Part shown: piece by piece, positions 1 through 64,000 of the stretch
Numbering within the stretch: the first letter of the stretch is position 1
Layout of the letters: the number at the start of each line of letters is the position of its first letter
Source: Rikenellaceae bacterium
GTDB lineage: Bacteria > Bacteroidota > Bacteroidia > Bacteroidales > Rikenellaceae
NCBI GenBank assembly: GCA_015060015.1
Contig: SUZG01000001.1
Span: 23,605-87,604 of the forward strand
DNA: 64,000 nt
Reading direction: 5' to 3'
The notes under the pieces: model-generated
The model's input: only the letters and a program-made list of their open reading frames with translations
What the model was told of the DNA's origin: nothing
Database searches by the model: none
Made by a program: the position numbers and the translations under genes

Positions 1-221
1 CCCTTATCGGCATCGAAGGCCACAGCCGGCAGCGGGCCGAAGTTATATCCGGTCTTGACAATCTCCTTCTTGGCAGGAGCCTCGGCGAGGGTCTGCTCGG
101 TAGCACTCTTTTCGGCGAGGGTCTGCTCAATGGAAGTCTGCTCGGCGTTCTCGCTTTGAGCAAAAGCCACATTACAGCACAGGGCCGTCAGCAGAATGGT
201 TACAATGTATCGTAATCTCAT
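1..221 (-). CDS. N-terminal part (truncated by window edge) of a secreted/outer-membrane protein, possibly Omp85/BamA-TamA-like surface antigen family
   Basis: Not in the ORF track. Read manually: ATG at 221 gives MRLRYIVTILLTALCCNVAFAQSENAEQTSIEQTLAEKSATEQTLAEAPAKKEIVKTGYNFGPLPAVAFDADKG..., open to the window edge. It has a Sec signal peptide (AFA-Q), and KTGYNFGPLPAVAFD resembles the start of Bacteroidales Omp85-like proteins. It lies 10 bp after the plsC stop on the same strand. Confidence 0.6.
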   Translation of the reverse strand, partial: MRLRYIVTILLTALCCNVAFAQSENAEQTSIEQTLAEKSATEQTLAEAPAKKEIVKTGYNFGPLPAVAFDADK

Positions 222-231
222 AATGTATGGG

Positions 232-1557
232 TTATTCGTTAAAAATCATCTCTCTTATCTTTGCATACTTCTCACGCAAAGGCTTATTGAGCAACAGTTT
301 GGTGTCGGAAATCATAATTCTCACCAGACGGTAGGTCTCGTGAGCCACAATAGGTGCAGGCAGAAGCAGCACTATAACCGGCAGAGCCCACTGCCAGGGC
401 AGGCAGACGAAGGCTATAATCGAGTAGATTATCATCAGCACAGGCCACAACACCAGATTTGCCAGATAGCGGATAGAGTTGCGGAAGGCATAGTCCTTCA
501 ACTTGGTGAAGAGGTATGCACACAGCAACTTGATAGGCAGAGTAAGCAGCGTAACGGGGATGTTATACGGCAGTTTGACTATCAGCACCAGCGTTTTCAG
601 CACTCGCGACCAGAAGGGATATTTTATAGATACCGACGAGAGGCTGATGTTGCTGGCCTTGCGTATCTGCGAAGCCTCGCGTCCCAGCGTCAGCAGGCGG
701 GCAGCCTTCTCGGGATTCTCCTCTTTGAGTTGCAGTATCTGCCTTACGGTCTCGTTGTTTGCCTCGAAATAGGCCTCCATACCACGCAGGCGGCGACCAT
801 GCTTGTTTATCTCATCGACGCGTTGCTGGACAACTGCAGCACAGATGTCGTAGGTGGCATCGTAGTCCTCGTCGTTGGGGATATAGAGGGTCGATTGCTG
901 CATACGCACAGCAAGCAGCTCCTTCATTGCATTCATCTGCTCCTGCGGTGTCATATCGCTGTGCGAAGCGGTGAACTCGCCCACATTGATAGGCTCGCCT
1001 ATCTGCACACGCACCGTGGAACGGAAGCGGAAGAAACTGCCATAACGCAGACCCACGGGAACGATATAGAGAGGCATATCGGGCATCATCTCCTGTGCCT
1101 GAAAGGCTATGCGGAAGATACCCTTCGACAGCGGCAGAGCCGAGTATTTTGTCTGATGCGTACCCTCGGGGAAGATGCAGAACGGCACCTTGTCACGCAG
1201 CACATCGACAGCCTTCTCTATCGTCTCGGTGTTCTTCTTCACCTCGTCGATGCCGTCACGCATACGCATAATGGGCATAATTTTCAGGAACGAAAATATC
1301 TTCGCCAGCAGCGGCTTCTTGAAAATATCGGCACGGGCAACAAAGACCTTCGCCTTCTTATCCATTGCCAGAACAACCAACGCATCCATCAGGGCGTTGG
1401 TATGGTTGGGTGCGTAGATTACAGCACCATCCTGCGGGATATTCTCGCGTCCCACATAGCGTATGCTGCGATAGGAGAGGCGTAGAACGAAATCCACATA
1501 GCGACGCAACAGATGATACCACCTGTTGTAGTCCTGAATCTTCTTCGGTTGAGCCAT
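232..1557 (-). CDS. 1-acyl-sn-glycerol-3-phosphate acyltransferase (PlsC-like) with C-terminal membrane extension
   Basis: Acyltransferase motifs NHTNALMD (HX4D), VFVARADIF and FPEGT; hydrophobic C-terminal helices. Confidence 0.85.
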   Translation of the reverse strand: MAQPKKIQDYNRWYHLLRRYVDFVLRLSYRSIRYVGRENIPQDGAVIYAPNHTNALMDALVVLAMDKKAKVFVARADIFKKPLLAKIFSFLKIMPIMRMRDGIDEVKKNTETIEKAVDVLRDKVPFCIFPEGTHQTKYSALPLSKGIFRIAFQAQEMMPDMPLYIVPVGLRYGSFFRFRSTVRVQIGEPINVGEFTASHSDMTPQEQMNAMKELLAVRMQQSTLYIPNDEDYDATYDICAAVVQQRVDEINKHGRRLRGMEAYFEANNETVRQILQLKEENPEKAARLLTLGREASQIRKASNISLSSVSIKYPFWSRVLKTLVLIVKLPYNIPVTLLTLPIKLLCAYLFTKLKDYAFRNSIRYLANLVLWPVLMIIYSIIAFVCLPWQWALPVIVLLLPAPIVAHETYRLVRIMISDTKLLLNKPLREKYAKIREMIFNE

Positions 1558-1560
1558 AAG

Positions 1561-2514
1561 CTAATCGTTGATAGGTGTTCGGCGGAAGATAAAGGCCACC
1601 GCAAGTCCCGAAATAATGTGCCAGATACCCCACCACGCCGTAATGATGAGCATACCGCCATAGTGGCCGTGCCATATCTCGGGCGGGAAGATAGCGGCAT
1701 TGAACAAGAGGATGAGTCCCAGACCGGAGTTCTGAATACCGGTCTCGATGGTGAGTGAACGGCGGTCGGCCGTAGGCACTTTCATCAGCGTTCCACCCAG
1801 ATAACCCGTTCCCAACGCACAGCCATTGTGGATAAAGACAATGATGACGATATAGAAGAGGTTATCGATGAAGAGTTGCCAGTTCTGCGAGAACGACACG
1901 GTAACCATCGCCAGGAAGAGCAGGATAGACAAGAACTGTGCCGGGCGTGTGATACGCTTTGTCGCATTGGGGAAGTAGCGTGCAAAGAGCAGACCCAGCA
2001 CGATAGGCACTCCCAGCAGCAGCAATATCTGCTCCAGCATAGGCATAAAGGGAATCACGAGGCGTGGTATGTCGCTATGGATGCTGATGATGCGGCTGTA
2101 CATCGTGCCCCAGAAGAAGAAGTTAAAGGGCGTCACCAACGGAGCAAAGGCTGTTGTTATGGCGGTCATGGAGACCGAGAGCTCGATGTTTCCCTTCGAC
2201 AGCGAAGAGATGAAGTTTGAGATGTTTCCGCCCGGACACGATGCCACCAGAATCATACCGAGGGCCACCATAGGGGTAATCCATTGGTTGAGCAGCAACA
2301 CCACCGCAAAGGTCACGGCGGGCAGACCCACCCACTGCAGGAACACACCCGTCAAAACAGACTTGGGACTCTTGAAAACATCTTTGAATGTCTGTGGCTT
2401 GATACCCAACGCCACGCCAAACATCACGAATGCGAGTATGATGTTCACAATGAACATACCTCCCTCACCAAAGTTAATGGTCAAACTATTCAGTCCTTCC
2501 AGTTGTTCTTTCAT
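1561..2514 (-). CDS. Bile acid:sodium symporter (BASS) family transporter
   Basis: Motifs MFGVALG, ASCPGGNISNF, SVSMTAITT and IETGIQNSGLG; about 9-10 TM helices. Start set at ATG 2514 (MKEQLEG); the ORF track extends to 2556. Confidence 0.9.
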   Translation of the reverse strand: MKEQLEGLNSLTINFGEGGMFIVNIILAFVMFGVALGIKPQTFKDVFKSPKSVLTGVFLQWVGLPAVTFAVVLLLNQWITPMVALGMILVASCPGGNISNFISSLSKGNIELSVSMTAITTAFAPLVTPFNFFFWGTMYSRIISIHSDIPRLVIPFMPMLEQILLLLGVPIVLGLLFARYFPNATKRITRPAQFLSILLFLAMVTVSFSQNWQLFIDNLFYIVIIVFIHNGCALGTGYLGGTLMKVPTADRRSLTIETGIQNSGLGLILLFNAAIFPPEIWHGHYGGMLIITAWWGIWHIISGLAVAFIFRRTPIND

Positions 2515-2680
2515 CTGAATACAAAATTTACCGAGCAGCCATTGTTGCCCACCCAAAGGGCAGCACGATGATGACTGCTTGTTGTAAATACTCCGTTAAC
2601 CTGGCCAATCACATTGCAGAAGGGGCCTACAAATGCCATTTTCTCCCGCTATTCGCGACATTTTTTGCTCTTGGCACGCA

Positions 2681-2688
2681 CAAATATA
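2681..2688 (-). promoter_or_regulatory. Bacteroidota sigmaA -7 box (TATATTTG) for BASS-plsC-OMP operon
   Basis: CAAATATA on + strand = TAnnTTTG on -, about 165 bp upstream of the BASS start. Confidence 0.55.
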
Positions 2689-3006
2689 CCAAAATTTATT
2701 ACAAAAACACTATTTCCGACCATAATATCTGCTCATTCCCAGCATAATATATACCGAATGGAGTGTTTTTGAATAAAAAGTGGCTGTAAAAATGGCTACA
2801 AAACAGGAGTATGTATAAGAGAATGTATAGAGGGCTATTTTGTGGAGATTGGCTGCTACGCAGACTGTGGTCTGCTTCGCTTAACGCCTTTCCCCATAGC
2901 TCGCCGCGGGGCCTGAACAAAAGAATCAGATTCGCAAGCAGTTGCTGTGCAACACTTTTTGTTATTATACCCTATGCTCTGCAAACAAGTTCGCAGCATA
3001 GGATAT

Positions 3007-3037
3007 AAAAACAAAAGGTGTCGAAAATCGACACCTT
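3007..3037 (-). terminator. Rho-independent terminator after tRNA-Glu
   Basis: Perfect 10-bp stem AAGGTGTCGA-aaa-TCGACACCTT followed on the - strand by a T-rich tract. Confidence 0.75.
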
Positions 3038-3057
3038 CTTGCTCATCTAATCTTTTG

Positions 3058-3129
3058 TAGTGGATAGGGGATTCGAACCCCTATGTCATGCGTGAGAGGC
3101 ATGTATCCTAGCCCTTAGATGAATCCACC
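3058..3129 (-). tRNA. tRNA-Glu (anticodon CTC)
   Basis: Minus strand reads GGTGGATTCATCTAAGGGCTAGGATACATGCCTCTCACGCATGACATAGGGGTTCGAATCCCCTATCCACTA. Acceptor stem GGTGGAT/ATCCACT, anticodon stem CATGC/GCATG with loop CT-CTC-AC, T-loop GGTTCGAATCC. No encoded CCA. A -7 box (TATATTTG) lies at 3145-3152. Confidence 0.95.
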
Positions 3130-3271
3130 GCTTGTTTCGTGGTGCAAATATAGAGCAAAAAAATGATTCTGCAAATTTTTTTGCAAAAAAAGTACATTTT
3201 TCTGCTCAAAACACTCTGAATGGCTCTCAAAAGGGCTTTTGAAAAGGCCCATTATGAGTTACTCGTTGGGG

Positions 3272-4591
3272 TTACTCGTTCAGGTATTCGAGGATATTGC
3301 CGCTAATCTGCTGCAACGAAATCTCGCACAGCTTGGCGTTATACTCCGCAGTAAGGATGCGTTCCTCGGCATCCAGAAGGCTCTTCTGTGCCTCACGCAT
3401 ATCGATACCCGCAAGGTTACCCAGCAGGTAGCGTTCCATAGCGATTTCGTAGTTCTCCTTCGCCGAGATAAGGTTCTGGGTCTCCAGCTTGATGACCTCC
3501 AGATTATTCTGGTAAGCCTGCCAGAAGTTGGCTAAATCGGCCATAAGAGCCAGCTGCAACTGCTCACGCGTATATTGTGCGTTCTCCACCTCGATACGGG
3601 CATTGCGTTGCTCGCGGCGGCGGTTACCATCAAAGATGGTAAAGCCGAGTTTCAAGCCCACATTTGGGCCGAGAGTTCCGCGGCTCTTGAACTCACCGCT
3701 ACCGAAATAGTTATGCGTATAGCCATACCCTGCCACGAGGTTCAGGTAGGGGTAGTTTCGCGATTTCAGGGCCTTCAAGTCGAGCTCCGAGATAGTCATA
3801 TTCCTGTCGGCAATGAGCAGCGACACATTCGTCGAGGCTGTCTGCTCGGCCAACGCATCCCACTTCAAGTGGTCATTCACCGTAATCACCGAGTCGCGGG
3901 CGGCACAACGCAGGTTGATGTCGTGGTTGCCCATCATCTCGTTCATACGGATACGCGATGCCGTAACCAGCTCCTGCTGCGTCATATACTGCGACGAGTC
4001 GGCATTGAAATCGACACGCGCCTGCAACACATCGAGGCGTGAGAAGCTACCGATACGGAATCTCTCCTCGGTGATACGCAGTCGTTCACGCGACAGAGAG
4101 ACCGCATAGCGATAGTTTTTCAGTCGTATGGTCTGCTGTATGAGGTTATAGTACTCGGCCGTAAGGTTGGCCACCAAGTCCTCGATAGCCAGACGGGTCT
4201 GCAACTCGCCCACCTGACGCATCTCCTGCAACTTCGAGTAGTTGGTACGCAGACGCAGACCGTCAAAGATAGTCCAGTTAAGCGACAGCCCCACATCGAG
4301 GCTCTGGTCGTAGGCTCCGTTGTTGGTAATCTTATCGCCGGTGACAGGTGTTGTTGTGGTGCGGTCGGTACTGCCGGCATAGCCTGCCGAGAGGTCCAGC
4401 GTGGGGAGCATACCCGCCGCAGCACGCGTAGCGTTATTCTCGCTGATACGAGCCTCGTTGCGTTGTATGAGGATTTCGTAGTTGTTCTCCAAGCCCTCCT
4501 CCAAGCACTCGCCGAGTGACATCACGCGATGCTGTGCCGAGGCCGTAGCAAAGGCTGCAACAGCCAGTATGATTGAAAGAAAATATCTCAT
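3272..4591 (-). CDS. TolC-family outer membrane efflux protein
   Basis: Signal peptide, MSLGECLEEGLENN start, LPTLDLSAGY and YPYLNLVAGY repeats, terminal LLDAEERILTAEYN; last gene of the RND operon. Confidence 0.9.
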   Translation of the reverse strand: MRYFLSIILAVAAFATASAQHRVMSLGECLEEGLENNYEILIQRNEARISENNATRAAAGMLPTLDLSAGYAGSTDRTTTTPVTGDKITNNGAYDQSLDVGLSLNWTIFDGLRLRTNYSKLQEMRQVGELQTRLAIEDLVANLTAEYYNLIQQTIRLKNYRYAVSLSRERLRITEERFRIGSFSRLDVLQARVDFNADSSQYMTQQELVTASRIRMNEMMGNHDINLRCAARDSVITVNDHLKWDALAEQTASTNVSLLIADRNMTISELDLKALKSRNYPYLNLVAGYGYTHNYFGSGEFKSRGTLGPNVGLKLGFTIFDGNRRREQRNARIEVENAQYTREQLQLALMADLANFWQAYQNNLEVIKLETQNLISAKENYEIAMERYLLGNLAGIDMREAQKSLLDAEERILTAEYNAKLCEISLQQISGNILEYLNE

Positions 4592-4602
4592 AATAACCTA
4601 AT

Positions 4603-7600
4603 TTATAGTCGCTTACTTCTGTCGGTTGATACATAAGAGTAGATTGCCGGCACGATATACAGCGTGAGGATAGTCGATACCAGCATACCTCCCACCACCG
4701 TAACACCCATAGCGATACGGCCGTTAGCACCCTCGCCCGTAGCCATAGTCAGGGGCAACAGACCAAGGATTGTCGAGGCACTCGTCATAAGGATAGGTCG
4801 CATACGCTGCAACGAAGCCTGCTCGATAGCCTCCATCTTGCCCAGACCCGACTCCTGCTTCTGGTTGGCGAACTCCACGATGAGGATACCGTTCTTCGCC
4901 ACCAGACCGATAAGCATAATGATACCAATCTGCGTGTAGATATTCATCGTCTGCCCCGTAGAGGCCATAAAGACCAACGCACCGGCGATAGCCAAAGGTA
5001 CGGTGAGCATGATGACCAGCGGGTCCTTGAAGCTCTCGAACTGTGCCGCCAGAATGAGGTAGATGAGCAGGATAGCCAGCAGGAAGGCGAACATAAGGCT
5101 TGATGAACTCTCGCGGAACTCCTTCGAGTCGCCCGTGAGGGCTGTGCGGAAGTCGTCGGGCAGCACCTCGGCGGCTATGCGGTCCATCTCATTCAGGCCG
5201 TCGCCGATGGTCTTGCCCTTGGCCAGACCTGCCGACACCGTTGCCGAGAGGAAGCGGTTGTAGTGGTAGAGCTGCGGCGGAGCCACATTCTCCTCCACCT
5301 GCACGAGGTTATCCATCTGTATCATCTCGCCGGCACTGTTTCTCAAATAGATGGATTTCAGGTCGGCGGGCTTGTTACGCTGCTGGCGGTTTATCTCGGC
5401 CAGAATCTCGTACTGCTTGCCGTTCATATAGAAGTAACCCATACGCTGACCACTCAATCCATATTGCAGCGTCTGTGCTATGTCGCGGGTCGAGACGCCC
5501 AACATATTGGCCTTGTCGCGGTTGATGTTGATGCGTGCCTCCGGCTTACTGAATTTGAGGTTCACATCGGCCATACGGAAGACATCACTCTCATATACCC
5601 TCTCCATAAACTTGGGCAACACCTCCTCCAAGCGTTCGATGGTTGTCGCCTGCAACACATACTGCACAGGCATACCGCCACGACGACCACCGAAGGTCGA
5701 TTGCTGACGCACGAAGGCACGGGCCTTGGTATGCTTGCCCACCTCGGAGGTTATCTGCTCGGCAATCTCCATCTGTGAACGCTTACGCGTCTGTATATCC
5801 TCCAAGGCTATCTGCACATTACCCTGACCGCTGCTCACACGGGCCGTAACATAACGCGACTCCGGCACAAGCGAATCCACTATGCTGTTGATATTCTCGG
5901 TATAGTCACGCAGGAACTCGTAGGTGGCACCCTCCGAGCCCTTGGTGCTGATGGTAATCTGCGAACGGTCCTCCAACGGAGCCAGCTCGGCAGGTATGGT
6001 AGCCCACAACCAGCCGATGACAACGAACATAGCCACCGACAGAGGTATAGCTATCCAGCGACAACGCAGGAAGCCCGCCAGCGTGCGGCTGTAAAAGTCG
6101 TTGAGCCACTCAAAGAAGGGCTCGGTCTTGGTGTAGAACCACGACTGCTTCTCCTGCTTAACGAGCAGCTTCGAGGCGAGCATAGGCGTCACGGTGAGGG
6201 CGGCGAAGGTAGAGATTATCACCGCACCCGATATCACGAGGCTGAACTCGATGAACAGTCGGCCCGTCATACCCTCCATAAAGACTATGGGGAAGAATAC
6301 CGCCAGCAGGGTTATAGATGTAGAGAGCACCGCAAAGAAAATCTCCTTTGCACCCTCGATACCCGCCTCGAAGGGCGACATACCCCTCTCGATGCGGATA
6401 TATATGTTCTCGGTCATAACGATAGCATCATCCACCACCAGACCCACCGACAGCACCACAGCCAGCATCGAGAGGACATTGATAGAGAAGCCCGCAAGGT
6501 ACATCAGGAAGAATGTACCAATCAACGATACGGGAATCACGATGCAGGGGATAAGCGTGATGCGGAAGTTACGCAGGAAGAGGAAGATGATGATAATCAC
6601 CAATATAAAGGCCTCATAGACGGTCTGCTTAACCTCGTCGATTGAGGCACGGATAAAGTGCGTATTGTCGAAGCCGTAGTTCAGCACCACATCTTCGGGC
6701 AAATCCTTACGCATCTGCTCAACGCGTTCATAGACAGCATCGGCAATCTCGATATGGTTGGCACCCGGCTGCGGCACAACAACGACACCCACCATAGGCA
6801 CGCCGTTCATCTTCATATAGCTGCGTGTATCCTGTGGGCCGAGCTCGGCACGGCCAATGTCACTGAGGCGTATGATACGGCTGTCACTCTGCTTGATTAC
6901 AAGGTCGTTGAACTCCTGCGAGGTGTGCATAAGACCCATCGTGCGAATGGTAAGCTCGGTGGTGTTACCCTCGATACTTCCCGACGGCAGCTCCACATTC
7001 TCCCTGTCCAGAGCACTCTTCACATCTACGGGCGTGATGCCATAGCCCGCCATCTTCGCCGGGTCGAGCCATATACGCATCGAGTAACGCTTCTCACCCC
7101 ATATCTGCACAGCACTCACATCGCTGATGGTCTGCAACTGCTCCTTGATTGTAAGGTCGGCAATCTCGCTTATCTCCAGCAGCGAACGCTTGTCACTCTG
7201 CACCGCCACCATAAGGATAGGCATAGCGTCGGCATCGGCCTTTGATACGGTGGGAGGGTCGCAGTCGCGAGGCAGCCAGCGCTGGGCACGCGACACCTTG
7301 TCACGCACGTCGTTGGCGGCGGTCTCCAAATCGACCGACAGCTCGAACTCCACCGTCACACGGCTCTGTCCCTGCGAGCTGACACTCGACAGCGAACGGA
7401 TGCCCGGGATACCGTTGATGTTCTGCTCCAACGGCTCGGTAATCTGATTCTCAATAACATCGGCATTGGCTCCGGGGTAGGAGCAGGTGACCGAGATGAT
7501 TGGGTTATCGACGCTGGGATACTCTCGCACACCCAACTGCTTGTAACCTATCATACCGAAGATTACAATTATCAGGGTGAGCACCGTGGCGAGTACCGGG

Positions 7601-7629
7601 CGTCGTATGCTGAGTTCCGAAATATTCAT
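4603..7629 (-). CDS. RND efflux permease (AcrB/AcrD/AcrF family)
   Basis: 1008 aa; SIRRPVLATVL start, LSVGLVVDDAIV, GIIMLIGLVAKNGILIVEFA and RMRPILMT motifs. Confidence 0.95.
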   Translation of the reverse strand: MNISELSIRRPVLATVLTLIIVIFGMIGYKQLGVREYPSVDNPIISVTCSYPGANADVIENQITEPLEQNINGIPGIRSLSSVSSQGQSRVTVEFELSVDLETAANDVRDKVSRAQRWLPRDCDPPTVSKADADAMPILMVAVQSDKRSLLEISEIADLTIKEQLQTISDVSAVQIWGEKRYSMRIWLDPAKMAGYGITPVDVKSALDRENVELPSGSIEGNTTELTIRTMGLMHTSQEFNDLVIKQSDSRIIRLSDIGRAELGPQDTRSYMKMNGVPMVGVVVVPQPGANHIEIADAVYERVEQMRKDLPEDVVLNYGFDNTHFIRASIDEVKQTVYEAFILVIIIIFLFLRNFRITLIPCIVIPVSLIGTFFLMYLAGFSINVLSMLAVVLSVGLVVDDAIVMTENIYIRIERGMSPFEAGIEGAKEIFFAVLSTSITLLAVFFPIVFMEGMTGRLFIEFSLVISGAVIISTFAALTVTPMLASKLLVKQEKQSWFYTKTEPFFEWLNDFYSRTLAGFLRCRWIAIPLSVAMFVVIGWLWATIPAELAPLEDRSQITISTKGSEGATYEFLRDYTENINSIVDSLVPESRYVTARVSSGQGNVQIALEDIQTRKRSQMEIAEQITSEVGKHTKARAFVRQQSTFGGRRGGMPVQYVLQATTIERLEEVLPKFMERVYESDVFRMADVNLKFSKPEARININRDKANMLGVSTRDIAQTLQYGLSGQRMGYFYMNGKQYEILAEINRQQRNKPADLKSIYLRNSAGEMIQMDNLVQVEENVAPPQLYHYNRFLSATVSAGLAKGKTIGDGLNEMDRIAAEVLPDDFRTALTGDSKEFRESSSSLMFAFLLAILLIYLILAAQFESFKDPLVIMLTVPLAIAGALVFMASTGQTMNIYTQIGIIMLIGLVAKNGILIVEFANQKQESGLGKMEAIEQASLQRMRPILMTSASTILGLLPLTMATGEGANGRIAMGVTVVGGMLVSTILTLYIVPAIYSYVSTDRSKRL

Positions 7630-7641
7630 ACTTGCAGGTTT

Positions 7642-8718
7642 TTACTCAACGACATCAAGTTTTACGGGCAGATCCTCACGCAACTGCAATGTGCCGGATG
7701 TGATAATCGTGTCGCCGACACTCAAACCCTCGACAATGTGTATGAGGGCATCGGTACGCAGTCCCGTCTTTACGGCTACGGAGTGAGCCTTGCCGTTGCG
7801 ATAGAGATAGACCTTGTCGATACCCATCTCCGGCACGATGGCCTCGGTGGGTATGGCTATGGCGTTGGGGATATCCTGCATACGGATACGTGCCGAGATG
7901 AAACGTCCCGGCATCAGGCGGCCATTGGTGTTGGGATAGGTGGCACGCACGGCGAGTGTGCGGGTCGCCATATCGACCTCCGACTCCTTGGCATAGACCG
8001 TAGCACGATAGGTGGTGTTCTGACCCTCAACGGTGAAGGTCAGCGGAGTGCCTATTTTTATCTGGTCGGCATATCTCTCCGGGATAAACATATCAATCTT
8101 CAATGGCGACACCTTCGTCAGCTTCGCCACCACAACATTCGGTGAGGCGTAGGCTCCCTCGCTGACATTACGCAGACCGATGATGCCATCAAACGGGGCA
8201 CGCAGCTCGGTGAGGGCGATGTTTGAGTTGATAATCTCTATCTCGGCATTGAGCTTCGCCAGCTCGGTGCGAGCCTGCTCGTAGGCCTCCTGACTCACCG
8301 CATCCTTCTCCAGCAGGGCACTATGACGATATACGCGGTCCTGTGCCAGCTTCAGCTGTGCCTCGTAGCGGGCCAGCTGTGCCACCATAGGCTTGTCGTT
8401 TACCTTCGCCAAGAGGTCGCCCTTACGCACAGCCGAGCCCTCCTTGAAGTTAATCTCCACAATCTTGCCCGAGGTCTCGAATGTGAGGTCCACCTCCTCG
8501 TCGGGGAGCAGGTTTCCCACCATTGCTATATCGTCGGTAAGGGTTTGCGTGCGGATAGCCAGGCCATTCACATTGAGAATCTTACGCTGCACTTTGCTCT
8601 TTGCGGCCGGTGCAGCCTCCTCGTTTGAGCCGTAGTGTGTAGTGTAGTATTTGTAGGCAGCTCCCACCAAACAGATGACAACAATCAGAATCGTTGTGAT
8701 AATCCATTTTCTCTTCAT
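7642..8718 (-). CDS. RND efflux periplasmic adaptor (membrane fusion protein)
   Basis: N-terminal TM anchor, lipoyl-like G..V..G.LL motif, LRAPFDGIIG and VDMATRT motifs. Confidence 0.92.
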   Translation of the reverse strand: MKRKWIITTILIVVICLVGAAYKYYTTHYGSNEEAAPAAKSKVQRKILNVNGLAIRTQTLTDDIAMVGNLLPDEEVDLTFETSGKIVEINFKEGSAVRKGDLLAKVNDKPMVAQLARYEAQLKLAQDRVYRHSALLEKDAVSQEAYEQARTELAKLNAEIEIINSNIALTELRAPFDGIIGLRNVSEGAYASPNVVVAKLTKVSPLKIDMFIPERYADQIKIGTPLTFTVEGQNTTYRATVYAKESEVDMATRTLAVRATYPNTNGRLMPGRFISARIRMQDIPNAIAIPTEAIVPEMGIDKVYLYRNGKAHSVAVKTGLRTDALIHIVEGLSVGDTIITSGTLQLREDLPVKLDVVE

Positions 8719-8905
8719 CGGGCAATTTTTTTAGTTCAACTTTTTGTTCGGTAAATCTCCGCAAAGATACTAAAAAGTATATAAAATAGGTATAGTTTTA
8801 CCTGCGACAAAGGGTGAAGTGGCAAAAAACGGCGGTGAAAAACTGTTTTCATCACAAAAGAATTTCGGCATTTGACAATTTCACTACAAGCGACCAACAA
8901 GCGAT

Positions 8906-8939
8906 AAAAAACCTGCCCGACCAAAAAAGGTCAGGCAGG
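8906..8939 (-). terminator. Rho-independent terminator of the oxidoreductase/DUF1080 operon
   Basis: CCTGCC-CGACC-A6-GGTCA-GGCAGG stem with an A-tract on the + strand side. Confidence 0.6.
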
Positions 8940-8981
8940 CTGTGTCGTTAATCTCTGTCGCTACGGCAGAGAGTTTCGCTT

Positions 8982-11765
8982 TTACAACTCCTTCACGCGT
9001 ACGTTGCGAAGCTTCATACCCTCGCCGTGACCGCAGAAACAGATATAACCCTTCTTGTTGAAAAGGCCGGGGTGGTTGTAACCATCGACCGTGTAGGGGT
9101 TCTTTTTGCCGCCATCGGGAGCCACATTGTGACCCTTGCAGGCCTTGCGGATATTGCCATCAACGATAACCTCGCCATCAACCGTAACGGTGATTTGGTC
9201 GCCCTTGATGCGAATCTCCTCCTCGTGCCATGTGCCGATGCCCTCCCACTTGATACGCTTGGCGGGAATGATACCATACACCGAGCCGTGTACCTGATGC
9301 TCTTTCAGGTTCTTGTAGATAGGTGCATCGTGGTGCAGGAGCTGAATCTCCATACCATAATAGGCGGCATCCTTGCCCATCTCGGCACGGATACCCACGC
9401 CGTTGTTCACGCCCTCGCGGTCGAAGCAGAACTCAAAGCGAAGCACGAAGTCGTCGTACTCTTTCAGCGTGTAGAGGTTACCCGTAGCACCATACGATGC
9501 GGTAACATACATATAGCCGTTGATAGGCTGATAAGCGGCCGTATTACCCTGCCACTTATCCATATTCACGCCATCAAACAGAAGCTCAAAGCCCTCGGCC
9601 TGCTCCTCGTCAGAGAGTGTAGCAACGATAGAGAAAGACTCCTTCTCCTTGTTCTCCGAGATGAACTTCTCGATATCCTTACGCTTATATACGGCGTCGC
9701 TGTCGTTGAGTGTAGCACCCACCTTCTCCAAGAGAGCCTTCACCTCGGCACTGTAATACTCCGGATGCTTGGTGGCAATCTCCATAACGGTATTGGCCGC
9801 CGCCTGTGCCGTAGCCTCGTCGTCCATATACTCGGCTGCGAGCATCATACCCTGATAGGTCTGCGTGCGAGAGATGGCACGCAGAGCCTTGTTCTTGTTG
9901 GGGGTCTTGGGGTTGAGCTCCAAAGCGGCACGATAGCGTGCGAACTTCTGCTCGCCATTGAGAGAGGCCGAAGCCTTCACAAGGTCGATATAGCGAGCCA
10001 CAGCGTGCTCCTTCAAGCCCTTGTTCTCCTGTGCAATCTTATACATCTGGTCGATAAGAGAGTCGTCGTTGATTGTGCAGAGGCTGGCAAAAGCCGAGTT
10101 CTCGACATTGCCGTTGTTGTAGCCCTCGATGATGGGAGCAATAGCCTCCTTGGCATCAGTAGCCGCAAGGATAGGATAGAACAGATGCACCTTGTCGGTC
10201 TTGCCCATCTTCGCCTCGATACGCTTCACCTGCTCGGCAGACGAGAGCTCCTTCAACGACTTGATGATAGCGTTGCTGACCGAGGTCTTGTCGCCCTTGC
10301 CGGCGATGAGCATCTCGCACAACGCATCGAAGTTCTGCTCGGCAGCAACCGTAGGCAGAGCCTTGACGGCAGCCTCGCAACCCTCACCGGCCATAGCCAG
10401 CACCTTGTCGGCAGCCTTCGTGATGCGACGCTTCTTCAAAATCTGCAATGCGGCAGCCTTTGAGTTGTCGTTACCCTCCAAGGCAGCCACCACAGCGTCG
10501 TCAATCTTACCATTGAAAGCGAGCAAAGTGGCGATAGCAGCATCGTAAACCTTGCCCTCGCCCTCCGTAGCGACCTCCGCCATAATAGCCTCCAAAGCCT
10601 TCTCGCCACCTATGCGGCCCGCAGCCTCGATAGCGGCAATGGCCACACAGTCGCAGTCGGAAGAGATATACTCGGCAACACTATCCACCTCACCCTCTGC
10701 GTGTGAAGCACCCAGATAGTTGAGGATATCGACCTTCGCCTCGTCAGAAGCCTTCGGCAGAGCCGCAGCAATAGCGGCATAGACCTTCTCATCGGCAAAC
10801 GAGTCAGCCGTAAGCAACGCACCATAGCGGTAGTCGCGGCTCTCATCCTTCAAGCCCTTGATGATTGTGGGCAGTACAGCGTCGCCATTCAGGCGAGAGA
10901 GGATATCCAGACCCTGCAGGCGGACATTGTTCTTTCCGACCTTCATCAGCTTCTTCGCACCCTTCTCTGCAAGATTGGGATTCTCGGCAACCAGACGGTT
11001 GAGAAGAGCCACATAAGAGCCATAGGCATCGGTAGCCTCGAAATTATAGCCCACACTCTTTGCCGCAGCCGACAGAACCTTCTCGGCATTCACGCCACCG
11101 CACGAAGCCAGGGCGTGATGAATCTGTGCTCGTTCATCATCGTTCTGTGCCTCCTTCAACCACAAAATCAGAAATTCCTCGGCTCCGGGGATATGCTGAT
11201 ATGAGGCAATCTGCGACAAAACAGACTTGTCGATGTTGTGTGCTCGCTGGAAAATATCCCATACCAACGCACCACTGCCATCAATCGCTGCCAGGGCGTG
11301 TACTGCATACTCCTTCAAATAGTCATCATTGAGCTGCTCGGCGAAGAACTCAACATCCTCCTTCGTAGCACAAATCTCCAAGGTCTGCATCAGGTAGGCC
11401 TTCAATACGGGAGCCTCCTCGGCGGCAAAAGCCTCCTTCAAACCCTCGCGGACAGCCTTACGCTGCTCGTCGCCGGCCTTGGTGACATAGGTGGCAACAC
11501 CACTCAATGCGTACTCCATAGGAGAGTTGTTCACTCCCTCCTTCGCCACCTGCAACATATCGGCAATCATCAGCACACCAGCCTTGCCCGTAGCAGCCAG
11601 CTCGGCCATCGTGTTGTTATAGATTTCGGGGGTCTCGGCAGGCAGCTGTGCCAGAGCATCCGCAACGATGGTCTCGGTCGTACGCTGACGAGCATCCTCC
11701 TGTGCATTGACAACCGCAAAGGGCATCAATGCCAACATTGTAATCAATAAAAATATCTTTTTCAT
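8982..11765 (-). CDS. Secreted HEAT-repeat protein with C-terminal DUF1080 (3-keto-disaccharide hydrolase/hydratase family) domain
   Basis: Signal peptide (VNA-Q), about 700 aa of Ala-rich helical repeats, then GFELLFDGVNMDKW...EYDDFVLRFEF...NNGVGIR...GMEIQLL...HGSVYG...GYICFCGHG. Confidence 0.85.
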   Translation of the reverse strand: MKKIFLLITMLALMPFAVVNAQEDARQRTTETIVADALAQLPAETPEIYNNTMAELAATGKAGVLMIADMLQVAKEGVNNSPMEYALSGVATYVTKAGDEQRKAVREGLKEAFAAEEAPVLKAYLMQTLEICATKEDVEFFAEQLNDDYLKEYAVHALAAIDGSGALVWDIFQRAHNIDKSVLSQIASYQHIPGAEEFLILWLKEAQNDDERAQIHHALASCGGVNAEKVLSAAAKSVGYNFEATDAYGSYVALLNRLVAENPNLAEKGAKKLMKVGKNNVRLQGLDILSRLNGDAVLPTIIKGLKDESRDYRYGALLTADSFADEKVYAAIAAALPKASDEAKVDILNYLGASHAEGEVDSVAEYISSDCDCVAIAAIEAAGRIGGEKALEAIMAEVATEGEGKVYDAAIATLLAFNGKIDDAVVAALEGNDNSKAAALQILKKRRITKAADKVLAMAGEGCEAAVKALPTVAAEQNFDALCEMLIAGKGDKTSVSNAIIKSLKELSSAEQVKRIEAKMGKTDKVHLFYPILAATDAKEAIAPIIEGYNNGNVENSAFASLCTINDDSLIDQMYKIAQENKGLKEHAVARYIDLVKASASLNGEQKFARYRAALELNPKTPNKNKALRAISRTQTYQGMMLAAEYMDDEATAQAAANTVMEIATKHPEYYSAEVKALLEKVGATLNDSDAVYKRKDIEKFISENKEKESFSIVATLSDEEQAEGFELLFDGVNMDKWQGNTAAYQPINGYMYVTASYGATGNLYTLKEYDDFVLRFEFCFDREGVNNGVGIRAEMGKDAAYYGMEIQLLHHDAPIYKNLKEHQVHGSVYGIIPAKRIKWEGIGTWHEEEIRIKGDQITVTVDGEVIVDGNIRKACKGHNVAPDGGKKNPYTVDGYNHPGLFNKKGYICFCGHGEGMKLRNVRVKEL

Positions 11766-11792
11766 CTTGTTTCCTGTTTTAGCGGTTACGGA

Positions 11793-13073
11793 TTATATTT
11801 TCCAGGGGCCACGCATCGGCTGGTCGATAAGTGCATTTGCCGCATCATCGTTGATGAACTGCAACTTAACGGGGTCAAACTCCAATGTGCGGTTCAGACG
11901 CAGGGCACACAGACCCATATTCACAACCGTAGAAGAACGGAATCCGTTGGCCTCGTTCAGGGCAAACTTCTCGCGTGTGCGGACACATTTCAGGAAGTCG
12001 GTGTTCTGTGGCTCGGGGTCGGGCAACTCTGCCAGCTTGTCCATAACATTGGGGATGGTGCAGCGGAAGCCCTGATAAACCTTACCCAGCGGGCCCTCGA
12101 TGTAGGGTGCTGTCGGGTCGCCGTGATCCTCGCCTTGGAGGATAATCTGACAACCGTCGTCGTAGGTGTAGGTAATCTTACGCCATGTACCGATAGCGTC
12201 GTGGTGCTGCTGCGGAGCATCCACCTCAACCTTCACGGGCGAGGTATGGTCCTTACCCAGAATATACTGCACAGGGTCGATGTAGTGCTGTCCCATATCG
12301 CCCAGACCGCCACCATCGTAGTCCCAATAGCCTCGGAAGGTCTGGTGTGTACGGTGCTCGTTGTAGGGTTTGTAGGGTGCAGGGCCCAACCACAGATCGT
12401 AGTCGAGATTGGCCGGTACGGGCTGCTCGACAAGGTTCTCCTTACCTACCCAGAAGAACTTCCAGTTGAAGCCCGTATGGCCGGAGATGGTAACCTTCAA
12501 GGGCCAGCCGAGCATACCGCTATCGACCAGTTTCTTCAAAGGCTCTACCGTAGTACCCAGACCGTAGAATGTATCCTTGAAGCGGAACCATGTATTGAGG
12601 CGGAAGACACGCTTGTTCTGCTCAACAGCCTCCATAACCTTCTTACCCTCGCCGATGGTGCGCGTCATAGGCTTCTCGCAGAAGATATCCTTACCCGCCT
12701 TGGCTGCCTCAACGGCCATAATACCGTGCCAGTGGGGAGGTGTTGCGATATGAACGATATCGACATTGGGGTCGTTGATAAGGTCGCGATAGAAGTGGTA
12801 GCTGTTTACCGTCTCGCCGAGGCGGCTCTTCGCCAACTCGACACCTCGTTTGAGGTGGTTACTGTCCACGTCACACATTGCCACAAGACGGCACTGCTCA
12901 TCGCTTGAGAAATGGAGGTTGCTCATACCGATACCACCCGTACCGATGATACCCTTTGTGAGCTGGTCGTTGGGGGCTATATGCCCTGCTCCTCCTAATA
13001 CGCGGCGAGGAATGATGGTCAAAGCGGCCAATCCTCCCAGCGTTTTGAGAAAATCTTTTCTTGTAATAGCCAT
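11793..13073 (-). CDS. Tat-exported Gfo/Idh/MocA-family oxidoreductase
   Basis: TRKDFLK Tat-like motif with IIPRRVLG, GIIGTGGIG Rossmann motif, IATPPHWH, CEKP and DMGQHYID. Start set at 13073 (MAITRK); the ORF track begins at 13100. Confidence 0.9.
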   Translation of the reverse strand: MAITRKDFLKTLGGLAALTIIPRRVLGGAGHIAPNDQLTKGIIGTGGIGMSNLHFSSDEQCRLVAMCDVDSNHLKRGVELAKSRLGETVNSYHFYRDLINDPNVDIVHIATPPHWHGIMAVEAAKAGKDIFCEKPMTRTIGEGKKVMEAVEQNKRVFRLNTWFRFKDTFYGLGTTVEPLKKLVDSGMLGWPLKVTISGHTGFNWKFFWVGKENLVEQPVPANLDYDLWLGPAPYKPYNEHRTHQTFRGYWDYDGGGLGDMGQHYIDPVQYILGKDHTSPVKVEVDAPQQHHDAIGTWRKITYTYDDGCQIILQGEDHGDPTAPYIEGPLGKVYQGFRCTIPNVMDKLAELPDPEPQNTDFLKCVRTREKFALNEANGFRSSTVVNMGLCALRLNRTLEFDPVKLQFINDDAANALIDQPMRGPWKI

Positions 13074-13188
13074 ATTTGTAATGTTTGAAGTTTTGTTCAT
13101 TATTCAACACCCGACAGAGTGTTTTTGACAAAAAGTGCAGTAAAGGTAGTGATTTATTGTCAGAATGACAATTTATACCCCGCTAAAC

Positions 13189-13219
13189 TTTGTCGGGCGT
13201 GATAATTTTCTTACATTTG
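13189..13219 (+). promoter_or_regulatory. Bacteroidota promoter for xerC (-33 TTTG 13189-13192, -7 TACATTTG 13212-13219)
   Basis: Both consensus boxes with a 19-bp spacer. Confidence 0.6.
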
Positions 13220-13293
13220 TGAGGCGTGGCGACAGTTTTCCGGGTTTCTCACACACTGCATTTCGCCCCGCAGACAGAAAACAAGAGCCTTGT

Positions 13294-14208
13294 ATGGATA
13301 ACCTGCAACTCATAGAACGCTTCACACTCTACCTCGCGGCAGAACGTCGTTACTCGCCCCTGACGGTGCGTAACTATCTGCGTGATATTGACGACTTTAT
13401 GGCGTGGGGCGAGAGGATGTCGGGCGGCGAGTTCTCTCTCGCGGAGGCTCGTGGCGAGGATATCCGCAGCTGGGAGCTCTACCTGGCCGATGAACGCCGC
13501 CTGAAACCGCAGTCGATAAATCGTGCTGTGGCATCGTTGCGGACTCTCTACAAATATATGTTGAGCAACGGCATTATCACAAAGGATATCTTCGTGAAGG
13601 TGAGTGCAATGCGTACCGCCAAGCGACTGCCTAAATTTGTGTCGCAGAACACTATGTCGGAGGTTGTGGAGGAGGTGCTGCGACTGCTGCGTGAGGGCGA
13701 GTGGCGTGAGAGGCGGGATGCCCTGCTGGTGCTGCTGCTCTACGCCTGCGGGCTGCGTCTGGCGGAGGTTGTGGGCATCGACAGAGGTGACTTCACTGAC
13801 GATTTTCACTCATTGCGGGTTCGCGGCAAGGGCGACAAGATGCGTATTGTGCCCCTCGTCGAGAGGGTACGTAGCGAGGTTTTGCGATATATTTCCGCAT
13901 TTTCTGCCGAAAAAATTTGCAAAAAAGATGAAAATGCACTATTTTTATCTCCACGTGGAGGTCGTATATCCCGCAGCGACGTACAACGCAGCGTGGCACG
14001 CCTTCTGCGGAGTTGTGGCGTGGATGGCAAATGCTCGCCTCACGTGTTGAGGCACACCTTCGCAACACATCTGCTGAATGACGGTGCCGACATACGCGAG
14101 ATACAGGAGCTGATGGGTCACACCTCACTCAATGCAACGCAGGTATATACCCACAACGATATAGCCTCGTTGCAACGAATATACGCCGAGGCCCACCCGC
14201 GAAAGTAG
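13294..14208 (+). CDS. xerC: Chromosomal tyrosine recombinase XerC/XerD
   Basis: YLAAERRYSPLTVRNY, LLYACGLRLAE (R), GKGDK (K), PHVLRHTFATH (HxxR) and MGH..TQVYTH (H, Y); adjacent to hpf as usual in Bacteroidota. Start set at ATG 13294, downstream of the promoter. Confidence 0.85.
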   Translation: MDNLQLIERFTLYLAAERRYSPLTVRNYLRDIDDFMAWGERMSGGEFSLAEARGEDIRSWELYLADERRLKPQSINRAVASLRTLYKYMLSNGIITKDIFVKVSAMRTAKRLPKFVSQNTMSEVVEEVLRLLREGEWRERRDALLVLLLYACGLRLAEVVGIDRGDFTDDFHSLRVRGKGDKMRIVPLVERVRSEVLRYISAFSAEKICKKDENALFLSPRGGRISRSDVQRSVARLLRSCGVDGKCSPHVLRHTFATHLLNDGADIREIQELMGHTSLNATQVYTHNDIASLQRIYAEAHPRK

Positions 14209-14313
14209 TGATATTCAGCAAGTTTTTCAGGGGAGGGGAGGGTGAGCTGAAAAGTGTTTAGGACAAGGCCGCAGGCCTACTATTATAGTGTTTAATTCTA
14301 AAATTTTAAGGCT

Positions 14314-14601
14314 ATGAACGTACAGATTCAGTCAGTGAAATTCGATGCCAGCTCGAAGTTGGTGGAATTCATCGAGAAAAAATTAGCCAAGTTGGACCGC
14401 GTGGCAGAGAATGCTACGGGAGTGGATGTTGTGTTGAAACTCGACAAGGATGATGAGCACGGTAACAAGATAGCAGTTGTTACTTTGCGAGTTCCCGGCG
14501 GAGATATCCGCGTAGAGGAGCAGGCTCGCACCTTTGAGGAGGCTATCGACAACGTAATGGATGTTATGAAGCGTCAGATTGAACGCCGCAAGGATAAGTA
14601 A
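14314..14601 (+). CDS. hpf: Ribosome hibernation promoting factor / ribosome-associated translation inhibitor RaiA
   Basis: MNVQIQSVKFDAS.KL..FIEKKLAKL...FEEAID short HPF fold. Confidence 0.9.
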   Translation: MNVQIQSVKFDASSKLVEFIEKKLAKLDRVAENATGVDVVLKLDKDDEHGNKIAVVTLRVPGGDIRVEEQARTFEEAIDNVMDVMKRQIERRKDK

Positions 14602-14624
14602 TCTTCAAAGGAGGAGTATCTCCT

Positions 14625-14667
14625 CACAAAAAAAGTCCGTCACTTTCGAGTGGCGGATTTTTTTGTG
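14625..14667 (+). terminator. Terminator after hpf (likely bidirectional)
   Basis: CACAAAAAAAGTCCGTCAC-tttcga-GTGGCGGATTTTTTTGTG. Confidence 0.75.
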
Positions 14668-14711
14668 GGAGGAGAGAGGGAGGATGATGCTGTAATGAAA
14701 GAATTAGATGA

Positions 14712-14817
14712 TAGGGAATTTAGTGAATTTAAGGAATTTAGGGAGATTAAGGAAAAACACTAAATTCACTAATTTCTCTAAATTCCCTAAACTCTCTAAA
14801 CTCCCTAATCTCCCTAA
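14712..14817. repeat. Head-to-head arrays of a degenerate 9-bp repeat (TAGGGAATT-like, then CTAAATTCC-like)
   Basis: tagggaatt tagtgaatt taaggaatt tagggagat taagga ... ctaaattca ctaatttct ctaaattcc ctaaactct ctaaactcc ctaatctcc ctaa. Confidence 0.85.
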
Positions 14818-14846
14818 AAAAAGAGCAGGAAAAACTCCTGCTCCTT
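14815..14846 (-). terminator. Terminator of the fumarate hydratase gene
   Basis: GAGCAGGA-aaaac-TCCTGCTC stem, followed by a T-run on the - strand, about 20 bp after the stop codon. Confidence 0.7.
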
Positions 14847-14867
14847 TAACTGCTCTGAACTGCCCTC

Positions 14868-16511
14868 CTACTTGCAGCAGGGAGTCCACGGCTTCAACTG
14901 CTTGAAGAAGTCGTTACCCTTGTCATCCACCAGAATAAAGGCGGGGAAGTTCTCAACCTTAATCTTCCATACAGCCTCCATACCCAGCTCGGGATACTCA
15001 ACACACTCGATATCCTTGATATTCTCCTGTGCCAGCAACGCCGCAGGGCCACCGATAGAGCCGAGGTAGAAGCCGCCGTGCTTCTGACAAGCGTCGGTAA
15101 CCTGCTGTGAACGGTTACCCTTGGCAATCATAATGAGTGAGCCGCCCTCCGCCTGAAAAGCATCGACATAGGGGTCCATACGCTGTGCCGTAGTGGGGCC
15201 CATAGAGCCGCAAGGCATACCCGCAGGGGTCTTGGCCGGACCGGCATAATATACGGGGTGCTTCTTGAAATATTCGGGCAGACCCTCGCCTGCATCGAGG
15301 CGTGCCTTCAACTTGGCGTGAGCAATATCGCGTGCCACGATGATAGTACCACTCAGGCTTACGCGTGTGGCTACGGGATACTTCGCAAGCTCCTTGCACA
15401 CCTCGCGGATAGGCTGGTCAAGGTCAATCTTCACGGCATCGCCCTCGCCCGCCTGACGCAGTGCCTCGGGGATAAGCTCGTATGGCTTGGTATCCATCTT
15501 CTCAATCCAAAGGCCATCCTTGTTGATTTTCGCCTTGATGTTACGGTCGGCCGAGCAGCTGACACCCATACCTACGGGGCAAGAGCCGCCGTGACGGGGC
15601 AGACGGATGACGCGAATATCGTGGCAGATATACTTACCGCCGAACTGTGCTCCCAGACCGATGCGATGAGCCTCCTCGGTGAGAATCTTCTCCAGCTCCA
15701 CATCGCGGAAGGCACGGCCTGTCTCGTCGCCTGTGGTGGGGAGGTTATCGTAGAAGTGGGTAGATGCCAACTTTACAGTCAGCAGGTTGCGTTCAACACT
15801 CGTACCGCCCACAACAAAGGCGATATGGTAGGGAGGACACGCCGCCGTACCCAGCGACTTAATCTTCTCTACACAGAAGGGAATCAGCTTCTCGGGGTTG
15901 AGCAGAGCCTTGGTCTCCTGATAGAGATAGGTCTTGTTGGCCGAGCCACCGCCCTTGGCGATGAAGAGGAACTTATACTCCATGCCCTCGGTAGCCTCGA
16001 TATCAATCTGTGCGGGTAGGTTGCAACGCGTATTGACCTCCTCGTACATCGTCAGCGGAGCATTCTGCGAGTAACGCAGATTCTCCTCGGTATAGACATT
16101 ATAGACACCGCGTGAGAGAGCCTCCTCGTCACAGAAGTCGGTCCATACACGCTGACCCTTCTCGCCGTGAATGATAGCCGTACCCGTATCCTGACAGATG
16201 GGCAGCTGACCCTTGCTCGCCACCTCGGCATTGCGAAGCATCGAGAGTGCTACATACTTGTCGTTGTCAGACGACTCGGGGTCGCTTAAAATCTTGGCTA
16301 CCTGTGCGTTGTGCGTGCGACGCATATTGAACGACACATCGTGGAAGGCCTGCTGTGTGAGGCGTGTGAGGGCCTCGGGTGACACCATAAGCACCTCCTT
16401 GCCGTTAAACTCGCTGACCGATACGCCCTCTTTTGTGAGCAAATAGTATTCGGTCTCATCTTTGCCCGTCTGGAACATCGGGGCATACTTAAATTCGGGA
16501 ACTCCTGCCAT
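14868..16511 (-). CDS. fumA: Class I [4Fe-4S] fumarate hydratase (FumA/FumB type); candidate mesaconase
   Basis: [52 protein letters not shown] and [12 protein letters not shown] motifs. Start set at 16511 (MAGVPEF); -7 box TATATTTG at 16557-16564. Confidence 0.93.
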
Positions 16512-16660
16512 AGTTTTATACAGTTTGATTTTCTGATTTTTGCACTTCAAAACATACAAATATACAACTTATCTGCGAGATGACAGCTACTTTTTTCACG
16601 CTTTTCTACTTTTTCGAAGAAAAAAAGCACTTTTTGGTTACACCTTTCTGAAAAAAAACA

Positions 16661-16668
16661 TAACTTTG
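16661..16668 (+). promoter_or_regulatory. -7 box (TAACTTTG) for the glutamate mutase operon
   Basis: Consensus TAnnTTTG 27 bp upstream of glmS, back-to-back with the fumarase promoter. Confidence 0.55.
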
Positions 16669-16694
16669 TAATAATGTTATAACATCTTGCAAAT

Positions 16695-17108
16695 ATGGAG
16701 AAAAAAACAGTTGTTATTGGAGTTATTGGTGCCGATGCTCACGCCGTTGGCAATAAGATTATCGATTTGACACTCTGCAATCACGGCTTCAATGTCGTGA
16801 ATCTTGGCGTGATGGTATCGCAGGAGGAGTTTATCGACGCTGCTGTCGAGACCTCGGCCGATGCTATTCTGGTATCATCACTTTACGGACACGGCGAGAT
16901 TGACTGTATGGGTCTTCGTCAGAAGTGCGACGAGGCAGGCCTGAAAAATATGCCTCTCTTTGTGGGTGGCAACCTCGTTGTGGGCAAGCAGAATTTCGAA
17001 GATGTGAAGGAGAGATTCCTCGCCATGGGCTTCGACTATGTATATGCCCCCAGCACCCCGATTGAGGAGACTATCGGCGACTTGAAGAAGCATTTGGGCT
17101 TGGAGTAA
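16695..17108 (+). CDS. glmS: Glutamate (methylaspartate) mutase subunit S, B12-binding
   Basis: [14 protein letters not shown] (DxHxxG cobalamin motif), [11 protein letters not shown] and [11 protein letters not shown]. Confidence 0.95.
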
Positions 17109-17142
17109 CAATTTGTGTTCGGAGTAACAACACTCACTGATT

Positions 17143-18540
17143 ATGAAATTTCTAACCGTTGATGTAGGCAGCACCTATACCAAGCTGACCGCTATCGACG
17201 CAACAACAAGGGAGATTCTCGGCACGGCACAGGCCTTCACCACCATCGAGAGTGATGTGATGCAGGGCTTCGAGTCTGCGTGGAAGCAACTCACCTCTCC
17301 GCACGAGGGCAATCCGTGTGCGGGCTTCGAGTATGACCAGTTGCTGGTATGCTCGTCAGCGGCAGGAGGCTTGAAGATGGTTGCTCTGGGTCTGGTTCCC
17401 GACCTTACGGCAAAGGCCGCCCGTACGGCAGCCTCAAATGCCGGAGCAAAGGTGGTCAAGACCTACGCTTACGAGATAAGCGGCAGCGAGCAGCAGGAGA
17501 TTTTCGACATAAACCCCGACCTTGTCTTGTTGTGTGGTGGTACGGATGGTGGCAACAGAGAGGTCATCGTCGCCAACGCGAGGCGTCTGGCAGCGATAGA
17601 CCGCCCCTTCACTACCATCGTGGCAGGTAACAAGAGTGCAACGGATGATATTCGTGCCATCTTCGGGGAGGCCCGCAAGGATGTGGTCATCACCGAGAAT
17701 GTTATGCCGCAGTTCAACAAGCTGAACATCGAGCCGGCACGCGACGCCATCCGACAGATCTTCATCGCCCGCATCATCGAGGCCAAGGGTCTGAATCGCC
17801 TGCAAGCGATGACTCCCCACAAGATTATCCCCACGCCGCTGGCCGTATTGCAGGCCTGCGAGCTATTGAGCCGAGGCACAGCCACACAACAGGGCTATGG
17901 CGACCTGCTCGCCGTAGATGTCGGTGGTGCTACGACTGATGTATATTCAATGGCGGCAGGCACTCCTACGGTGGACAACACGATGCTGAAAGGTCTGCCG
18001 GAGCCGTGGGCCAAGCGTACCGTTGAGGGTGACTTGGGTATGCGTTACAGCCTCACGCATGTCTTTGAGCAGCTGCCCGAAAGGGGGTTTCCTCAATATG
18101 AGGAGCAGATGAAGCGTGTGGGCGAGTGGGTCGAGAGATGCTCTTCGCAGCCCGACACCCTGGCACAGCCAGACTCGGAGGAGGAGAAGATTGAGGAGTT
18201 TCTCGGTCGTTCGGCCGTAGCGATGGCCGTAGAACGCCATTGTGGCCGCATAGCCGATGTATATACCCCGCTGGGGCTGATGCACACGCTGGAAGGCAAG
18301 GACCTGATGGATATCCCCGCCGTGGTGGGTATCGGAGGCGTGCTTCGCAACAGCCGCCACCCCGAGGAGATTCTCAAAGGCTCGCTTTATAATGTTATGC
18401 AGCCCGAATCAACCCGCCCCCACAACCCGAAGTTCTATCTCGACAGCCGCTATATATTCGCTGCGATGGGACTTCTGCGTATGGTGGATGAGGAGCTGGC
18501 GTGCGAGTTGTTGCTGCGTGAGACCACAGAGATTGGCTAA
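17143..18540 (+). CDS. glmL: Glutamate mutase accessory/reactivating protein GlmL (MutL)
   Basis: DVGSTYTK, CSSAAGGLKM, LCGGTDGGN, DVGGATTDVYS and KRTVEGDLGMRYS; lies between glmS and glmE. Confidence 0.92.
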   Translation: MKFLTVDVGSTYTKLTAIDATTREILGTAQAFTTIESDVMQGFESAWKQLTSPHEGNPCAGFEYDQLLVCSSAAGGLKMVALGLVPDLTAKAARTAASNAGAKVVKTYAYEISGSEQQEIFDINPDLVLLCGGTDGGNREVIVANARRLAAIDRPFTTIVAGNKSATDDIRAIFGEARKDVVITENVMPQFNKLNIEPARDAIRQIFIARIIEAKGLNRLQAMTPHKIIPTPLAVLQACELLSRGTATQQGYGDLLAVDVGGATTDVYSMAAGTPTVDNTMLKGLPEPWAKRTVEGDLGMRYSLTHVFEQLPERGFPQYEEQMKRVGEWVERCSSQPDTLAQPDSEEEKIEEFLGRSAVAMAVERHCGRIADVYTPLGLMHTLEGKDLMDIPAVVGIGGVLRNSRHPEEILKGSLYNVMQPESTRPHNPKFYLDSRYIFAAMGLLRMVDEELACELLLRETTEIG

Positions 18541-18602
18541 CGGAAAAATAGTCGGATATAGCGAAGATAAAAATGTAGAAAAAACGTTAAACTTAAATAG
18601 AT

Positions 18603-20063
18603 ATGGATAGAGAATTAAAAAACCAAAGGATTCCTGATGACGTCTTTATGAAAGAACGTGCCGAGGTGCTGCAACAGTGGCCTACGGGTAAGGAAGTTGA
18701 TTTTAAGGAGGCGGTAGATTATCAGCTCTCTATTGACAAGAGCAAGCGTTTTGGCGAGAAGCTGGCCAAGGCCGACAAGGAGGGTGTGACCCTCGTTCAG
18801 CCCCGTGCCGGTGTGGCTCTCTACCAGGAGCAGATTGAGTTGCTGCAATACCTGGAGAATGAGGGTGGTGCCGACCTTTTGCCCACAACCATCGACAGCT
18901 ACACCCGTCTGAACCGTTACAACGAGTGTCAGGTGGGTATCGAGAAGAGTCAGGCTTCGGGCCGTTCGATGCTCAACGGCTTCCCCGCAGTGAACTATGG
19001 TGCCAAGGTGTGCCGTATGGTTACATCAGCATTGAAGAATCCTGTGCAGGTGCGTCACGGTACGCCCGATGCTCGTCTTCTGACCGAGATTGCCATCGCC
19101 GGAGGTTTTACATCGTACGAGGGTGGCGGTATATCATACAACATCCCCTACTCGAAGAACCACTCTATCGAGCAGACCATCAAGTACTGGCAGTACACCG
19201 ACCGTCTGGTGGGTATGTACGAGGAGGCAGGCGTAAGCATCAACCGCGAGCCGTTTGGACCTCTGACCGGTACGCTTATTCCTCCCTGTATCTCTAACTC
19301 GGTGGCTATCATCGAGACCCTGCTGGCAGCAGCACAGGGCGTGAAGGATGTGACGGTAGGTTATGGCCAGTGCGGTAACCTTATTCAGGATGTTGCCGCT
19401 ATGCGTTCACTGGCGAAGCTCACACGCGAGTATCTCCACAAGTACGGCTACGACGATGTACGCGTGACAACCGTATTCCACCAGTGGATGGGAGGCTTCC
19501 CGCAGGACGAGTCAAAGGCGTTTGGTGTTATCTCGTGGGGTTCGGCTGCCGCTGCGTTGTCGAAGGCTACGAAGGTTATCGTAAAGACCCCGCACGAGGC
19601 TTATGGCGTACCTACCAAGGAGGCCAATGCGTGCGGTCTGCGTGCCACAAAGCAGGTTATCTCGATGCTTCGCGACCAGGATTTGCGTGAGATTCCGCTG
19701 GTTGTTATGGAGAGCCAGATTATCGAGTCGGAGGTGCGTTGCATTATGGACAGAGTCGAGGTATTGGGCAATGGCGATATCGCTGTGGGTACTGTGGCTG
19801 CCTTTGAGGCCGGCATCCTCGATATTCCGTTTGCTCCCAACCGTTTCAACGCAGGCAAGGTGTTGCCGGCACGCGACAACGACGGTGCTATCCGTATTCT
19901 GGAGATGGGCAACCTGCCATTCAGCAGCGACCTGCGTGACTTCCACCGTGAGAAGTTCGAGGAGAGAGCCCGTCAGGAGAAGCGTGAGGTGTCGTTGCAG
20001 ATGGTTATCGACGACGTGAGTGCTATCGAGAAGGGTGTGCTTGTGGGCCGTCCCAAATTGTAA
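18603..20063 (+). CDS. glmE: Glutamate (methylaspartate) mutase subunit E
   Basis: [67 protein letters not shown] and FHQWMGGFP. Confidence 0.96.
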
Positions 20064-20119
20064 TGGAGAGTATCAGAAGAGTATCTGAAGAGTATTAAAT
20101 CAAAAAAATATTGCATATT

Positions 20120-21358
20120 ATGAAGATTAAAAAAGTAGTTTGCTCTGCCGGTAAGACAGGCTTTTTCTTCGATGACCAGAAGGCTATCAAGGCAGGAGCA
20201 AAGAACGACGGTAACTTTTATGTTGGCGAGCCTATGACCGAGGGCTTCACATCTGTTCGCCAGATGGGCGAGTCTATCTCGGTGATGTTTGTCCTGGAGG
20301 ATGGTCAGGTTGCCTTTGGCGACTGTGCTGCTGTGCAGTATTCGGGTGCAGGTGGTCGTGACCCCTTGTTCCTGGCCGAGAACTTTATCCCCGTTATCGA
20401 GAAGGAGATTGCCCCCTTGTATGAGGGTCGCGACATCACCTCGTTCCGCGAGATGGCCGACATTGTGGATAAGATGGTATCACCCTCTACGGGCAAGGTG
20501 TATCACACCGCTATCCGCTACGGCGTGACACAGGCCTGCCTCGACGCTGTTGCCAAGAGCCAGCACAAGCTGATGGCCGAGGTTATCGCTGCGGAGTATG
20601 GCACCGAGGTAAGCGGTGAGATGATTCCTATCTTCACACAGTCGGGCGATGACCGCTATATGAACGCCGACAAGATGATTATGAAGGGTGCTGCCGTATT
20701 GCCCCACGCCCTGTTCAACCACGTTGAGGAGAAGGTGGGCTTGAAGGGCGAGAAGATTGAGGCGTATATCGAGTGGTTGCGTGACCGCGTAATCGCAAAG
20801 AAGCCTTTCGAGAACTACAACCCTATCTTCCATATCGATGTATATGGTACTCTGGGCCTGGTCTTCAATAACGACTTTGAGGCTATCGCCGAGTATATCG
20901 CAGGTCTGGCAAAGATTGCACAGCCCTTCCACCTCCGCGTTGAGGGTCCCGTAGATATGGGCGAGAAGCAGGCACAGATTGAGGCTCTGGCCGCTATCCG
21001 CAAGGCTTTGGAGGCTCGTGGCTCTGACGCCGAGATTGTTGCCGACGAGTGGTGCAACACCTTCGAGGATGTCATCGATTTCACAAAGGCAAAGGCGGGT
21101 CACATGGCACAGATCAAGACTCCCGACCTTGGTGGTATCAACAACTCTATCGAGGCTGTGCTCTACTGCCGCGAGAATGGTATGGGTGCATACCTGGGCG
21201 GTACCTGCAACGAGACCAACCGTTCGGCAGAGGTATGTGCTCACGTGGCAATGGCTACACACCCCAAGCAGTATCTGGCAAAGCCGGGTATGGGTGTAGA
21301 TGAGGGTTATATGATTGTCTTCAACGAGATGTCACGCATCCTCGCGTTGAGAAAATAA
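20120..21358 (+). CDS. mal: 3-methylaspartate ammonia-lyase
   Basis: MKIKKVVCSAGKTGFFFDDQKAIK, GDCAAVQYSGAGGRDPLF, HTAIRYGVTQA, IFTQSGDDRY, VADEWCNT, QIKTPDLGG and LAKPGMGVDEG. ATG at 20120; the ORF track begins at 20111. Confidence 0.96.
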   Translation: MKIKKVVCSAGKTGFFFDDQKAIKAGAKNDGNFYVGEPMTEGFTSVRQMGESISVMFVLEDGQVAFGDCAAVQYSGAGGRDPLFLAENFIPVIEKEIAPLYEGRDITSFREMADIVDKMVSPSTGKVYHTAIRYGVTQACLDAVAKSQHKLMAEVIAAEYGTEVSGEMIPIFTQSGDDRYMNADKMIMKGAAVLPHALFNHVEEKVGLKGEKIEAYIEWLRDRVIAKKPFENYNPIFHIDVYGTLGLVFNNDFEAIAEYIAGLAKIAQPFHLRVEGPVDMGEKQAQIEALAAIRKALEARGSDAEIVADEWCNTFEDVIDFTKAKAGHMAQIKTPDLGGINNSIEAVLYCRENGMGAYLGGTCNETNRSAEVCAHVAMATHPKQYLAKPGMGVDEGYMIVFNEMSRILALRK

Positions 21359-21376
21359 GATTAAATCAGAAAAGTT

Positions 21377-22750
21377 ATGAGTAACGAAAATAAGAGAGAG
21401 ATTCGCGTGCTGTCGCCCACAGCCATTCTCGGCTATGGCTTCCCCGAGGAGTCATTCATCGAGGGTATGCGTCGCAAGCCCGACGTGATTGCTGTGGATG
21501 CCGGCTCTACCGACCCGGGCCCATACTATCTGGGTGCCGGTTATTCGTTCACCGACCGCAACGCCGTAAAGCGTGACCTTGCGATTATGATTCCCGCAGC
21601 CTTGAAGGCCGGCATCCCCGTACTTATCGGTACGGCAGGTGGTAGCGGTGCTCGTCCTCACGTTGAGGAGACCGTAGGCATCATCCGCGAGATTGTCGAG
21701 GAGCAGAAGCTCCACTTCAAGATGGCAGTTATCCAGTCGGAGTTCGACAAGGAGTTCGTGAAGGAGAAGATTCGCAAGGGCGACATCGTACCTCTAGGCC
21801 CCGTTGCCGAGTTGAAGGAGGAGGATGTCGATGAGTCTATCCATATCGTGGCACAGATGGGCGAGGAGCCCTTCATCAAGGCTTTGGAGGAGGGTGCACA
21901 GGTTATCCTCGCCGGCCGCAGCTACGACCCGTGCGAGTTCTCGGCATTGGCTATCAGCCGAGGCTTCGACAAGGCTCTGGCGATACACATGGGTAAGATT
22001 TTGGAGTGTGCTGCCATCACGGCTCTGCCGGGCAGCGGTAGCGACTGTATGATGGGTACTTTGAAGGAGGAGAGCTTCGTTGTCGAGCCTCTGAACCCCA
22101 TCCGCAAGTGTACGGCTCTGTCGGTTGCTGCCCACTCACTTTACGAGAAGTCAAATCCCTACGTTCTGCCCGGCCCGGGTGGTGCTCTGGATTTGCACGA
22201 GACGAAGTTCAATCAGCTGAGTGACACACAGGTCGAGGTCAGTGGCACGAAGTTCATCCCCACCGAGGAGTACTTCGTCAAGCTGGAGGGTGTTCGCCGC
22301 GTGGGCTACCGCACAATGTCGCCTGCGGCTACACACGACCCCGTGATGATAAGCCAGATTGACACCGTTGTCGAGAAGGTACGCGAGAGAGTTATGGATA
22401 ACTTCCGCAACTCGGGTATGAAGGATTTCTACCTCGACTTCAAGATTTATGGCAAGAAGGGCGTGATGAATATGTTCCCCAAGACTCCCGACTCACAGAG
22501 TGACGAGCTTCTGATTATCATCGAGGCTGTGGCACCTACACAGGAGGAGGCCAACACCATCTGCGGCTTTGCACGTTCTACGATGCTGCACTATGGTTAC
22601 GAGGGTCGTATCTCTACCGCCGGAAACCTCGCGTTCCCATTCTCACCGAGTGACTGCAAGATGGGTGCTGTCTATGAGTTCAATGTGTATCACCTGATGC
22701 GTATCGAGGATACCTGTGCTCCATTCCCCATCACTTATACGGAGTTCTAA
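21377..22750 (+). CDS. Acyclic terpene utilization AtuA-family (DUF1446) protein, function unknown
   Basis: LSPTAILGYGFP, DAGSTDPGPYYLG, GTAGGSG, AQMGEEP, ILAGRSYDP and HMGKILECAA motifs. Confidence 0.8.
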   Translation: MSNENKREIRVLSPTAILGYGFPEESFIEGMRRKPDVIAVDAGSTDPGPYYLGAGYSFTDRNAVKRDLAIMIPAALKAGIPVLIGTAGGSGARPHVEETVGIIREIVEEQKLHFKMAVIQSEFDKEFVKEKIRKGDIVPLGPVAELKEEDVDESIHIVAQMGEEPFIKALEEGAQVILAGRSYDPCEFSALAISRGFDKALAIHMGKILECAAITALPGSGSDCMMGTLKEESFVVEPLNPIRKCTALSVAAHSLYEKSNPYVLPGPGGALDLHETKFNQLSDTQVEVSGTKFIPTEEYFVKLEGVRRVGYRTMSPAATHDPVMISQIDTVVEKVRERVMDNFRNSGMKDFYLDFKIYGKKGVMNMFPKTPDSQSDELLIIIEAVAPTQEEANTICGFARSTMLHYGYEGRISTAGNLAFPFSPSDCKMGAVYEFNVYHLMRIEDTCAPFPITYTEF

Positions 22751-22768
22751 ACAAAGGAAGGAGAAGCT

Positions 22769-23089
22769 ATGGCAAAACATAAGTTAATAGATATTGCCTC
22801 TGTCATCAGAAGCAAGAATTCGGGTCCTTACGAATTGACCTTTGATGTTATCTTCAAGGATTTCGAGACCTACGGAAAGGTGAAGGCTGCGAATGCTATC
22901 AACAAGGATAATTTCAGCGAGTTGTATGGCATCGACAAGAGTGATATTCTTCATCTGGTATATTTCGACCCTGCGAAGGCTGTCAAGGTTACCATCTGCC
23001 GTCCTATCCCCAGCGGTGCGTTGGGCGAGACCGACGTCTATGGAGCCCAGCAGCACGCCCCACTTATGGGCCTTGAGGTAGAGTTCTAA
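22769..23089 (+). CDS. DUF4387-family small protein (AtuA partner)
   Basis: LIDIASVIRSKNSGPYELTFDVIF...GETDVYGAQQHAPL. Confidence 0.8.
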   Translation: MAKHKLIDIASVIRSKNSGPYELTFDVIFKDFETYGKVKAANAINKDNFSELYGIDKSDILHLVYFDPAKAVKVTICRPIPSGALGETDVYGAQQHAPLMGLEVEF

Positions 23090-23110
23090 CTCTGCCCCGT
23101 CGCTATGTAA

Positions 23111-23149
23111 CAAAATGCCCGCCTGATGTCAGGCGGGCTTTGTTTGTTT
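23111..23149. terminator. Bidirectional terminator between the glm-mal operon and the convergent lipoprotein gene
   Basis: GCCCGCCTGA-tg-TCAGGCGGGC with A-rich and T-rich flanks. Confidence 0.8.
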
Positions 23150-23163
23150 AATGGACAGAGGGA

Positions 23164-23772
23164 TTACTCGGCTTCATCCCAATTTCGAGTGTAAGTTTGT
23201 TGTACTTTTTCAAGTTCTTCGGGCGTCATTCGCTTGTATGTTCCCAAACCATAGATATTTTTGGTAAATAACGCATTCGTTCCTATATATTCTATGCAGA
23301 CCATTGTATCGTCATCTAATTCAAGCAAACGGAACATCAGGATAGTATTATCTTTTATTCTTATAGCAGAATCCTCAAAAGCATAGTCATAATTGCAGTA
23401 TCCTTTGTCTTCGCCCGGCGGATAGGCAGAGGAAGATGTGTATTGGGTAAGAACTGTTTCATTTATGTAAAAATTATATGAACCTCCACCATCGCGACCT
23501 TCCCAAAAGTTTGCAACTTCTATATTACCATTATCAAAAATCTCGTGAAGATCAATTTGTTTCCAACCATAATTCTTTATTTCGGCTGTAAAAACATCCT
23601 CACTAATACCCTCAAAACTCTGACTATAACACTCTCCTTCCGAGTTAAACGTCAAATTATATTTTGTAGCCACTTCTGTCTCTGGCTCATTGGGAGGTGT
23701 TTGTGGGGTTGATTTATCCTCACACGCCACCATAGCTACTACGGCAAGCAGTGCCAAAAACATTTTTTTCAT
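23164..23772 (-). CDS. Hypothetical lipoprotein (AT-rich gene)
   Basis: MKKMFLALLAVVAMVA-C lipobox followed by an acidic Pro/Thr linker; the sequence is visibly more AT-rich than its neighbours. Confidence 0.75.
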   Translation of the reverse strand: MKKMFLALLAVVAMVACEDKSTPQTPPNEPETEVATKYNLTFNSEGECYSQSFEGISEDVFTAEIKNYGWKQIDLHEIFDNGNIEVANFWEGRDGGGSYNFYINETVLTQYTSSSAYPPGEDKGYCNYDYAFEDSAIRIKDNTILMFRLLELDDDTMVCIEYIGTNALFTKNIYGLGTYKRMTPEELEKVQQTYTRNWDEAE

Positions 23773-23912
23773 AGTAATTAGGTTTTTTTAATCTGATAAT
23801 CTTTCGTAAGAATTTCCATTCTCGCTTGCAAGTTAGTAATAAACAAGCAATTATGCAAATATTTTGACAAAAAGTGCTTGATAGCAACCAAAAAACCTAT
23901 TTTAGGGTTACA

Positions 23913-23958
23913 CCCCATTAACGCGGGTATACAAAAATATACCCGTGCTACTTGGGGA
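23913..23958 (-). terminator. Hairpin downstream of crcB (putative terminator)
   Basis: CCCCA..CGCGGGTATA-caaaaa-TATACCCGTG..TGGGG. Confidence 0.45.
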
Positions 23959-23998
23959 TGACAGAGAGGGATATTTCAAAACGAATCGAGCAAAACCT

Positions 23999-24370
23999 CT
24001 ACTTGGCGACCCAGCGGCCGAGGCAGACCATCACAAGACCCAGCACAAAGGTCAGGCCCGCATATAGCACAAACAGCAGCCAGTGGCGTTGCTCCAGCAT
24101 AAGATAGATATCGTCGGCAAACGACGAAAATGTGGTAAGGCCGCCGCAGAAGCCCGTAACGAGAAACAGATTCATAGCAGGCGACAGCATACCGCCCCTC
24201 TCGGCCCACGCCAGAAAGAGTCCTATCAGAAAACTGCCCACCATATTTACTATAAAGGTAGCCCACGGAAACAGCGAGGAGGTGACAACAGCACACATCT
24301 TACCCGTCAGAAAACGCAGGCAGGTACCCATAAAACCTCCCAAGCCTGCAAAAAACATCATTTTCAGCAT
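23999..24370 (-). CDS. crcB: Fluoride efflux channel CrcB/Fluc
   Basis: GLGGFMGTCLRF, FPWATFIVNMVGSFLIG and LVTGFCGGLTTFSSF. Confidence 0.95.
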   Translation of the reverse strand: MLKMMFFAGLGGFMGTCLRFLTGKMCAVVTSSLFPWATFIVNMVGSFLIGLFLAWAERGGMLSPAMNLFLVTGFCGGLTTFSSFADDIYLMLEQRHWLLFVLYAGLTFVLGLVMVCLGRWVAK

Positions 24371-24410
24371 ACTTTTCTTTGCTATTAAACTGCTGGTTTC
24401 TGTTCAAAAT

Positions 24411-24462
24411 CAGTGCCACGAGCCTACGCCACCCCGCATCACATTGGCACAGCTTTTGCCTA
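24411..24462 (-). promoter_or_regulatory. Candidate structured leader RNA of crcB (not the canonical fluoride riboswitch consensus)
   Basis: Minus strand TAGGCAAAAGCTGTGCCAATGTGATGCGGGGTGGCGTAGGCTCGTGGCACTG contains two overlapping alternative helices: GGCA/TGCC and GTGCCA/TGGCAC. Confidence 0.35.
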
Positions 24463-24487
24463 TCTACGGACATTATCAAACAAAAAA

Positions 24488-24640
24488 CGGAATTATATAG
24501 ATTAATGTTGTACTTCAAAAATGTATAGAGATTCTCACGCATTTGTTTTTTTCGTCACTCTGAGGGAGGCTTGCCGACCGTGAGAGTCTAAAAACAAATG
24601 CTCAGAATGACGTTTAACAACACTAAACTATATAATTCCG
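24488..24640. mobile_element. MITE-like element copy 1 (153 bp), IS1595-family-like ends, REP-like core
   Basis: Terminal inverted repeats match at 21/23 (24488-24510 CGGAATTATATAGATTAATGTTG; 24618-24640 CAACACTAAACTATATAATTCCG). Flanks ACAAAAAA/AAAAAAAA match at 7/8. The 86-bp core 24529-24614 is shared with copy 2. Confidence 0.75.
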
Positions 24641-24659
24641 AAAAAAAAGAGTTTTCACT

Positions 24660-24962
24660 ATGCATTTAACACCAAAAGAGCTTGACAAGTTGACGCTGCT
24701 GTCGTTGGGAATGATAGCAGAAAGACGATTGAAAAAGGGGCTGAAACTAAATCACCCCGAGGCCGTAGCCTACATAACCTCGGAAGCCATAGAGGGTGCT
24801 CGCGAGGGGATGACCGTAGAGCAGGTTATGAGCCGAGCGGCGAAGCTCCTCACACGAAAGGATGTGATGGAGGGCGTAGCCGATATGATTCAACTATTGC
24901 AGGTCGAGGCGGTATTCACCGACGGCTCACGACTTGTGAGTATTCACCACCCCATAAAATAG
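24660..24962 (+). CDS. ureA: Urease subunit gamma
   Basis: [11 protein letters not shown]...[14 protein letters not shown]...[18 protein letters not shown]. Confidence 0.96.
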
Positions 24963-24967
24963 CGACT

Positions 24968-25489
24968 ATGACAAAAGAGAAGAGTGCTGCACGCACAAAG
25001 GAGAGTGCGGCAGCGACAAACCCCAACAGCAAGGGGCTTTATCCCGCCGAGAAGGGTTTCCAGCCCACGAAAGCCACCCCGATAGGAGGTGTGGTGTTCG
25101 GACGGGGCGACATAACATACAACGAGGGACGACAGGTCATAACCCTCACGATACGCAACACGGGCGACAGACCCATACAGGTAGGCTCGCACTTCCACCT
25201 CTTTGAGGTGAACCGATATCTGGAATTTGACCGCAGGGCGGCCTTCGGCTACCACCTCAACATACCCGCCACAACGGCCATACGCTTTGAGCCGGGCGAC
25301 GAGAGGAGCATCGAGGCGGTGGCCTTCGCCGGAAAACGCCGCATAATAGGCTTCAACGGTCTTACCGAGGGGTATGCCGGCACGGAGGATAGCCCCACAT
25401 ACCTGCCCACAGAGCATCGTGCCATACACCGTATGCACAAGGCAGGATTCAGATGCAGCTGCAAGAAGTGTAACACTAAAAAAGAGTAA
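24968..25489 (+). CDS. ureB: Urease subunit beta with N- and C-terminal extensions
   Basis: [19 protein letters not shown] and [15 protein letters not shown]. Confidence 0.95.
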
Positions 25490-25491
25490 CT

Positions 25492-27210
25492 ATGGCAAAA
25501 CTTACGCGACAGGAGTACAACAACCTATTCGGCCCAACCGTAGGCGACAAGATTCGTCTGGGCGACACCGACCTCTATGTGGAGATAGAACGCGATATGC
25601 GTCGCTACGGCGACGAGGTGGTCTATGGCGGTGGCAAGACGCTGCGTGACGGTATGGGTCTGGCCAACACTGTAACATCGGAGCAGGGAGCTCTCGACAT
25701 AGTAATAACGAATGTGACAATCATAGATGCCATATTGGGTGTGGTGAAGGCCGACGTAGGCATAAAGGATGGCCGCATAGCGGGCATAGGCAAGGCGGGC
25801 AACCCCAACATTATGGACGGCGTGTCGCCCGAACTCGTCACGGGAGCCGCCACCGACGCCATATCGGGTGAGCATCTCATACTCACCGCCGGCGGTATCG
25901 ACTCACACGTTCACTTCGTATCGCCACAGCAGGCATACACAGCCCTGAGCAACGGCATAACGACACTCATAGGTGGCGGCATAGGCCCCTCGGACGGCAC
26001 AAACGGAACGACCATAACATCGGGACGCTGGTCCACCGAGCAGATGCTGCTCTCGGTGGAGGAGCTGCCTGTGAATGTGGGTCTGCTGGGCAAGGGTAAC
26101 TGCTCGGCGAAGCCTGCGATAAAGGAGCAGATTGAGGCGGGCGTATGCGGATTGAAGATTCACGAGGACTGGGGCTCAACACCCGAAGCCATACGCACAG
26201 CCCTGTCGGTGGCCGACAAGTATAATGTGCAGGTGGCCATACACACCGACACACTGAACGAGGCGGGATATGTCGAAGACACCATAGCCGCCATAGATGG
26301 CCGCACGATACACACCTACCACACCGAGGGTGCCGGCGGAGGACACGCCCCCGACCTGATGAAGGTGGCGTCGATGCCCTTCGTGCTGCCCTCATCGACA
26401 AACCCCACACTGCCCTTCGGCATAAACTCACAGGCCGAGTTGTTTGATATGATTATGGTGTGTCACAACCTCAACCCCAACATCCCGTCGGATGTAGCCT
26501 TTGCCGAGAGCCGCGTAAGGCCCGAGACACAGGCGGCAGAGAATGTGCTGCACGATTTGGGCGTATTGTCGATGGTGTCGTCCGACTCGCAGGCGATGGG
26601 CCGAGTGGGCGAGTCGTATATGCGTACATTCCAGATGGCTTCGTTTATGAAGAGTGCCTGCGGCCGCTTGGAGGAGGACTCGGCCGAGAACGACAACTTC
26701 CGCGTGCTGCGATACATAGCCAAGATAACGATCAACCCCGCCATAACATTCGGCGTGGCGGACTACATAGGCTCGGTCGAGAAGGGCAAGGTTGCCGACC
26801 TTGTGCTGTGGGAGCCGCAGTTCTTCGGTGCGAAGCCCAAGATGGTAATCAAGGGTGGCGTGATAAACTGGGCGAACATGGGCGATGCCAATGCCTCACT
26901 GCCCACGCCACAGCCCTGCCTCTATCGCCCGATGTTCGGTGCTTTTGGCGGTGCTATGCCGGCGAGCTGCATATCGTTTGTGTCGCAGGCGGCCTGCCGG
27001 AACGGCATTGCCGAACATTTGGGTCTGCGTCGTCAGGTGCTGCCCGTACGCCGCACACGCCAGCTCTCGAAGGGCGATATGGTACGCAACGGAGCAACGC
27101 CACGCATAGATGTCAATCCGGAGAGTTTCGAGGTGATGGTAAATAACATACACGCCTACGTGAAGCCGGCCGAGAGATTTCCGCTGTCGCAACTCTATTG
27201 GTTTGGGTAG
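25492..27210 (+). CDS. ureC: Urease subunit alpha
   Basis: [13 protein letters not shown]; Ni ligands DSHVH, LKIHED (carbamylated Lys), [13 protein letters not shown], flap MVCHNL and SSDSQAMGR. Confidence 0.98.
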
Positions 27211-27211
27211 T

Positions 27212-27772
27212 ATGATAGTCTGCGACACTATTCTGGGCAACATCCACGACGAGGAGTGGGCCGCACGCCTCGCAGCGTACAGCATAGAGGAGATTATGCT
27301 CGACCAATGGACGGCACAGAAGAGCCGTTTTATGGTTCATGCCGCCGATGGCGAGGAGTATGCCGTAACGCTGCAACGCAACACGCGGCTGCAAGATGGC
27401 GACATAATACACTGCGACGAGGCGACTCTTCGCCTCACTGTTGTGCGGATGGACCTCAACGAGGTGATGGAGATTGACCTTTGTCAGCTGCTGGACGAGC
27501 AGCCCGACGACATAATACATACGGCCGTTGCTCTCGGTCACTCCCTCGGCAACCAGCACTGGCCCGCAGTGGTCAAGGGGTGCAAAGTATATGTGCCACT
27601 GACGGTGGACAGGAAGGTTATGGCGAGTGTTATGCGTACGCACAACTTCGACAACATAACATTCTCGTTCCGCAACGGCAAGGAGATTATACCCTACCTC
27701 TCGCCGCACGAACTGCGGCGTCTGTTTGGCGGGGATGAGCATAACGAACATCACACGCACGATGAGAGATAA
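27212..27772 (+). CDS. ureE: Urease accessory protein UreE (Ni chaperone)
   Basis: LDQWTAQKSRF, RLQDGDII and LGHSLGNQHWPAVV; short His tail EHNEHHTH. ATG at 27212. Confidence 0.9.
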   Translation: MIVCDTILGNIHDEEWAARLAAYSIEEIMLDQWTAQKSRFMVHAADGEEYAVTLQRNTRLQDGDIIHCDEATLRLTVVRMDLNEVMEIDLCQLLDEQPDDIIHTAVALGHSLGNQHWPAVVKGCKVYVPLTVDRKVMASVMRTHNFDNITFSFRNGKEIIPYLSPHELRRLFGGDEHNEHHTHDER

Positions 27773-28496
27773 CCGCCCCACCGCAGAGGTTGTGATGCGT
27801 CTGCTGCAACTCTCGGACTCGGCCCTGCCCATAGGCACATTCTCCTTCTCGAACACGCTGGAGAGTGCTGTGGAGTGGGGCGTGGTGGGCGACAGGGAGT
27901 CGCTGCAAGAGTATTGCTCCGAGCTTTTACGGGTGGTGGCACTGACCGATGGTGTGGCGGCTCTGCACGCACTCAAAGCCTGTAACAGAGCCCGTTATGA
28001 CGATATTCTGCGAGCCGACAAACTGCTCTTTTGCAGCAAAGCATCCGACGAGGCCCGTCTGATGACGCAGCGTATGGGGCGAAAACTCGCAGAGTTGGGG
28101 GTGGCACTCGCAACATCTGAAAACAACCCCACCGAGGAGCATAAGGCCTCTGCAACGATACTACGCTGGCACGACGACATACGCAGCGGAAAAGCCGCAG
28201 GGTGCTGTGCCGTATCGCAGGGCATCATAGCCTCCACATTCGGTATCGGCGAGGAAGCTTTGTTCGCCTCGCTATGCTACTCGGCGGCGATGATGATACT
28301 CTCGGCGGCACTGCGGTCGATGCGTGTGACGCACATCGTCACGCAGCAGATTATCGGCGAGATATGCCACCTCGCAGAGCCTCTGCTTGCAGAAGCGAGA
28401 GGTCTTACCGTAGAGGATATGCAGAGCTTCGCCTTGGAGTATGATATTATGGCTTCACTCCACGAAAAGGGAGATAAGCGTTTGTTTATGAACTGA
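27762..28496 (+). CDS. ureF: Urease accessory protein UreF
   Basis: [24 protein letters not shown]...[11 protein letters not shown]. Start is uncertain (27726, 27735 or 27762). Confidence 0.9.
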
Positions 28497-28503
28497 TTGG
28501 ACA

Positions 28504-29145
28504 ATGAACACAACTTGCAGAATAGGCATAGGCGGGCCCGTAGGGTCGGGCAAGACCGCCATAATAGAGGCCATAACGCCTCGCCTGCTTGATGCCGGCC
28601 ACCGCGTGCTGATTATCACCAACGATGTGGTAACAACCGAGGATGCACAGCACGTCAGGCGTATGTTGAAGGGTATTTTGGTCGAGGAACGTATCATTGG
28701 CGTAGAGACGGGTGCCTGCCCCCACACAGCCGTAAGAGAGGACCCCTCGATGAATCTGGCCGCCGTAGAGGAGATGGAGAGTCGCTTCCCCGATGGTGAT
28801 GTGGTGCTGATTGAGTCGGGTGGCGACAACCTGACACTCACATTCAGCCCCGCACTTGTCGATTTCTTTATCTATGTGATAGATGTGGCGGCGGGCGACA
28901 AGATTCCACGCAAGGATGGGCCGGGGATATCGCACTCCGACATACTCGTAATCAACAAATTTGACCTCGCACCATATGTCAATGCCGACCTCGACGTTAT
29001 GCGTCGTGACTCAAAGGCGATGCGTGGCAACAAACCCTTCGTTTTCACGAACTGTATGACGGGCGAGGGCATAGCCGAGCTTACCGAGATGATACGGCGT
29101 ATGGCTCTGCTCGACCACATAACACCCTCACGGAACGATGATTAG
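28504..29145 (+). CDS. ureG: Urease accessory GTPase UreG
   Basis: [24 protein letters not shown] and NKFD. Confidence 0.96.
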
Positions 29146-30103
29146 CGATTGGCACAAGGCCGACAACGACACCAACACTCCGCACAATGCCGACACCAAC
29201 ACTCCGCACGAGGTGCTGCGTTACATCAGTCCGACACCCTACGCCCGACTCGGCACGACGGGCAAGTCGGGTTTTCTGCGGCTCGGCTTCGAGTGCGACG
29301 CCAGCGGGCGGACAATACTTCGCGACTGGGAACGCCGCGTGCCACTCATCGTGCAGCAGGCTCTCTACTTCGACGAGCAGTTGCCCGATATGGCGTGTGT
29401 CTATATACTCTCGTCGGGAGGCCCCAACCTCGATGGCGACCGCTACGAGCAACTATTCACGCTGCGACGCGGAGCAATGGTACACCTCTCGACGGGTGCC
29501 GCCACGAAGATTGCCGAGATGCGTCACAACTACTCCTCGCTGCGGCAACATATACGCCTGGAAGAGGGCTCCTATCTGGAGTATCTGCCCGAGCCGGTGA
29601 TACCCTGCCGGCACTCGCGTTACATATCCGACACGCAGATAACCATAGCTCACTCGGCGGTGTTGCTCTATGGCGAGATATACCTCCCCGGACGGCGACA
29701 CTACGGGCGTGGCGAGAGGTTTGAGTATGACCTGCTGTCGGTGGCTATGCGTGTAGAGAGGGAGGATGGCGAACTGCTCTTTCGCGAGAAATTTACAGTT
29801 GAACCACACCGACACCACCCGCAGCGGAGAGGTGCTATGGGAGAATACGAGATATTTGCCAATGTGGTGCTTATAGCCGATGAGCCGATAGCCGACGACA
29901 TATATAACGCCACCACGCCCGCAATAGACCACGCCGAGGAACTGCTCTACGGCATCACGCGGCTGCCCAACCACTGCGGCGTGCAGCTCAAGGTGCTGGG
30001 CAACAGCACCGACAAGGTAAAACGGCTGGTGCGTCACTTTGCATCGCGAGTGAGGCAGAGGGTGAAGCACAAGCCTTTGAGAGATGATTTTGTTTGGAGA
30101 TAA
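29138..30103 (+). CDS. ureD: Urease accessory protein UreD
   Basis: [39 protein letters not shown] and [16 protein letters not shown]. Confidence 0.9.
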
Positions 30104-30112
30104 ATTACTGAT

Positions 30113-31156
30113 ATGGAAGAGATTAAGACATTAGAAGCGGAGTCTGCGGAGCAGACCACCCGCAGCGTGATAGACGAACTTCTACGGGGTGCCGGGCAGG
30201 TGATGTTTCAGAATAATGTATGGACCGGACTGTTCTTCCTGATAGCCATATTCTGGGGCTCGCTGCGTGAGGGCGAGATGATGGTGGCGTGGGGAGCATT
30301 GCTCGGTCTTGCGACATCGTCGGTTACGGGCCACATCTTGCGACTCCCCGCCGCCGACGGCCGTCAGGGGTTGTGGGGCTTCAACGGCATATTGGTCGGC
30401 TGTGCCTTTCCGACATTTTTAGGCGAAACGACAGGTATGTGGATAGCCCTTATAATATGTGCTGCGATGACTACCTGGGTGAGGTCGGGGCTGAACAATG
30501 TGATGGCTCCGTGGAAGGTGAACTCCTTCACCTTTCCCTTTGTGCTTTGCACCTGGATATTCCTCCTCGCTGCACGAGCCATGCAGGGCATACCCATCGA
30601 CGATATGTCCACGCCCTCGCTACCCTCGCACTTCACCTCGCTATCGACAATTCCGCCATTGCACCTGCTGGAATATTGGCTCAAAGGCGTGGCACAGGTC
30701 TTTCTGATTAACTCGTGGGAGGCGGGTCTGCTCATACTGATAGGTCTGGCGGCGAATGACCGCTGGGCGGCATTGTGGGCGGCGATAGGCTCTGCTGTGG
30801 CGTTGCTCTGTGCCATAGCGTTCCGGGCCGCAGGCAACGATGTGGCAGGAGGCCTGTATGGATTCAGCCCCGTACTCACTGCCATAGCCCTCGCCACAGT
30901 CTTCTACAAACCCAACTGGCGGTCGGCACTATGGTCGCTGATGGGCATCATAGTAACGGTCTTTGTGCAGGCGGCGATGAATATTGTTATGCAGCCGATA
31001 GGCATACCCACCCTCACAGGCCCCTTCTGCGTGGCGACGTGGTTGTTCCTGCTGCCTATGATACGCCTCGACTATCAGACCGAGCTGGACCACTCGAACT
31101 GGAGTGTCGAGAACAAGCCGCACCTCGCACGACACAGCTCAAAAAAGCCGAAATAA
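30113..31156 (+). CDS. Urea transporter (UT/Yut/UreT family)
   Basis: Duplicated halves GAGQVMFQNN..TGLFF / GVAQVFLINS, GLWGFNG / GLYGFSP and LTGPFCVATW. Confidence 0.92.
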   Translation: MEEIKTLEAESAEQTTRSVIDELLRGAGQVMFQNNVWTGLFFLIAIFWGSLREGEMMVAWGALLGLATSSVTGHILRLPAADGRQGLWGFNGILVGCAFPTFLGETTGMWIALIICAAMTTWVRSGLNNVMAPWKVNSFTFPFVLCTWIFLLAARAMQGIPIDDMSTPSLPSHFTSLSTIPPLHLLEYWLKGVAQVFLINSWEAGLLILIGLAANDRWAALWAAIGSAVALLCAIAFRAAGNDVAGGLYGFSPVLTAIALATVFYKPNWRSALWSLMGIIVTVFVQAAMNIVMQPIGIPTLTGPFCVATWLFLLPMIRLDYQTELDHSNWSVENKPHLARHSSKKPK

Positions 31157-31221
31157 TAGGATTTCTCCAAATGATATTACTCCTGTTCCGAAGAGTTTCC
31201 AACGATTAAAAAACTTACGTT

Positions 31222-32211
31222 ATGCATATGTCAGACGCCCTTATCTCGCCCTCAGTAGCTGCTGTGGCGGGAGTTGTGGCTGTGAGCCTCATAGCCGTAG
31301 CCATACAGAATTGCACTGCAAAAGCCTCAACACTCAACCCCGCACGCCGCGAGTATCTCTTTCCGCTTATGGGCGTGCTGGGGGCATTCATCTTCGCCGC
31401 ACAGATGATAAACTTCACGATTCCCGGCACGGGGTCAAGCGGTCATATCGTGGGAGGCATACTGCTTGCCGCCATACTCGGCCCCTGGCCCGCCTTCCTG
31501 ACACTATCGTCGGTGCTGATTATTCAGGCTCTGATATTTGCTGATGGCGGCATTCTGGCTCTCGGCTGCAACATAATAAATATGGCGGCTATGTCGTGCC
31601 TCGTCGCCTACCCCATATTTTTCAGAACGCTGGTATGCCCCAACGCCTCTGCGGCGAGGATAAGTGCAGCCTCCATCATCGCCTCTGTCATCGCCCTGAT
31701 GCTGGGTGCGGCAGCTCTGTCGGCCGAGACAGCTCTGTCGGGCGTGGCAGCACTCCCCATGCGGCAGTTTCTGGTCTATATGGTCGTCATACATCTCGTC
31801 ATAGGCTTCGGCGAGGGTATCGCTACGGCCGCCGTTCTCGCCATTGTGAGGCACTACCGCCCCGATATACTCTTCGAGAACAACCTCGGCACGACAAGGC
31901 CTACCGTCGCACGCCGTACGGCACGCGTCATATCACTCTTTGCCATTGCCGCCCTCATCATCGGAGCATCGTTCTCGTGGGTCGCTTCGTCAAAGCCCGA
32001 CGGCTTGGAGTGGTCTATCGAAAAGGTGGCCGACAATACGACACTCGCCAACCCCGACACCCACTATCACCGCATAGCGGCACAGATGCAGGAGCAGACG
32101 GCTCTGATGCCCGACTACGACACCTCGCTGGCGGGCATACTGGGTAGCGGAGCTATCATTCTGGGGGTCTTTGTCATAGCCTATATATTCCGTTATCAGC
32201 CCCGACGATGA
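31222..32211 (+). CDS. cbiM: ECF-type Ni/Co transporter substrate component, CbiM/NikM fused to PDGLE (NikN-like) domain
   Basis: N-terminal MHMSD, FAAQMINF, GSSGHIVGG, QALIFADGGILALGCN and C-terminal SKPDGLEWS. Confidence 0.9.
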   Translation: MHMSDALISPSVAAVAGVVAVSLIAVAIQNCTAKASTLNPARREYLFPLMGVLGAFIFAAQMINFTIPGTGSSGHIVGGILLAAILGPWPAFLTLSSVLIIQALIFADGGILALGCNIINMAAMSCLVAYPIFFRTLVCPNASAARISAASIIASVIALMLGAAALSAETALSGVAALPMRQFLVYMVVIHLVIGFGEGIATAAVLAIVRHYRPDILFENNLGTTRPTVARRTARVISLFAIAALIIGASFSWVASSKPDGLEWSIEKVADNTTLANPDTHYHRIAAQMQEQTALMPDYDTSLAGILGSGAIILGVFVIAYIFRYQPRR

Positions 32212-33008
32212 GCCGGCGGCTATACGAGGCTCTGCATCTGATAGATGCCACAGAGCATACAGCACGCCAGAAAACGCCCCTTGCACAGATAGATGCGAGG
32301 GCGAAGATGGTCGTGCTGCTCACATTTCTGCTCACGATGCTCTCGCTGCCCGTCGAGAGGCTCTCCGAGCTGATGCTCTTTGCCATATATCCAATCACTA
32401 TGGCGGCAGCTGCCGGTATTGGCTATGGTCAGCTGCTGCGACGGTCACTCATCATCATACCCTTCGTGGCCCTCATAGCTCTGCCCAACATCCTCTATCA
32501 GCGTGAGCCTGTGCTGGTGGAAGGTGGCGTGGTCATCACGCGTGGCTGGATAACACTCCTCGCAATCACTCTGCGAGGCGTACTCGCAGTGCAGGGCGTG
32601 GTGGTGATGATAGCCTCTACGGGTCTTTATGGCACTTGTCGGGCGATGCAGAGGCTGGGAGTGCCATATATTCTGGCCTCGCAGATATATCTCACACTGC
32701 GTTACATACGCCTGATGGTCGAGCAGGCTCTCCACCTGCAACAGGCTGTGGAGTCGCGTCTGTTTAGTCGCAAAACCCTGCCGCTGACACTCTGGGCAAG
32801 GCTTACGGGGCGGCTTCTCCTCCTCTCCATTGGGCGGGGCGAGGCTGTGGGGCGTGCTATGGCCTCGCGAGGCTTTGTCGGGCAGATGCCACAACTACCC
32901 TACCACCACACCAGACGATGGCGACGAAGGGACAGCGTTTATCTTGTGGTGTGGTGCTGCACGCTGCTCTGCCTGCGTGTGCTGCACTTCGCCGAGATGA
33001 TTTTTTAG
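32208..33008 (+). CDS. cbiQ: ECF transporter transmembrane T component (CbiQ/NikQ)
   Basis: DARAK, LTLRYI, ESR and RGEAVGRAMASRGF (T-component Ala/Ser-Arg-Gly motifs). Confidence 0.88.
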   Translation: MSRRLYEALHLIDATEHTARQKTPLAQIDARAKMVVLLTFLLTMLSLPVERLSELMLFAIYPITMAAAAGIGYGQLLRRSLIIIPFVALIALPNILYQREPVLVEGGVVITRGWITLLAITLRGVLAVQGVVVMIASTGLYGTCRAMQRLGVPYILASQIYLTLRYIRLMVEQALHLQQAVESRLFSRKTLPLTLWARLTGRLLLLSIGRGEAVGRAMASRGFVGQMPQLPYHHTRRWRRRDSVYLVVWCCTLLCLRVLHFAEMIF

Positions 33009-33011
33009 TTT

Positions 33012-33154
33012 CGGAATTATCTATTTTAGGCTTGTTGCTAAAAAATAGATTCTCACGCATTTGTTTTTCGTCACTCTGAGAGAGGCTTGCCGACCGTGAG
33101 AGTCTAAAAACAAATGCTCAGAATGACGTTACAAGCCTAAATGATATAATTCCG
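33012..33154. mobile_element. MITE-like element copy 2 (143 bp) inserted between cbiQ and cbiO
   Basis: TIRs match at 21/24 (33012-33035 CGGAATTATCTATTTTAGGCTTGT; 33131-33154 ACAAGCCTAAATGATATAATTCCG). Perfect 8-bp direct duplication TTTAGTTT at 33004-33011 and 33155-33162. Core 33047-33130 differs from copy 1 only in T-run length (5 vs 7) and one G/A substitution. Confidence 0.82.
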
Positions 33155-33168
33155 TTTAGTTTTATGCT

Positions 33169-33906
33169 ATGCACCACTACCTGACATTCAATGACATACA
33201 CTTCCACTACCCCCACGCCGAGGAGGCTCTGCGGGGTGTGTCGTTCACGCTGCACCACGGCGAGCACGTCGCCATAGCAGGTGCTAACGGAGCCGGCAAA
33301 TCGACCCTGCTGATGCTCTGCAACGGCCTGCTGATGCCCACCTCGGGATGGGTCGATGTGGGAGGCGTGAGGCTCACCGAGCAGAGCCTGCAAACCATTC
33401 GCCAGCAGGTGGGGCTTATCTTTCAGGATGCCGACAATCAGCTCTTTATGCCTACCGTCGAGGAGGATATTGCCTTCGGGCCGTCACTTATGCACCTCAC
33501 CGACGAGGAGGTCGCAACACGCACCTCGCAGGCGATGCACGAGGTAGGCATCGAGCATCTGCGGGGGCGTGAGCCGCACTCATTGTCGGGTGGCGAGAAG
33601 CGGCGTACAGCCATAGCTACGGTGCTGGCGATGACACCCTCCATTCTGCTGCTTGACGAGCCTACGACAGGTCTTGACCCCAGATCGCGGCGGCAGCTGA
33701 TAGCGTTGCTGCGGAGCTTCCGGCACACGATGCTCATAGCCACGCACGATATGGATATGATAGCCGACCTCTGCCCCCGCACGATACTTCTGAACGAGGG
33801 TGTGGTGGCGGCAGATGCACCTACGGAGAAGATTTTTGACGATGCTTCACTGCTGGAAAGGTGCGGATTGGAGAGGCCCCTATCGTGGCAGGCGAGGGAG
33901 TTTTAA
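33169..33906 (+). CDS. cbiO: ECF transporter ATPase (CbiO/NikO)
   Basis: GANGAGKST, FQDADNQLFMPTVEEDIAFGP, LSGGEKRR and LLDEPT. Confidence 0.93.
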   Translation: MHHYLTFNDIHFHYPHAEEALRGVSFTLHHGEHVAIAGANGAGKSTLLMLCNGLLMPTSGWVDVGGVRLTEQSLQTIRQQVGLIFQDADNQLFMPTVEEDIAFGPSLMHLTDEEVATRTSQAMHEVGIEHLRGREPHSLSGGEKRRTAIATVLAMTPSILLLDEPTTGLDPRSRRQLIALLRSFRHTMLIATHDMDMIADLCPRTILLNEGVVAADAPTEKIFDDASLLERCGLERPLSWQAREF

Positions 33907-34440
33907 GAGTCGGTCACAGCGGTCGATGACCCACAGCAGAACCACGCCGACAAGCACTCCCGCCGCCGACTCGAACAGTCGCAGGGCACAGTTTGTCAGG
34001 GGGTTCATATCGGGTTCTATCTGCGTGATTAGCAGGATGATGATAAGCGTGATGGTGGCTATGCGGCTCTTCGTGTAGATGCCTATCATCATACACAGCA
34101 TCTCCAGCAGAAACACCGCACACAACATTCCGAAGATGGTGAAATGAAACAGTTTAAGATAGATGTAGCCGATAACCACGCCGATAAACGTTCCCAGCGT
34201 ACGCATCCACGCAGGACGCAGGGCATCGCGGTAGTTGCCCGACTGCAAGACGATGACCACCGAGGTACACGAAAGCAGTGCTCCCATCCACTGCGACACC
34301 CGATGAAACGAACCTGTAACATATACGCCCACAAGGTAGGCGACATAGATTCCGACACACGAGGTGAGCAGCACCACGATATTTATACGCGAGAAGGCCC
34401 TCGCAAGGGCAGAGTAAAGCGTAGAGAGGATAGTTTTCAT
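33880..34440 (-). CDS. FUSC-like / aromatic acid exporter family membrane protein
   Basis: WMGALLSCTSVVIV, RTLGTFIGVVIG, IATITLIII and CALRLFESAAGVLVG; overlaps the cbiO 3' end by 27 bp. Confidence 0.75.
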   Translation of the reverse strand: MKTILSTLYSALARAFSRINIVVLLTSCVGIYVAYLVGVYVTGSFHRVSQWMGALLSCTSVVIVLQSGNYRDALRPAWMRTLGTFIGVVIGYIYLKLFHFTIFGMLCAVFLLEMLCMMIGIYTKSRIATITLIIILLITQIEPDMNPLTNCALRLFESAAGVLVGVVLLWVIDRCDRLLKLPRLPR

Positions 34441-34483
34441 AGCGTAAAGTTTATTGCATCAGAGGCAATAAACGAGCCGAAAA

Positions 34484-34567
34484 CGAGATGAAAGATAAAA
34501 GATGAAAGAGCAAAGAGTTGTGACTCTAAATATCTTTCCTCTTTGCTCTTTTATCTTTACTCTTGTT
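34484..34567. repeat. Inverted arrays of a 7-bp repeat (AAAGAnn, then TCTTTnn)
   Basis: aaagata aaagatg aaagagc aaagagt ... tctttcc tctttgc tctttta tctttac tcttgtt. Confidence 0.75.
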
Positions 34568-35987
34568 TCACGTCGCAGACCTTCGTGAGGCCTCTCTCCG
34601 CGGCTAACTTCTCCATCAGAGCATACGCCTCGTCGTAGTCGTTGCGTATCTCGCCATCGAGAATGGCATTCTTGATTATCTCCTTCATCTCGCCGATGAT
34701 GTTGCATGGCTGCAAGGCGTAGCACTTCATAATGATATCGCCCGTGATGGGGGGCTGGAAGTTGCGGATACGGTCGCGTTCCTCCAAATCCTTCATCTTG
34801 CGACGCACCAGCTCGAAGTTGGCAAGATAACGCTTCACCTTGGCATCAATGCCCGATGTGATGTCGGCCTCGCACAGCGTCATCAGCTTTTCCACATCGT
34901 CGCCCGCCTCAAACAACAGACGCCTTACGGCCGAGTCGGTGACCATATCCTCGGACAGGATAATGGGTCGCAGATGCAGATAGACCATCTTCTGCACGAA
35001 CTTCATAGGCTCGCCCAACGGCAGTTTCAGGCGGCGGAAGATATCGCGTACCATCTTCGAGCCGACAACCTCGTGCTGGTGGAACGTCCAGCCTATATTC
35101 TTGTCGTAGGCCTTCGTCAGCGGCTTGGCTATGTCGTGCAGCACAGCCGCCCAGCGTAGCCACAAATCGTCACTTCGGCGTGCCACATTATCCAGCACTT
35201 TCAGCGTGTGGCGGAAGTTATCCTTATGGGCGTGGTTGCCCACCCTCTCAACGCCGCACAGGCGTTCCATCTCCGGAAAAATCAACTCCAGCAGACCCGT
35301 CAGATGCAGCAGGTCGAAGCCGATAGAGGGCACAGGCGAGAGAACTATCTTATTGAGTTCCACCTGAATACGCTCCTTCGACACTATCTTGATGCGTTCC
35401 TTGTTGCGGGCGATGGCATCGAAGGTCTCCTCCTCGATATCGAAGCCCAGCTGCGTGGCAAAGCGTATGGCTCGCATCATACGCAGGGGGTCGTCCGAGA
35501 AGGTTATATCGGGGTCGCAGGGCGTACGGATAATGCAGTCCTCCAGGTCGTACATACCCTCAAAGGGATCCACCAGCTCGCCAAACCTATCGCCGTTCAG
35601 ACACCACGCCATAGCGTTTATGGTGAAGTCGCGGCGACGCTGATCATCCTCCAGCGAGCCCGGCTCAACGGTCGGCTTGCGAGAGTCGTGGGTATAGGAC
35701 TCCTTGCGGGCCCCCACAAACTCAACCTCCGTACCTCCGGCACGCACCATAGCCGTTCCGAAGGTCTTGAATACCGACACCTTGCCCCGCACCTCGCGAC
35801 CCAGAGCCTCGGCAACCTCTATACCGCTGCCCACAACCACGACATCGATGTCAGTCGAGGGGCGACGCAGATAGTAGTCACGCACATAGCCGCCCACGAC
35901 ATAGGCCTCAACGCCGAGCCTATCGACGATGGCGGATATCTTGCGGAAGATGGGGTTTGAGAGTGCTTTATTATCGTTCATCGGCAT
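34557..35987 (-). CDS. cca: CCA tRNA nucleotidyltransferase with HD domain
   Basis: VVGGYVRD, DIDVVV, DQRRRDFTINA, DDPLRMMRAIRFA and LHDIAKP. Confidence 0.93.
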   Translation of the reverse strand: MPMNDNKALSNPIFRKISAIVDRLGVEAYVVGGYVRDYYLRRPSTDIDVVVVGSGIEVAEALGREVRGKVSVFKTFGTAMVRAGGTEVEFVGARKESYTHDSRKPTVEPGSLEDDQRRRDFTINAMAWCLNGDRFGELVDPFEGMYDLEDCIIRTPCDPDITFSDDPLRMMRAIRFATQLGFDIEEETFDAIARNKERIKIVSKERIQVELNKIVLSPVPSIGFDLLHLTGLLELIFPEMERLCGVERVGNHAHKDNFRHTLKVLDNVARRSDDLWLRWAAVLHDIAKPLTKAYDKNIGWTFHQHEVVGSKMVRDIFRRLKLPLGEPMKFVQKMVYLHLRPIILSEDMVTDSAVRRLLFEAGDDVEKLMTLCEADITSGIDAKVKRYLANFELVRRKMKDLEERDRIRNFQPPITGDIIMKCYALQPCNIIGEMKEIIKNAILDGEIRNDYDEAYALMEKLAAERGLTKVCDVKQE

Positions 35988-36033
35988 CGTCTTTACGCTG
36001 TTTTACATTGCTTTACGCTATCGCACCGTGACA

Positions 36034-36750
36034 CTATCGCACAAGGCAACGGCGGTATAGTTGAACGGTATTTTCCAGACCGAGATAGAGTGCATCGGCG
36101 ATGAGGGCGTGACCGATGGATACCTCGTCACACCACGCTATGCGTTCGGCAAAATATTTCAGATTTTCGAGGCTCAAATCGTGACCTGCATTCAGACCCA
36201 GACCCACCCTGCGGGCAGCCTCGGCAGCCTCCACATAGGGAGCAATAGCAGCCTCACGGTCAGCCTTATAGCCTGCGGCATAGGCCTCCGTATAGAGCTC
36301 CACGCGTTGCGTGCCGCACGCCGCAGCCGCCTCGACCATCTCGACCACAGGATCGACAAAGATAGAGGTGCGTATGCCGGCATCGTTGAAGCGGGCACAT
36401 ATATCACGCAAAAACTCGGCATTGCGAATGGTATCCCAGCCGGCATTCGAGGTGATAGCGTCCTCGGCATCGGGGACAAGCGTAACCTGTGCGGGGCGTA
36501 CCTCCATAACCAGATCGACGAAGCTCGGAATGGGGTTACCCTCGATGTTCAGCTCGGTGGAGATGGCCGCCTTCAACTCTCGCACATCGGAGTAGCGTAT
36601 GTGGCGGGCATCGGGACGCGGATGCACGGTGATACCCTCGCCGCCAAAGCGTTCGATATCGAGTGCCGCCTTCAACAGATTGGGCACATCGCCGCCGCGT
36701 GAATTGCGTAGTACGGCAATCTTATTTACGTTTACACTTAACTTTGTCAT
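36034..36750 (-). CDS. pdxJ: Pyridoxine 5'-phosphate synthase
   Basis: [45 protein letters not shown] and VSIGHALI. Confidence 0.96.
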
Positions 36751-36758
36751 AAAATCGT

Positions 36759-36766
36759 TATATTTG
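36759..36766 (+). promoter_or_regulatory. -7 box (TATATTTG) for nadK
   Basis: Consensus TAnnTTTG in the pdxJ/nadK divergent intergenic region. Confidence 0.5.
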
Positions 36767-36832
36767 CATCATAGTTGGTCGTCAAAAGATTTTTTGACGA
36801 TGTAAAGTTACTTATTTTTTTTGACGAAGAGG

Positions 36833-37711
36833 ATGAAAATCTTACTTTTTTCCCGTCCGCAGGTAAAACTCACTGCCGACGACATCGACAAACTCTTCTC
36901 ACTCGTTGAGAATCACGGTTTTAGCTACGCCATAAACAGCGAGTTCGCCGCTATGGTGCAGTCGCTGACATCCCGCACCATAGCCCCCGAGGCGATATAC
37001 GAGGGCGAGGTGGAGTGCGACGATGAGGATGCTCTGATGCTCTGCTGCGGAGGCGATGGTACGCTGCTCGAAGGTGTGCATCGTCTGAAAAATAAGTCGA
37101 TAGCCATAGCTGCCATCAACTTCGGACATCTGGGATTTCTCACAGCCGCCACACGCGAGGGTATAGAGGAGTTGTTTGCCGACATCGCAGAGCATAGGCT
37201 GCGTATCGAGAGTCGTTCGATGCTCGCCATAGAGGGCATACGTCAGGCAGGCGGTGTGGTGACGGCTCTGAACGAGGTGGCGGCACAGCGTCTGGAGGCT
37301 ACAATGCTCAACATCGAGGCGAGTGTGAACGGGCAGACCGTAGCACATTACAACGGCGATGGCGTGATTGTCGCAACACCCACAGGCTCAACAGCTTACT
37401 CATTGAGTGCGGGAGGCCCTGTCGTGGCACCTGCCTGCGGTTGTTTCCTCCTTACGCCGCTGGCTCCGCACAACTTCGGAATGCGTCCCGTAGTGGTCCC
37501 CGACACAGCAGAGATTATGCTCGACATAACGGCTCGTCACGGCGAGGCGATGCTCTCGATAGACAACCGCACATACCGCATCGGCGAGGGCGAGAAAATC
37601 ACTATCCGCAAGGCCGCAGAGTCGGTTTTATTGGTACTGCCACACAATATATCGTTCTACGAGACGTTACATAGCAAGATGATGTGGGATACCGACATCC
37701 GCAACCGGTAA
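36833..37711 (+). CDS. nadK: NAD kinase
   Basis: GGDGTLL, INFGHLGFL, ALNEV, GDGVIVATPTGSTAYSLSAGGP and TPLAPH. ATG at 36833; the ORF track starts at TTG 36821. Confidence 0.95.
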   Translation: MKILLFSRPQVKLTADDIDKLFSLVENHGFSYAINSEFAAMVQSLTSRTIAPEAIYEGEVECDDEDALMLCCGGDGTLLEGVHRLKNKSIAIAAINFGHLGFLTAATREGIEELFADIAEHRLRIESRSMLAIEGIRQAGGVVTALNEVAAQRLEATMLNIEASVNGQTVAHYNGDGVIVATPTGSTAYSLSAGGPVVAPACGCFLLTPLAPHNFGMRPVVVPDTAEIMLDITARHGEAMLSIDNRTYRIGEGEKITIRKAAESVLLVLPHNISFYETLHSKMMWDTDIRNR

Positions 37712-37852
37712 CTTTATCGCAGATAAAAAGAGCAAAAAAATGCTAAAAACGGCTTCTGGCCAGATAATATTCTCGCCTGAAAGTCGTTTTTATGTATAAA
37801 AACGGGAAAATACTTTATTTTCCCACTAAAATTACCTACATTTGCCGATTGT

Positions 37853-38566
37853 ATGAACGCAGAGAGAAAAATACCGCAGCACCTCGCCCTCATTATGGAC
37901 GGCAACGGCCGTTGGGCTACGCTTCGTGGAAAGCAACGCAGCGAGGGTCACATAGCAGGTATGGAGGCTCTGCGAACAACCGTACGCAATGCCGCCGAGA
38001 TGGGTGTGAAGTACCTCACCGTCTATGCCTTCTCGACCGAGAACTGGGGTCGCCCGCAGGAGGAGGTCGATGCTCTGATGGAGCTTATATGCAAGGGCGT
38101 GGAGATGGAGTCGGCACAGCTCATCGAGAACGGCATCAAGGTAATAGCCATTGGCGACAGAAGCCGCTTCTCGGCAAAGGTGCGTGAGGCTATCGGCAAG
38201 ATTGAGCAGATGACGGCACAGGGTGAACAGATGACACTCATCCTTGCCCTGAACTACTCGTCACGCAGTGAGCTTACAACGGCCGTAAAGAGCATAGCCG
38301 AGAGGGTGAAGCGTGGCGAGTTGCAGTGTGAGGCGATTGACGAGAGCCTTATCTCGGAGGCACTCTATACGGCTGCGATACCCGACCCCGACCTGATTAT
38401 CCGCACCAGCGGAGAGTGTCGGTTGAGTAACTTCCTGCTCTGGCAGGCATCGTATGCCGAGCTGTACTTTACCGAGGTGTTGTGGCCCGACTTCGACCGC
38501 AAGGCGTTGGAGGAGGCGTTGGAGGCGTACGCAAAGCGTGACAGACGCTACGGATTGGTGAAATAG
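37853..38566 (+). CDS. uppS: Isoprenyl transferase (undecaprenyl diphosphate synthase)
   Basis: PQHLALIMDGNGRWA, YAFSTENWGRP and DLIIRTSGECRLSNFLLWQ. Confidence 0.96.
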   Translation: MNAERKIPQHLALIMDGNGRWATLRGKQRSEGHIAGMEALRTTVRNAAEMGVKYLTVYAFSTENWGRPQEEVDALMELICKGVEMESAQLIENGIKVIAIGDRSRFSAKVREAIGKIEQMTAQGEQMTLILALNYSSRSELTTAVKSIAERVKRGELQCEAIDESLISEALYTAAIPDPDLIIRTSGECRLSNFLLWQASYAELYFTEVLWPDFDRKALEEALEAYAKRDRRYGLVK

Positions 38567-38601
38567 AGGTAAAACAGATTTGACTGGAAACTTTTAGATA
38601 G

Positions 38602-41193
38602 ATGAAATACCTGATTAACAGACTTATAGCGACAACAGCAATACTGCTCTTTGCGGTGTTGCCCTCTGTTGCTCAAAATGTAACGACAAACGGCAGTGCG
38701 GAGGCAGCCGCATCAGATACACAGGCACAGGAGAGGCGTGAGGAGTTCAAGCAGACTCTCTTCGATGCCAACACTCCCGTAGTGAAGATGGAGGGCGAGC
38801 CTCGCCTCTACTACATTCGCGATGTGAATGTGAACGGCGTGGAGCATCTCGACAAGAATCAGCTGCGTATCTCGGCGGGTCTTATCCCCGGCGACTCGAT
38901 ATATCTGCCGAGTGACTATATCTCGAACTCTATCGCCCGTCTGTGGAATCAGCGTTATTTCTCGGATGTGAAAATCGGTGCTACGATTGACGGCGACAGC
39001 CTCGATGTGGAGATTTTCCTCAAAGAACGCCCACGAGTATATAACTGGAGCTTCGCCGGCGAGGGTATCGGCCGTTCAAAGCAGAAGGATTTGGAGGAGC
39101 AGCTCAAATTAAAACGAGGTACCGAGCTCTCGGACTATGTGATTGACAAGAACGAGAAGCTCATCAAGAAGCACTTCTCGGATAAGGGTTTCCGCAATGT
39201 GGAGGTGACGACAGTCGTCGAGAATGACTCGCTGATTGACAACGCTGTGAATGTGACATTCAACATCGCCCGCAACGACAAGGTGCGAATCGGCGAAATC
39301 ACCTTCTCGGGCAACGAGCAGTTTGACGACAAGCGTCTGCGTAAGACCTTCAAGAAGACACACCAGAAGTCCATCAACTTCCTGCGTAACACCAAGTTCA
39401 AGGAGGAGGACTACAAGGAGGACAAGAACCTCCTGCTCGACTTCTACAACTCGCGAGGCTACCGCAACGCGACAATCCTCTCGGACTCAATCTACAAGAT
39501 TGGCAACAACCGCATAGGCATACACCTCGATGTGGCCGAGGGCGAGAAGTTCTATATCCGCGATGTGAAGTGGGTGGGTAACTCGGTATATGAAACCGAC
39601 TACCTGCAACGCTTCTTCAGCGTCAAGAAGGGCGACGTGTACGACAAGAAGTCGATGCACAAGCGTCTGGGCGTGGGTCGCGAGGTGGACCCCGAGCAGC
39701 AGTCGGTATCGAGCTTCTACCAGAACAGCGGTTACCTGATGTCACAGATTGACCCTACGGAGGTTGTCGTAGGCAAGGACTCTATCGATATGGTTATCAA
39801 CATCTTCGAGGGTAAGCCCTTCACCATCAACGAGGTAGGCATCTCGGGTAATGTGCGTGTCGATGATGAGGTTATCCGCCGCGAGCTGGCTATCTACCCG
39901 GGTATGCTGTACGACCGTTCGCTGTTGATGTACACGCTGCGTCAGCTGATGGGTATGGGTCACTTCGACCCCGAGGCGTTGCAGCCCGACGTGCAGCCCG
40001 TGAGTGACGAGCTGGTGAATGTGAACTTCCCGCTGACCGAGCAGGCCAGCGACCAGTTCAACATCGCCGGTGGTTGGGGCTCAGGCTCGTTTGTGGGTTC
40101 GGTAGGTATCACGCTGAACAACCTCTCGACGCGTAACCTCTTCAAGAAGGGAAAATGGACTCCCTACCCTATGGGACAGAATCAGCGTCTTTCAATATCG
40201 GGACAGACCAACGGTACTTACTATAAGGCTATCTCGGCGAGCTTCACCGACCCGTGGGTGGGTGGTCGCAAGCCTAACTCGCTGACAATATCGGCACACT
40301 GGTCGGAGCAGAACGACGCATACTATATCTGGCAGTCGGCGACGATGTACTTCCGTACGCTGGGTATCGCCGCAGGTCTGGGTAAGCGTCTGAAATGGCC
40401 CGACCCCAACTTCACACTCTACTTGGAGGCTCAATATCGCCGCTACGCCCTCAACAACTGGGACTACTTCATCATGAAGGATGGTGTGGCGAATGAGGTG
40501 TCGGTGAAGGTGGCATTCTCGCGTTCGACAGTCGATCAGCCCATCTACCCGCGTAGAGGCTCGGAGTTCTCGTTCGTGGGTACTTTCACACCACCCTACT
40601 CGGCGTGGGACGGCCGCGATTACAGCGACCAGACGATGTCCGACAAGGTGCGTTACAAGTGGATTGAGTATCACCGCTGGCAGTTGAAGGCCCGCTGGTT
40701 CCAGACTCTCTCGCGTGACGAGAAGCTGGTCCTGATGGCTGGTGCCGAGATGGGATTCTTGGGTCACTACAACAAGCATAAGCTCTCGCCGTTCCAGCGT
40801 TTTGAGGTCGGTGGTGACGGTATGAGTGGATACACTATCTATGGTGTGGATATCATCGGTCTGCGTGGTTATGAGGATGGTGCTTTGGATCCCGTAGGAA
40901 GTAATTATTCTATGGCATACAATAAATATACTATGGAGTTACGTTATCCTGTTATACTGAAGCCTTCATCGCAGATTTTCGTACTCGGCTTCCTGGAGGG
41001 TGGTAACGGTTTCGCCTCGTGGAGAGATTTCTCGCCCTTCAAGATTAAGCGTTCAGCCGGTTTCGGCGTGAGAATCTATCTGCCGGTGGTTGGTCAGCTG
41101 GGTCTCGACTGGGGTTGGGGATTTGATGCACCCGCAGGCGGCACAAAACGCAGCGGAAGCCAGTTCCACTTCACTATGGGCCAGTCATTCTAA
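38602..41193 (+). CDS. bamA: Outer membrane protein assembly factor BamA
   Basis: POTRA repeats, EQASDQFNIAGGWG, LRGYEDG and C-terminal GQLGLDWGWGFD...FTMGQSF; conserved uppS-bamA-skp order. Confidence 0.94.
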   Translation: MKYLINRLIATTAILLFAVLPSVAQNVTTNGSAEAAASDTQAQERREEFKQTLFDANTPVVKMEGEPRLYYIRDVNVNGVEHLDKNQLRISAGLIPGDSIYLPSDYISNSIARLWNQRYFSDVKIGATIDGDSLDVEIFLKERPRVYNWSFAGEGIGRSKQKDLEEQLKLKRGTELSDYVIDKNEKLIKKHFSDKGFRNVEVTTVVENDSLIDNAVNVTFNIARNDKVRIGEITFSGNEQFDDKRLRKTFKKTHQKSINFLRNTKFKEEDYKEDKNLLLDFYNSRGYRNATILSDSIYKIGNNRIGIHLDVAEGEKFYIRDVKWVGNSVYETDYLQRFFSVKKGDVYDKKSMHKRLGVGREVDPEQQSVSSFYQNSGYLMSQIDPTEVVVGKDSIDMVINIFEGKPFTINEVGISGNVRVDDEVIRRELAIYPGMLYDRSLLMYTLRQLMGMGHFDPEALQPDVQPVSDELVNVNFPLTEQASDQFNIAGGWGSGSFVGSVGITLNNLSTRNLFKKGKWTPYPMGQNQRLSISGQTNGTYYKAISASFTDPWVGGRKPNSLTISAHWSEQNDAYYIWQSATMYFRTLGIAAGLGKRLKWPDPNFTLYLEAQYRRYALNNWDYFIMKDGVANEVSVKVAFSRSTVDQPIYPRRGSEFSFVGTFTPPYSAWDGRDYSDQTMSDKVRYKWIEYHRWQLKARWFQTLSRDEKLVLMAGAEMGFLGHYNKHKLSPFQRFEVGGDGMSGYTIYGVDIIGLRGYEDGALDPVGSNYSMAYNKYTMELRYPVILKPSSQIFVLGFLEGGNGFASWRDFSPFKIKRSAGFGVRIYLPVVGQLGLDWGWGFDAPAGGTKRSGSQFHFTMGQSF

Positions 41194-41389
41194 CCCGGGG
41201 GCAGAGGGGCAGAGTGTTTTCCGGCGGAGGAGCAAGTGGTTTTCCAATGGCGGAGCAAGAAGTTTTTGGCGGCGGAGCAAAGTTAATACCTTCGAGAGCA
41301 GGCAAGGGCTTTGTTGATAAGGTGGAGATATTGGGATTTTGGAATTATTTGTGTATATTTGTATTAGTAACCATAAAACTATTTGGCTT

Positions 41390-41899
41390 ATGAAACGATT
41401 GATTTTAGCGGTGGCCCTTATGCTGGGCATCACAACGGTTTCGGCACAGAACTTTGCCGTAGTAGATAGCGAGAAGATTTTCAAGTCAATAGCAGCATAC
41501 AACGAAGCTATTACAGAGCTTGACAAGCTGGCCGAGCAGTATCAGGAGGCTGTGGATGCCCGATTTGAGCAGGTTGAGAACCTCTATAACGCCTATATGG
41601 ATCGTCGCGAGACCCTCTCGGAGGCGTCACAGAAGGCCAACGAGGATAACATCCTGAAAAAGGAGCAGGAGGCACAGGAGTATCAGGAGTCGTTGTTCGG
41701 CACCGAGGGCGAGCTGATGAAGAAGCGTCTGGAGCTTATCCAGCCCATCCAGCAGAAGGTGTTTGCCGCAATCGAGGAGTATGCCGCAGCGAAGGGTATC
41801 GATATGATTATCGACACGGCACAGAACGCCACGATGCTCTACCACTCGGCAAAGGCCGACCACACACAGGCGGTGATTGACCTCTTGAAGACGAAATAA
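41390..41899 (+). CDS. skp: OmpH/Skp family periplasmic chaperone
   Basis: Signal peptide, QNFAVVDSEKIF and LIQPIQQKVFAAIE; -7 box TATATTTG at 41354-41361 supports the ATG at 41390. Confidence 0.9.
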   Translation: MKRLILAVALMLGITTVSAQNFAVVDSEKIFKSIAAYNEAITELDKLAEQYQEAVDARFEQVENLYNAYMDRRETLSEASQKANEDNILKKEQEAQEYQESLFGTEGELMKKRLELIQPIQQKVFAAIEEYAAAKGIDMIIDTAQNATMLYHSAKADHTQAVIDLLKTK

Positions 41900-41932
41900 T
41901 GAAGAGATAACTATACACACTAATAAAAAATT

Positions 41933-42475
41933 ATGAAAAACGTATTGAAACTAACCCTTGCGGTTGTTATGGTGATGTGCTCTACATCACTTTTCGCACA
42001 GAAGTTCGGTCGCATCAACTCACAGGAGATTTTTGCAAGTATGCCCGAGACAAAGACTGCCGAGACAGAGTTGCAGGCCTATGCACAGGAGTTGAGCGCA
42101 CAGATTGAGACTCTTCAAGTTGAGTTCAACACCAAGTATCAGGAGTATCAGAAGAATGAGGCTACCTGGAACGAGTCTATCAAGCAGCTTAAAAACAAAG
42201 AATTGGTTGATATCGACAACCGCATCCGCGAGTTCCAGCAGATGGCACAGCAGGATATGATGAAGAAGCAGGAGGAGTTACTGGCTCCCATCCGCGACAA
42301 GGCTACAAACGCTATCAACGAGGTGGCAAAGGCTGGTGGCTACATCTTCGTATATGATGTTACCACAGGTGCTATGGCATACCTCGACGAGGCAGTGGTT
42401 ACCGACCTCGGCCCCGCAGTGCGTACAAAGTTGGGTATTACAGAGCCCGTTGCAAGCACAGCTCCCGCGAAGTAA
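41933..42475 (+). CDS. skp: OmpH/Skp family periplasmic chaperone (second paralog)
   Basis: QKFGRINSQEIFASMPE and LLAPIRDKATNAINEVAK.GGYIFVYD. Confidence 0.9.
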   Translation: MKNVLKLTLAVVMVMCSTSLFAQKFGRINSQEIFASMPETKTAETELQAYAQELSAQIETLQVEFNTKYQEYQKNEATWNESIKQLKNKELVDIDNRIREFQQMAQQDMMKKQEELLAPIRDKATNAINEVAKAGGYIFVYDVTTGAMAYLDEAVVTDLGPAVRTKLGITEPVASTAPAK

Positions 42476-42503
42476 TCGCCCGAAAGATTTTAAGTTAAAC
42501 AAT

Positions 42504-42540
42504 AACAAAGGGCTGCCAAGTGATTGGTAGCCCTTGTTGT
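42504..42540. terminator. Bidirectional terminator
   Basis: AAGGGCTGCCAA-gtga-TTGGTAGCCCTT between convergent genes. Confidence 0.75.
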
Positions 42541-42576
42541 ATATAAATATAGGTGTCGTTACGACTGACCTGACCC

Positions 42577-43374
42577 CTACCCTCTGACAAAGTCAAGCAG
42601 AGCCTCGGCACACGCCTCGGGTTGCTCGATAAAGCCCATGTGTCCCGAATTGTCGAGCCACGCAACACTCGCCTGCGGATGGGCAGCAACCATAGCCTCG
42701 GCAACCTCAACGGGGATATAGTTATCCATACGCCCCAAGATAAAGAGCTGACGCACAGCCGACTGACGCAACATATCGTTCTGGTCCTTGCGGAGAATCA
42801 TACCCTCCAACAGTGCCACGATGCCCTCATCGTCGGTGATATGCACCTGCTCGACCAAGTCGTCGATATAATCTCTCAAACGGCGGCGATTCTGCTCGGC
42901 AAAGCCCGCCGCAGGGGCTACCGAAGCCAGCATATCCTTCTTGCCCGCCTGCACCAGAGCTATCTCGCGGCGGCGATTCTCCACCTTCTCGGCCGTATCG
43001 GCATTGGGAGTCGAGGAGAGCAACACCACGCCGTCAAGCCTCTCGGGATACTTCTCGCAGAAGGCCAGCGAGATATAGCCACCCATAGAGTGCCCCACCA
43101 GCGTTATGCGTTCCACGCCCATAGCATCGAGCATATCGTGCAGCACATCGGCCATCAACTCCATAGTGTGCTTCTCGGCCACCACATCCGACACGCCGTG
43201 ACCGGGGATATCGACCGTGATGACACGCACCGAAGGCGTGAGCAACGGCAAGAAATCGTCCCACACATACATTGACTCCAAATAGCCGTGCAGCAACACG
43301 ACACACTTATCGCCCTTTCCGGAGTCGGCAACGTGCAACATCGCCGGGCCCGCCATAATAAAGTTCTCTTTCAT
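42577..43374 (-). CDS. Alpha/beta fold hydrolase
   Basis: [14 protein letters not shown], nucleophile GHSMGG and SGHMGF. Start set at 43374 (MKENF). Confidence 0.9.
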
Positions 43375-43597
43375 CTGTTTGTTGGTTTTTCTGTCGGTAA
43401 AATTAGCGATTTTTTCGCAATGTACCACATTTTGCACGGCGAGAAAAGAGTGGTGTGCGACAGGTTTATTTGTGATAAAAAATGGTTATTCTGTTTATTT
43501 TCTGCGAATTTTAGGATAATTAGCAGCAATTTGAACTATCTTTACAAAGAGTTAAATTTACATTTGCCAATTTTACTAATCTCAAAAACAAAAAACA

Positions 43598-43840
43598 ATG
43601 ACACCTGATTTTGCGTGGAAAATAATGTTACAACTTATGCCCACTATGCTGTTGGCCGGATATTACTTATTTTCGATATTATTCCACAACTTTAATGTCA
43701 AGTGGCGTGAGATATTTACTTTCGCCTTTTGGAAAAATCTCGTATACAGCGTGCGGGTGTGGCTTGAATTGTTGGGAGGCATCTTGTTTCTGTATTGGTC
43801 GTACCATAATCTTTGCAATTTTTTGGAGGCCAACTTATAA
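43598..43840 (+). CDS. Small hypothetical membrane protein (80 aa, AT-rich)
   Basis: Two hydrophobic segments; own -7 box TACATTTG at 43559-43566; A-rich Bacteroidota-type translation start region. Confidence 0.5.
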   Translation: MTPDFAWKIMLQLMPTMLLAGYYLFSILFHNFNVKWREIFTFAFWKNLVYSVRVWLELLGGILFLYWSYHNLCNFLEANL

Positions 43841-43959
43841 ATAGACGGACTTTATCAGTGGGCAATCAGCGTGCAATCGGCAGGCGAGAATAAAAAACGG
43901 AACTGCCGATGCAGAACGCACCGACAGTTCCTCCCTCAACTAATACAATTATCTTGCAA

Positions 43960-45042
43960 CTATAAAGCTGCCAACTTTGAAATAATGGCCTGCATCTCGC
44001 CATACTGGCTCTCCATACTCTGCAACAGCTTGTACTGTGCACGAGTGCGAACAAGGTTGTGGTCGGCATAAGCCGTCTTGTAGTACTTGTCGCCATCGAT
44101 GTAGTCCATCAGAAAACGCAACACCTGCTCAAAGGTGATGTAGCGGCCCGAGAAGGCCAGCCAATCAAGCTCACTCTGAGTCATCGTGGCACGCTGCTCC
44201 GAGAGGTAACCCTCGGCATAGGCCCGGAACATATCGAGGCTCATCCCGACATTGTCCAGACACTTATCATCTTCGGCTCCCGTATTGGTGTAGGAACGAA
44301 TAGCATCGCCAAAGTCGTTCAGCGAGGTGGAGCTCATAACCGTATCGAGGTCGATGGCACACAACACCTTGCCTGTGGGTTTGTCGAAGAGTATATTGCT
44401 GATTTTTGTGTCGTTATGTGTAACGTGTGTGGGAATGGTGCCATTCTCGACCAGAGCCCAGAACGACATCATCTCCTCGCGGCGGGCCTCAATCCACGAA
44501 ATCTCCTCCTGCACCTCCTTGACGCGGCCAACGGGGTCGGCAGCGATAGTGGCGTCCCACTGCTGGAAACGCCAGCGGATATTATGAAAACCCTTGATAG
44601 TCTCGTTCAGCGGCTTGTCGAAGTCCGAGAGCAGAGCCTGAAAACGGCCGATGCCCACACCACCCTGATAGGCCAGCTCCACAGAGTCGGCACGGTCGTA
44701 GCTCAACGTGTCGGCGATGAAGAGGCATACAGCCCAGAAGTTACCCTCATCCTCGACATAGAGCTTGCCATCCTTGGCAGGGATGACCGTCAGCGTCTCA
44801 CGCATAGGGTCCTCAACCTTTGACTTTATATGCTCGGTAACGGCCTTGATATTATCCATCATACCCGGCACATCAGGGAAGACAACGTGGTTTTTGCGTT
44901 GCAGGATGTAGTCGGGAGCGTCGCCCTCGGTACGCACGACAAAAGTATCGTTGATGAAACCCTCGCCGAGAGGCTTGATGCTCTCAATGACACCCTCAAT
45001 AGCAAACTGTGCGGCAATAGCCAGCAATTTTTCGTTATTCAT
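43960..45042 (-). CDS. Aminoglycoside-phosphotransferase-family kinase (N-acetylhexosamine 1-kinase/MdsC-like)
   Basis: LGEGFINDTF, YILQR.NH, catalytic HNDTKISNILFD and IDLDTVM. Confidence 0.85.
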   Translation of the reverse strand: MNNEKLLAIAAQFAIEGVIESIKPLGEGFINDTFVVRTEGDAPDYILQRKNHVVFPDVPGMMDNIKAVTEHIKSKVEDPMRETLTVIPAKDGKLYVEDEGNFWAVCLFIADTLSYDRADSVELAYQGGVGIGRFQALLSDFDKPLNETIKGFHNIRWRFQQWDATIAADPVGRVKEVQEEISWIEARREEMMSFWALVENGTIPTHVTHNDTKISNILFDKPTGKVLCAIDLDTVMSSTSLNDFGDAIRSYTNTGAEDDKCLDNVGMSLDMFRAYAEGYLSEQRATMTQSELDWLAFSGRYITFEQVLRFLMDYIDGDKYYKTAYADHNLVRTRAQYKLLQSMESQYGEMQAIISKLAAL

Positions 45043-45057
45043 AGTTTTTGTTTTTCT

Positions 45058-45588
45058 CTATACAAAATCAATCTCGCAGGGCCATACCACTGCATCCTCG
45101 ATGGCACGATGCGGCATCGTCACCACCATCTGCACGCCGCGGGCGTTGCTCCTCAGCCCCATAGCCGTCAGCGGCACCACTATCACATACCACCGCTTAT
45201 GCCCACTCTGGAAGCTGAAATAGCGTATCTCCTTACGGTCCACACCCTTGAAGTAGATGTGTGCATCGCTGCCCAACTCAATCTCCCTCTCGCCGTTGTC
45301 AATCTCTAACGAGAATGTCTCCGCATAGGCTTCGGCATCGGGCTCTATACTCTCGCCGTCAAAGTCGCCACAAGAGACCTCGAACATGGCGGTAAAGGCC
45401 GTATCGGAGTGGGCTATGCGTAGCAATGCATCGTTGCACACCACACCCTCCTCCTCACTCTGCGGGCCCAGCGGCATAACCTTATCACGCAACACCAATC
45501 GCAACTCGTCATCGTGCAGGCACTCCAAGTTACGGACAAAACAGACCTCGTAGTGGTATCTGTTATGTTTGTTTTTCGTGGCGTTCAT
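45058..45588 (-). CDS. Hypothetical protein, weak resemblance to CBM9-like carbohydrate-binding family
   Basis: Co-oriented 15 bp upstream of the kinase; RIAHSD...F.V and IVVPLTAMGL patterns are only suggestive. Confidence 0.5.
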   Translation of the reverse strand: MNATKNKHNRYHYEVCFVRNLECLHDDELRLVLRDKVMPLGPQSEEEGVVCNDALLRIAHSDTAFTAMFEVSCGDFDGESIEPDAEAYAETFSLEIDNGEREIELGSDAHIYFKGVDRKEIRYFSFQSGHKRWYVIVVPLTAMGLRSNARGVQMVVTMPHRAIEDAVVWPCEIDFV

Positions 45589-45658
45589 CGCTGAAAACAG
45601 AGGTTTGTTGTTTTTACAAGTAACAACGCGAATTCAAAAATAACACATAATGATGAAA

Positions 45659-45704
45659 AACGCAAGTTTTTTTCACAACAACGCAAGTTTTTTTCATAAC
45701 TTTG
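45659..45704 (+). promoter_or_regulatory. Promoter (-7 TAACTTTG 45697-45704) preceded by a 17-bp direct repeat with 21-bp period
   Basis: AACGCAAGTTTTTTTCA at 45659-45675 and 45680-45696. Confidence 0.6.
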
Positions 45705-45797
45705 TGATTATATATGTAAAAAAATCGCCAGCAGGTGTAGTTTTCAGTGCCCTTGCAGCGACTAATTAAGAGAGTGTATTTTTAACAAAACGATAAA

Positions 45798-46724
45798 ATG
45801 AACTTACTATCTGTAAAAAACATTACCAAACATTATTCGGGTCACACCGCCCTCAGCGATGTGTCGCTGGATGTGCCACAGGGCTCTATCTATGGCCTGC
45901 TGGGACCCAATGGTGCCGGTAAATCGACACTTATACGTGTCATCAACCGTATCACGATGCCCGACGAGGGTAGCGTCATCTTCGATTCACACCCCATCAC
46001 CAATGAGGATATCTACCAGATTGGCTACCTGCCCGAGGAGAGAGGCCTCTACAAGAAGATGAAGGTGGGCGAGCAGGCCCTCTTCTTCGCACGCCTCAAA
46101 GGACTCTCACGCAAGGATGCCCTGAAAGCCCTCAAAGAGTGGTTCGTACGCTTCGGCATCGAGTCGTGGTGGGACAAGAAGGTGGAGGACCTGTCGAAGG
46201 GTATGGCCCAGAAGGTGCAGTTTATCACTACCGTACTGCACCGCCCCAAGCTGCTCATCTTCGACGAGCCCTTCTCTGGTTTCGACCCCATCAACGCCAA
46301 CCTGTTGAAGCAGGAGATTCTGCGTCTCAGGGACGAGGGTGCTACGGTGATTTTCTCGACTCACAACATGGCCTCGGTGGAGGAGATTTGCGACCATATC
46401 ACGCTGATTAACAAGTCGAAGAACATCCTGTCGGGCTCGGTGGATGAGGTGCGTCGCCGCTTTGGTGAGAATGTCTTTGAGCTGACCTATGGCGGAGTAT
46501 CGGCCGAGGAGATGCAGCAACTGTTGCAGCCCATTGCCGATGTTTTGAGTATGACCCCCATTGCCGACTCGCCCTACGATATCTGCCGCGTGAGGTTGAA
46601 CGACGGCGTGCAGGTGCGTGATGCCATAGCGAAGGTGAACGATGCCGTTGAGCTGCGTTCGTTCCGCGAGGTTATCCCGAGTATGAACGAGATATTTATC
46701 CGTGCCGTAGAGGGTTCGTTGTAA
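45798..46724 (+). CDS. ABC-2 type transporter ATP-binding protein (NatA/YhaQ-like, DUF4162 C-terminus)
   Basis: GPNGAGKST, GYLPEERGLY, LSKGMAQK and IFDEPFSG. Confidence 0.93.
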   Translation: MNLLSVKNITKHYSGHTALSDVSLDVPQGSIYGLLGPNGAGKSTLIRVINRITMPDEGSVIFDSHPITNEDIYQIGYLPEERGLYKKMKVGEQALFFARLKGLSRKDALKALKEWFVRFGIESWWDKKVEDLSKGMAQKVQFITTVLHRPKLLIFDEPFSGFDPINANLLKQEILRLRDEGATVIFSTHNMASVEEICDHITLINKSKNILSGSVDEVRRRFGENVFELTYGGVSAEEMQQLLQPIADVLSMTPIADSPYDICRVRLNDGVQVRDAIAKVNDAVELRSFREVIPSMNEIFIRAVEGSL

Positions 46725-46742
46725 ATTCAACCGACGCACGAA

Positions 46743-46870
46743 GCAAGGGCAGAGGGCAATTTTATTTGCACTATGCCTTGCAAGAAGGAGGAAAAGCCGA
46801 CCTTGTGTCGGATTAAAATTCAAAATTATTTGGCTGATGCCAAACCGAGAGTAATCAAACTTGTTTGAAT
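46743..46870. repeat. Cluster of short inverted repeats (REP-like) inside the ABC operon
   Basis: GCAAGGGCA..TGCCTTGC, CCGAC..GTCGG, TTTGGC-tgat-GCCAAA and TCAAAC-tt-GTTTGA. Confidence 0.5.
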
Positions 46871-46903
46871 TGCAGATTTAATCAAAGAGTAGCATTAAAG
46901 ATT

Positions 46904-48220
46904 ATGAACAAGATAAAGATAATTATTGCTCGTGAGTTCAACGAGCATGTGAGAAACAAGACCTTCATCATCACCACGATACTGATGCCGGTGCTGATGA
47001 TTTTGATGATGGCGACACCAACGCTTATAATGCTCTTCGCAACGGGCGATGAGAAGGAGTTGCTGGTGATTGACGAGAGTGGTCTGATGGCCGAGAAGCT
47101 GGAGAATACCGACGAACTGCGTTTCACGCCCACCGACCTCTCCTTGTCGGAGGCTCGTGCCAACACCGAGGTCTTCGGCGTGCTGTGGATAGGTCAGAAC
47201 ATTGTCGATGAGCCTACGCAGGCACAGCTCTACACCAACTCTTCGTCATCAATGTCGATGGAGGAGAACATATCGTCACAGATTGAGAAGGTGGTTGAGA
47301 AGGAACGCCTGAGCCGTTACAATATCGACAACCTTGAACAGATAATGAAGGATGTGGAGGCCAATGTGGTGCTGACGACCTATCGCAATGACCAGACCTC
47401 GGAGTCAGGCGAAGCCGAGGAGGCTACATCGTCGGGAGTCGCTTATATGCTGGGTCTGGTGCTGGGTATGATTCTCTATATGTTCCTCATCATCTACGGC
47501 TCGATGGTGCTTGCCTCGGTCATCGAGGAGAAGAGCAGCCGCGTGCTGGATGTGCTGGTGTCAAGTGTCAGCCCCTTCCAGCTCCTGATGGGTAAGATTC
47601 TGGGTGTGGCATCGGTTGCCATTACGCAGGTAGCTATATGGGCTGTGCTGGTGTGCGGTATAGGTGGTGCTGTGCTGCCGGCCCTTATGCCCGACGACAT
47701 TATGCAGACCGTGGAGGCTGTGCAGGCTGGTCAGATGACCACCATTGAGGCCGACATCGACGCCGATATGCTCTCGGCACTCTCGTTTGCCACCAATACG
47801 GGCAAGTTGGTGATGCTGTTCGTCTATCTGGTGTTGTTCATTCTGGGTGGCTTCCTGCTCTACTCGGCTATGTTTGCCGCCGTAGGCTCGGCTGTCGATA
47901 CGCAACAGGATGCTTCACAGTTGCAGACACCCATTATGATACCCATTATATTGGCTATCTTTATGGCTATGGCCGTCTTCAATGACCCCAACTCGTCGCT
48001 GGCCTTCTGGGGCTCGATTATCCCCTTCACATCGCCTGTGGTGATGATGGCACGCATACCTTTCGATATCCCCACATGGCAAATATGGTTCTCGCTGGCG
48101 ATACTCTATGCTTCGGTCGTAGGCGTGACGTGGGTGGCCGGCAAGGTCTATCGCGTGGGTATCTTTATGCACGGCAAGAAGCCTTCGTTCAAGGAGTTGT
48201 GGCAGTGGATTAAGCAGTAG
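46904..48220 (+). CDS. ABC-2 type transporter permease (NatB/YhaP-like)
   Basis: IIAREFNEHVR.K.FII, VIEEKSSRVLDVL, LLMGKILG and IPFTSPVVMMARI. ATG at 46904. Confidence 0.92.
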   Translation: MNKIKIIIAREFNEHVRNKTFIITTILMPVLMILMMATPTLIMLFATGDEKELLVIDESGLMAEKLENTDELRFTPTDLSLSEARANTEVFGVLWIGQNIVDEPTQAQLYTNSSSSMSMEENISSQIEKVVEKERLSRYNIDNLEQIMKDVEANVVLTTYRNDQTSESGEAEEATSSGVAYMLGLVLGMILYMFLIIYGSMVLASVIEEKSSRVLDVLVSSVSPFQLLMGKILGVASVAITQVAIWAVLVCGIGGAVLPALMPDDIMQTVEAVQAGQMTTIEADIDADMLSALSFATNTGKLVMLFVYLVLFILGGFLLYSAMFAAVGSAVDTQQDASQLQTPIMIPIILAIFMAMAVFNDPNSSLAFWGSIIPFTSPVVMMARIPFDIPTWQIWFSLAILYASVVGVTWVAGKVYRVGIFMHGKKPSFKELWQWIKQ

Positions 48221-48226
48221 CGTAAG

Positions 48227-49252
48227 ATGCTTCATTTCGAAAATGACTATATGGAGGGTGCTCACCCTCTGATTCTGGAACGACTCGCCGCAACCAATAT
48301 GCAGCAGTGCGTAGGCTACGGCTGTGACGAGGTGTGCGAGTCGGCACGAAGTAAGATTCTCTCGGCGTGCGGCCTTACCGATGGTGAGGTACACTTTCTG
48401 GTGGGCGGCACGCAGACCAACGCTACGGTCATTCGAGCCTTGCTACGCCCCTACGAGGGTGTCATCGCTGCCGATACGGGCCACATAGCCCTGCATGAGG
48501 CGGGTGCTATCGAGGCCGGAGGACACAAGGTGCTGACCATACCGCACCGCAACGGCAAGCTCTCGGCCGAGGCTGTCGATGCCTATATCGAGGCGTTCCG
48601 CCGTGACGAGGCGTGGGACCATATGGTGTGGCCGGGGATGGTCTATATCTCGCAACCCACCGAGTATGGCACGATATACTCGCTGGCGGAGTTGGAGGCT
48701 CTCTCGGCAGTGTGTCGCAAGTGGGAGATACCCCTCTTTGCCGATGGTGCGAGGTTGGGCTATGGTCTTATGGCGGAGGGCAGTGATGTGACCTTGAAGG
48801 ATTTGGCTCGCCTGTGCGATGTGTTTTACATCGGTGGCACGAAGGTCGGGGCAATGTTCGGCGAGGCGGTGGTTATTCCACGAAAGGGCTTCATCCCGCA
48901 CTTCTTCACCACCATCAAGCAGAGTGGAGCCCTGCTGGCCAAGGGTCGTATGCTGGGCGTGCAGTTTGATGTGCTGTTCACCGACGATTTATATTTCAAG
49001 ATTGCCCGCCACGCCATAGAGCAGGCCACACGACTGCGTGAGGCTCTGGTGGCGAAGGGTTTTCAGACATACTATTCCTCGCCGACAAATCAGATATTCT
49101 TTGTGCTCGATGAGGAGCAGTTGCAGCATCTGCGTCGCGTAACATCGTTCAGCGAGTGGGAGCATCTCGACGACGGGCGTACGGTTGTGCGTCTTGCCAC
49201 CAGCTGGGCCACCCGCCCCGAGGATGTCGAGAGGCTGATAGCGGAGTTGTAA
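48227..49252 (+). CDS. ltaE: Low-specificity L-threonine aldolase (PLP)
   Basis: FENDYMEGAHP, FLVGGTQTN, HEAGAIE, DGARLGY and IGGTK (PLP lysine). Confidence 0.88.
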   Translation: MLHFENDYMEGAHPLILERLAATNMQQCVGYGCDEVCESARSKILSACGLTDGEVHFLVGGTQTNATVIRALLRPYEGVIAADTGHIALHEAGAIEAGGHKVLTIPHRNGKLSAEAVDAYIEAFRRDEAWDHMVWPGMVYISQPTEYGTIYSLAELEALSAVCRKWEIPLFADGARLGYGLMAEGSDVTLKDLARLCDVFYIGGTKVGAMFGEAVVIPRKGFIPHFFTTIKQSGALLAKGRMLGVQFDVLFTDDLYFKIARHAIEQATRLREALVAKGFQTYYSSPTNQIFFVLDEEQLQHLRRVTSFSEWEHLDDGRTVVRLATSWATRPEDVERLIAEL

Positions 49253-49267
49253 ACAAATGAATAGATA

Positions 49268-49300
49268 GAAAAAGAGCAAGGAAAAACCTTGCTCTTTTTT
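49268..49300. terminator. Bidirectional terminator
   Basis: AAAGAGCAAGG-aaaaa-CCTTGCTCTTT. Confidence 0.8.
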
Positions 49301-49333
49301 ATTCGGTATATAGTTTGGTGTTTTAAGCACCGG

Positions 49334-49390
49334 CTTATCTCTTATCTTTGCTCTTTTCTCTTTGCTCTTTTCTCTCTCCTATCCTCTTAT
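49334..49390. repeat. Pyrimidine-rich 7-bp tandem repeat
   Basis: cttatct cttatct ttgctct tttctct ttgctct tttctct... Confidence 0.65.
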
Positions 49391-49960
49391 CCTCACCACC
49401 TGCTCGCGAGGCATCTCGTAGCCCTTGGGTAGTGTTATGCGTAGCAGGTGCTTGGTGCTGACGCCACGACCCTCTTTAAGTGCCGGTTGCCAGCGTGGAG
49501 CCTCCGCCATAGCCTTCTCTATGCGACGCAGCAGACGCTTGTCCGAGGCCTCCAGCACATCGGTCGTTGCCACCGAGCCATCCTCGGCCAGCGTGAACGA
49601 TATAATCACGCGTGCCACGCCATCCATCACACCCCACTTCACCCGCTCGGCGATGTAGGCACTGTAATTGAGCTCCTCGCCATCGACCACGAAGCGTGCC
49701 GGCGTGTCGTAACGCAGCGTAATCAGCACCACGCCATTTGACGCCTCGACGCCATACTCGGCAATGGTCTGCTCGTCGATTGTGAGCAGCTGGTTATCAA
49801 CGATATCCTCGGGAGCAATCTTACGCACCTGCTCCTCCGACATTCTCTCGCCATTTACGATGTAAAGGGGCGTACGGCTGCGACTTTGTGCCGTAGCGGA
49901 CAGAGTAACCACGCCGAGACACATCGCAAGAATTATGCGGCTTAAAATCGAAATTTTCAT
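49379..49960 (-). CDS. Secreted protein: TBDR plug-like segment fused to TonB C-terminal domain
   Basis: Signal peptide (ATA-Q); PLYIVNG...IAPEDI...YGVEASNGVVLIT; then RVIISFTLAEDGSV...APRWQPA..EGRGV. Confidence 0.75.
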   Translation of the reverse strand: MKISILSRIILAMCLGVVTLSATAQSRSRTPLYIVNGERMSEEQVRKIAPEDIVDNQLLTIDEQTIAEYGVEASNGVVLITLRYDTPARFVVDGEELNYSAYIAERVKWGVMDGVARVIISFTLAEDGSVATTDVLEASDKRLLRRIEKAMAEAPRWQPALKEGRGVSTKHLLRITLPKGYEMPREQVVRIRG

Positions 49961-50046
49961 AGTGCAAATATAATGCTTCCCCCATAAAACGCAAAGAACA
50001 CCATTGTTTATTATCCTCGCAGACGATTTATTATCCTCGCAGAAAC

Positions 50047-50078
50047 AAAAAACCGGCCACCCCGAAGGATGGCCGGTT
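50047..50078 (-). terminator. Terminator of the left susC/susD operon
   Basis: AACCGGCCA...TGGCCGGTT stem with an A-tract on the + side. Confidence 0.75.
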
Positions 50079-50106
50079 GAAAGATTATCAAATCAAATTC
50101 TAACCA

Positions 50107-51597
50107 CTACAATGGATTCTGATCTGCGTCAGTGATGTATGGATTAGAGTTGATCTCAGAAGAAAGAGGAATCTGGAAAGTAAACAACTTACCAGCAGCC
50201 TGAACAACCTTATCAATATGGTTGCCAGAATCTGTACGGTCAATACCTACGTTGAAACGCTTGTTGGTATACCACTCGTGACCCTCACCCCACAACTCGA
50301 TACGGCTCTGCAAGTGAATCTCCTTCAAGAGCTCATCGCCTGTCTTCGATGACTTAGTGTAACCACTATCACGCTTTGACACCAAGTCGAACAAAGTCTG
50401 CTGTGCAGCAGCTGCCTGATTGTTGCGAGCCTCAGCCTCGGCCTTCAAGAGGTAAGCCTCTGAAAGACGGAAGAAAATCTCGTCAGTCTCCCATGTAGGA
50501 TGATCAAACTTTGTAGAAACGTAAGCGGGACGTTCGTACGACTTACCATCGTTAACATTAACAACCGGACCTGACTCCTTTACGAAATTCTTCTTACGAT
50601 AGTCGGTATCGGGAATCTGGTTGTAAAGACGGTCATCGATACAAATATAGATGCCTTGGTTAGAACCGTTATTGTCGAGAATAGATGGAGATGTCCAAGC
50701 AGAGAAAGCTTTGTTACCATTTGATGTAGAGATTGCCCAATCATAACCAAAAATAGTCTCCGGATATGATACATCGAGGAATCCTCCTGTATACTGCTCC
50801 TCATTCATCAATGAGTAACCAGATGCGATAACAGCTTCAGCAGCAGTAACGGCATCATCATACTCTCCGATAGTTACGCATACGCGAGCCAAAATCATAT
50901 TGGCAACATCCTGATCAATATCAGCGATTGTCTCCTGTGGATTGTAAGCATTCTCCTCGAACAATGTGACAGCTGACTCCAAGTCGCCCTTAATCTGAGC
51001 ATAAACCTCGGTTGAAGGAGTACGACCCATAGCACCACCTACAGTCAGATGGAGAGGTACACCGGCCTTATCCTTACCACCATGCATATAGTCATCCTGA
51101 TAGAGGTACATCAAGTTGTAGTAAGCCAAAGCACGATAGGTCAATGCCTGTGCCTTATAGATGGCTGCCGCACCTGTTACATCAGCAGGAATAAGATCCA
51201 AAATCTGGTTTGCCTTGTAAACCATCTTGTAGTAGAGGCTCCAACGACCAGAAGTGAAAGAGTCGGTCTGACGACGAAGATTAATCAACGCATACTGATC
51301 TGCATACCAGTTGGTATTGTTACTTAAAACCATATCATTACCCTGCATATCCATTTCCAAGCCCCAGCATGCATAACCGATATCCTCGGTACCGCTGTCA
51401 GGAGCTGCCGAATGGAGGAAACTGATAGCAGACTGCATCATAGGAGCCAAAACCTTGTCGGCATCCTTCTTAATAAGCTCTTGGAGCTGCTCATCAGATA
51501 TTGAGCTACCTGCGGGATCAACATCGAGAGCATTAGCACATGATCCAAAGAGCATCGTTACGGCAATAGCCGCCAAATATAATATATTCTTTTTCAT
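50107..51597 (-). CDS. RagB/SusD family lipoprotein (left pair)
   Basis: Lipobox LFGS-C, ALTYRALAYYNL, FRLSEAYLLKAEA and RIELWGEGHEW. Confidence 0.93.
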   Translation of the reverse strand: MKKNILYLAAIAVTMLFGSCANALDVDPAGSSISDEQLQELIKKDADKVLAPMMQSAISFLHSAAPDSGTEDIGYACWGLEMDMQGNDMVLSNNTNWYADQYALINLRRQTDSFTSGRWSLYYKMVYKANQILDLIPADVTGAAAIYKAQALTYRALAYYNLMYLYQDDYMHGGKDKAGVPLHLTVGGAMGRTPSTEVYAQIKGDLESAVTLFEENAYNPQETIADIDQDVANMILARVCVTIGEYDDAVTAAEAVIASGYSLMNEEQYTGGFLDVSYPETIFGYDWAISTSNGNKAFSAWTSPSILDNNGSNQGIYICIDDRLYNQIPDTDYRKKNFVKESGPVVNVNDGKSYERPAYVSTKFDHPTWETDEIFFRLSEAYLLKAEAEARNNQAAAAQQTLFDLVSKRDSGYTKSSKTGDELLKEIHLQSRIELWGEGHEWYTNKRFNVGIDRTDSGNHIDKVVQAAGKLFTFQIPLSSEINSNPYITDADQNPL

Positions 51598-51618
51598 ATT
51601 TTATACCCTCCTTTAATT

Positions 51619-54600
51619 TTACAAGTTAAGTGTCAAACCAAATGTAAATGTGCGTGCCTGCGGGAAGTTTACGAATGCTGTGCCTGTGTAACCTGCACGA
51701 GGATCGAAACCGTCGTGAGCAGTGATGAAGCACAAGTTATCAGCATTGAAGAATACTCGCAATGACTGCAAACCGATCTTTGAAGTCCACTTCTTGGGCA
51801 ATGTATAACCAACATTTACGTTCTTCAGATTGAAGTAAGAAGCCTTACGATACAATGCATCGCATCTTGAAGAACCAAAGTCCCAAACACCATTGTAGAT
51901 AACACGTGGGTACTCTGCATTAGGATTCTCGGGAGTCCAAGTATTACCTGCCAAGTCGTCAGATACGGCAAAACCGGGACGCCAAACCTCGTACAAGTTA
52001 GCAGAAGCAGCATCCCACTGAAGACCACCCAACTGATAAGCAGCTGCTACGGTCAAATCGAAGCCCTTCCACTGGAAAGTAGTGCGGATACCACCTACGA
52101 TATCGGGCATTGCATCACCAATCTCATACTGTGAAGCCTCAGCGTAGTTCTCGGTAAGCTCGTCGCCGATAACATTACCGTTCTCGTCCTTAATCTGCTT
52201 CCAGAACTGCTCGTTACCATTCTCAGGATTAACGCCTGCATACTTGAACAAATAGAGGTTGTAGTATGACTTACCCTCGCCACGAAGGAATGCACCTGAT
52301 ACATAGTTACCACCGAGTGCGGGGTTACCCAACTCTGCGGGGAAGTCGATCAACTTGTTCTGCGACATAGCACCGTTAATGCTGATGTTCCAGTATACAT
52401 TCTTTGTCTTGATAAGATCAACTGTTACATCAAACTCGAAACCAGAGTTCTCCAATACACCTACATTCTCCAAGCGTGAAGACAAACCTGTTGAAGATGG
52501 AGTAGGACGGCTCCAGATAAGATCATGAGTACGACGGTTATAGTAATCCAAAGTACCATAAACGCGATCCCACAAACGGAAGTCAACACCTACATCGACC
52601 TGCTTGTTCTTCTCCCAGCTAAGATTACGGTTACCGATTGTTGACTGTGAGATAGTAGGCTGGCCATTCAACTCACCGATACCCCAAAGGTTTGTATAGG
52701 GATAAGCAGAGCTCAAACGGTTACCAGAAACACCATAGGTAGCACGCAAACGAAGGTCATTTACCCAAGTAGCGTTCTCCATCCACTTCTCATTGTTAAT
52801 CTTCCAAGAAGCACCCACTGACCAGAAGTGACCCCACTTGTCATACTTAAACATTGAGGTACCATCGTAACGATAAGAAGCTGATACGGTATAACGATCA
52901 TCGTAGGTATAGTTTGCACGAGCAAAGTAACCCTCGATAGCAGTCTTAACAGTTGAAGAGGTAGAACCATCCTCCAATGGAGTGATAGCGTTACCCAACT
53001 CAGGAATACCCGGGTAGAATACGTTCTTCTTGTAAGCATCAACTGTTACATCCTCGTCCTTGCTGAACTCGTGACCAATCATTGCATCAACAACATGTAC
53101 CTTGTTGATCTTCTTGTGGTAAGACAACATCTGCTGAGTATTCAACGACATATAGTTGTTCATAACCTTCTCAACGATACCGTTCCAAGATGGGTCAGCA
53201 GCTGTACCATACTCATTGTTAGAGTAATAAGTAGCAGCAGCATATACATTGTCCAATGTAATGTTTGCAGTGAACTTGAAATCCTTCAAGAAAGTGATAT
53301 CAACATAAGCGTTTGCAAAGAGGTTATCACGAATCTGATTGTTAATGTCGTGAGTGAATGACTGATAAGGGTGAGCAGAGTTCATAGAGTTGAAGATATC
53401 CAGACCTGGTCCATAAACAGAGGTTGTTGTACCCATACCATTCTCATAAACCTTATTACCATTCTCATCCAAGATGATGTTACCTTGCGGGTCGCGTGCA
53501 TAGTAAGGCACCAAAGGTGACTGCCAAGCAGTCCAAAGGAATGCGTTACCAGTGTTAGCAGCACCACCGAAACCAGGGTTATCGGTATCACGACGTGTGT
53601 AGGCGATGTTAGTACCCAGCTTCATCCACTTTGTAACCTGTGCATTTACGGCAGCACGAGCTGAGAAACGCTTGAACGCAGACATGATAATGTAAGAAGG
53701 ATCCTCCAAGAAACCTCCTGATACATAGTAATCAACACGGTCGTTACCACCACTTACACTCAAAGTGTACTCCTGACGGAACTGCTGAGTAAAGAGATAA
53801 TCGTCGTAGTTATCATAGTAGAGCAACTTTGCGTCCTTGTGGATCTTACCTGTTGTAGGATCAATAGGAGTAGACATACCCTCAGGAATAGAATAAGGCA
53901 TATATCTTCTGAGCATTGTTGACAGGTTGCCTTGTGCCAAGCCGTGAGCACGAGCAGCGTCGCCACCATAGCCATCAAGACCATAGTTATACAAGCCCAA
54001 GTAGAAGTGCTCGATATACTGAGCAGGGTCCATTGTATGGTGCTCCTCTACACCAATCTCGTTCCAACCCCACTTACCCTCGAAGGTAATGTTGGCTTTC
54101 TGATTGCGAGCACCCTTCTTTGTAGTTACGAATACGACACCATTCGCTGCACGAGCACCATACAATGCGTTTGCAGCAGCATCCTTTGATACTACAACTG
54201 ACTCGATGTCAAGAGGGTTGATAGTTGTAAGTGATGATGAATAAGGTACACCATCAACAACAATCAACGCACCTGTGTTACCATTGATAGAACCGACACC
54301 ACGAATAAGAATAGAAGCATCGGTACCTGGCTGACCTGTTGTGCTGTAAGACTGAATACCCGGAACAGCACCCTCCAAGGCCTTAGTAACGGTTGATACA
54401 GTCATCTTCTGAAGGTCCTTGGCGGTAACGGCTGCAACCGAACCGGTCATATCCTTCTTCTTAACCTCACCGAAGGTCTGAACGACAACCTCATCAATGG
54501 CTTGAAGGTTCTCCTTCAACACAACGTTAAAAGAGGTTTTGCCGGCAACCTCAATACGCTGGGCCTCATAACCGATGAACGATACTAACAAAGTACCATT

Positions 54601-54804
54601 AGCGGGGGCCTGCAATACGAAATCACCATCCACATTAGTTGTAACACCGATATTAGTGCCTTCAACGAATACGGTAGCACCTACGACAGGAGCACCAGCT
54701 GAATCGACAACCGTACCGGTCACTTTCTGATTCTGAGCCATTGCCATAGCAACCACGCCCAGAACAGCTACGATAGAAAGTACAATTTTCCTAACCATAA
54801 GCAT
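51619..54804 (-). CDS. SusC/RagA family TonB-dependent transporter (left pair)
   Basis: CarboxypepD_reg-like N-terminus, GQPGTDASILIRG, INPLDIESVVVSKDA..ALYGARAANGV, LSWEKNKQ and PQARTFTFGLTLNL. Confidence 0.95.
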   Translation of the reverse strand: MLMVRKIVLSIVAVLGVVAMAMAQNQKVTGTVVDSAGAPVVGATVFVEGTNIGVTTNVDGDFVLQAPANGTLLVSFIGYEAQRIEVAGKTSFNVVLKENLQAIDEVVVQTFGEVKKKDMTGSVAAVTAKDLQKMTVSTVTKALEGAVPGIQSYSTTGQPGTDASILIRGVGSINGNTGALIVVDGVPYSSSLTTINPLDIESVVVSKDAAANALYGARAANGVVFVTTKKGARNQKANITFEGKWGWNEIGVEEHHTMDPAQYIEHFYLGLYNYGLDGYGGDAARAHGLAQGNLSTMLRRYMPYSIPEGMSTPIDPTTGKIHKDAKLLYYDNYDDYLFTQQFRQEYTLSVSGGNDRVDYYVSGGFLEDPSYIIMSAFKRFSARAAVNAQVTKWMKLGTNIAYTRRDTDNPGFGGAANTGNAFLWTAWQSPLVPYYARDPQGNIILDENGNKVYENGMGTTTSVYGPGLDIFNSMNSAHPYQSFTHDINNQIRDNLFANAYVDITFLKDFKFTANITLDNVYAAATYYSNNEYGTAADPSWNGIVEKVMNNYMSLNTQQMLSYHKKINKVHVVDAMIGHEFSKDEDVTVDAYKKNVFYPGIPELGNAITPLEDGSTSSTVKTAIEGYFARANYTYDDRYTVSASYRYDGTSMFKYDKWGHFWSVGASWKINNEKWMENATWVNDLRLRATYGVSGNRLSSAYPYTNLWGIGELNGQPTISQSTIGNRNLSWEKNKQVDVGVDFRLWDRVYGTLDYYNRRTHDLIWSRPTPSSTGLSSRLENVGVLENSGFEFDVTVDLIKTKNVYWNISINGAMSQNKLIDFPAELGNPALGGNYVSGAFLRGEGKSYYNLYLFKYAGVNPENGNEQFWKQIKDENGNVIGDELTENYAEASQYEIGDAMPDIVGGIRTTFQWKGFDLTVAAAYQLGGLQWDAASANLYEVWRPGFAVSDDLAGNTWTPENPNAEYPRVIYNGVWDFGSSRCDALYRKASYFNLKNVNVGYTLPKKWTSKIGLQSLRVFFNADNLCFITAHDGFDPRAGYTGTAFVNFPQARTFTFGLTLNL

Positions 54805-54855
54805 TAATTTTTGTAAGTTTGTAAACTTTGTGTATTTACCTTTTTAATAAAAAAA
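54759..54855 (-). repeat. Left arm of 97-bp perfect inverted repeat (5' UTR + first 15 codons of left susC)
   Basis: Reverse complement matches 56763-56859 base for base. Confidence 0.95.
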
Positions 54856-55040
54856 CACAACACTGACCCTATGCTGCTACAAGCCTTCCGAAAAGATAAA
54901 AATTAGTGGCGTAGAGGCGGTTTCTATTACTAAATGCACCAGCGATTATTAATGGTAAATATCACAAAAACAACCGGTTATAATCGCAAATAGCTTATTG
55001 TACGTCAACGTGCGATTACTAACTACAAATCATTACTACT

Positions 55041-56291
55041 ATGAAAAATTGTTTTAGAATTACGTTTTATCTCAAACAAAATTCCCCTTTGTCTGACGGA
55101 ACGTGTCCCATCATGTGTCGTATATCTATTGCGGGAGAGAAATGCGTTTTAGCAACCCACTTATCGCTGAAAAAGAAGCTTAAATGGGTAGTATCGAAAC
55201 AACAGGTGGCAGGCAGAAGCGATGAGGCCTGCCGAATAAACAAGTTACTGGATAAAGTACGCTACGGGCTCTATGAGGCATATATAGATGTATTGAAAGG
55301 TTCGGAAAATCCTTCGCCGCAAGCTGTTCGCAGTCGTTTCTTGGGCGAGACGAGAGAACAAATGGGGTTAGTGGCATTTTTTCGGCATCACAACAATGAA
55401 TTTAAGCGTATGGTTGGCATATCTCGCAGCGAGAATACTTTGCATAAATATCAATATGTATGCAATCACTTGGCGGCGTTTATAGAAAAGCAAAAAGCGA
55501 CTCCCGACATACCTATATATAATATAGGATACGATTTTATCTGCGATTTTCATCGCTATCTGCTCAAGGAGGTAGGTTGCAGCACCAATACAGTGTGGAT
55601 TTATATGACGGCTTTGAAGCGTATTCTTCACATAGCGATAGGTCAGGGTCTGCTTTCAACAAACCCATTTTCGGGCTACCACCTACCCTTTCGGCAGCAG
55701 CACAGAAACTTCTTGATGCGTGAGGAGTTGCAACGGCTAACCAAACTGCATCCCGACACCCCCATACAACGTATTGTGTTGGATGCCTTCCTCTTCGGAT
55801 GCTTTACAGGGCTATCCTATTCCGATATAAAACGCTTCACGATGGATAATGTGATTTTTAGTAACGGGCAGATGTCCATCACCATTCATCGAACAAAGAC
55901 TTTGACTCCAGTCGAGATGCCATTGCTCAGCCTCCCCTCATCGATAGTGCAAAATTACGGATGCTCATCCTCTGTGCCACTATTCAAACTCCCCTCAAAC
56001 TACTATTGCAATAGGGTGTTGAGGCAACTATTGCCAATGGTGGGCATAACACGTCGCATAACATTCCACTCGGCTCGCCACACCTTTGCAACTACGATTG
56101 CACTCTCCAACGGCATCCCCTTGGAGGTGGTGAGTGCTATGTTGGGACATAGATCCATAAAAACAACCCAGATTTATGCCCGTGTACAACAATCAACCAT
56201 CCACCAGGTCCTGCAACGGGTGTCAGGCGAGATAAATACCTACTACTGCGAGGGTTTGCAGCCACCACAACGACGCGAGATACGGATATAA
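55041..56291 (+). CDS. Bacteroidota site-specific tyrosine recombinase (Arm-DNA-binding + SAM-like + catalytic domains); putative DNA invertase
   Basis: ITFYLK...CPIMCRISI arm domain, SENTLHKY SAM domain, FGCFTGLSYSD, RTKT, FHSARHTFATT and MLGHRSIKTTQIYA. Confidence 0.92.
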   Translation: MKNCFRITFYLKQNSPLSDGTCPIMCRISIAGEKCVLATHLSLKKKLKWVVSKQQVAGRSDEACRINKLLDKVRYGLYEAYIDVLKGSENPSPQAVRSRFLGETREQMGLVAFFRHHNNEFKRMVGISRSENTLHKYQYVCNHLAAFIEKQKATPDIPIYNIGYDFICDFHRYLLKEVGCSTNTVWIYMTALKRILHIAIGQGLLSTNPFSGYHLPFRQQHRNFLMREELQRLTKLHPDTPIQRIVLDAFLFGCFTGLSYSDIKRFTMDNVIFSNGQMSITIHRTKTLTPVEMPLLSLPSSIVQNYGCSSSVPLFKLPSNYYCNRVLRQLLPMVGITRRITFHSARHTFATTIALSNGIPLEVVSAMLGHRSIKTTQIYARVQQSTIHQVLQRVSGEINTYYCEGLQPPQRREIRI

Positions 56292-56722
56292 CATAGCCAA
56301 AACGAGGGTTTTCTCACTAACAAAACTAAAAAACAGGGTGCCAACTCTCGCAAAACATAACATTGGTTTGCATATATATTCTCCAAAATGGAATTTTTAT
56401 CGCCTTTGGAAGATAAAGAGAATCTTGCGTGCCACAACACCTTCAAAAAATAAATAAAAAAGGGATAAAGAAGCCTATCACACGAGTAGAAAAGTATAGA
56501 ATTTGTCATTTTTTGGCTATAAATTGATATTTTTACTGCCCAAATTGGCACAATTTATAACTTAAATGACTTATTGCTGTGAGATTTTTTAAGGGCTGAC
56601 AAGAAAATGCTTACACTTTTTACGTTTTTCAACATTTCTGATTAAAAACAATACGACAAAGTGCCTATTATATCAAAAAGTGTTATTTATTACAAATTAT
56701 TATTAATTTAATGTTAATTTTT

Positions 56723-56754
56723 TTTGCTTGTTATAAATATAAAGGTTATCTTTG
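56723..56754 (+). promoter_or_regulatory. Consensus Bacteroidota promoter (-33 TTTG 56723-56726, 20-bp spacer, -7 TATCTTTG 56747-56754) driving the right susC/susD
   Basis: Both boxes at canonical spacing, immediately inside the right inverted repeat. Confidence 0.8.
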
Positions 56755-56762
56755 CGAATGTA

Positions 56763-56859
56763 TTTTTTTATTAAAAAGGTAAATACACAAAGTTTACAAA
56801 CTTACAAAAATTAATGCTTATGGTTAGGAAAATTGTACTTTCTATCGTAGCTGTTCTGG
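56763..56859 (+). repeat. Right arm of 97-bp perfect inverted repeat (5' UTR + first 15 codons of right susC)
   Basis: TTTTTTTATTAAAAAGGTAAATACACAAAGTTTACAAACTTACAAAAATTAATGCTTATGGTTAGGAAAATTGTACTTTCTATCGTAGCTGTTCTGG. Confidence 0.95.
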
Positions 56860-59800
56860 CAGTGAGCTTCGCAGCCCTTGCACAGAACAAGCAAGTGAGT
56901 GGTACGGTAACTAATTCAGACGGTTTGGCTGTCGCTGGTGCAACTGTTATCGTTGAGGGCACAACAAACGGAGTTATTACCGACACTAATGGTGCATTTA
57001 ATTTGTCTGCACCCGCAAACGGTACACTCGTAGTTTCTTTCCTCGGTTATGAGGAGGAGTCTATTCCCGTTGCAGGCAAGACAAGCATCAACGTAGTTTT
57101 GAAGACTGCCTCTGAGAAGCTCGACGAGGTTACAGTCGTTGCTTTCGGCACAAAGCGTAAGCAGGATATCGTAGGTTCTGTGGCAACTGTTAAGGAGGGT
57201 CTTATCAGCAACTCACAGGCTACATCAGTATCTGCTGCTTTGGAGGGTGCCGTTGCAGGTTTGCAGGTCTTCACATCATCAGGTCAGCCCGGTTCTGACT
57301 CATCAATCCTCTTGCGTGGTGTTGGTTCTTTGGATGGTAGCAACAGTGCTTTGATCGTTGTTGACGGTGTGCCTTTCAATGGCTCATTGTCAGACTTGAA
57401 CCCCGCCGACATCCAGTCAATCACCGTATCAAAGGACGCCGTATCTAACTCATTGTACGGTTCACGTGCTGCCGGTGGTGTGGTTATGGTAACTACAAAG
57501 CGTGGTTCTAACGACCGCATTCAGATTAACTTCACAGGTAACTGGGGTGTTACAAGCCGTGCTTACAAGGATTACGACATGGTAACCGATCCGGGTGAGT
57601 TCTATGAGTTGACATGGTATGGTATCCGTAACTCAGAGTGGGCAAAGAACGAGCATGATCTTGCTGCCGCTAATGCTTATGCAACAGATGCTTTGCTTGG
57701 TGAAGTAGGTAACTACAACGCATTCATCATTCCAGAGGGCGAGCCTTTGGTAGGTCTTGATGGTAAGTTGAACCCCAATGCTCGTGCTCGTTACAACGAC
57801 TCATTTGCTGATGCATTGTTCGATACATCATTCCGTCAGGAGTATCAGGTATCTGCAGCCGGTGGTTCAGACAAGTCTGACTACTATGTATCATTGAGCT
57901 ACCTTGATAACGACTCTTACGTTATCGGTTCAGACTTCACTCGTTTGACTACACGTGTTAATCTTAACACTCAGCTCCGTAAGTGGTTGCGCGTAGGTGC
58001 TAACCTCTCTTACTCAAAGACAGATCAGAATGGTGTTCAGGAGAGCACAAGTGCTGCTTCTAACCCATTTGACGTTGCTCGTGGCTGGGCTCCTATCTAC
58101 CCCGTACACGCATACGATGCAGAGGGTAACTTGAAGTACAACGTTGACGGTACTCCTATGTACGATGCTGGTACAGGTCAGACTGACGGTACTATTTCTC
58201 GTCCTACTGCAACCAACCAGAACGTTGTTTGCTCTATGTTGGAGGATGTTCGTAACGCTGAGTCACACAACCTTGCTACTCGCTTGTTCGCAGAGATTAA
58301 GTTCCTGAAGGACTTCACTTTCACTGCTAACTACGCTTACGACTACTCTCACTCTTTCCAGACTGTTTACTATACTCCTACTATCGGTGATGGTCAGTCA
58401 TTCCAGGGTCGTAGTACAAAGTATTCAGGTTCAGGTACTACTACCAACTTCAACCAGATTTTGGCTTACAACAAGATCGTTGGCGAGCACAATATATCTG
58501 CAAAGATTGGTCACGAGTACTATGTATATAAGGGTAGAGGTTTCGAGGGTCAGAAGACTCGTTTCTTTGATCCTATGAACCACGAGCTTATCAATGGTGG
58601 TCAGATGGAGTATATCACATCTTCTACCTCACACCACAACATCGAGGGTTACTTCGCTATGGCAGACTACAACTATGGTAGCAAGTACTATTTGTCAGCT
58701 GCTTATCGTCGTGACGGTACATCTCGTTTCTTGCAGCGTTGGGGTAACTTCTGGTCAGTAGGTGCTGGCTGGCGAATCTCAAAGGAGAAGTGGATGGAGA
58801 ACGCAACGTGGGTTAACGACTTGAAGATCCGTGCATCTTATGGTACACAGGGTAATGAGAATGGTAACCTGGGTTACACTCCTTATCAGGACTTGTGGTC
58901 AGTAACCTGGGATGGTTCACAGCTCGCATACTCTCCTGCATTCTACGGTAACCCCGATTTGACTTGGGAGAAGCAGGCTACTGTTGACGCAGGTATCGAC
59001 TTCCGTTTGTGGAATCGCGTATCAGGTTCTATTGAGTACTACTACCGTAAGACCGATGATATGCTCTTCCAGGTTCCGAAGTCAATCGCTTCAGGTCGTC
59101 CTTACAACTGGGAGAACCTCGGTGCTATGTCAAACCAGGGTGTTGAGTTCGAGGTAACTGTTGATTTGGTTAAGACTCGCAAGGTTAACTGGTCTGTAAC
59201 TTTGGTAGGTGCTCACAACACTAACAAGTTGCTCACTCTTCCCGAGGAGAATCGTGCAGATGGTATCGTAGCTGGTCAGTTCAAGCGTATGGAGGGTAAG
59301 AGTATCTATGAGTACTACACTTACCGCTATGCAGGTATGAACGAGCAAGGTCAGCCTCAGTGGCACGGCTTCCAGCGTGATGATGAGGGTGAGTATGTTC
59401 TCGACGAGGCAGGTAACAAGATCCCTGCAATCTCTACTAACTACTCTTACGCTGAGAAGGAGTACATTGGCAAGGTTGCTACTCCCGATTTGACTGGTGG
59501 TTTGAGCACTACATTCAAGTGGAACGGTATCGATGTTAACATCGCAACTGCATTCCAGATTGGTGGTTGGGCATATGACTCTTCTTATGTTGGTGAATTG
59601 AGCCAATCATTCTATGTTGGTCACCACCGCGATATGTGGAAGACTTTCAACCCCGAGACTATGGAGGGTAAGTATCCTATCTGGAACGCTAACGATTCTG
59701 TTAACACCTATACTAAGGCATCTGATGCACACCTTATCAGTGCTTCTTACTTCAGCTTGCGTAACGTAACTATCGGTTACTCATTCCCCAAGAAGTGGAT

Positions 59801-59972
59801 GCAGAAGTTGGGTATCGGTGGTATCCGTGTATATGTAACAGGAGATAACCTCGCTTTGTGGTCTAAGCGTCAGGGATTTGACCCACGTGTATCTGTAAGC
59901 GGTGGAAACAGTGGTTTCAGTGGTTATGCTCCTTTGCGTGTAATCTCTGGTGGTATTAACCTTACATTCTAA
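56814..59972 (+). CDS. SusC/RagA family TonB-dependent transporter (right pair)
   Basis: GQPGSDSSILLRG, LNPADIQSITVSKDA..SLYGSRAAGGV, LTWEKQ and APLRVISGGINLTF. Confidence 0.95.
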   Translation: MLMVRKIVLSIVAVLAVSFAALAQNKQVSGTVTNSDGLAVAGATVIVEGTTNGVITDTNGAFNLSAPANGTLVVSFLGYEEESIPVAGKTSINVVLKTASEKLDEVTVVAFGTKRKQDIVGSVATVKEGLISNSQATSVSAALEGAVAGLQVFTSSGQPGSDSSILLRGVGSLDGSNSALIVVDGVPFNGSLSDLNPADIQSITVSKDAVSNSLYGSRAAGGVVMVTTKRGSNDRIQINFTGNWGVTSRAYKDYDMVTDPGEFYELTWYGIRNSEWAKNEHDLAAANAYATDALLGEVGNYNAFIIPEGEPLVGLDGKLNPNARARYNDSFADALFDTSFRQEYQVSAAGGSDKSDYYVSLSYLDNDSYVIGSDFTRLTTRVNLNTQLRKWLRVGANLSYSKTDQNGVQESTSAASNPFDVARGWAPIYPVHAYDAEGNLKYNVDGTPMYDAGTGQTDGTISRPTATNQNVVCSMLEDVRNAESHNLATRLFAEIKFLKDFTFTANYAYDYSHSFQTVYYTPTIGDGQSFQGRSTKYSGSGTTTNFNQILAYNKIVGEHNISAKIGHEYYVYKGRGFEGQKTRFFDPMNHELINGGQMEYITSSTSHHNIEGYFAMADYNYGSKYYLSAAYRRDGTSRFLQRWGNFWSVGAGWRISKEKWMENATWVNDLKIRASYGTQGNENGNLGYTPYQDLWSVTWDGSQLAYSPAFYGNPDLTWEKQATVDAGIDFRLWNRVSGSIEYYYRKTDDMLFQVPKSIASGRPYNWENLGAMSNQGVEFEVTVDLVKTRKVNWSVTLVGAHNTNKLLTLPEENRADGIVAGQFKRMEGKSIYEYYTYRYAGMNEQGQPQWHGFQRDDEGEYVLDEAGNKIPAISTNYSYAEKEYIGKVATPDLTGGLSTTFKWNGIDVNIATAFQIGGWAYDSSYVGELSQSFYVGHHRDMWKTFNPETMEGKYPIWNANDSVNTYTKASDAHLISASYFSLRNVTIGYSFPKKWMQKLGIGGIRVYVTGDNLALWSKRQGFDPRVSVSGGNSGFSGYAPLRVISGGINLTF

Positions 59973-59997
59973 TTAACAGTAACCTTAAAAACAGATA

Positions 59998-61611
59998 ATG
60001 CTTATGAAAAAGATATTTTTAATCTTGGCGGCAGGTGTTGCAGTAACACTTACGTCTTGTCTTAAGGACGCAGAGGTTACAGCTTACTTGACTCCGGATT
60101 CAAAGAACGAGATCGCATCTGCAGATCCCGGTAAGATTTTTGATGCCGCTGTAGCCGGTATCTATACAGACATCCAAAGTTATGTTTATTCTAACCAGCA
60201 GCACAACAACTTTGGTCAGAAGAGTTTTGACTACCTTTCATCACTGTTGGGTAACGACTTGATTATGACAGGCCGTTTCGGTATGAGTTTGTATCACTAT
60301 CAGTTGTCTTCTTGGTCAGACACCCAGTATTGGTTTGTTGAGAACCGTTGGAGAGAGCACTACAACCATATTTCAAACGCAAACTCTATCCTTGGCTCTA
60401 TCTCAGCTGATGAGACCAATCCTGAGGTTTTGAAGTATAAGGCTTATGCACAGACTGCTCGTGGTTATGCATACCTGCACCTCTCTTACCTCTTTGGTGT
60501 ACCTTACTATATGGGTGCCGAGGGTACTGCTTGGGGTATGAACACCAAGTACTCTGGTTCTAACGCCGATGCTCCTTGTGTACCTATCATCAAGGAGGAT
60601 ACTCAGGGTGACCAGCCTCGTGCAACTGTAGGTCAGGTATTTGAGCTTATCGTTAGCGATTTGACAGCTGCTTATGAGTTCTTCGATGCTAATGGTATGC
60701 TTATGACAGCAACTCCTACCGACTTTGATGGTTTGGTAGCAGCTAACTACTTGATGCGTGCTCATATGATTATGCACAACTGGACTGAGGCCGAGCAGTA
60801 TGCAAAGATTATCGTTGATACAGCTCCTATAGCATCTGCTGCTGATTTGATGCAGGGCTTTAGCGATATCTCTCTTCCTAACGTCATCTTTGGTTGCGAT
60901 ATTACTGCCGATAACACTACCACCTATATGTCATACTTCTCACAGATGGATATGTTCGGTGATGGTTATGCAGGTATTGGTGTATGGCGTGCAGCTGATG
61001 CTCGTTTGATGTCTAACATCCCTACAACCGATATCCGTCGTGACTGGTTCGTATGTCCTGATAACCACGCCAAGTTGAGTGCAGAGTTGGGCTTGTACCC
61101 AATTCCGTACTACACAGAGGGTCCATCACCTGCTAACTTCCCTATGTATCAGGCTTGTAAGTTCATTGGTGCAGGTCGTGCTAATGTTGTTGACGGTTAT
61201 GGCGATGGCTGGCACCTCGGTGACTACATCTACTTGCGTTCAGAGGAGGCACACTATTGCTTGGCTGAGATCTATGCTCACCAGAACAACTTGGATGGTG
61301 CTATCAAGGTATTGGAGGATCTTACCAAGATTCGTAACGCAGAGTACGCTTATGCAGGTGCGAAGACAAAGGCAGATGTTATCTCTGAGATTATCCTTCA
61401 GAAGCGTATCGAGTTCTGGGGTGAGGGTCTTGAGCATATCGACAACCGTCGTTTGAACATCCCTGTTACTCGTAACTACGAGGGTAGCAACCACCTTGCT
61501 GCTTGTGCTTACAATATTGGTCAGGAGGATCCACGTTTCGTATATATGATTCCTATCGCCGAGATCGAGGCTAACTCAATGATCGATGAGGAGGATCAGA
61601 ATATGCACTAG
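59998..61611 (+). CDS. RagB/SusD family lipoprotein (right pair)
   Basis: Lipobox TLTS-C, AQTARGYAYLHL, YLRSEEAHYCLAE and KRIEFWGEG. Confidence 0.93.
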   Translation: MLMKKIFLILAAGVAVTLTSCLKDAEVTAYLTPDSKNEIASADPGKIFDAAVAGIYTDIQSYVYSNQQHNNFGQKSFDYLSSLLGNDLIMTGRFGMSLYHYQLSSWSDTQYWFVENRWREHYNHISNANSILGSISADETNPEVLKYKAYAQTARGYAYLHLSYLFGVPYYMGAEGTAWGMNTKYSGSNADAPCVPIIKEDTQGDQPRATVGQVFELIVSDLTAAYEFFDANGMLMTATPTDFDGLVAANYLMRAHMIMHNWTEAEQYAKIIVDTAPIASAADLMQGFSDISLPNVIFGCDITADNTTTYMSYFSQMDMFGDGYAGIGVWRAADARLMSNIPTTDIRRDWFVCPDNHAKLSAELGLYPIPYYTEGPSPANFPMYQACKFIGAGRANVVDGYGDGWHLGDYIYLRSEEAHYCLAEIYAHQNNLDGAIKVLEDLTKIRNAEYAYAGAKTKADVISEIILQKRIEFWGEGLEHIDNRRLNIPVTRNYEGSNHLAACAYNIGQEDPRFVYMIPIAEIEANSMIDEEDQNMH

Positions 61612-61633
61612 GATTAAATCCTAATACATCTTC

Positions 61634-61667
61634 AAGAGTATCGCCTGCGGGCGGTACTCTTTTTTTT
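61634..61667 (+). terminator. Terminator of the right susC/susD operon
   Basis: AAGAGTATCGCC-tgcg-GGCGGTACTCTT + T-run. Confidence 0.85.
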
Positions 61668-61829
61668 GTGCATCGGGATTATGAACGGATGCGTTTTGCA
61701 ACAGATTGAAATATATGGCCATTACGACGAGGAGTAGAACAAAATGTTCTTTTTACTATATTTTTTGATACTGTATTGTAGATTTTGACACAAAAATATT
61801 ATATTTGTGTTACGAAAAACTTTTGTTGG

Positions 61830-63866
61830 ATGAAAAGAGAGAAACAAATTTTGCCAATCGTCGCACAGGACGAGTGGCTACAACCTGTCGCTGACCGCAT
61901 TGAGGATAGGCACAACCGCTACAAGGCCCGCATGACAGACATCGAGTCGCAGGCCGGCTCGATAGTCGATTATGCCAACGGACACCACTTCTACGGCTGG
62001 CAATGGGACGACACATTGCAGGGCTGGTGGTTCCGCGAGTGGCTGCCCGAAGCCTACGATGTATTCATCTTCGGCGACTTCAACTCATGGCAACGCACAC
62101 AGCTACGCCTCGACAAGGGCGAGAATGGCGTGTGGAGCATCTTCCTGCCCGAAGCGATGTATGGCCATCTGTTGCAGCACGGCTCACTCTACAAGCTGCA
62201 TATTCACGGCAAGAACGGCTGGCACGACCGCATACCCGCCTACGCGAAGCGTGTGGTGCAGGACGAGGCCACGAAGAACTATACGGCCCAATTCTGGAAT
62301 GAGAAGCCCTACGAGTGGCATGACGAGGAGTTCGACATCGCGAATGTGGGCGAGCTGCTCATATACGAGGCTCACGTCGGTATGGCACAGGAGAAGGAGG
62401 GTGTCGGCACCTACAACGAGTTCACCGACATCGTGCTGCCCCGCATCAAGGCTGCCGGCTACAACGCCGTACAGCTTATGGCCATAGCCGAGCACCCCTA
62501 CTACGGCTCGTTTGGCTATCACGTCGCCAACTTCTTTGCCCCCTCGTCACGCTTTGGTACGCCCGAGGAGCTGAAACACCTCATAGACACAGCTCACTCG
62601 ATGGGTATAGCAGTGATTATGGACCTGGTACACGCCCACTATGTGAAGAACCTCAACGAGGGTATCGCCTCGCTGGATGGCTCCGACCACCACTACTCAA
62701 AGGCCGGCGATGCGGGCTATCAGAAGTATTGGGACTCGATGATTTTCGACTACGGCAAGGGTGGCGTGGAGCATTTCCTTCTGTCAAATGTGAAATACTG
62801 GTTGGAGGAGTATCACTTCGACGGCTACCGCTTTGACGGCGTAACCTCTATGCTCTATTACCACCGAGGATATATCGACTTCGATGCTCGCGAGAAGTTC
62901 TTTGACGAGGGTGTCGATCTGGACGCTGTGACCTACCTCACGCTGGCAAATCATCTGGTACACGAGCTGAAACCTACGGCGGTGACCATCGCCGAGGATG
63001 TGAGTGGTATGCCGGGCAGCTGCTCGCCGATAAAGGATGGCGGTATGGGCTTCGACTATCGTTTGGGTATGGCTATACCCGACTTCTGGATTAAGATGCT
63101 GAAGGATACGCCCGACGAGGATTGGAATATCTGGGAGATGTGGAGTGTGCTGACAAACCGCCTGCCGAGTGTCCGCACGGTGGCCTATGCCGAGTCGCAC
63201 GACCAGGCTTTAGTGGGCGACAAGACCATTGCGTTCCGCCTGCTGGACAAGCTGATGTACGACTCGATGGACCGCAAGACGGAGAGTATGATAGTCGATA
63301 GAGGTATGGCTCTGCACAAGATGATACGCCTGATAACCATCACTACGGGCGGCGAGGCCTACCTCAACTTTATGGGTAACGAGTTCGGCCACCCCGAGTG
63401 GATTGACTTCCCTCGCGAGGGTAACGGCTGGTCATACTCGCACGCACGCCGTCAGTGGTCGCTTGCCGACAACGAGGAGCTGCGTTACCAGTATCTCGCC
63501 GAGTTTGACCGAGCAATGATTGCTCTGGTGCGTAACACCCACCTGCTCTCGGACGGCTACCCCTACAACCTGCTTATGGACGAGCAGAACAAGACTATGG
63601 TCTATTCGCATCGCGACCTTATATTTATCCTCAACTGGCACCCCACCGCCTCGATACCCAACTACGAGCTGCCTGTGGGCGAGCCGGGCAAGTATGTGTC
63701 GATACTCACCACCGAGGAGGCACGCTTCGGCGGCCTGCAACGACAGCAGGTGGGCGAGGAGTTCTTCACCTTCAACTTCGAGTGTGAGGATGGCTGCGTG
63801 CAGCCGCGACTGCAAATCTATAACACCTCGCGTTCGGCTCTCGTGCTGAAAAAGATTGCCGAGTAG
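61830..63866 (+). CDS. glgB: 1,4-alpha-glucan branching enzyme (GH13)
   Basis: FREWLPEA, IYEAHVGMAQE, HPYYGSFGYHV, MDLVHAH, FDGYRFDGVTSM, IAEDVSG, YAESHDQA and LNFMGNEFGHPEWIDFPR; -7 box TATATTTG at 61800-61807 supports ATG 61830. Confidence 0.94.
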   Translation: MKREKQILPIVAQDEWLQPVADRIEDRHNRYKARMTDIESQAGSIVDYANGHHFYGWQWDDTLQGWWFREWLPEAYDVFIFGDFNSWQRTQLRLDKGENGVWSIFLPEAMYGHLLQHGSLYKLHIHGKNGWHDRIPAYAKRVVQDEATKNYTAQFWNEKPYEWHDEEFDIANVGELLIYEAHVGMAQEKEGVGTYNEFTDIVLPRIKAAGYNAVQLMAIAEHPYYGSFGYHVANFFAPSSRFGTPEELKHLIDTAHSMGIAVIMDLVHAHYVKNLNEGIASLDGSDHHYSKAGDAGYQKYWDSMIFDYGKGGVEHFLLSNVKYWLEEYHFDGYRFDGVTSMLYYHRGYIDFDAREKFFDEGVDLDAVTYLTLANHLVHELKPTAVTIAEDVSGMPGSCSPIKDGGMGFDYRLGMAIPDFWIKMLKDTPDEDWNIWEMWSVLTNRLPSVRTVAYAESHDQALVGDKTIAFRLLDKLMYDSMDRKTESMIVDRGMALHKMIRLITITTGGEAYLNFMGNEFGHPEWIDFPREGNGWSYSHARRQWSLADNEELRYQYLAEFDRAMIALVRNTHLLSDGYPYNLLMDEQNKTMVYSHRDLIFILNWHPTASIPNYELPVGEPGKYVSILTTEEARFGGLQRQQVGEEFFTFNFECEDGCVQPRLQIYNTSRSALVLKKIAE

Positions 63867-63890
63867 CAAGGCTGCAACGTGTTGATACTG

Positions 63891-63921
63891 TGCGGGTGGG
63901 GCTTCTCACCCGCATTTTTTT
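63891..63921 (+). terminator. Terminator after glgB
   Basis: TGCGGGTG-gggcttct-CACCCGCA + T7. Confidence 0.85.
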
Positions 63922-64000
63922 GGTCGGAACAGAGGGTGGTACGAGGCAGGGAGGCTCTCGCGACCATTCTTTGCAAAAAAAATCAACAATTATTAAATTT

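Follow-up and report, generated by a model that had tools for sequence, protein, structure and literature searches.

The window analysed here, i.e., the whole stretch of 64,000 nucleotides, carries two divergent pairs of susC and susD genes separated by a single recombinase gene. The left pair is read from the minus strand (54804-50107) and consists of an intact susC of the SusC/RagA family (51619-54804, 1061 aa) and an adjoining susD-like gene (50107-51597, 496 aa). The right pair is read from the plus strand (56814-61611) and comprises a second susC of the SusC/RagA family (56814-59972, 1052 aa), followed in the same orientation by a gene encoding a susD-like lipoprotein (59998-61611, 537 aa). 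Both SusC proteins score above the TIGR04056 cut-off of 368, with 767 bits and, for the right susC, 757 bits, and SusD-like_3 is above its cut-off for both genes downstream of the susC genes. Between the left and right pair, the SusC proteins share 41% identity and the SusD proteins 28%. Despite the divergence of the SusC proteins, the first 15 codons and the 5'UTRs of the two susC genes match base for base.

The gene located between the two pairs (55041-56291, plus strand) encodes a tyrosine recombinase of 416 aa and is the only gene in an interval of the invertible type, 54856-56762 (1,907 bp), which lies between two perfect repeat arms. Three domains of the recombinase are above the Pfam cut-offs, including Arm-DNA-bind_5, the SAM-like Phage_int_SAM_5, and the catalytic Phage_integrase domain. 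The gene is intact, all 59 columns that are invariant among 31 family members are present, and the protein is the putative invertase. The nearest named homologues are annotated as 'site-specific integrase [Alistipes sp.]' (40-42% identity), while the nearest loci found by a profile scan of genome contigs belong to uncultured Alistipes/Rikenellaceae (47-50% identity). In addition, the closest named relatives of a branching-enzyme gene near the switch are found in Alistipes MAGs (82-83%), and these relationships point to an uncultured Alistipes-like gut bacterium as the organism. The sequencing runs that contain the locus are faecal and gut metagenomes.

Compared letter by letter, the two arms form a 97-bp inverted repeat without any mismatch (54759-54855 and 56763-56859), which stretches to 106 nt at 97% when extended, with identity falling sharply beyond the perfect part. 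Read on the minus strand, the left arm covers the 5'UTR of the left susC together with its first 15 codons and 1 nt more, and the right arm covers the 5'UTR of the right susC and its first 15 codons (MLMVRKIVLSIVAVL). Both start codons are thus found inside the repeat, preceded in each susC by a shared leader of about 51-54 nt. The inner end of the right arm carries the predicted crossover core TTTTTTTATTAAAAAGG (56763-56779, plus strand), with a mirror copy at 54839-54855. These inner ends are the only two copies of TTTTTTTATTAAAAAGG in the 64-kb window, and the relaxed core TTTTWWATTAAAA is found in the same two places only. By analogy with a 16-nt site in a sister species described below, and from the alignment of the loci, TTTTTTTATTAAAAAGG is probably the site of strand exchange in the window strain. 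As a separate observation, the susC start itself, i.e., the end of the leader and the codons for MLMVRKIVL... (56806-56860 and 54758-54812), is common to many susC genes of gut metagenomes and metatranscriptomes. The contig depth of DNA over the repeat is ~10 times that of the flanks.

A promoter-like sequence is located at the 3' end of the segment and points outward across the right arm. It consists of a -33 element, TTTG (56723-56726, plus strand), a spacer of 20 nt (56727-56746), and a -7 element, TATCTTTG (56747-56754, plus strand), that ends 8 bp before the start of the right arm; an earlier note on this DNA had placed the promoter at exactly these positions, and all coordinates check out. 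In order, the stretch 56700-56762 reads ...TTTTTTTG CTTGTTATAAATATAAAGGT TATCTTTG CGAATGTA, and the C directly 3' of TATCTTTG fits the extended form TAnnTTTGY. The composite TTTG-N20-TATCTTTG conforms to the promoter consensus of sigma-ABfr, the housekeeping sigma factor of Bacteroidota, which has been documented as TAnnTTTG at -7 and TTTG at -33 (PMC7366714, PMC8748976). Based on this published consensus, the transcription start site (TSS) is predicted at about 56760 (56759-56762), at the edge of the repeat (PMC7366714, PMC8748976). A scan for sigma-70-type promoters was set aside, as it is uninformative for Bacteroidota. In the window, TAnnTTTG alone occurs 46 times versus 24.8 expected, while the composite TTTG-N18-22-TAnnTTTG occurs six times versus 0.55 expected (128 kb, both strands), with none of 100 shuffles giving as many as six. 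Furthermore, TTTG-N20-TATCTTTG is the only canonical outward-facing box adjoining either arm.

Homologous loci were gathered in two ways, by scanning genome contigs with a recombinase profile and by scanning metagenome contigs with a 35-nt piece of the repeat. A scan of the genome contigs with the single recombinase protein gave no match, and the profile scan returned 80 loci, which were informative only at a recombinase identity of at least 40%. Among these, the Alistipes loci L004 and L006 have kept the layout of repeats flanked by susC genes, and L003 and L005 end at a contig edge. The remaining genome loci, with identities of at most 37%, are without flanking repeats and were set aside as ordinary integrases. 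In L004 and L006, as well as in the metagenome loci L084-L093, TTTG-N20-TAnnTTTG adjoins one of the repeat arms and faces outward from the segment. With the exception of L092, the composite motif in these loci is also located downstream of the recombinase gene and co-directional with it, and the same placement is seen in eight of the nine metagenome-contig loci holding both genes. An alignment of seven regions, i.e., the window and six homologous loci, demonstrated that the -33 TTTG, the 20-nt spacer, and the -7 TAnnTTTGC are invariant, as is an AT-rich stretch 7-9 nt past the -7 element, while the surrounding columns vary. It is mainly this conservation across homologous loci that speaks for the box being a functional promoter. 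At the sequence level, the position of the promoter between the arms, its spacing, and its direction are invariant in every related locus that was examined, which covers Alistipes and Rikenellaceae genomes as well as metagenome contigs.

Locus L092 displays a different arrangement. Comparing L092 (3583-5634) with L094 (7560-7763) and L086 (1-1760) of a related species reveals a third copy of the AT-rich site (TTTTATATTAAAA), located upstream of the -33 element at a distance of 3 nt. Between the site of the left arm and this third site, the part of L092 that carries the recombinase gene is inverted, and the promoter still points right. Moreover, ~175 extra nt are found between the promoter and the susC leader.

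Taken together, the right pair is probably ON and the left pair OFF in the assembled orientation. The earlier note had predicted the same, and as a prediction it is supported by the architecture, by the invariant promoter, and by the presence of both orientations in a sister species. Here, the sigma-ABfr-type promoter TTTG-N20-TATCTTTG at the 3' end of the segment would fire outward with a start at about 56760, and the transcript would cross the shared 5'UTR and the shared signal-peptide codons into the right susC and susD (56814-61611). The left pair shares this 5'UTR and start, but its neighbour in the assembled orientation is the 5' side of the recombinase gene, which is promoter-less, and the pair would be expressed hardly or not at all. 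The recombinase is proposed to swap strands at the AT-rich TTTTTTTATTAAAAAGG cores at the inner ends of the arms, by which the 1.9-kb segment would flip. In the flipped state, the promoter would drive the left pair through the identical leader, with the right pair cut off. The outcome would be that two divergent outer-membrane importer complexes are expressed in a mutually exclusive manner.

Other promoter-like motifs bear on the predicted silence of the left pair. By eye, the earlier note had found no TAnnTTTG on the minus strand of 54856-55040, facing the left susC, and a scan of that interval agrees that there is no exact match. The best near-boxes on that strand, TGTTTTTG at 54972-54965 and TATCTTTT at 54898-54891, both match five of six positions and have poor -33 elements. 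The further claim of one clear promoter inside the segment stands insofar as there is a single canonical outward box, but a second composite match is also present inside the segment. This second motif, TTTG-N22-TAGTTTTG (56321-56354, minus strand), is an exact composite match with a 22-nt spacer; it is located just past the stop codon of the recombinase gene and points antisense through that gene. It could serve antisense control of the invertase or give leaky expression of the OFF pair. No terminator-like sites were found in 54000-57500, and together with the minus-strand motif this makes read-through into the left pair possible.

It could thus be speculated that the right pair is driven by its promoter while the left pair is not silent, either through read-through from the minus-strand motif or through a non-canonical promoter such as the five-of-six boxes may represent, and that the switch sets a ratio between the pairs rather than an ON/OFF state. 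We consider this unlikely. The minus-strand motif has a spacer of 22 nt, whereas every copy of the main promoter has 20 nt; it has no counterpart on the minus strand of any of the related loci examined; and it is ~1.5 kb away from the left susC. RNA from relatives also argues against a substantial leak, as transcripts resembling the left pair are at least 5-fold below those resembling the right pair in the metatranscriptomes X25-X27, even at 80% likeness. These three gut metatranscriptomes also count in favour of the main reading, right pair ON and left pair OFF, as a right susC/susD pair of ~97% identity is found in them at a contig depth of about 45-60. At a likeness of at least 95%, there is almost no depth over the left pair or the recombinase, and at 80% likeness, pieces resembling the left pair reach a depth of about 5-9 with 84-90% identity. 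The runs, however, contain a relative whose housekeeping flanks are only about 88-90% identical, and contig depth reflects expression poorly.

Run X29, from the same study as X25-X27, contains a strain of 98-99% identity. Its left pair and recombinase are covered evenly at a low depth (3-8), whereas at a likeness of at least 95% the right pair is scarcely represented. This pattern could reflect contaminating DNA, a difference in gene content, or the opposite phase, and it was counted neither for nor against the model. Calling the opposite phase from X29 and X34 was attempted and rejected, as the data are too shallow and too mixed for the call. When the RNA runs were mapped in three ways, the RNA contigs of relatives began at 56806-56822 and had at least six different continuations. 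These starts are no guide to the TSS, as this stretch is common to many susC transcripts and the assembly graph branches there.

The RNA contigs of related strains also differ from the window at two places unrelated to the promoter. Between the genes for an ABC ATPase and a permease, 171 nt (46725-46895) are swapped for 31 others (GCAGAGTGGTTGTTGTAACGCTATAATAACA) in X25, X27, X29, and X34, and the hairpin-rich insert of the window is therefore strain-specific. In the right susD, 137 nt (61009-61145) are swapped for 137 others in the ~97%-identical relative of X25-X27, making this a local hypervariable patch in a gene that is otherwise conserved.

The recombinase gene itself may be transcribed from the arms. 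An inward-facing -7-like box, TAAGTTTG, is found inside the left arm (54814-54821, plus strand), with its mirror in the right arm (56804-56797, minus strand), and in L084, L092, and L094 this position is held by TACGTTTG. No canonical box was found between the left arm and the ATG of the recombinase. The TAAGTTTG boxes are candidates for a promoter that may serve the recombinase independently of orientation.

Evidence that segments of this type invert comes from a sister species. On contigs L084, L085, L088, L089/090, and L091, the promoter faces a susC of type FA, and six independent contigs of this species, with L083 in part among them, have the promoter end by FA and the 5' end of the recombinase gene by a susC of type FB. 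Contig L087 displays the reverse arrangement, with the promoter facing FB. Between contigs of the two orientations, the flanks are 97-99% identical. The four junction sequences in the sister species differ solely by an exchange at a shared 16-nt site, TTTTATATTAAAATAC, located 8 nt past the -7 box, and at these junctions each susC retains the variable part of its own 5'UTR. A site of 16 nt is shorter than the k-mer sizes usually employed in assembly, and an assembly chimera is therefore unlikely in these contigs. In a species with the same layout and with a repeat core common to the window, both orientations thus occur naturally.

These contigs weigh against the view that the arrangement in the window is fixed, in which gene conversion or selection would account for the identity of the repeats, the recombinase would either be an inactive relic or have its targets elsewhere, and a constitutive right pair would be accompanied by a left pair kept as a silent reserve. 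Such a view could point to the first 40-50 nt being common to many unrelated gut susC transcripts, suggesting conservation beyond recombination, and to the lack of any inverted-orientation sequence of the window strain among the k=31 contigs and the one identical assembly. Yet the recombinase has all family-invariant residues, both genes of the left pair are intact, the 64 kb contain exactly two copies of the AT-rich core, located at the inner repeat ends, and the sister species shows both orientations with clean site-specific exchange, all of which make a fixed arrangement distinctly improbable.

As for the DNA of the window itself, the k=31 unitigs of runs X1-X7 break at 54788/54826 and 56792/56830, and the k=31 contigs isolate a piece of 1,967 bp corresponding to the segment plus 30 nt of each arm. 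These contigs carry no orientation signal, as k=31 is too short to span the 97-bp repeat. Just one further assembly covers the locus, L001; it is 100% identical, has the same orientation, and was not counted as independent. A contig of a 97%-identical strain, reached via the neighbouring branching-enzyme gene, stops before the switch, and none of the Nanopore runs contained the locus stretch. Of the 120 best recombinase homologues, 61 were found only on contigs of about 1.2-2.1 kb, which is the size expected for repeat-bounded segments. This suggests that repeat-bounded segments carrying a recombinase gene are very common in metagenomes of gut Bacteroidales.

That the promoter match arose by chance in AT-rich intergenic DNA, with transcription of the right susC having another source, such as read-through out of the recombinase gene, is hardly credible: the 470-bp interval 56292-56762 is indeed AT-rich, and five-of-six -7-like boxes are frequent in it, but the six composites against the 0.55 expected and the -33 and -7 columns that stay invariant across the loci of several species while neighbouring columns vary both speak against it.

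Beyond the switch between the two pairs, a wider reading may be offered tentatively, as a combination of three propositions that would have to hold jointly. First, this recombinase family may, throughout the Rikenellaceae, use the core TTTTWWATTAAAA at the TSS or within a few bases of it, and a flip would then exchange everything from +1 onward. Second, the long identical stretch of 5'UTR and signal-peptide codons would not be a recombination site, and its identity would be kept by other forces. Third, the additional site upstream of the promoter, as seen when comparing L092 with L094 and L086, would let the recombinase gene invert apart from the promoter, from which a self-regulating switch with multiple states could follow. 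We regard this combination as possible but doubtful.

The switch proposed for the window, with the right pair ON and the left pair OFF in the assembled orientation, would let an abundant and little-studied gut lineage (Alistipes, Rikenellaceae) show one of two very different SusC/SusD complexes per cell. Such alternative SusC/SusD surfaces matter for nutrient uptake, phage receptors, and immune recognition, as work on Bacteroides has shown. A single assembly does not reveal which expression state such pairs are in, and orientation must be scored. Here, the conserved promoter combined with a core of 13-16 nt provides a simple signature to find and orient such switches in metagenomes. The current understanding of the mechanism is unchanged by the window locus.

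The locus most likely belongs to the known phase-variable SusC/SusD inversion systems of Bacteroidales. Features of this class are present, namely a local tyrosine recombinase, inverted repeats that bound the segment and abut alternative susC genes, and a promoter sequence between these repeats. Tyrosine recombinases have been shown to bring about SusC/SusD phase variation in B. fragilis as well as in B. thetaiotaomicron (PMC4747536, PMC12632263, bioRxiv 10.1101/521070), and invertible regions associated with SusC/SusD are prominent in human metagenomes (bioRxiv 10.1101/2023.03.31.535104). In B. fragilis, SusC/SusD phase variation has been attributed to Tsr0667 (Nakayama-Imaohji et al. 2009, J Bacteriol 191:6003, as cited in PMC4747536 and PMC12632263). 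In the account given in PMC4747536, Tsr0667 is a master invertase of three SusC/SusD clusters and nine other regions with multiple inversions of the shufflon type. As far as these citing accounts describe it, the likeness to the switch proposed for the window is that a tyrosine recombinase inverts DNA at SusC/SusD clusters, leading to the expression of alternative importer pairs. By the same accounts, Tsr0667 acts on many regions, whereas the window locus has one recombinase inside a simple two-site segment between two pairs.

Another related system is the shufflon of the B. thetaiotaomicron PUL BT1032-BT1053, where the recombinase BT1041 moves the expressed 5' end among three susC-like genes (Porter et al., bioRxiv 10.1101/521070). 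As in the window, the recombinase gene is located in the middle of the locus, and the expressed 5' end moves together with the promoter between alternative susC-like genes, as is predicted for the window. Both systems also have a short exchange core, which is 7 bp in the BT1041 shufflon and at most 16 nt in the sister species of the window. However, the sites in B. thetaiotaomicron are found inside the susC coding region and are flanked by imperfect direct repeats, whereas the site predicted in the window is upstream of the 5'UTR, at the TSS. Furthermore, the B. thetaiotaomicron system has three susC genes and a promoter dependent on an ECF sigma factor, while the window has two susC genes and a housekeeping-type promoter and is without sigma/anti-sigma genes.

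Finally, the locus resembles the recombinase-linked invertons of gut Bacteroidales, with examples at CPS loci, S-layer lipoprotein loci, and resistance genes (PMC8748976; bioRxiv 10.1101/521070). These bacteria often have an invertible consensus promoter shortly after the end of an invertase gene (PMC8748976), and the window likewise has a -33 TTTG/-7 TAnnTTTG promoter directly 3' of the putative invertase gene, with inverted repeats on both sides. Typical invertons, however, are a few hundred bp long, turn one operon ON or OFF, and have the invertase gene outside, whereas in the window the invertase gene is inside the 1.9-kb segment and a flip would pick between two operons.
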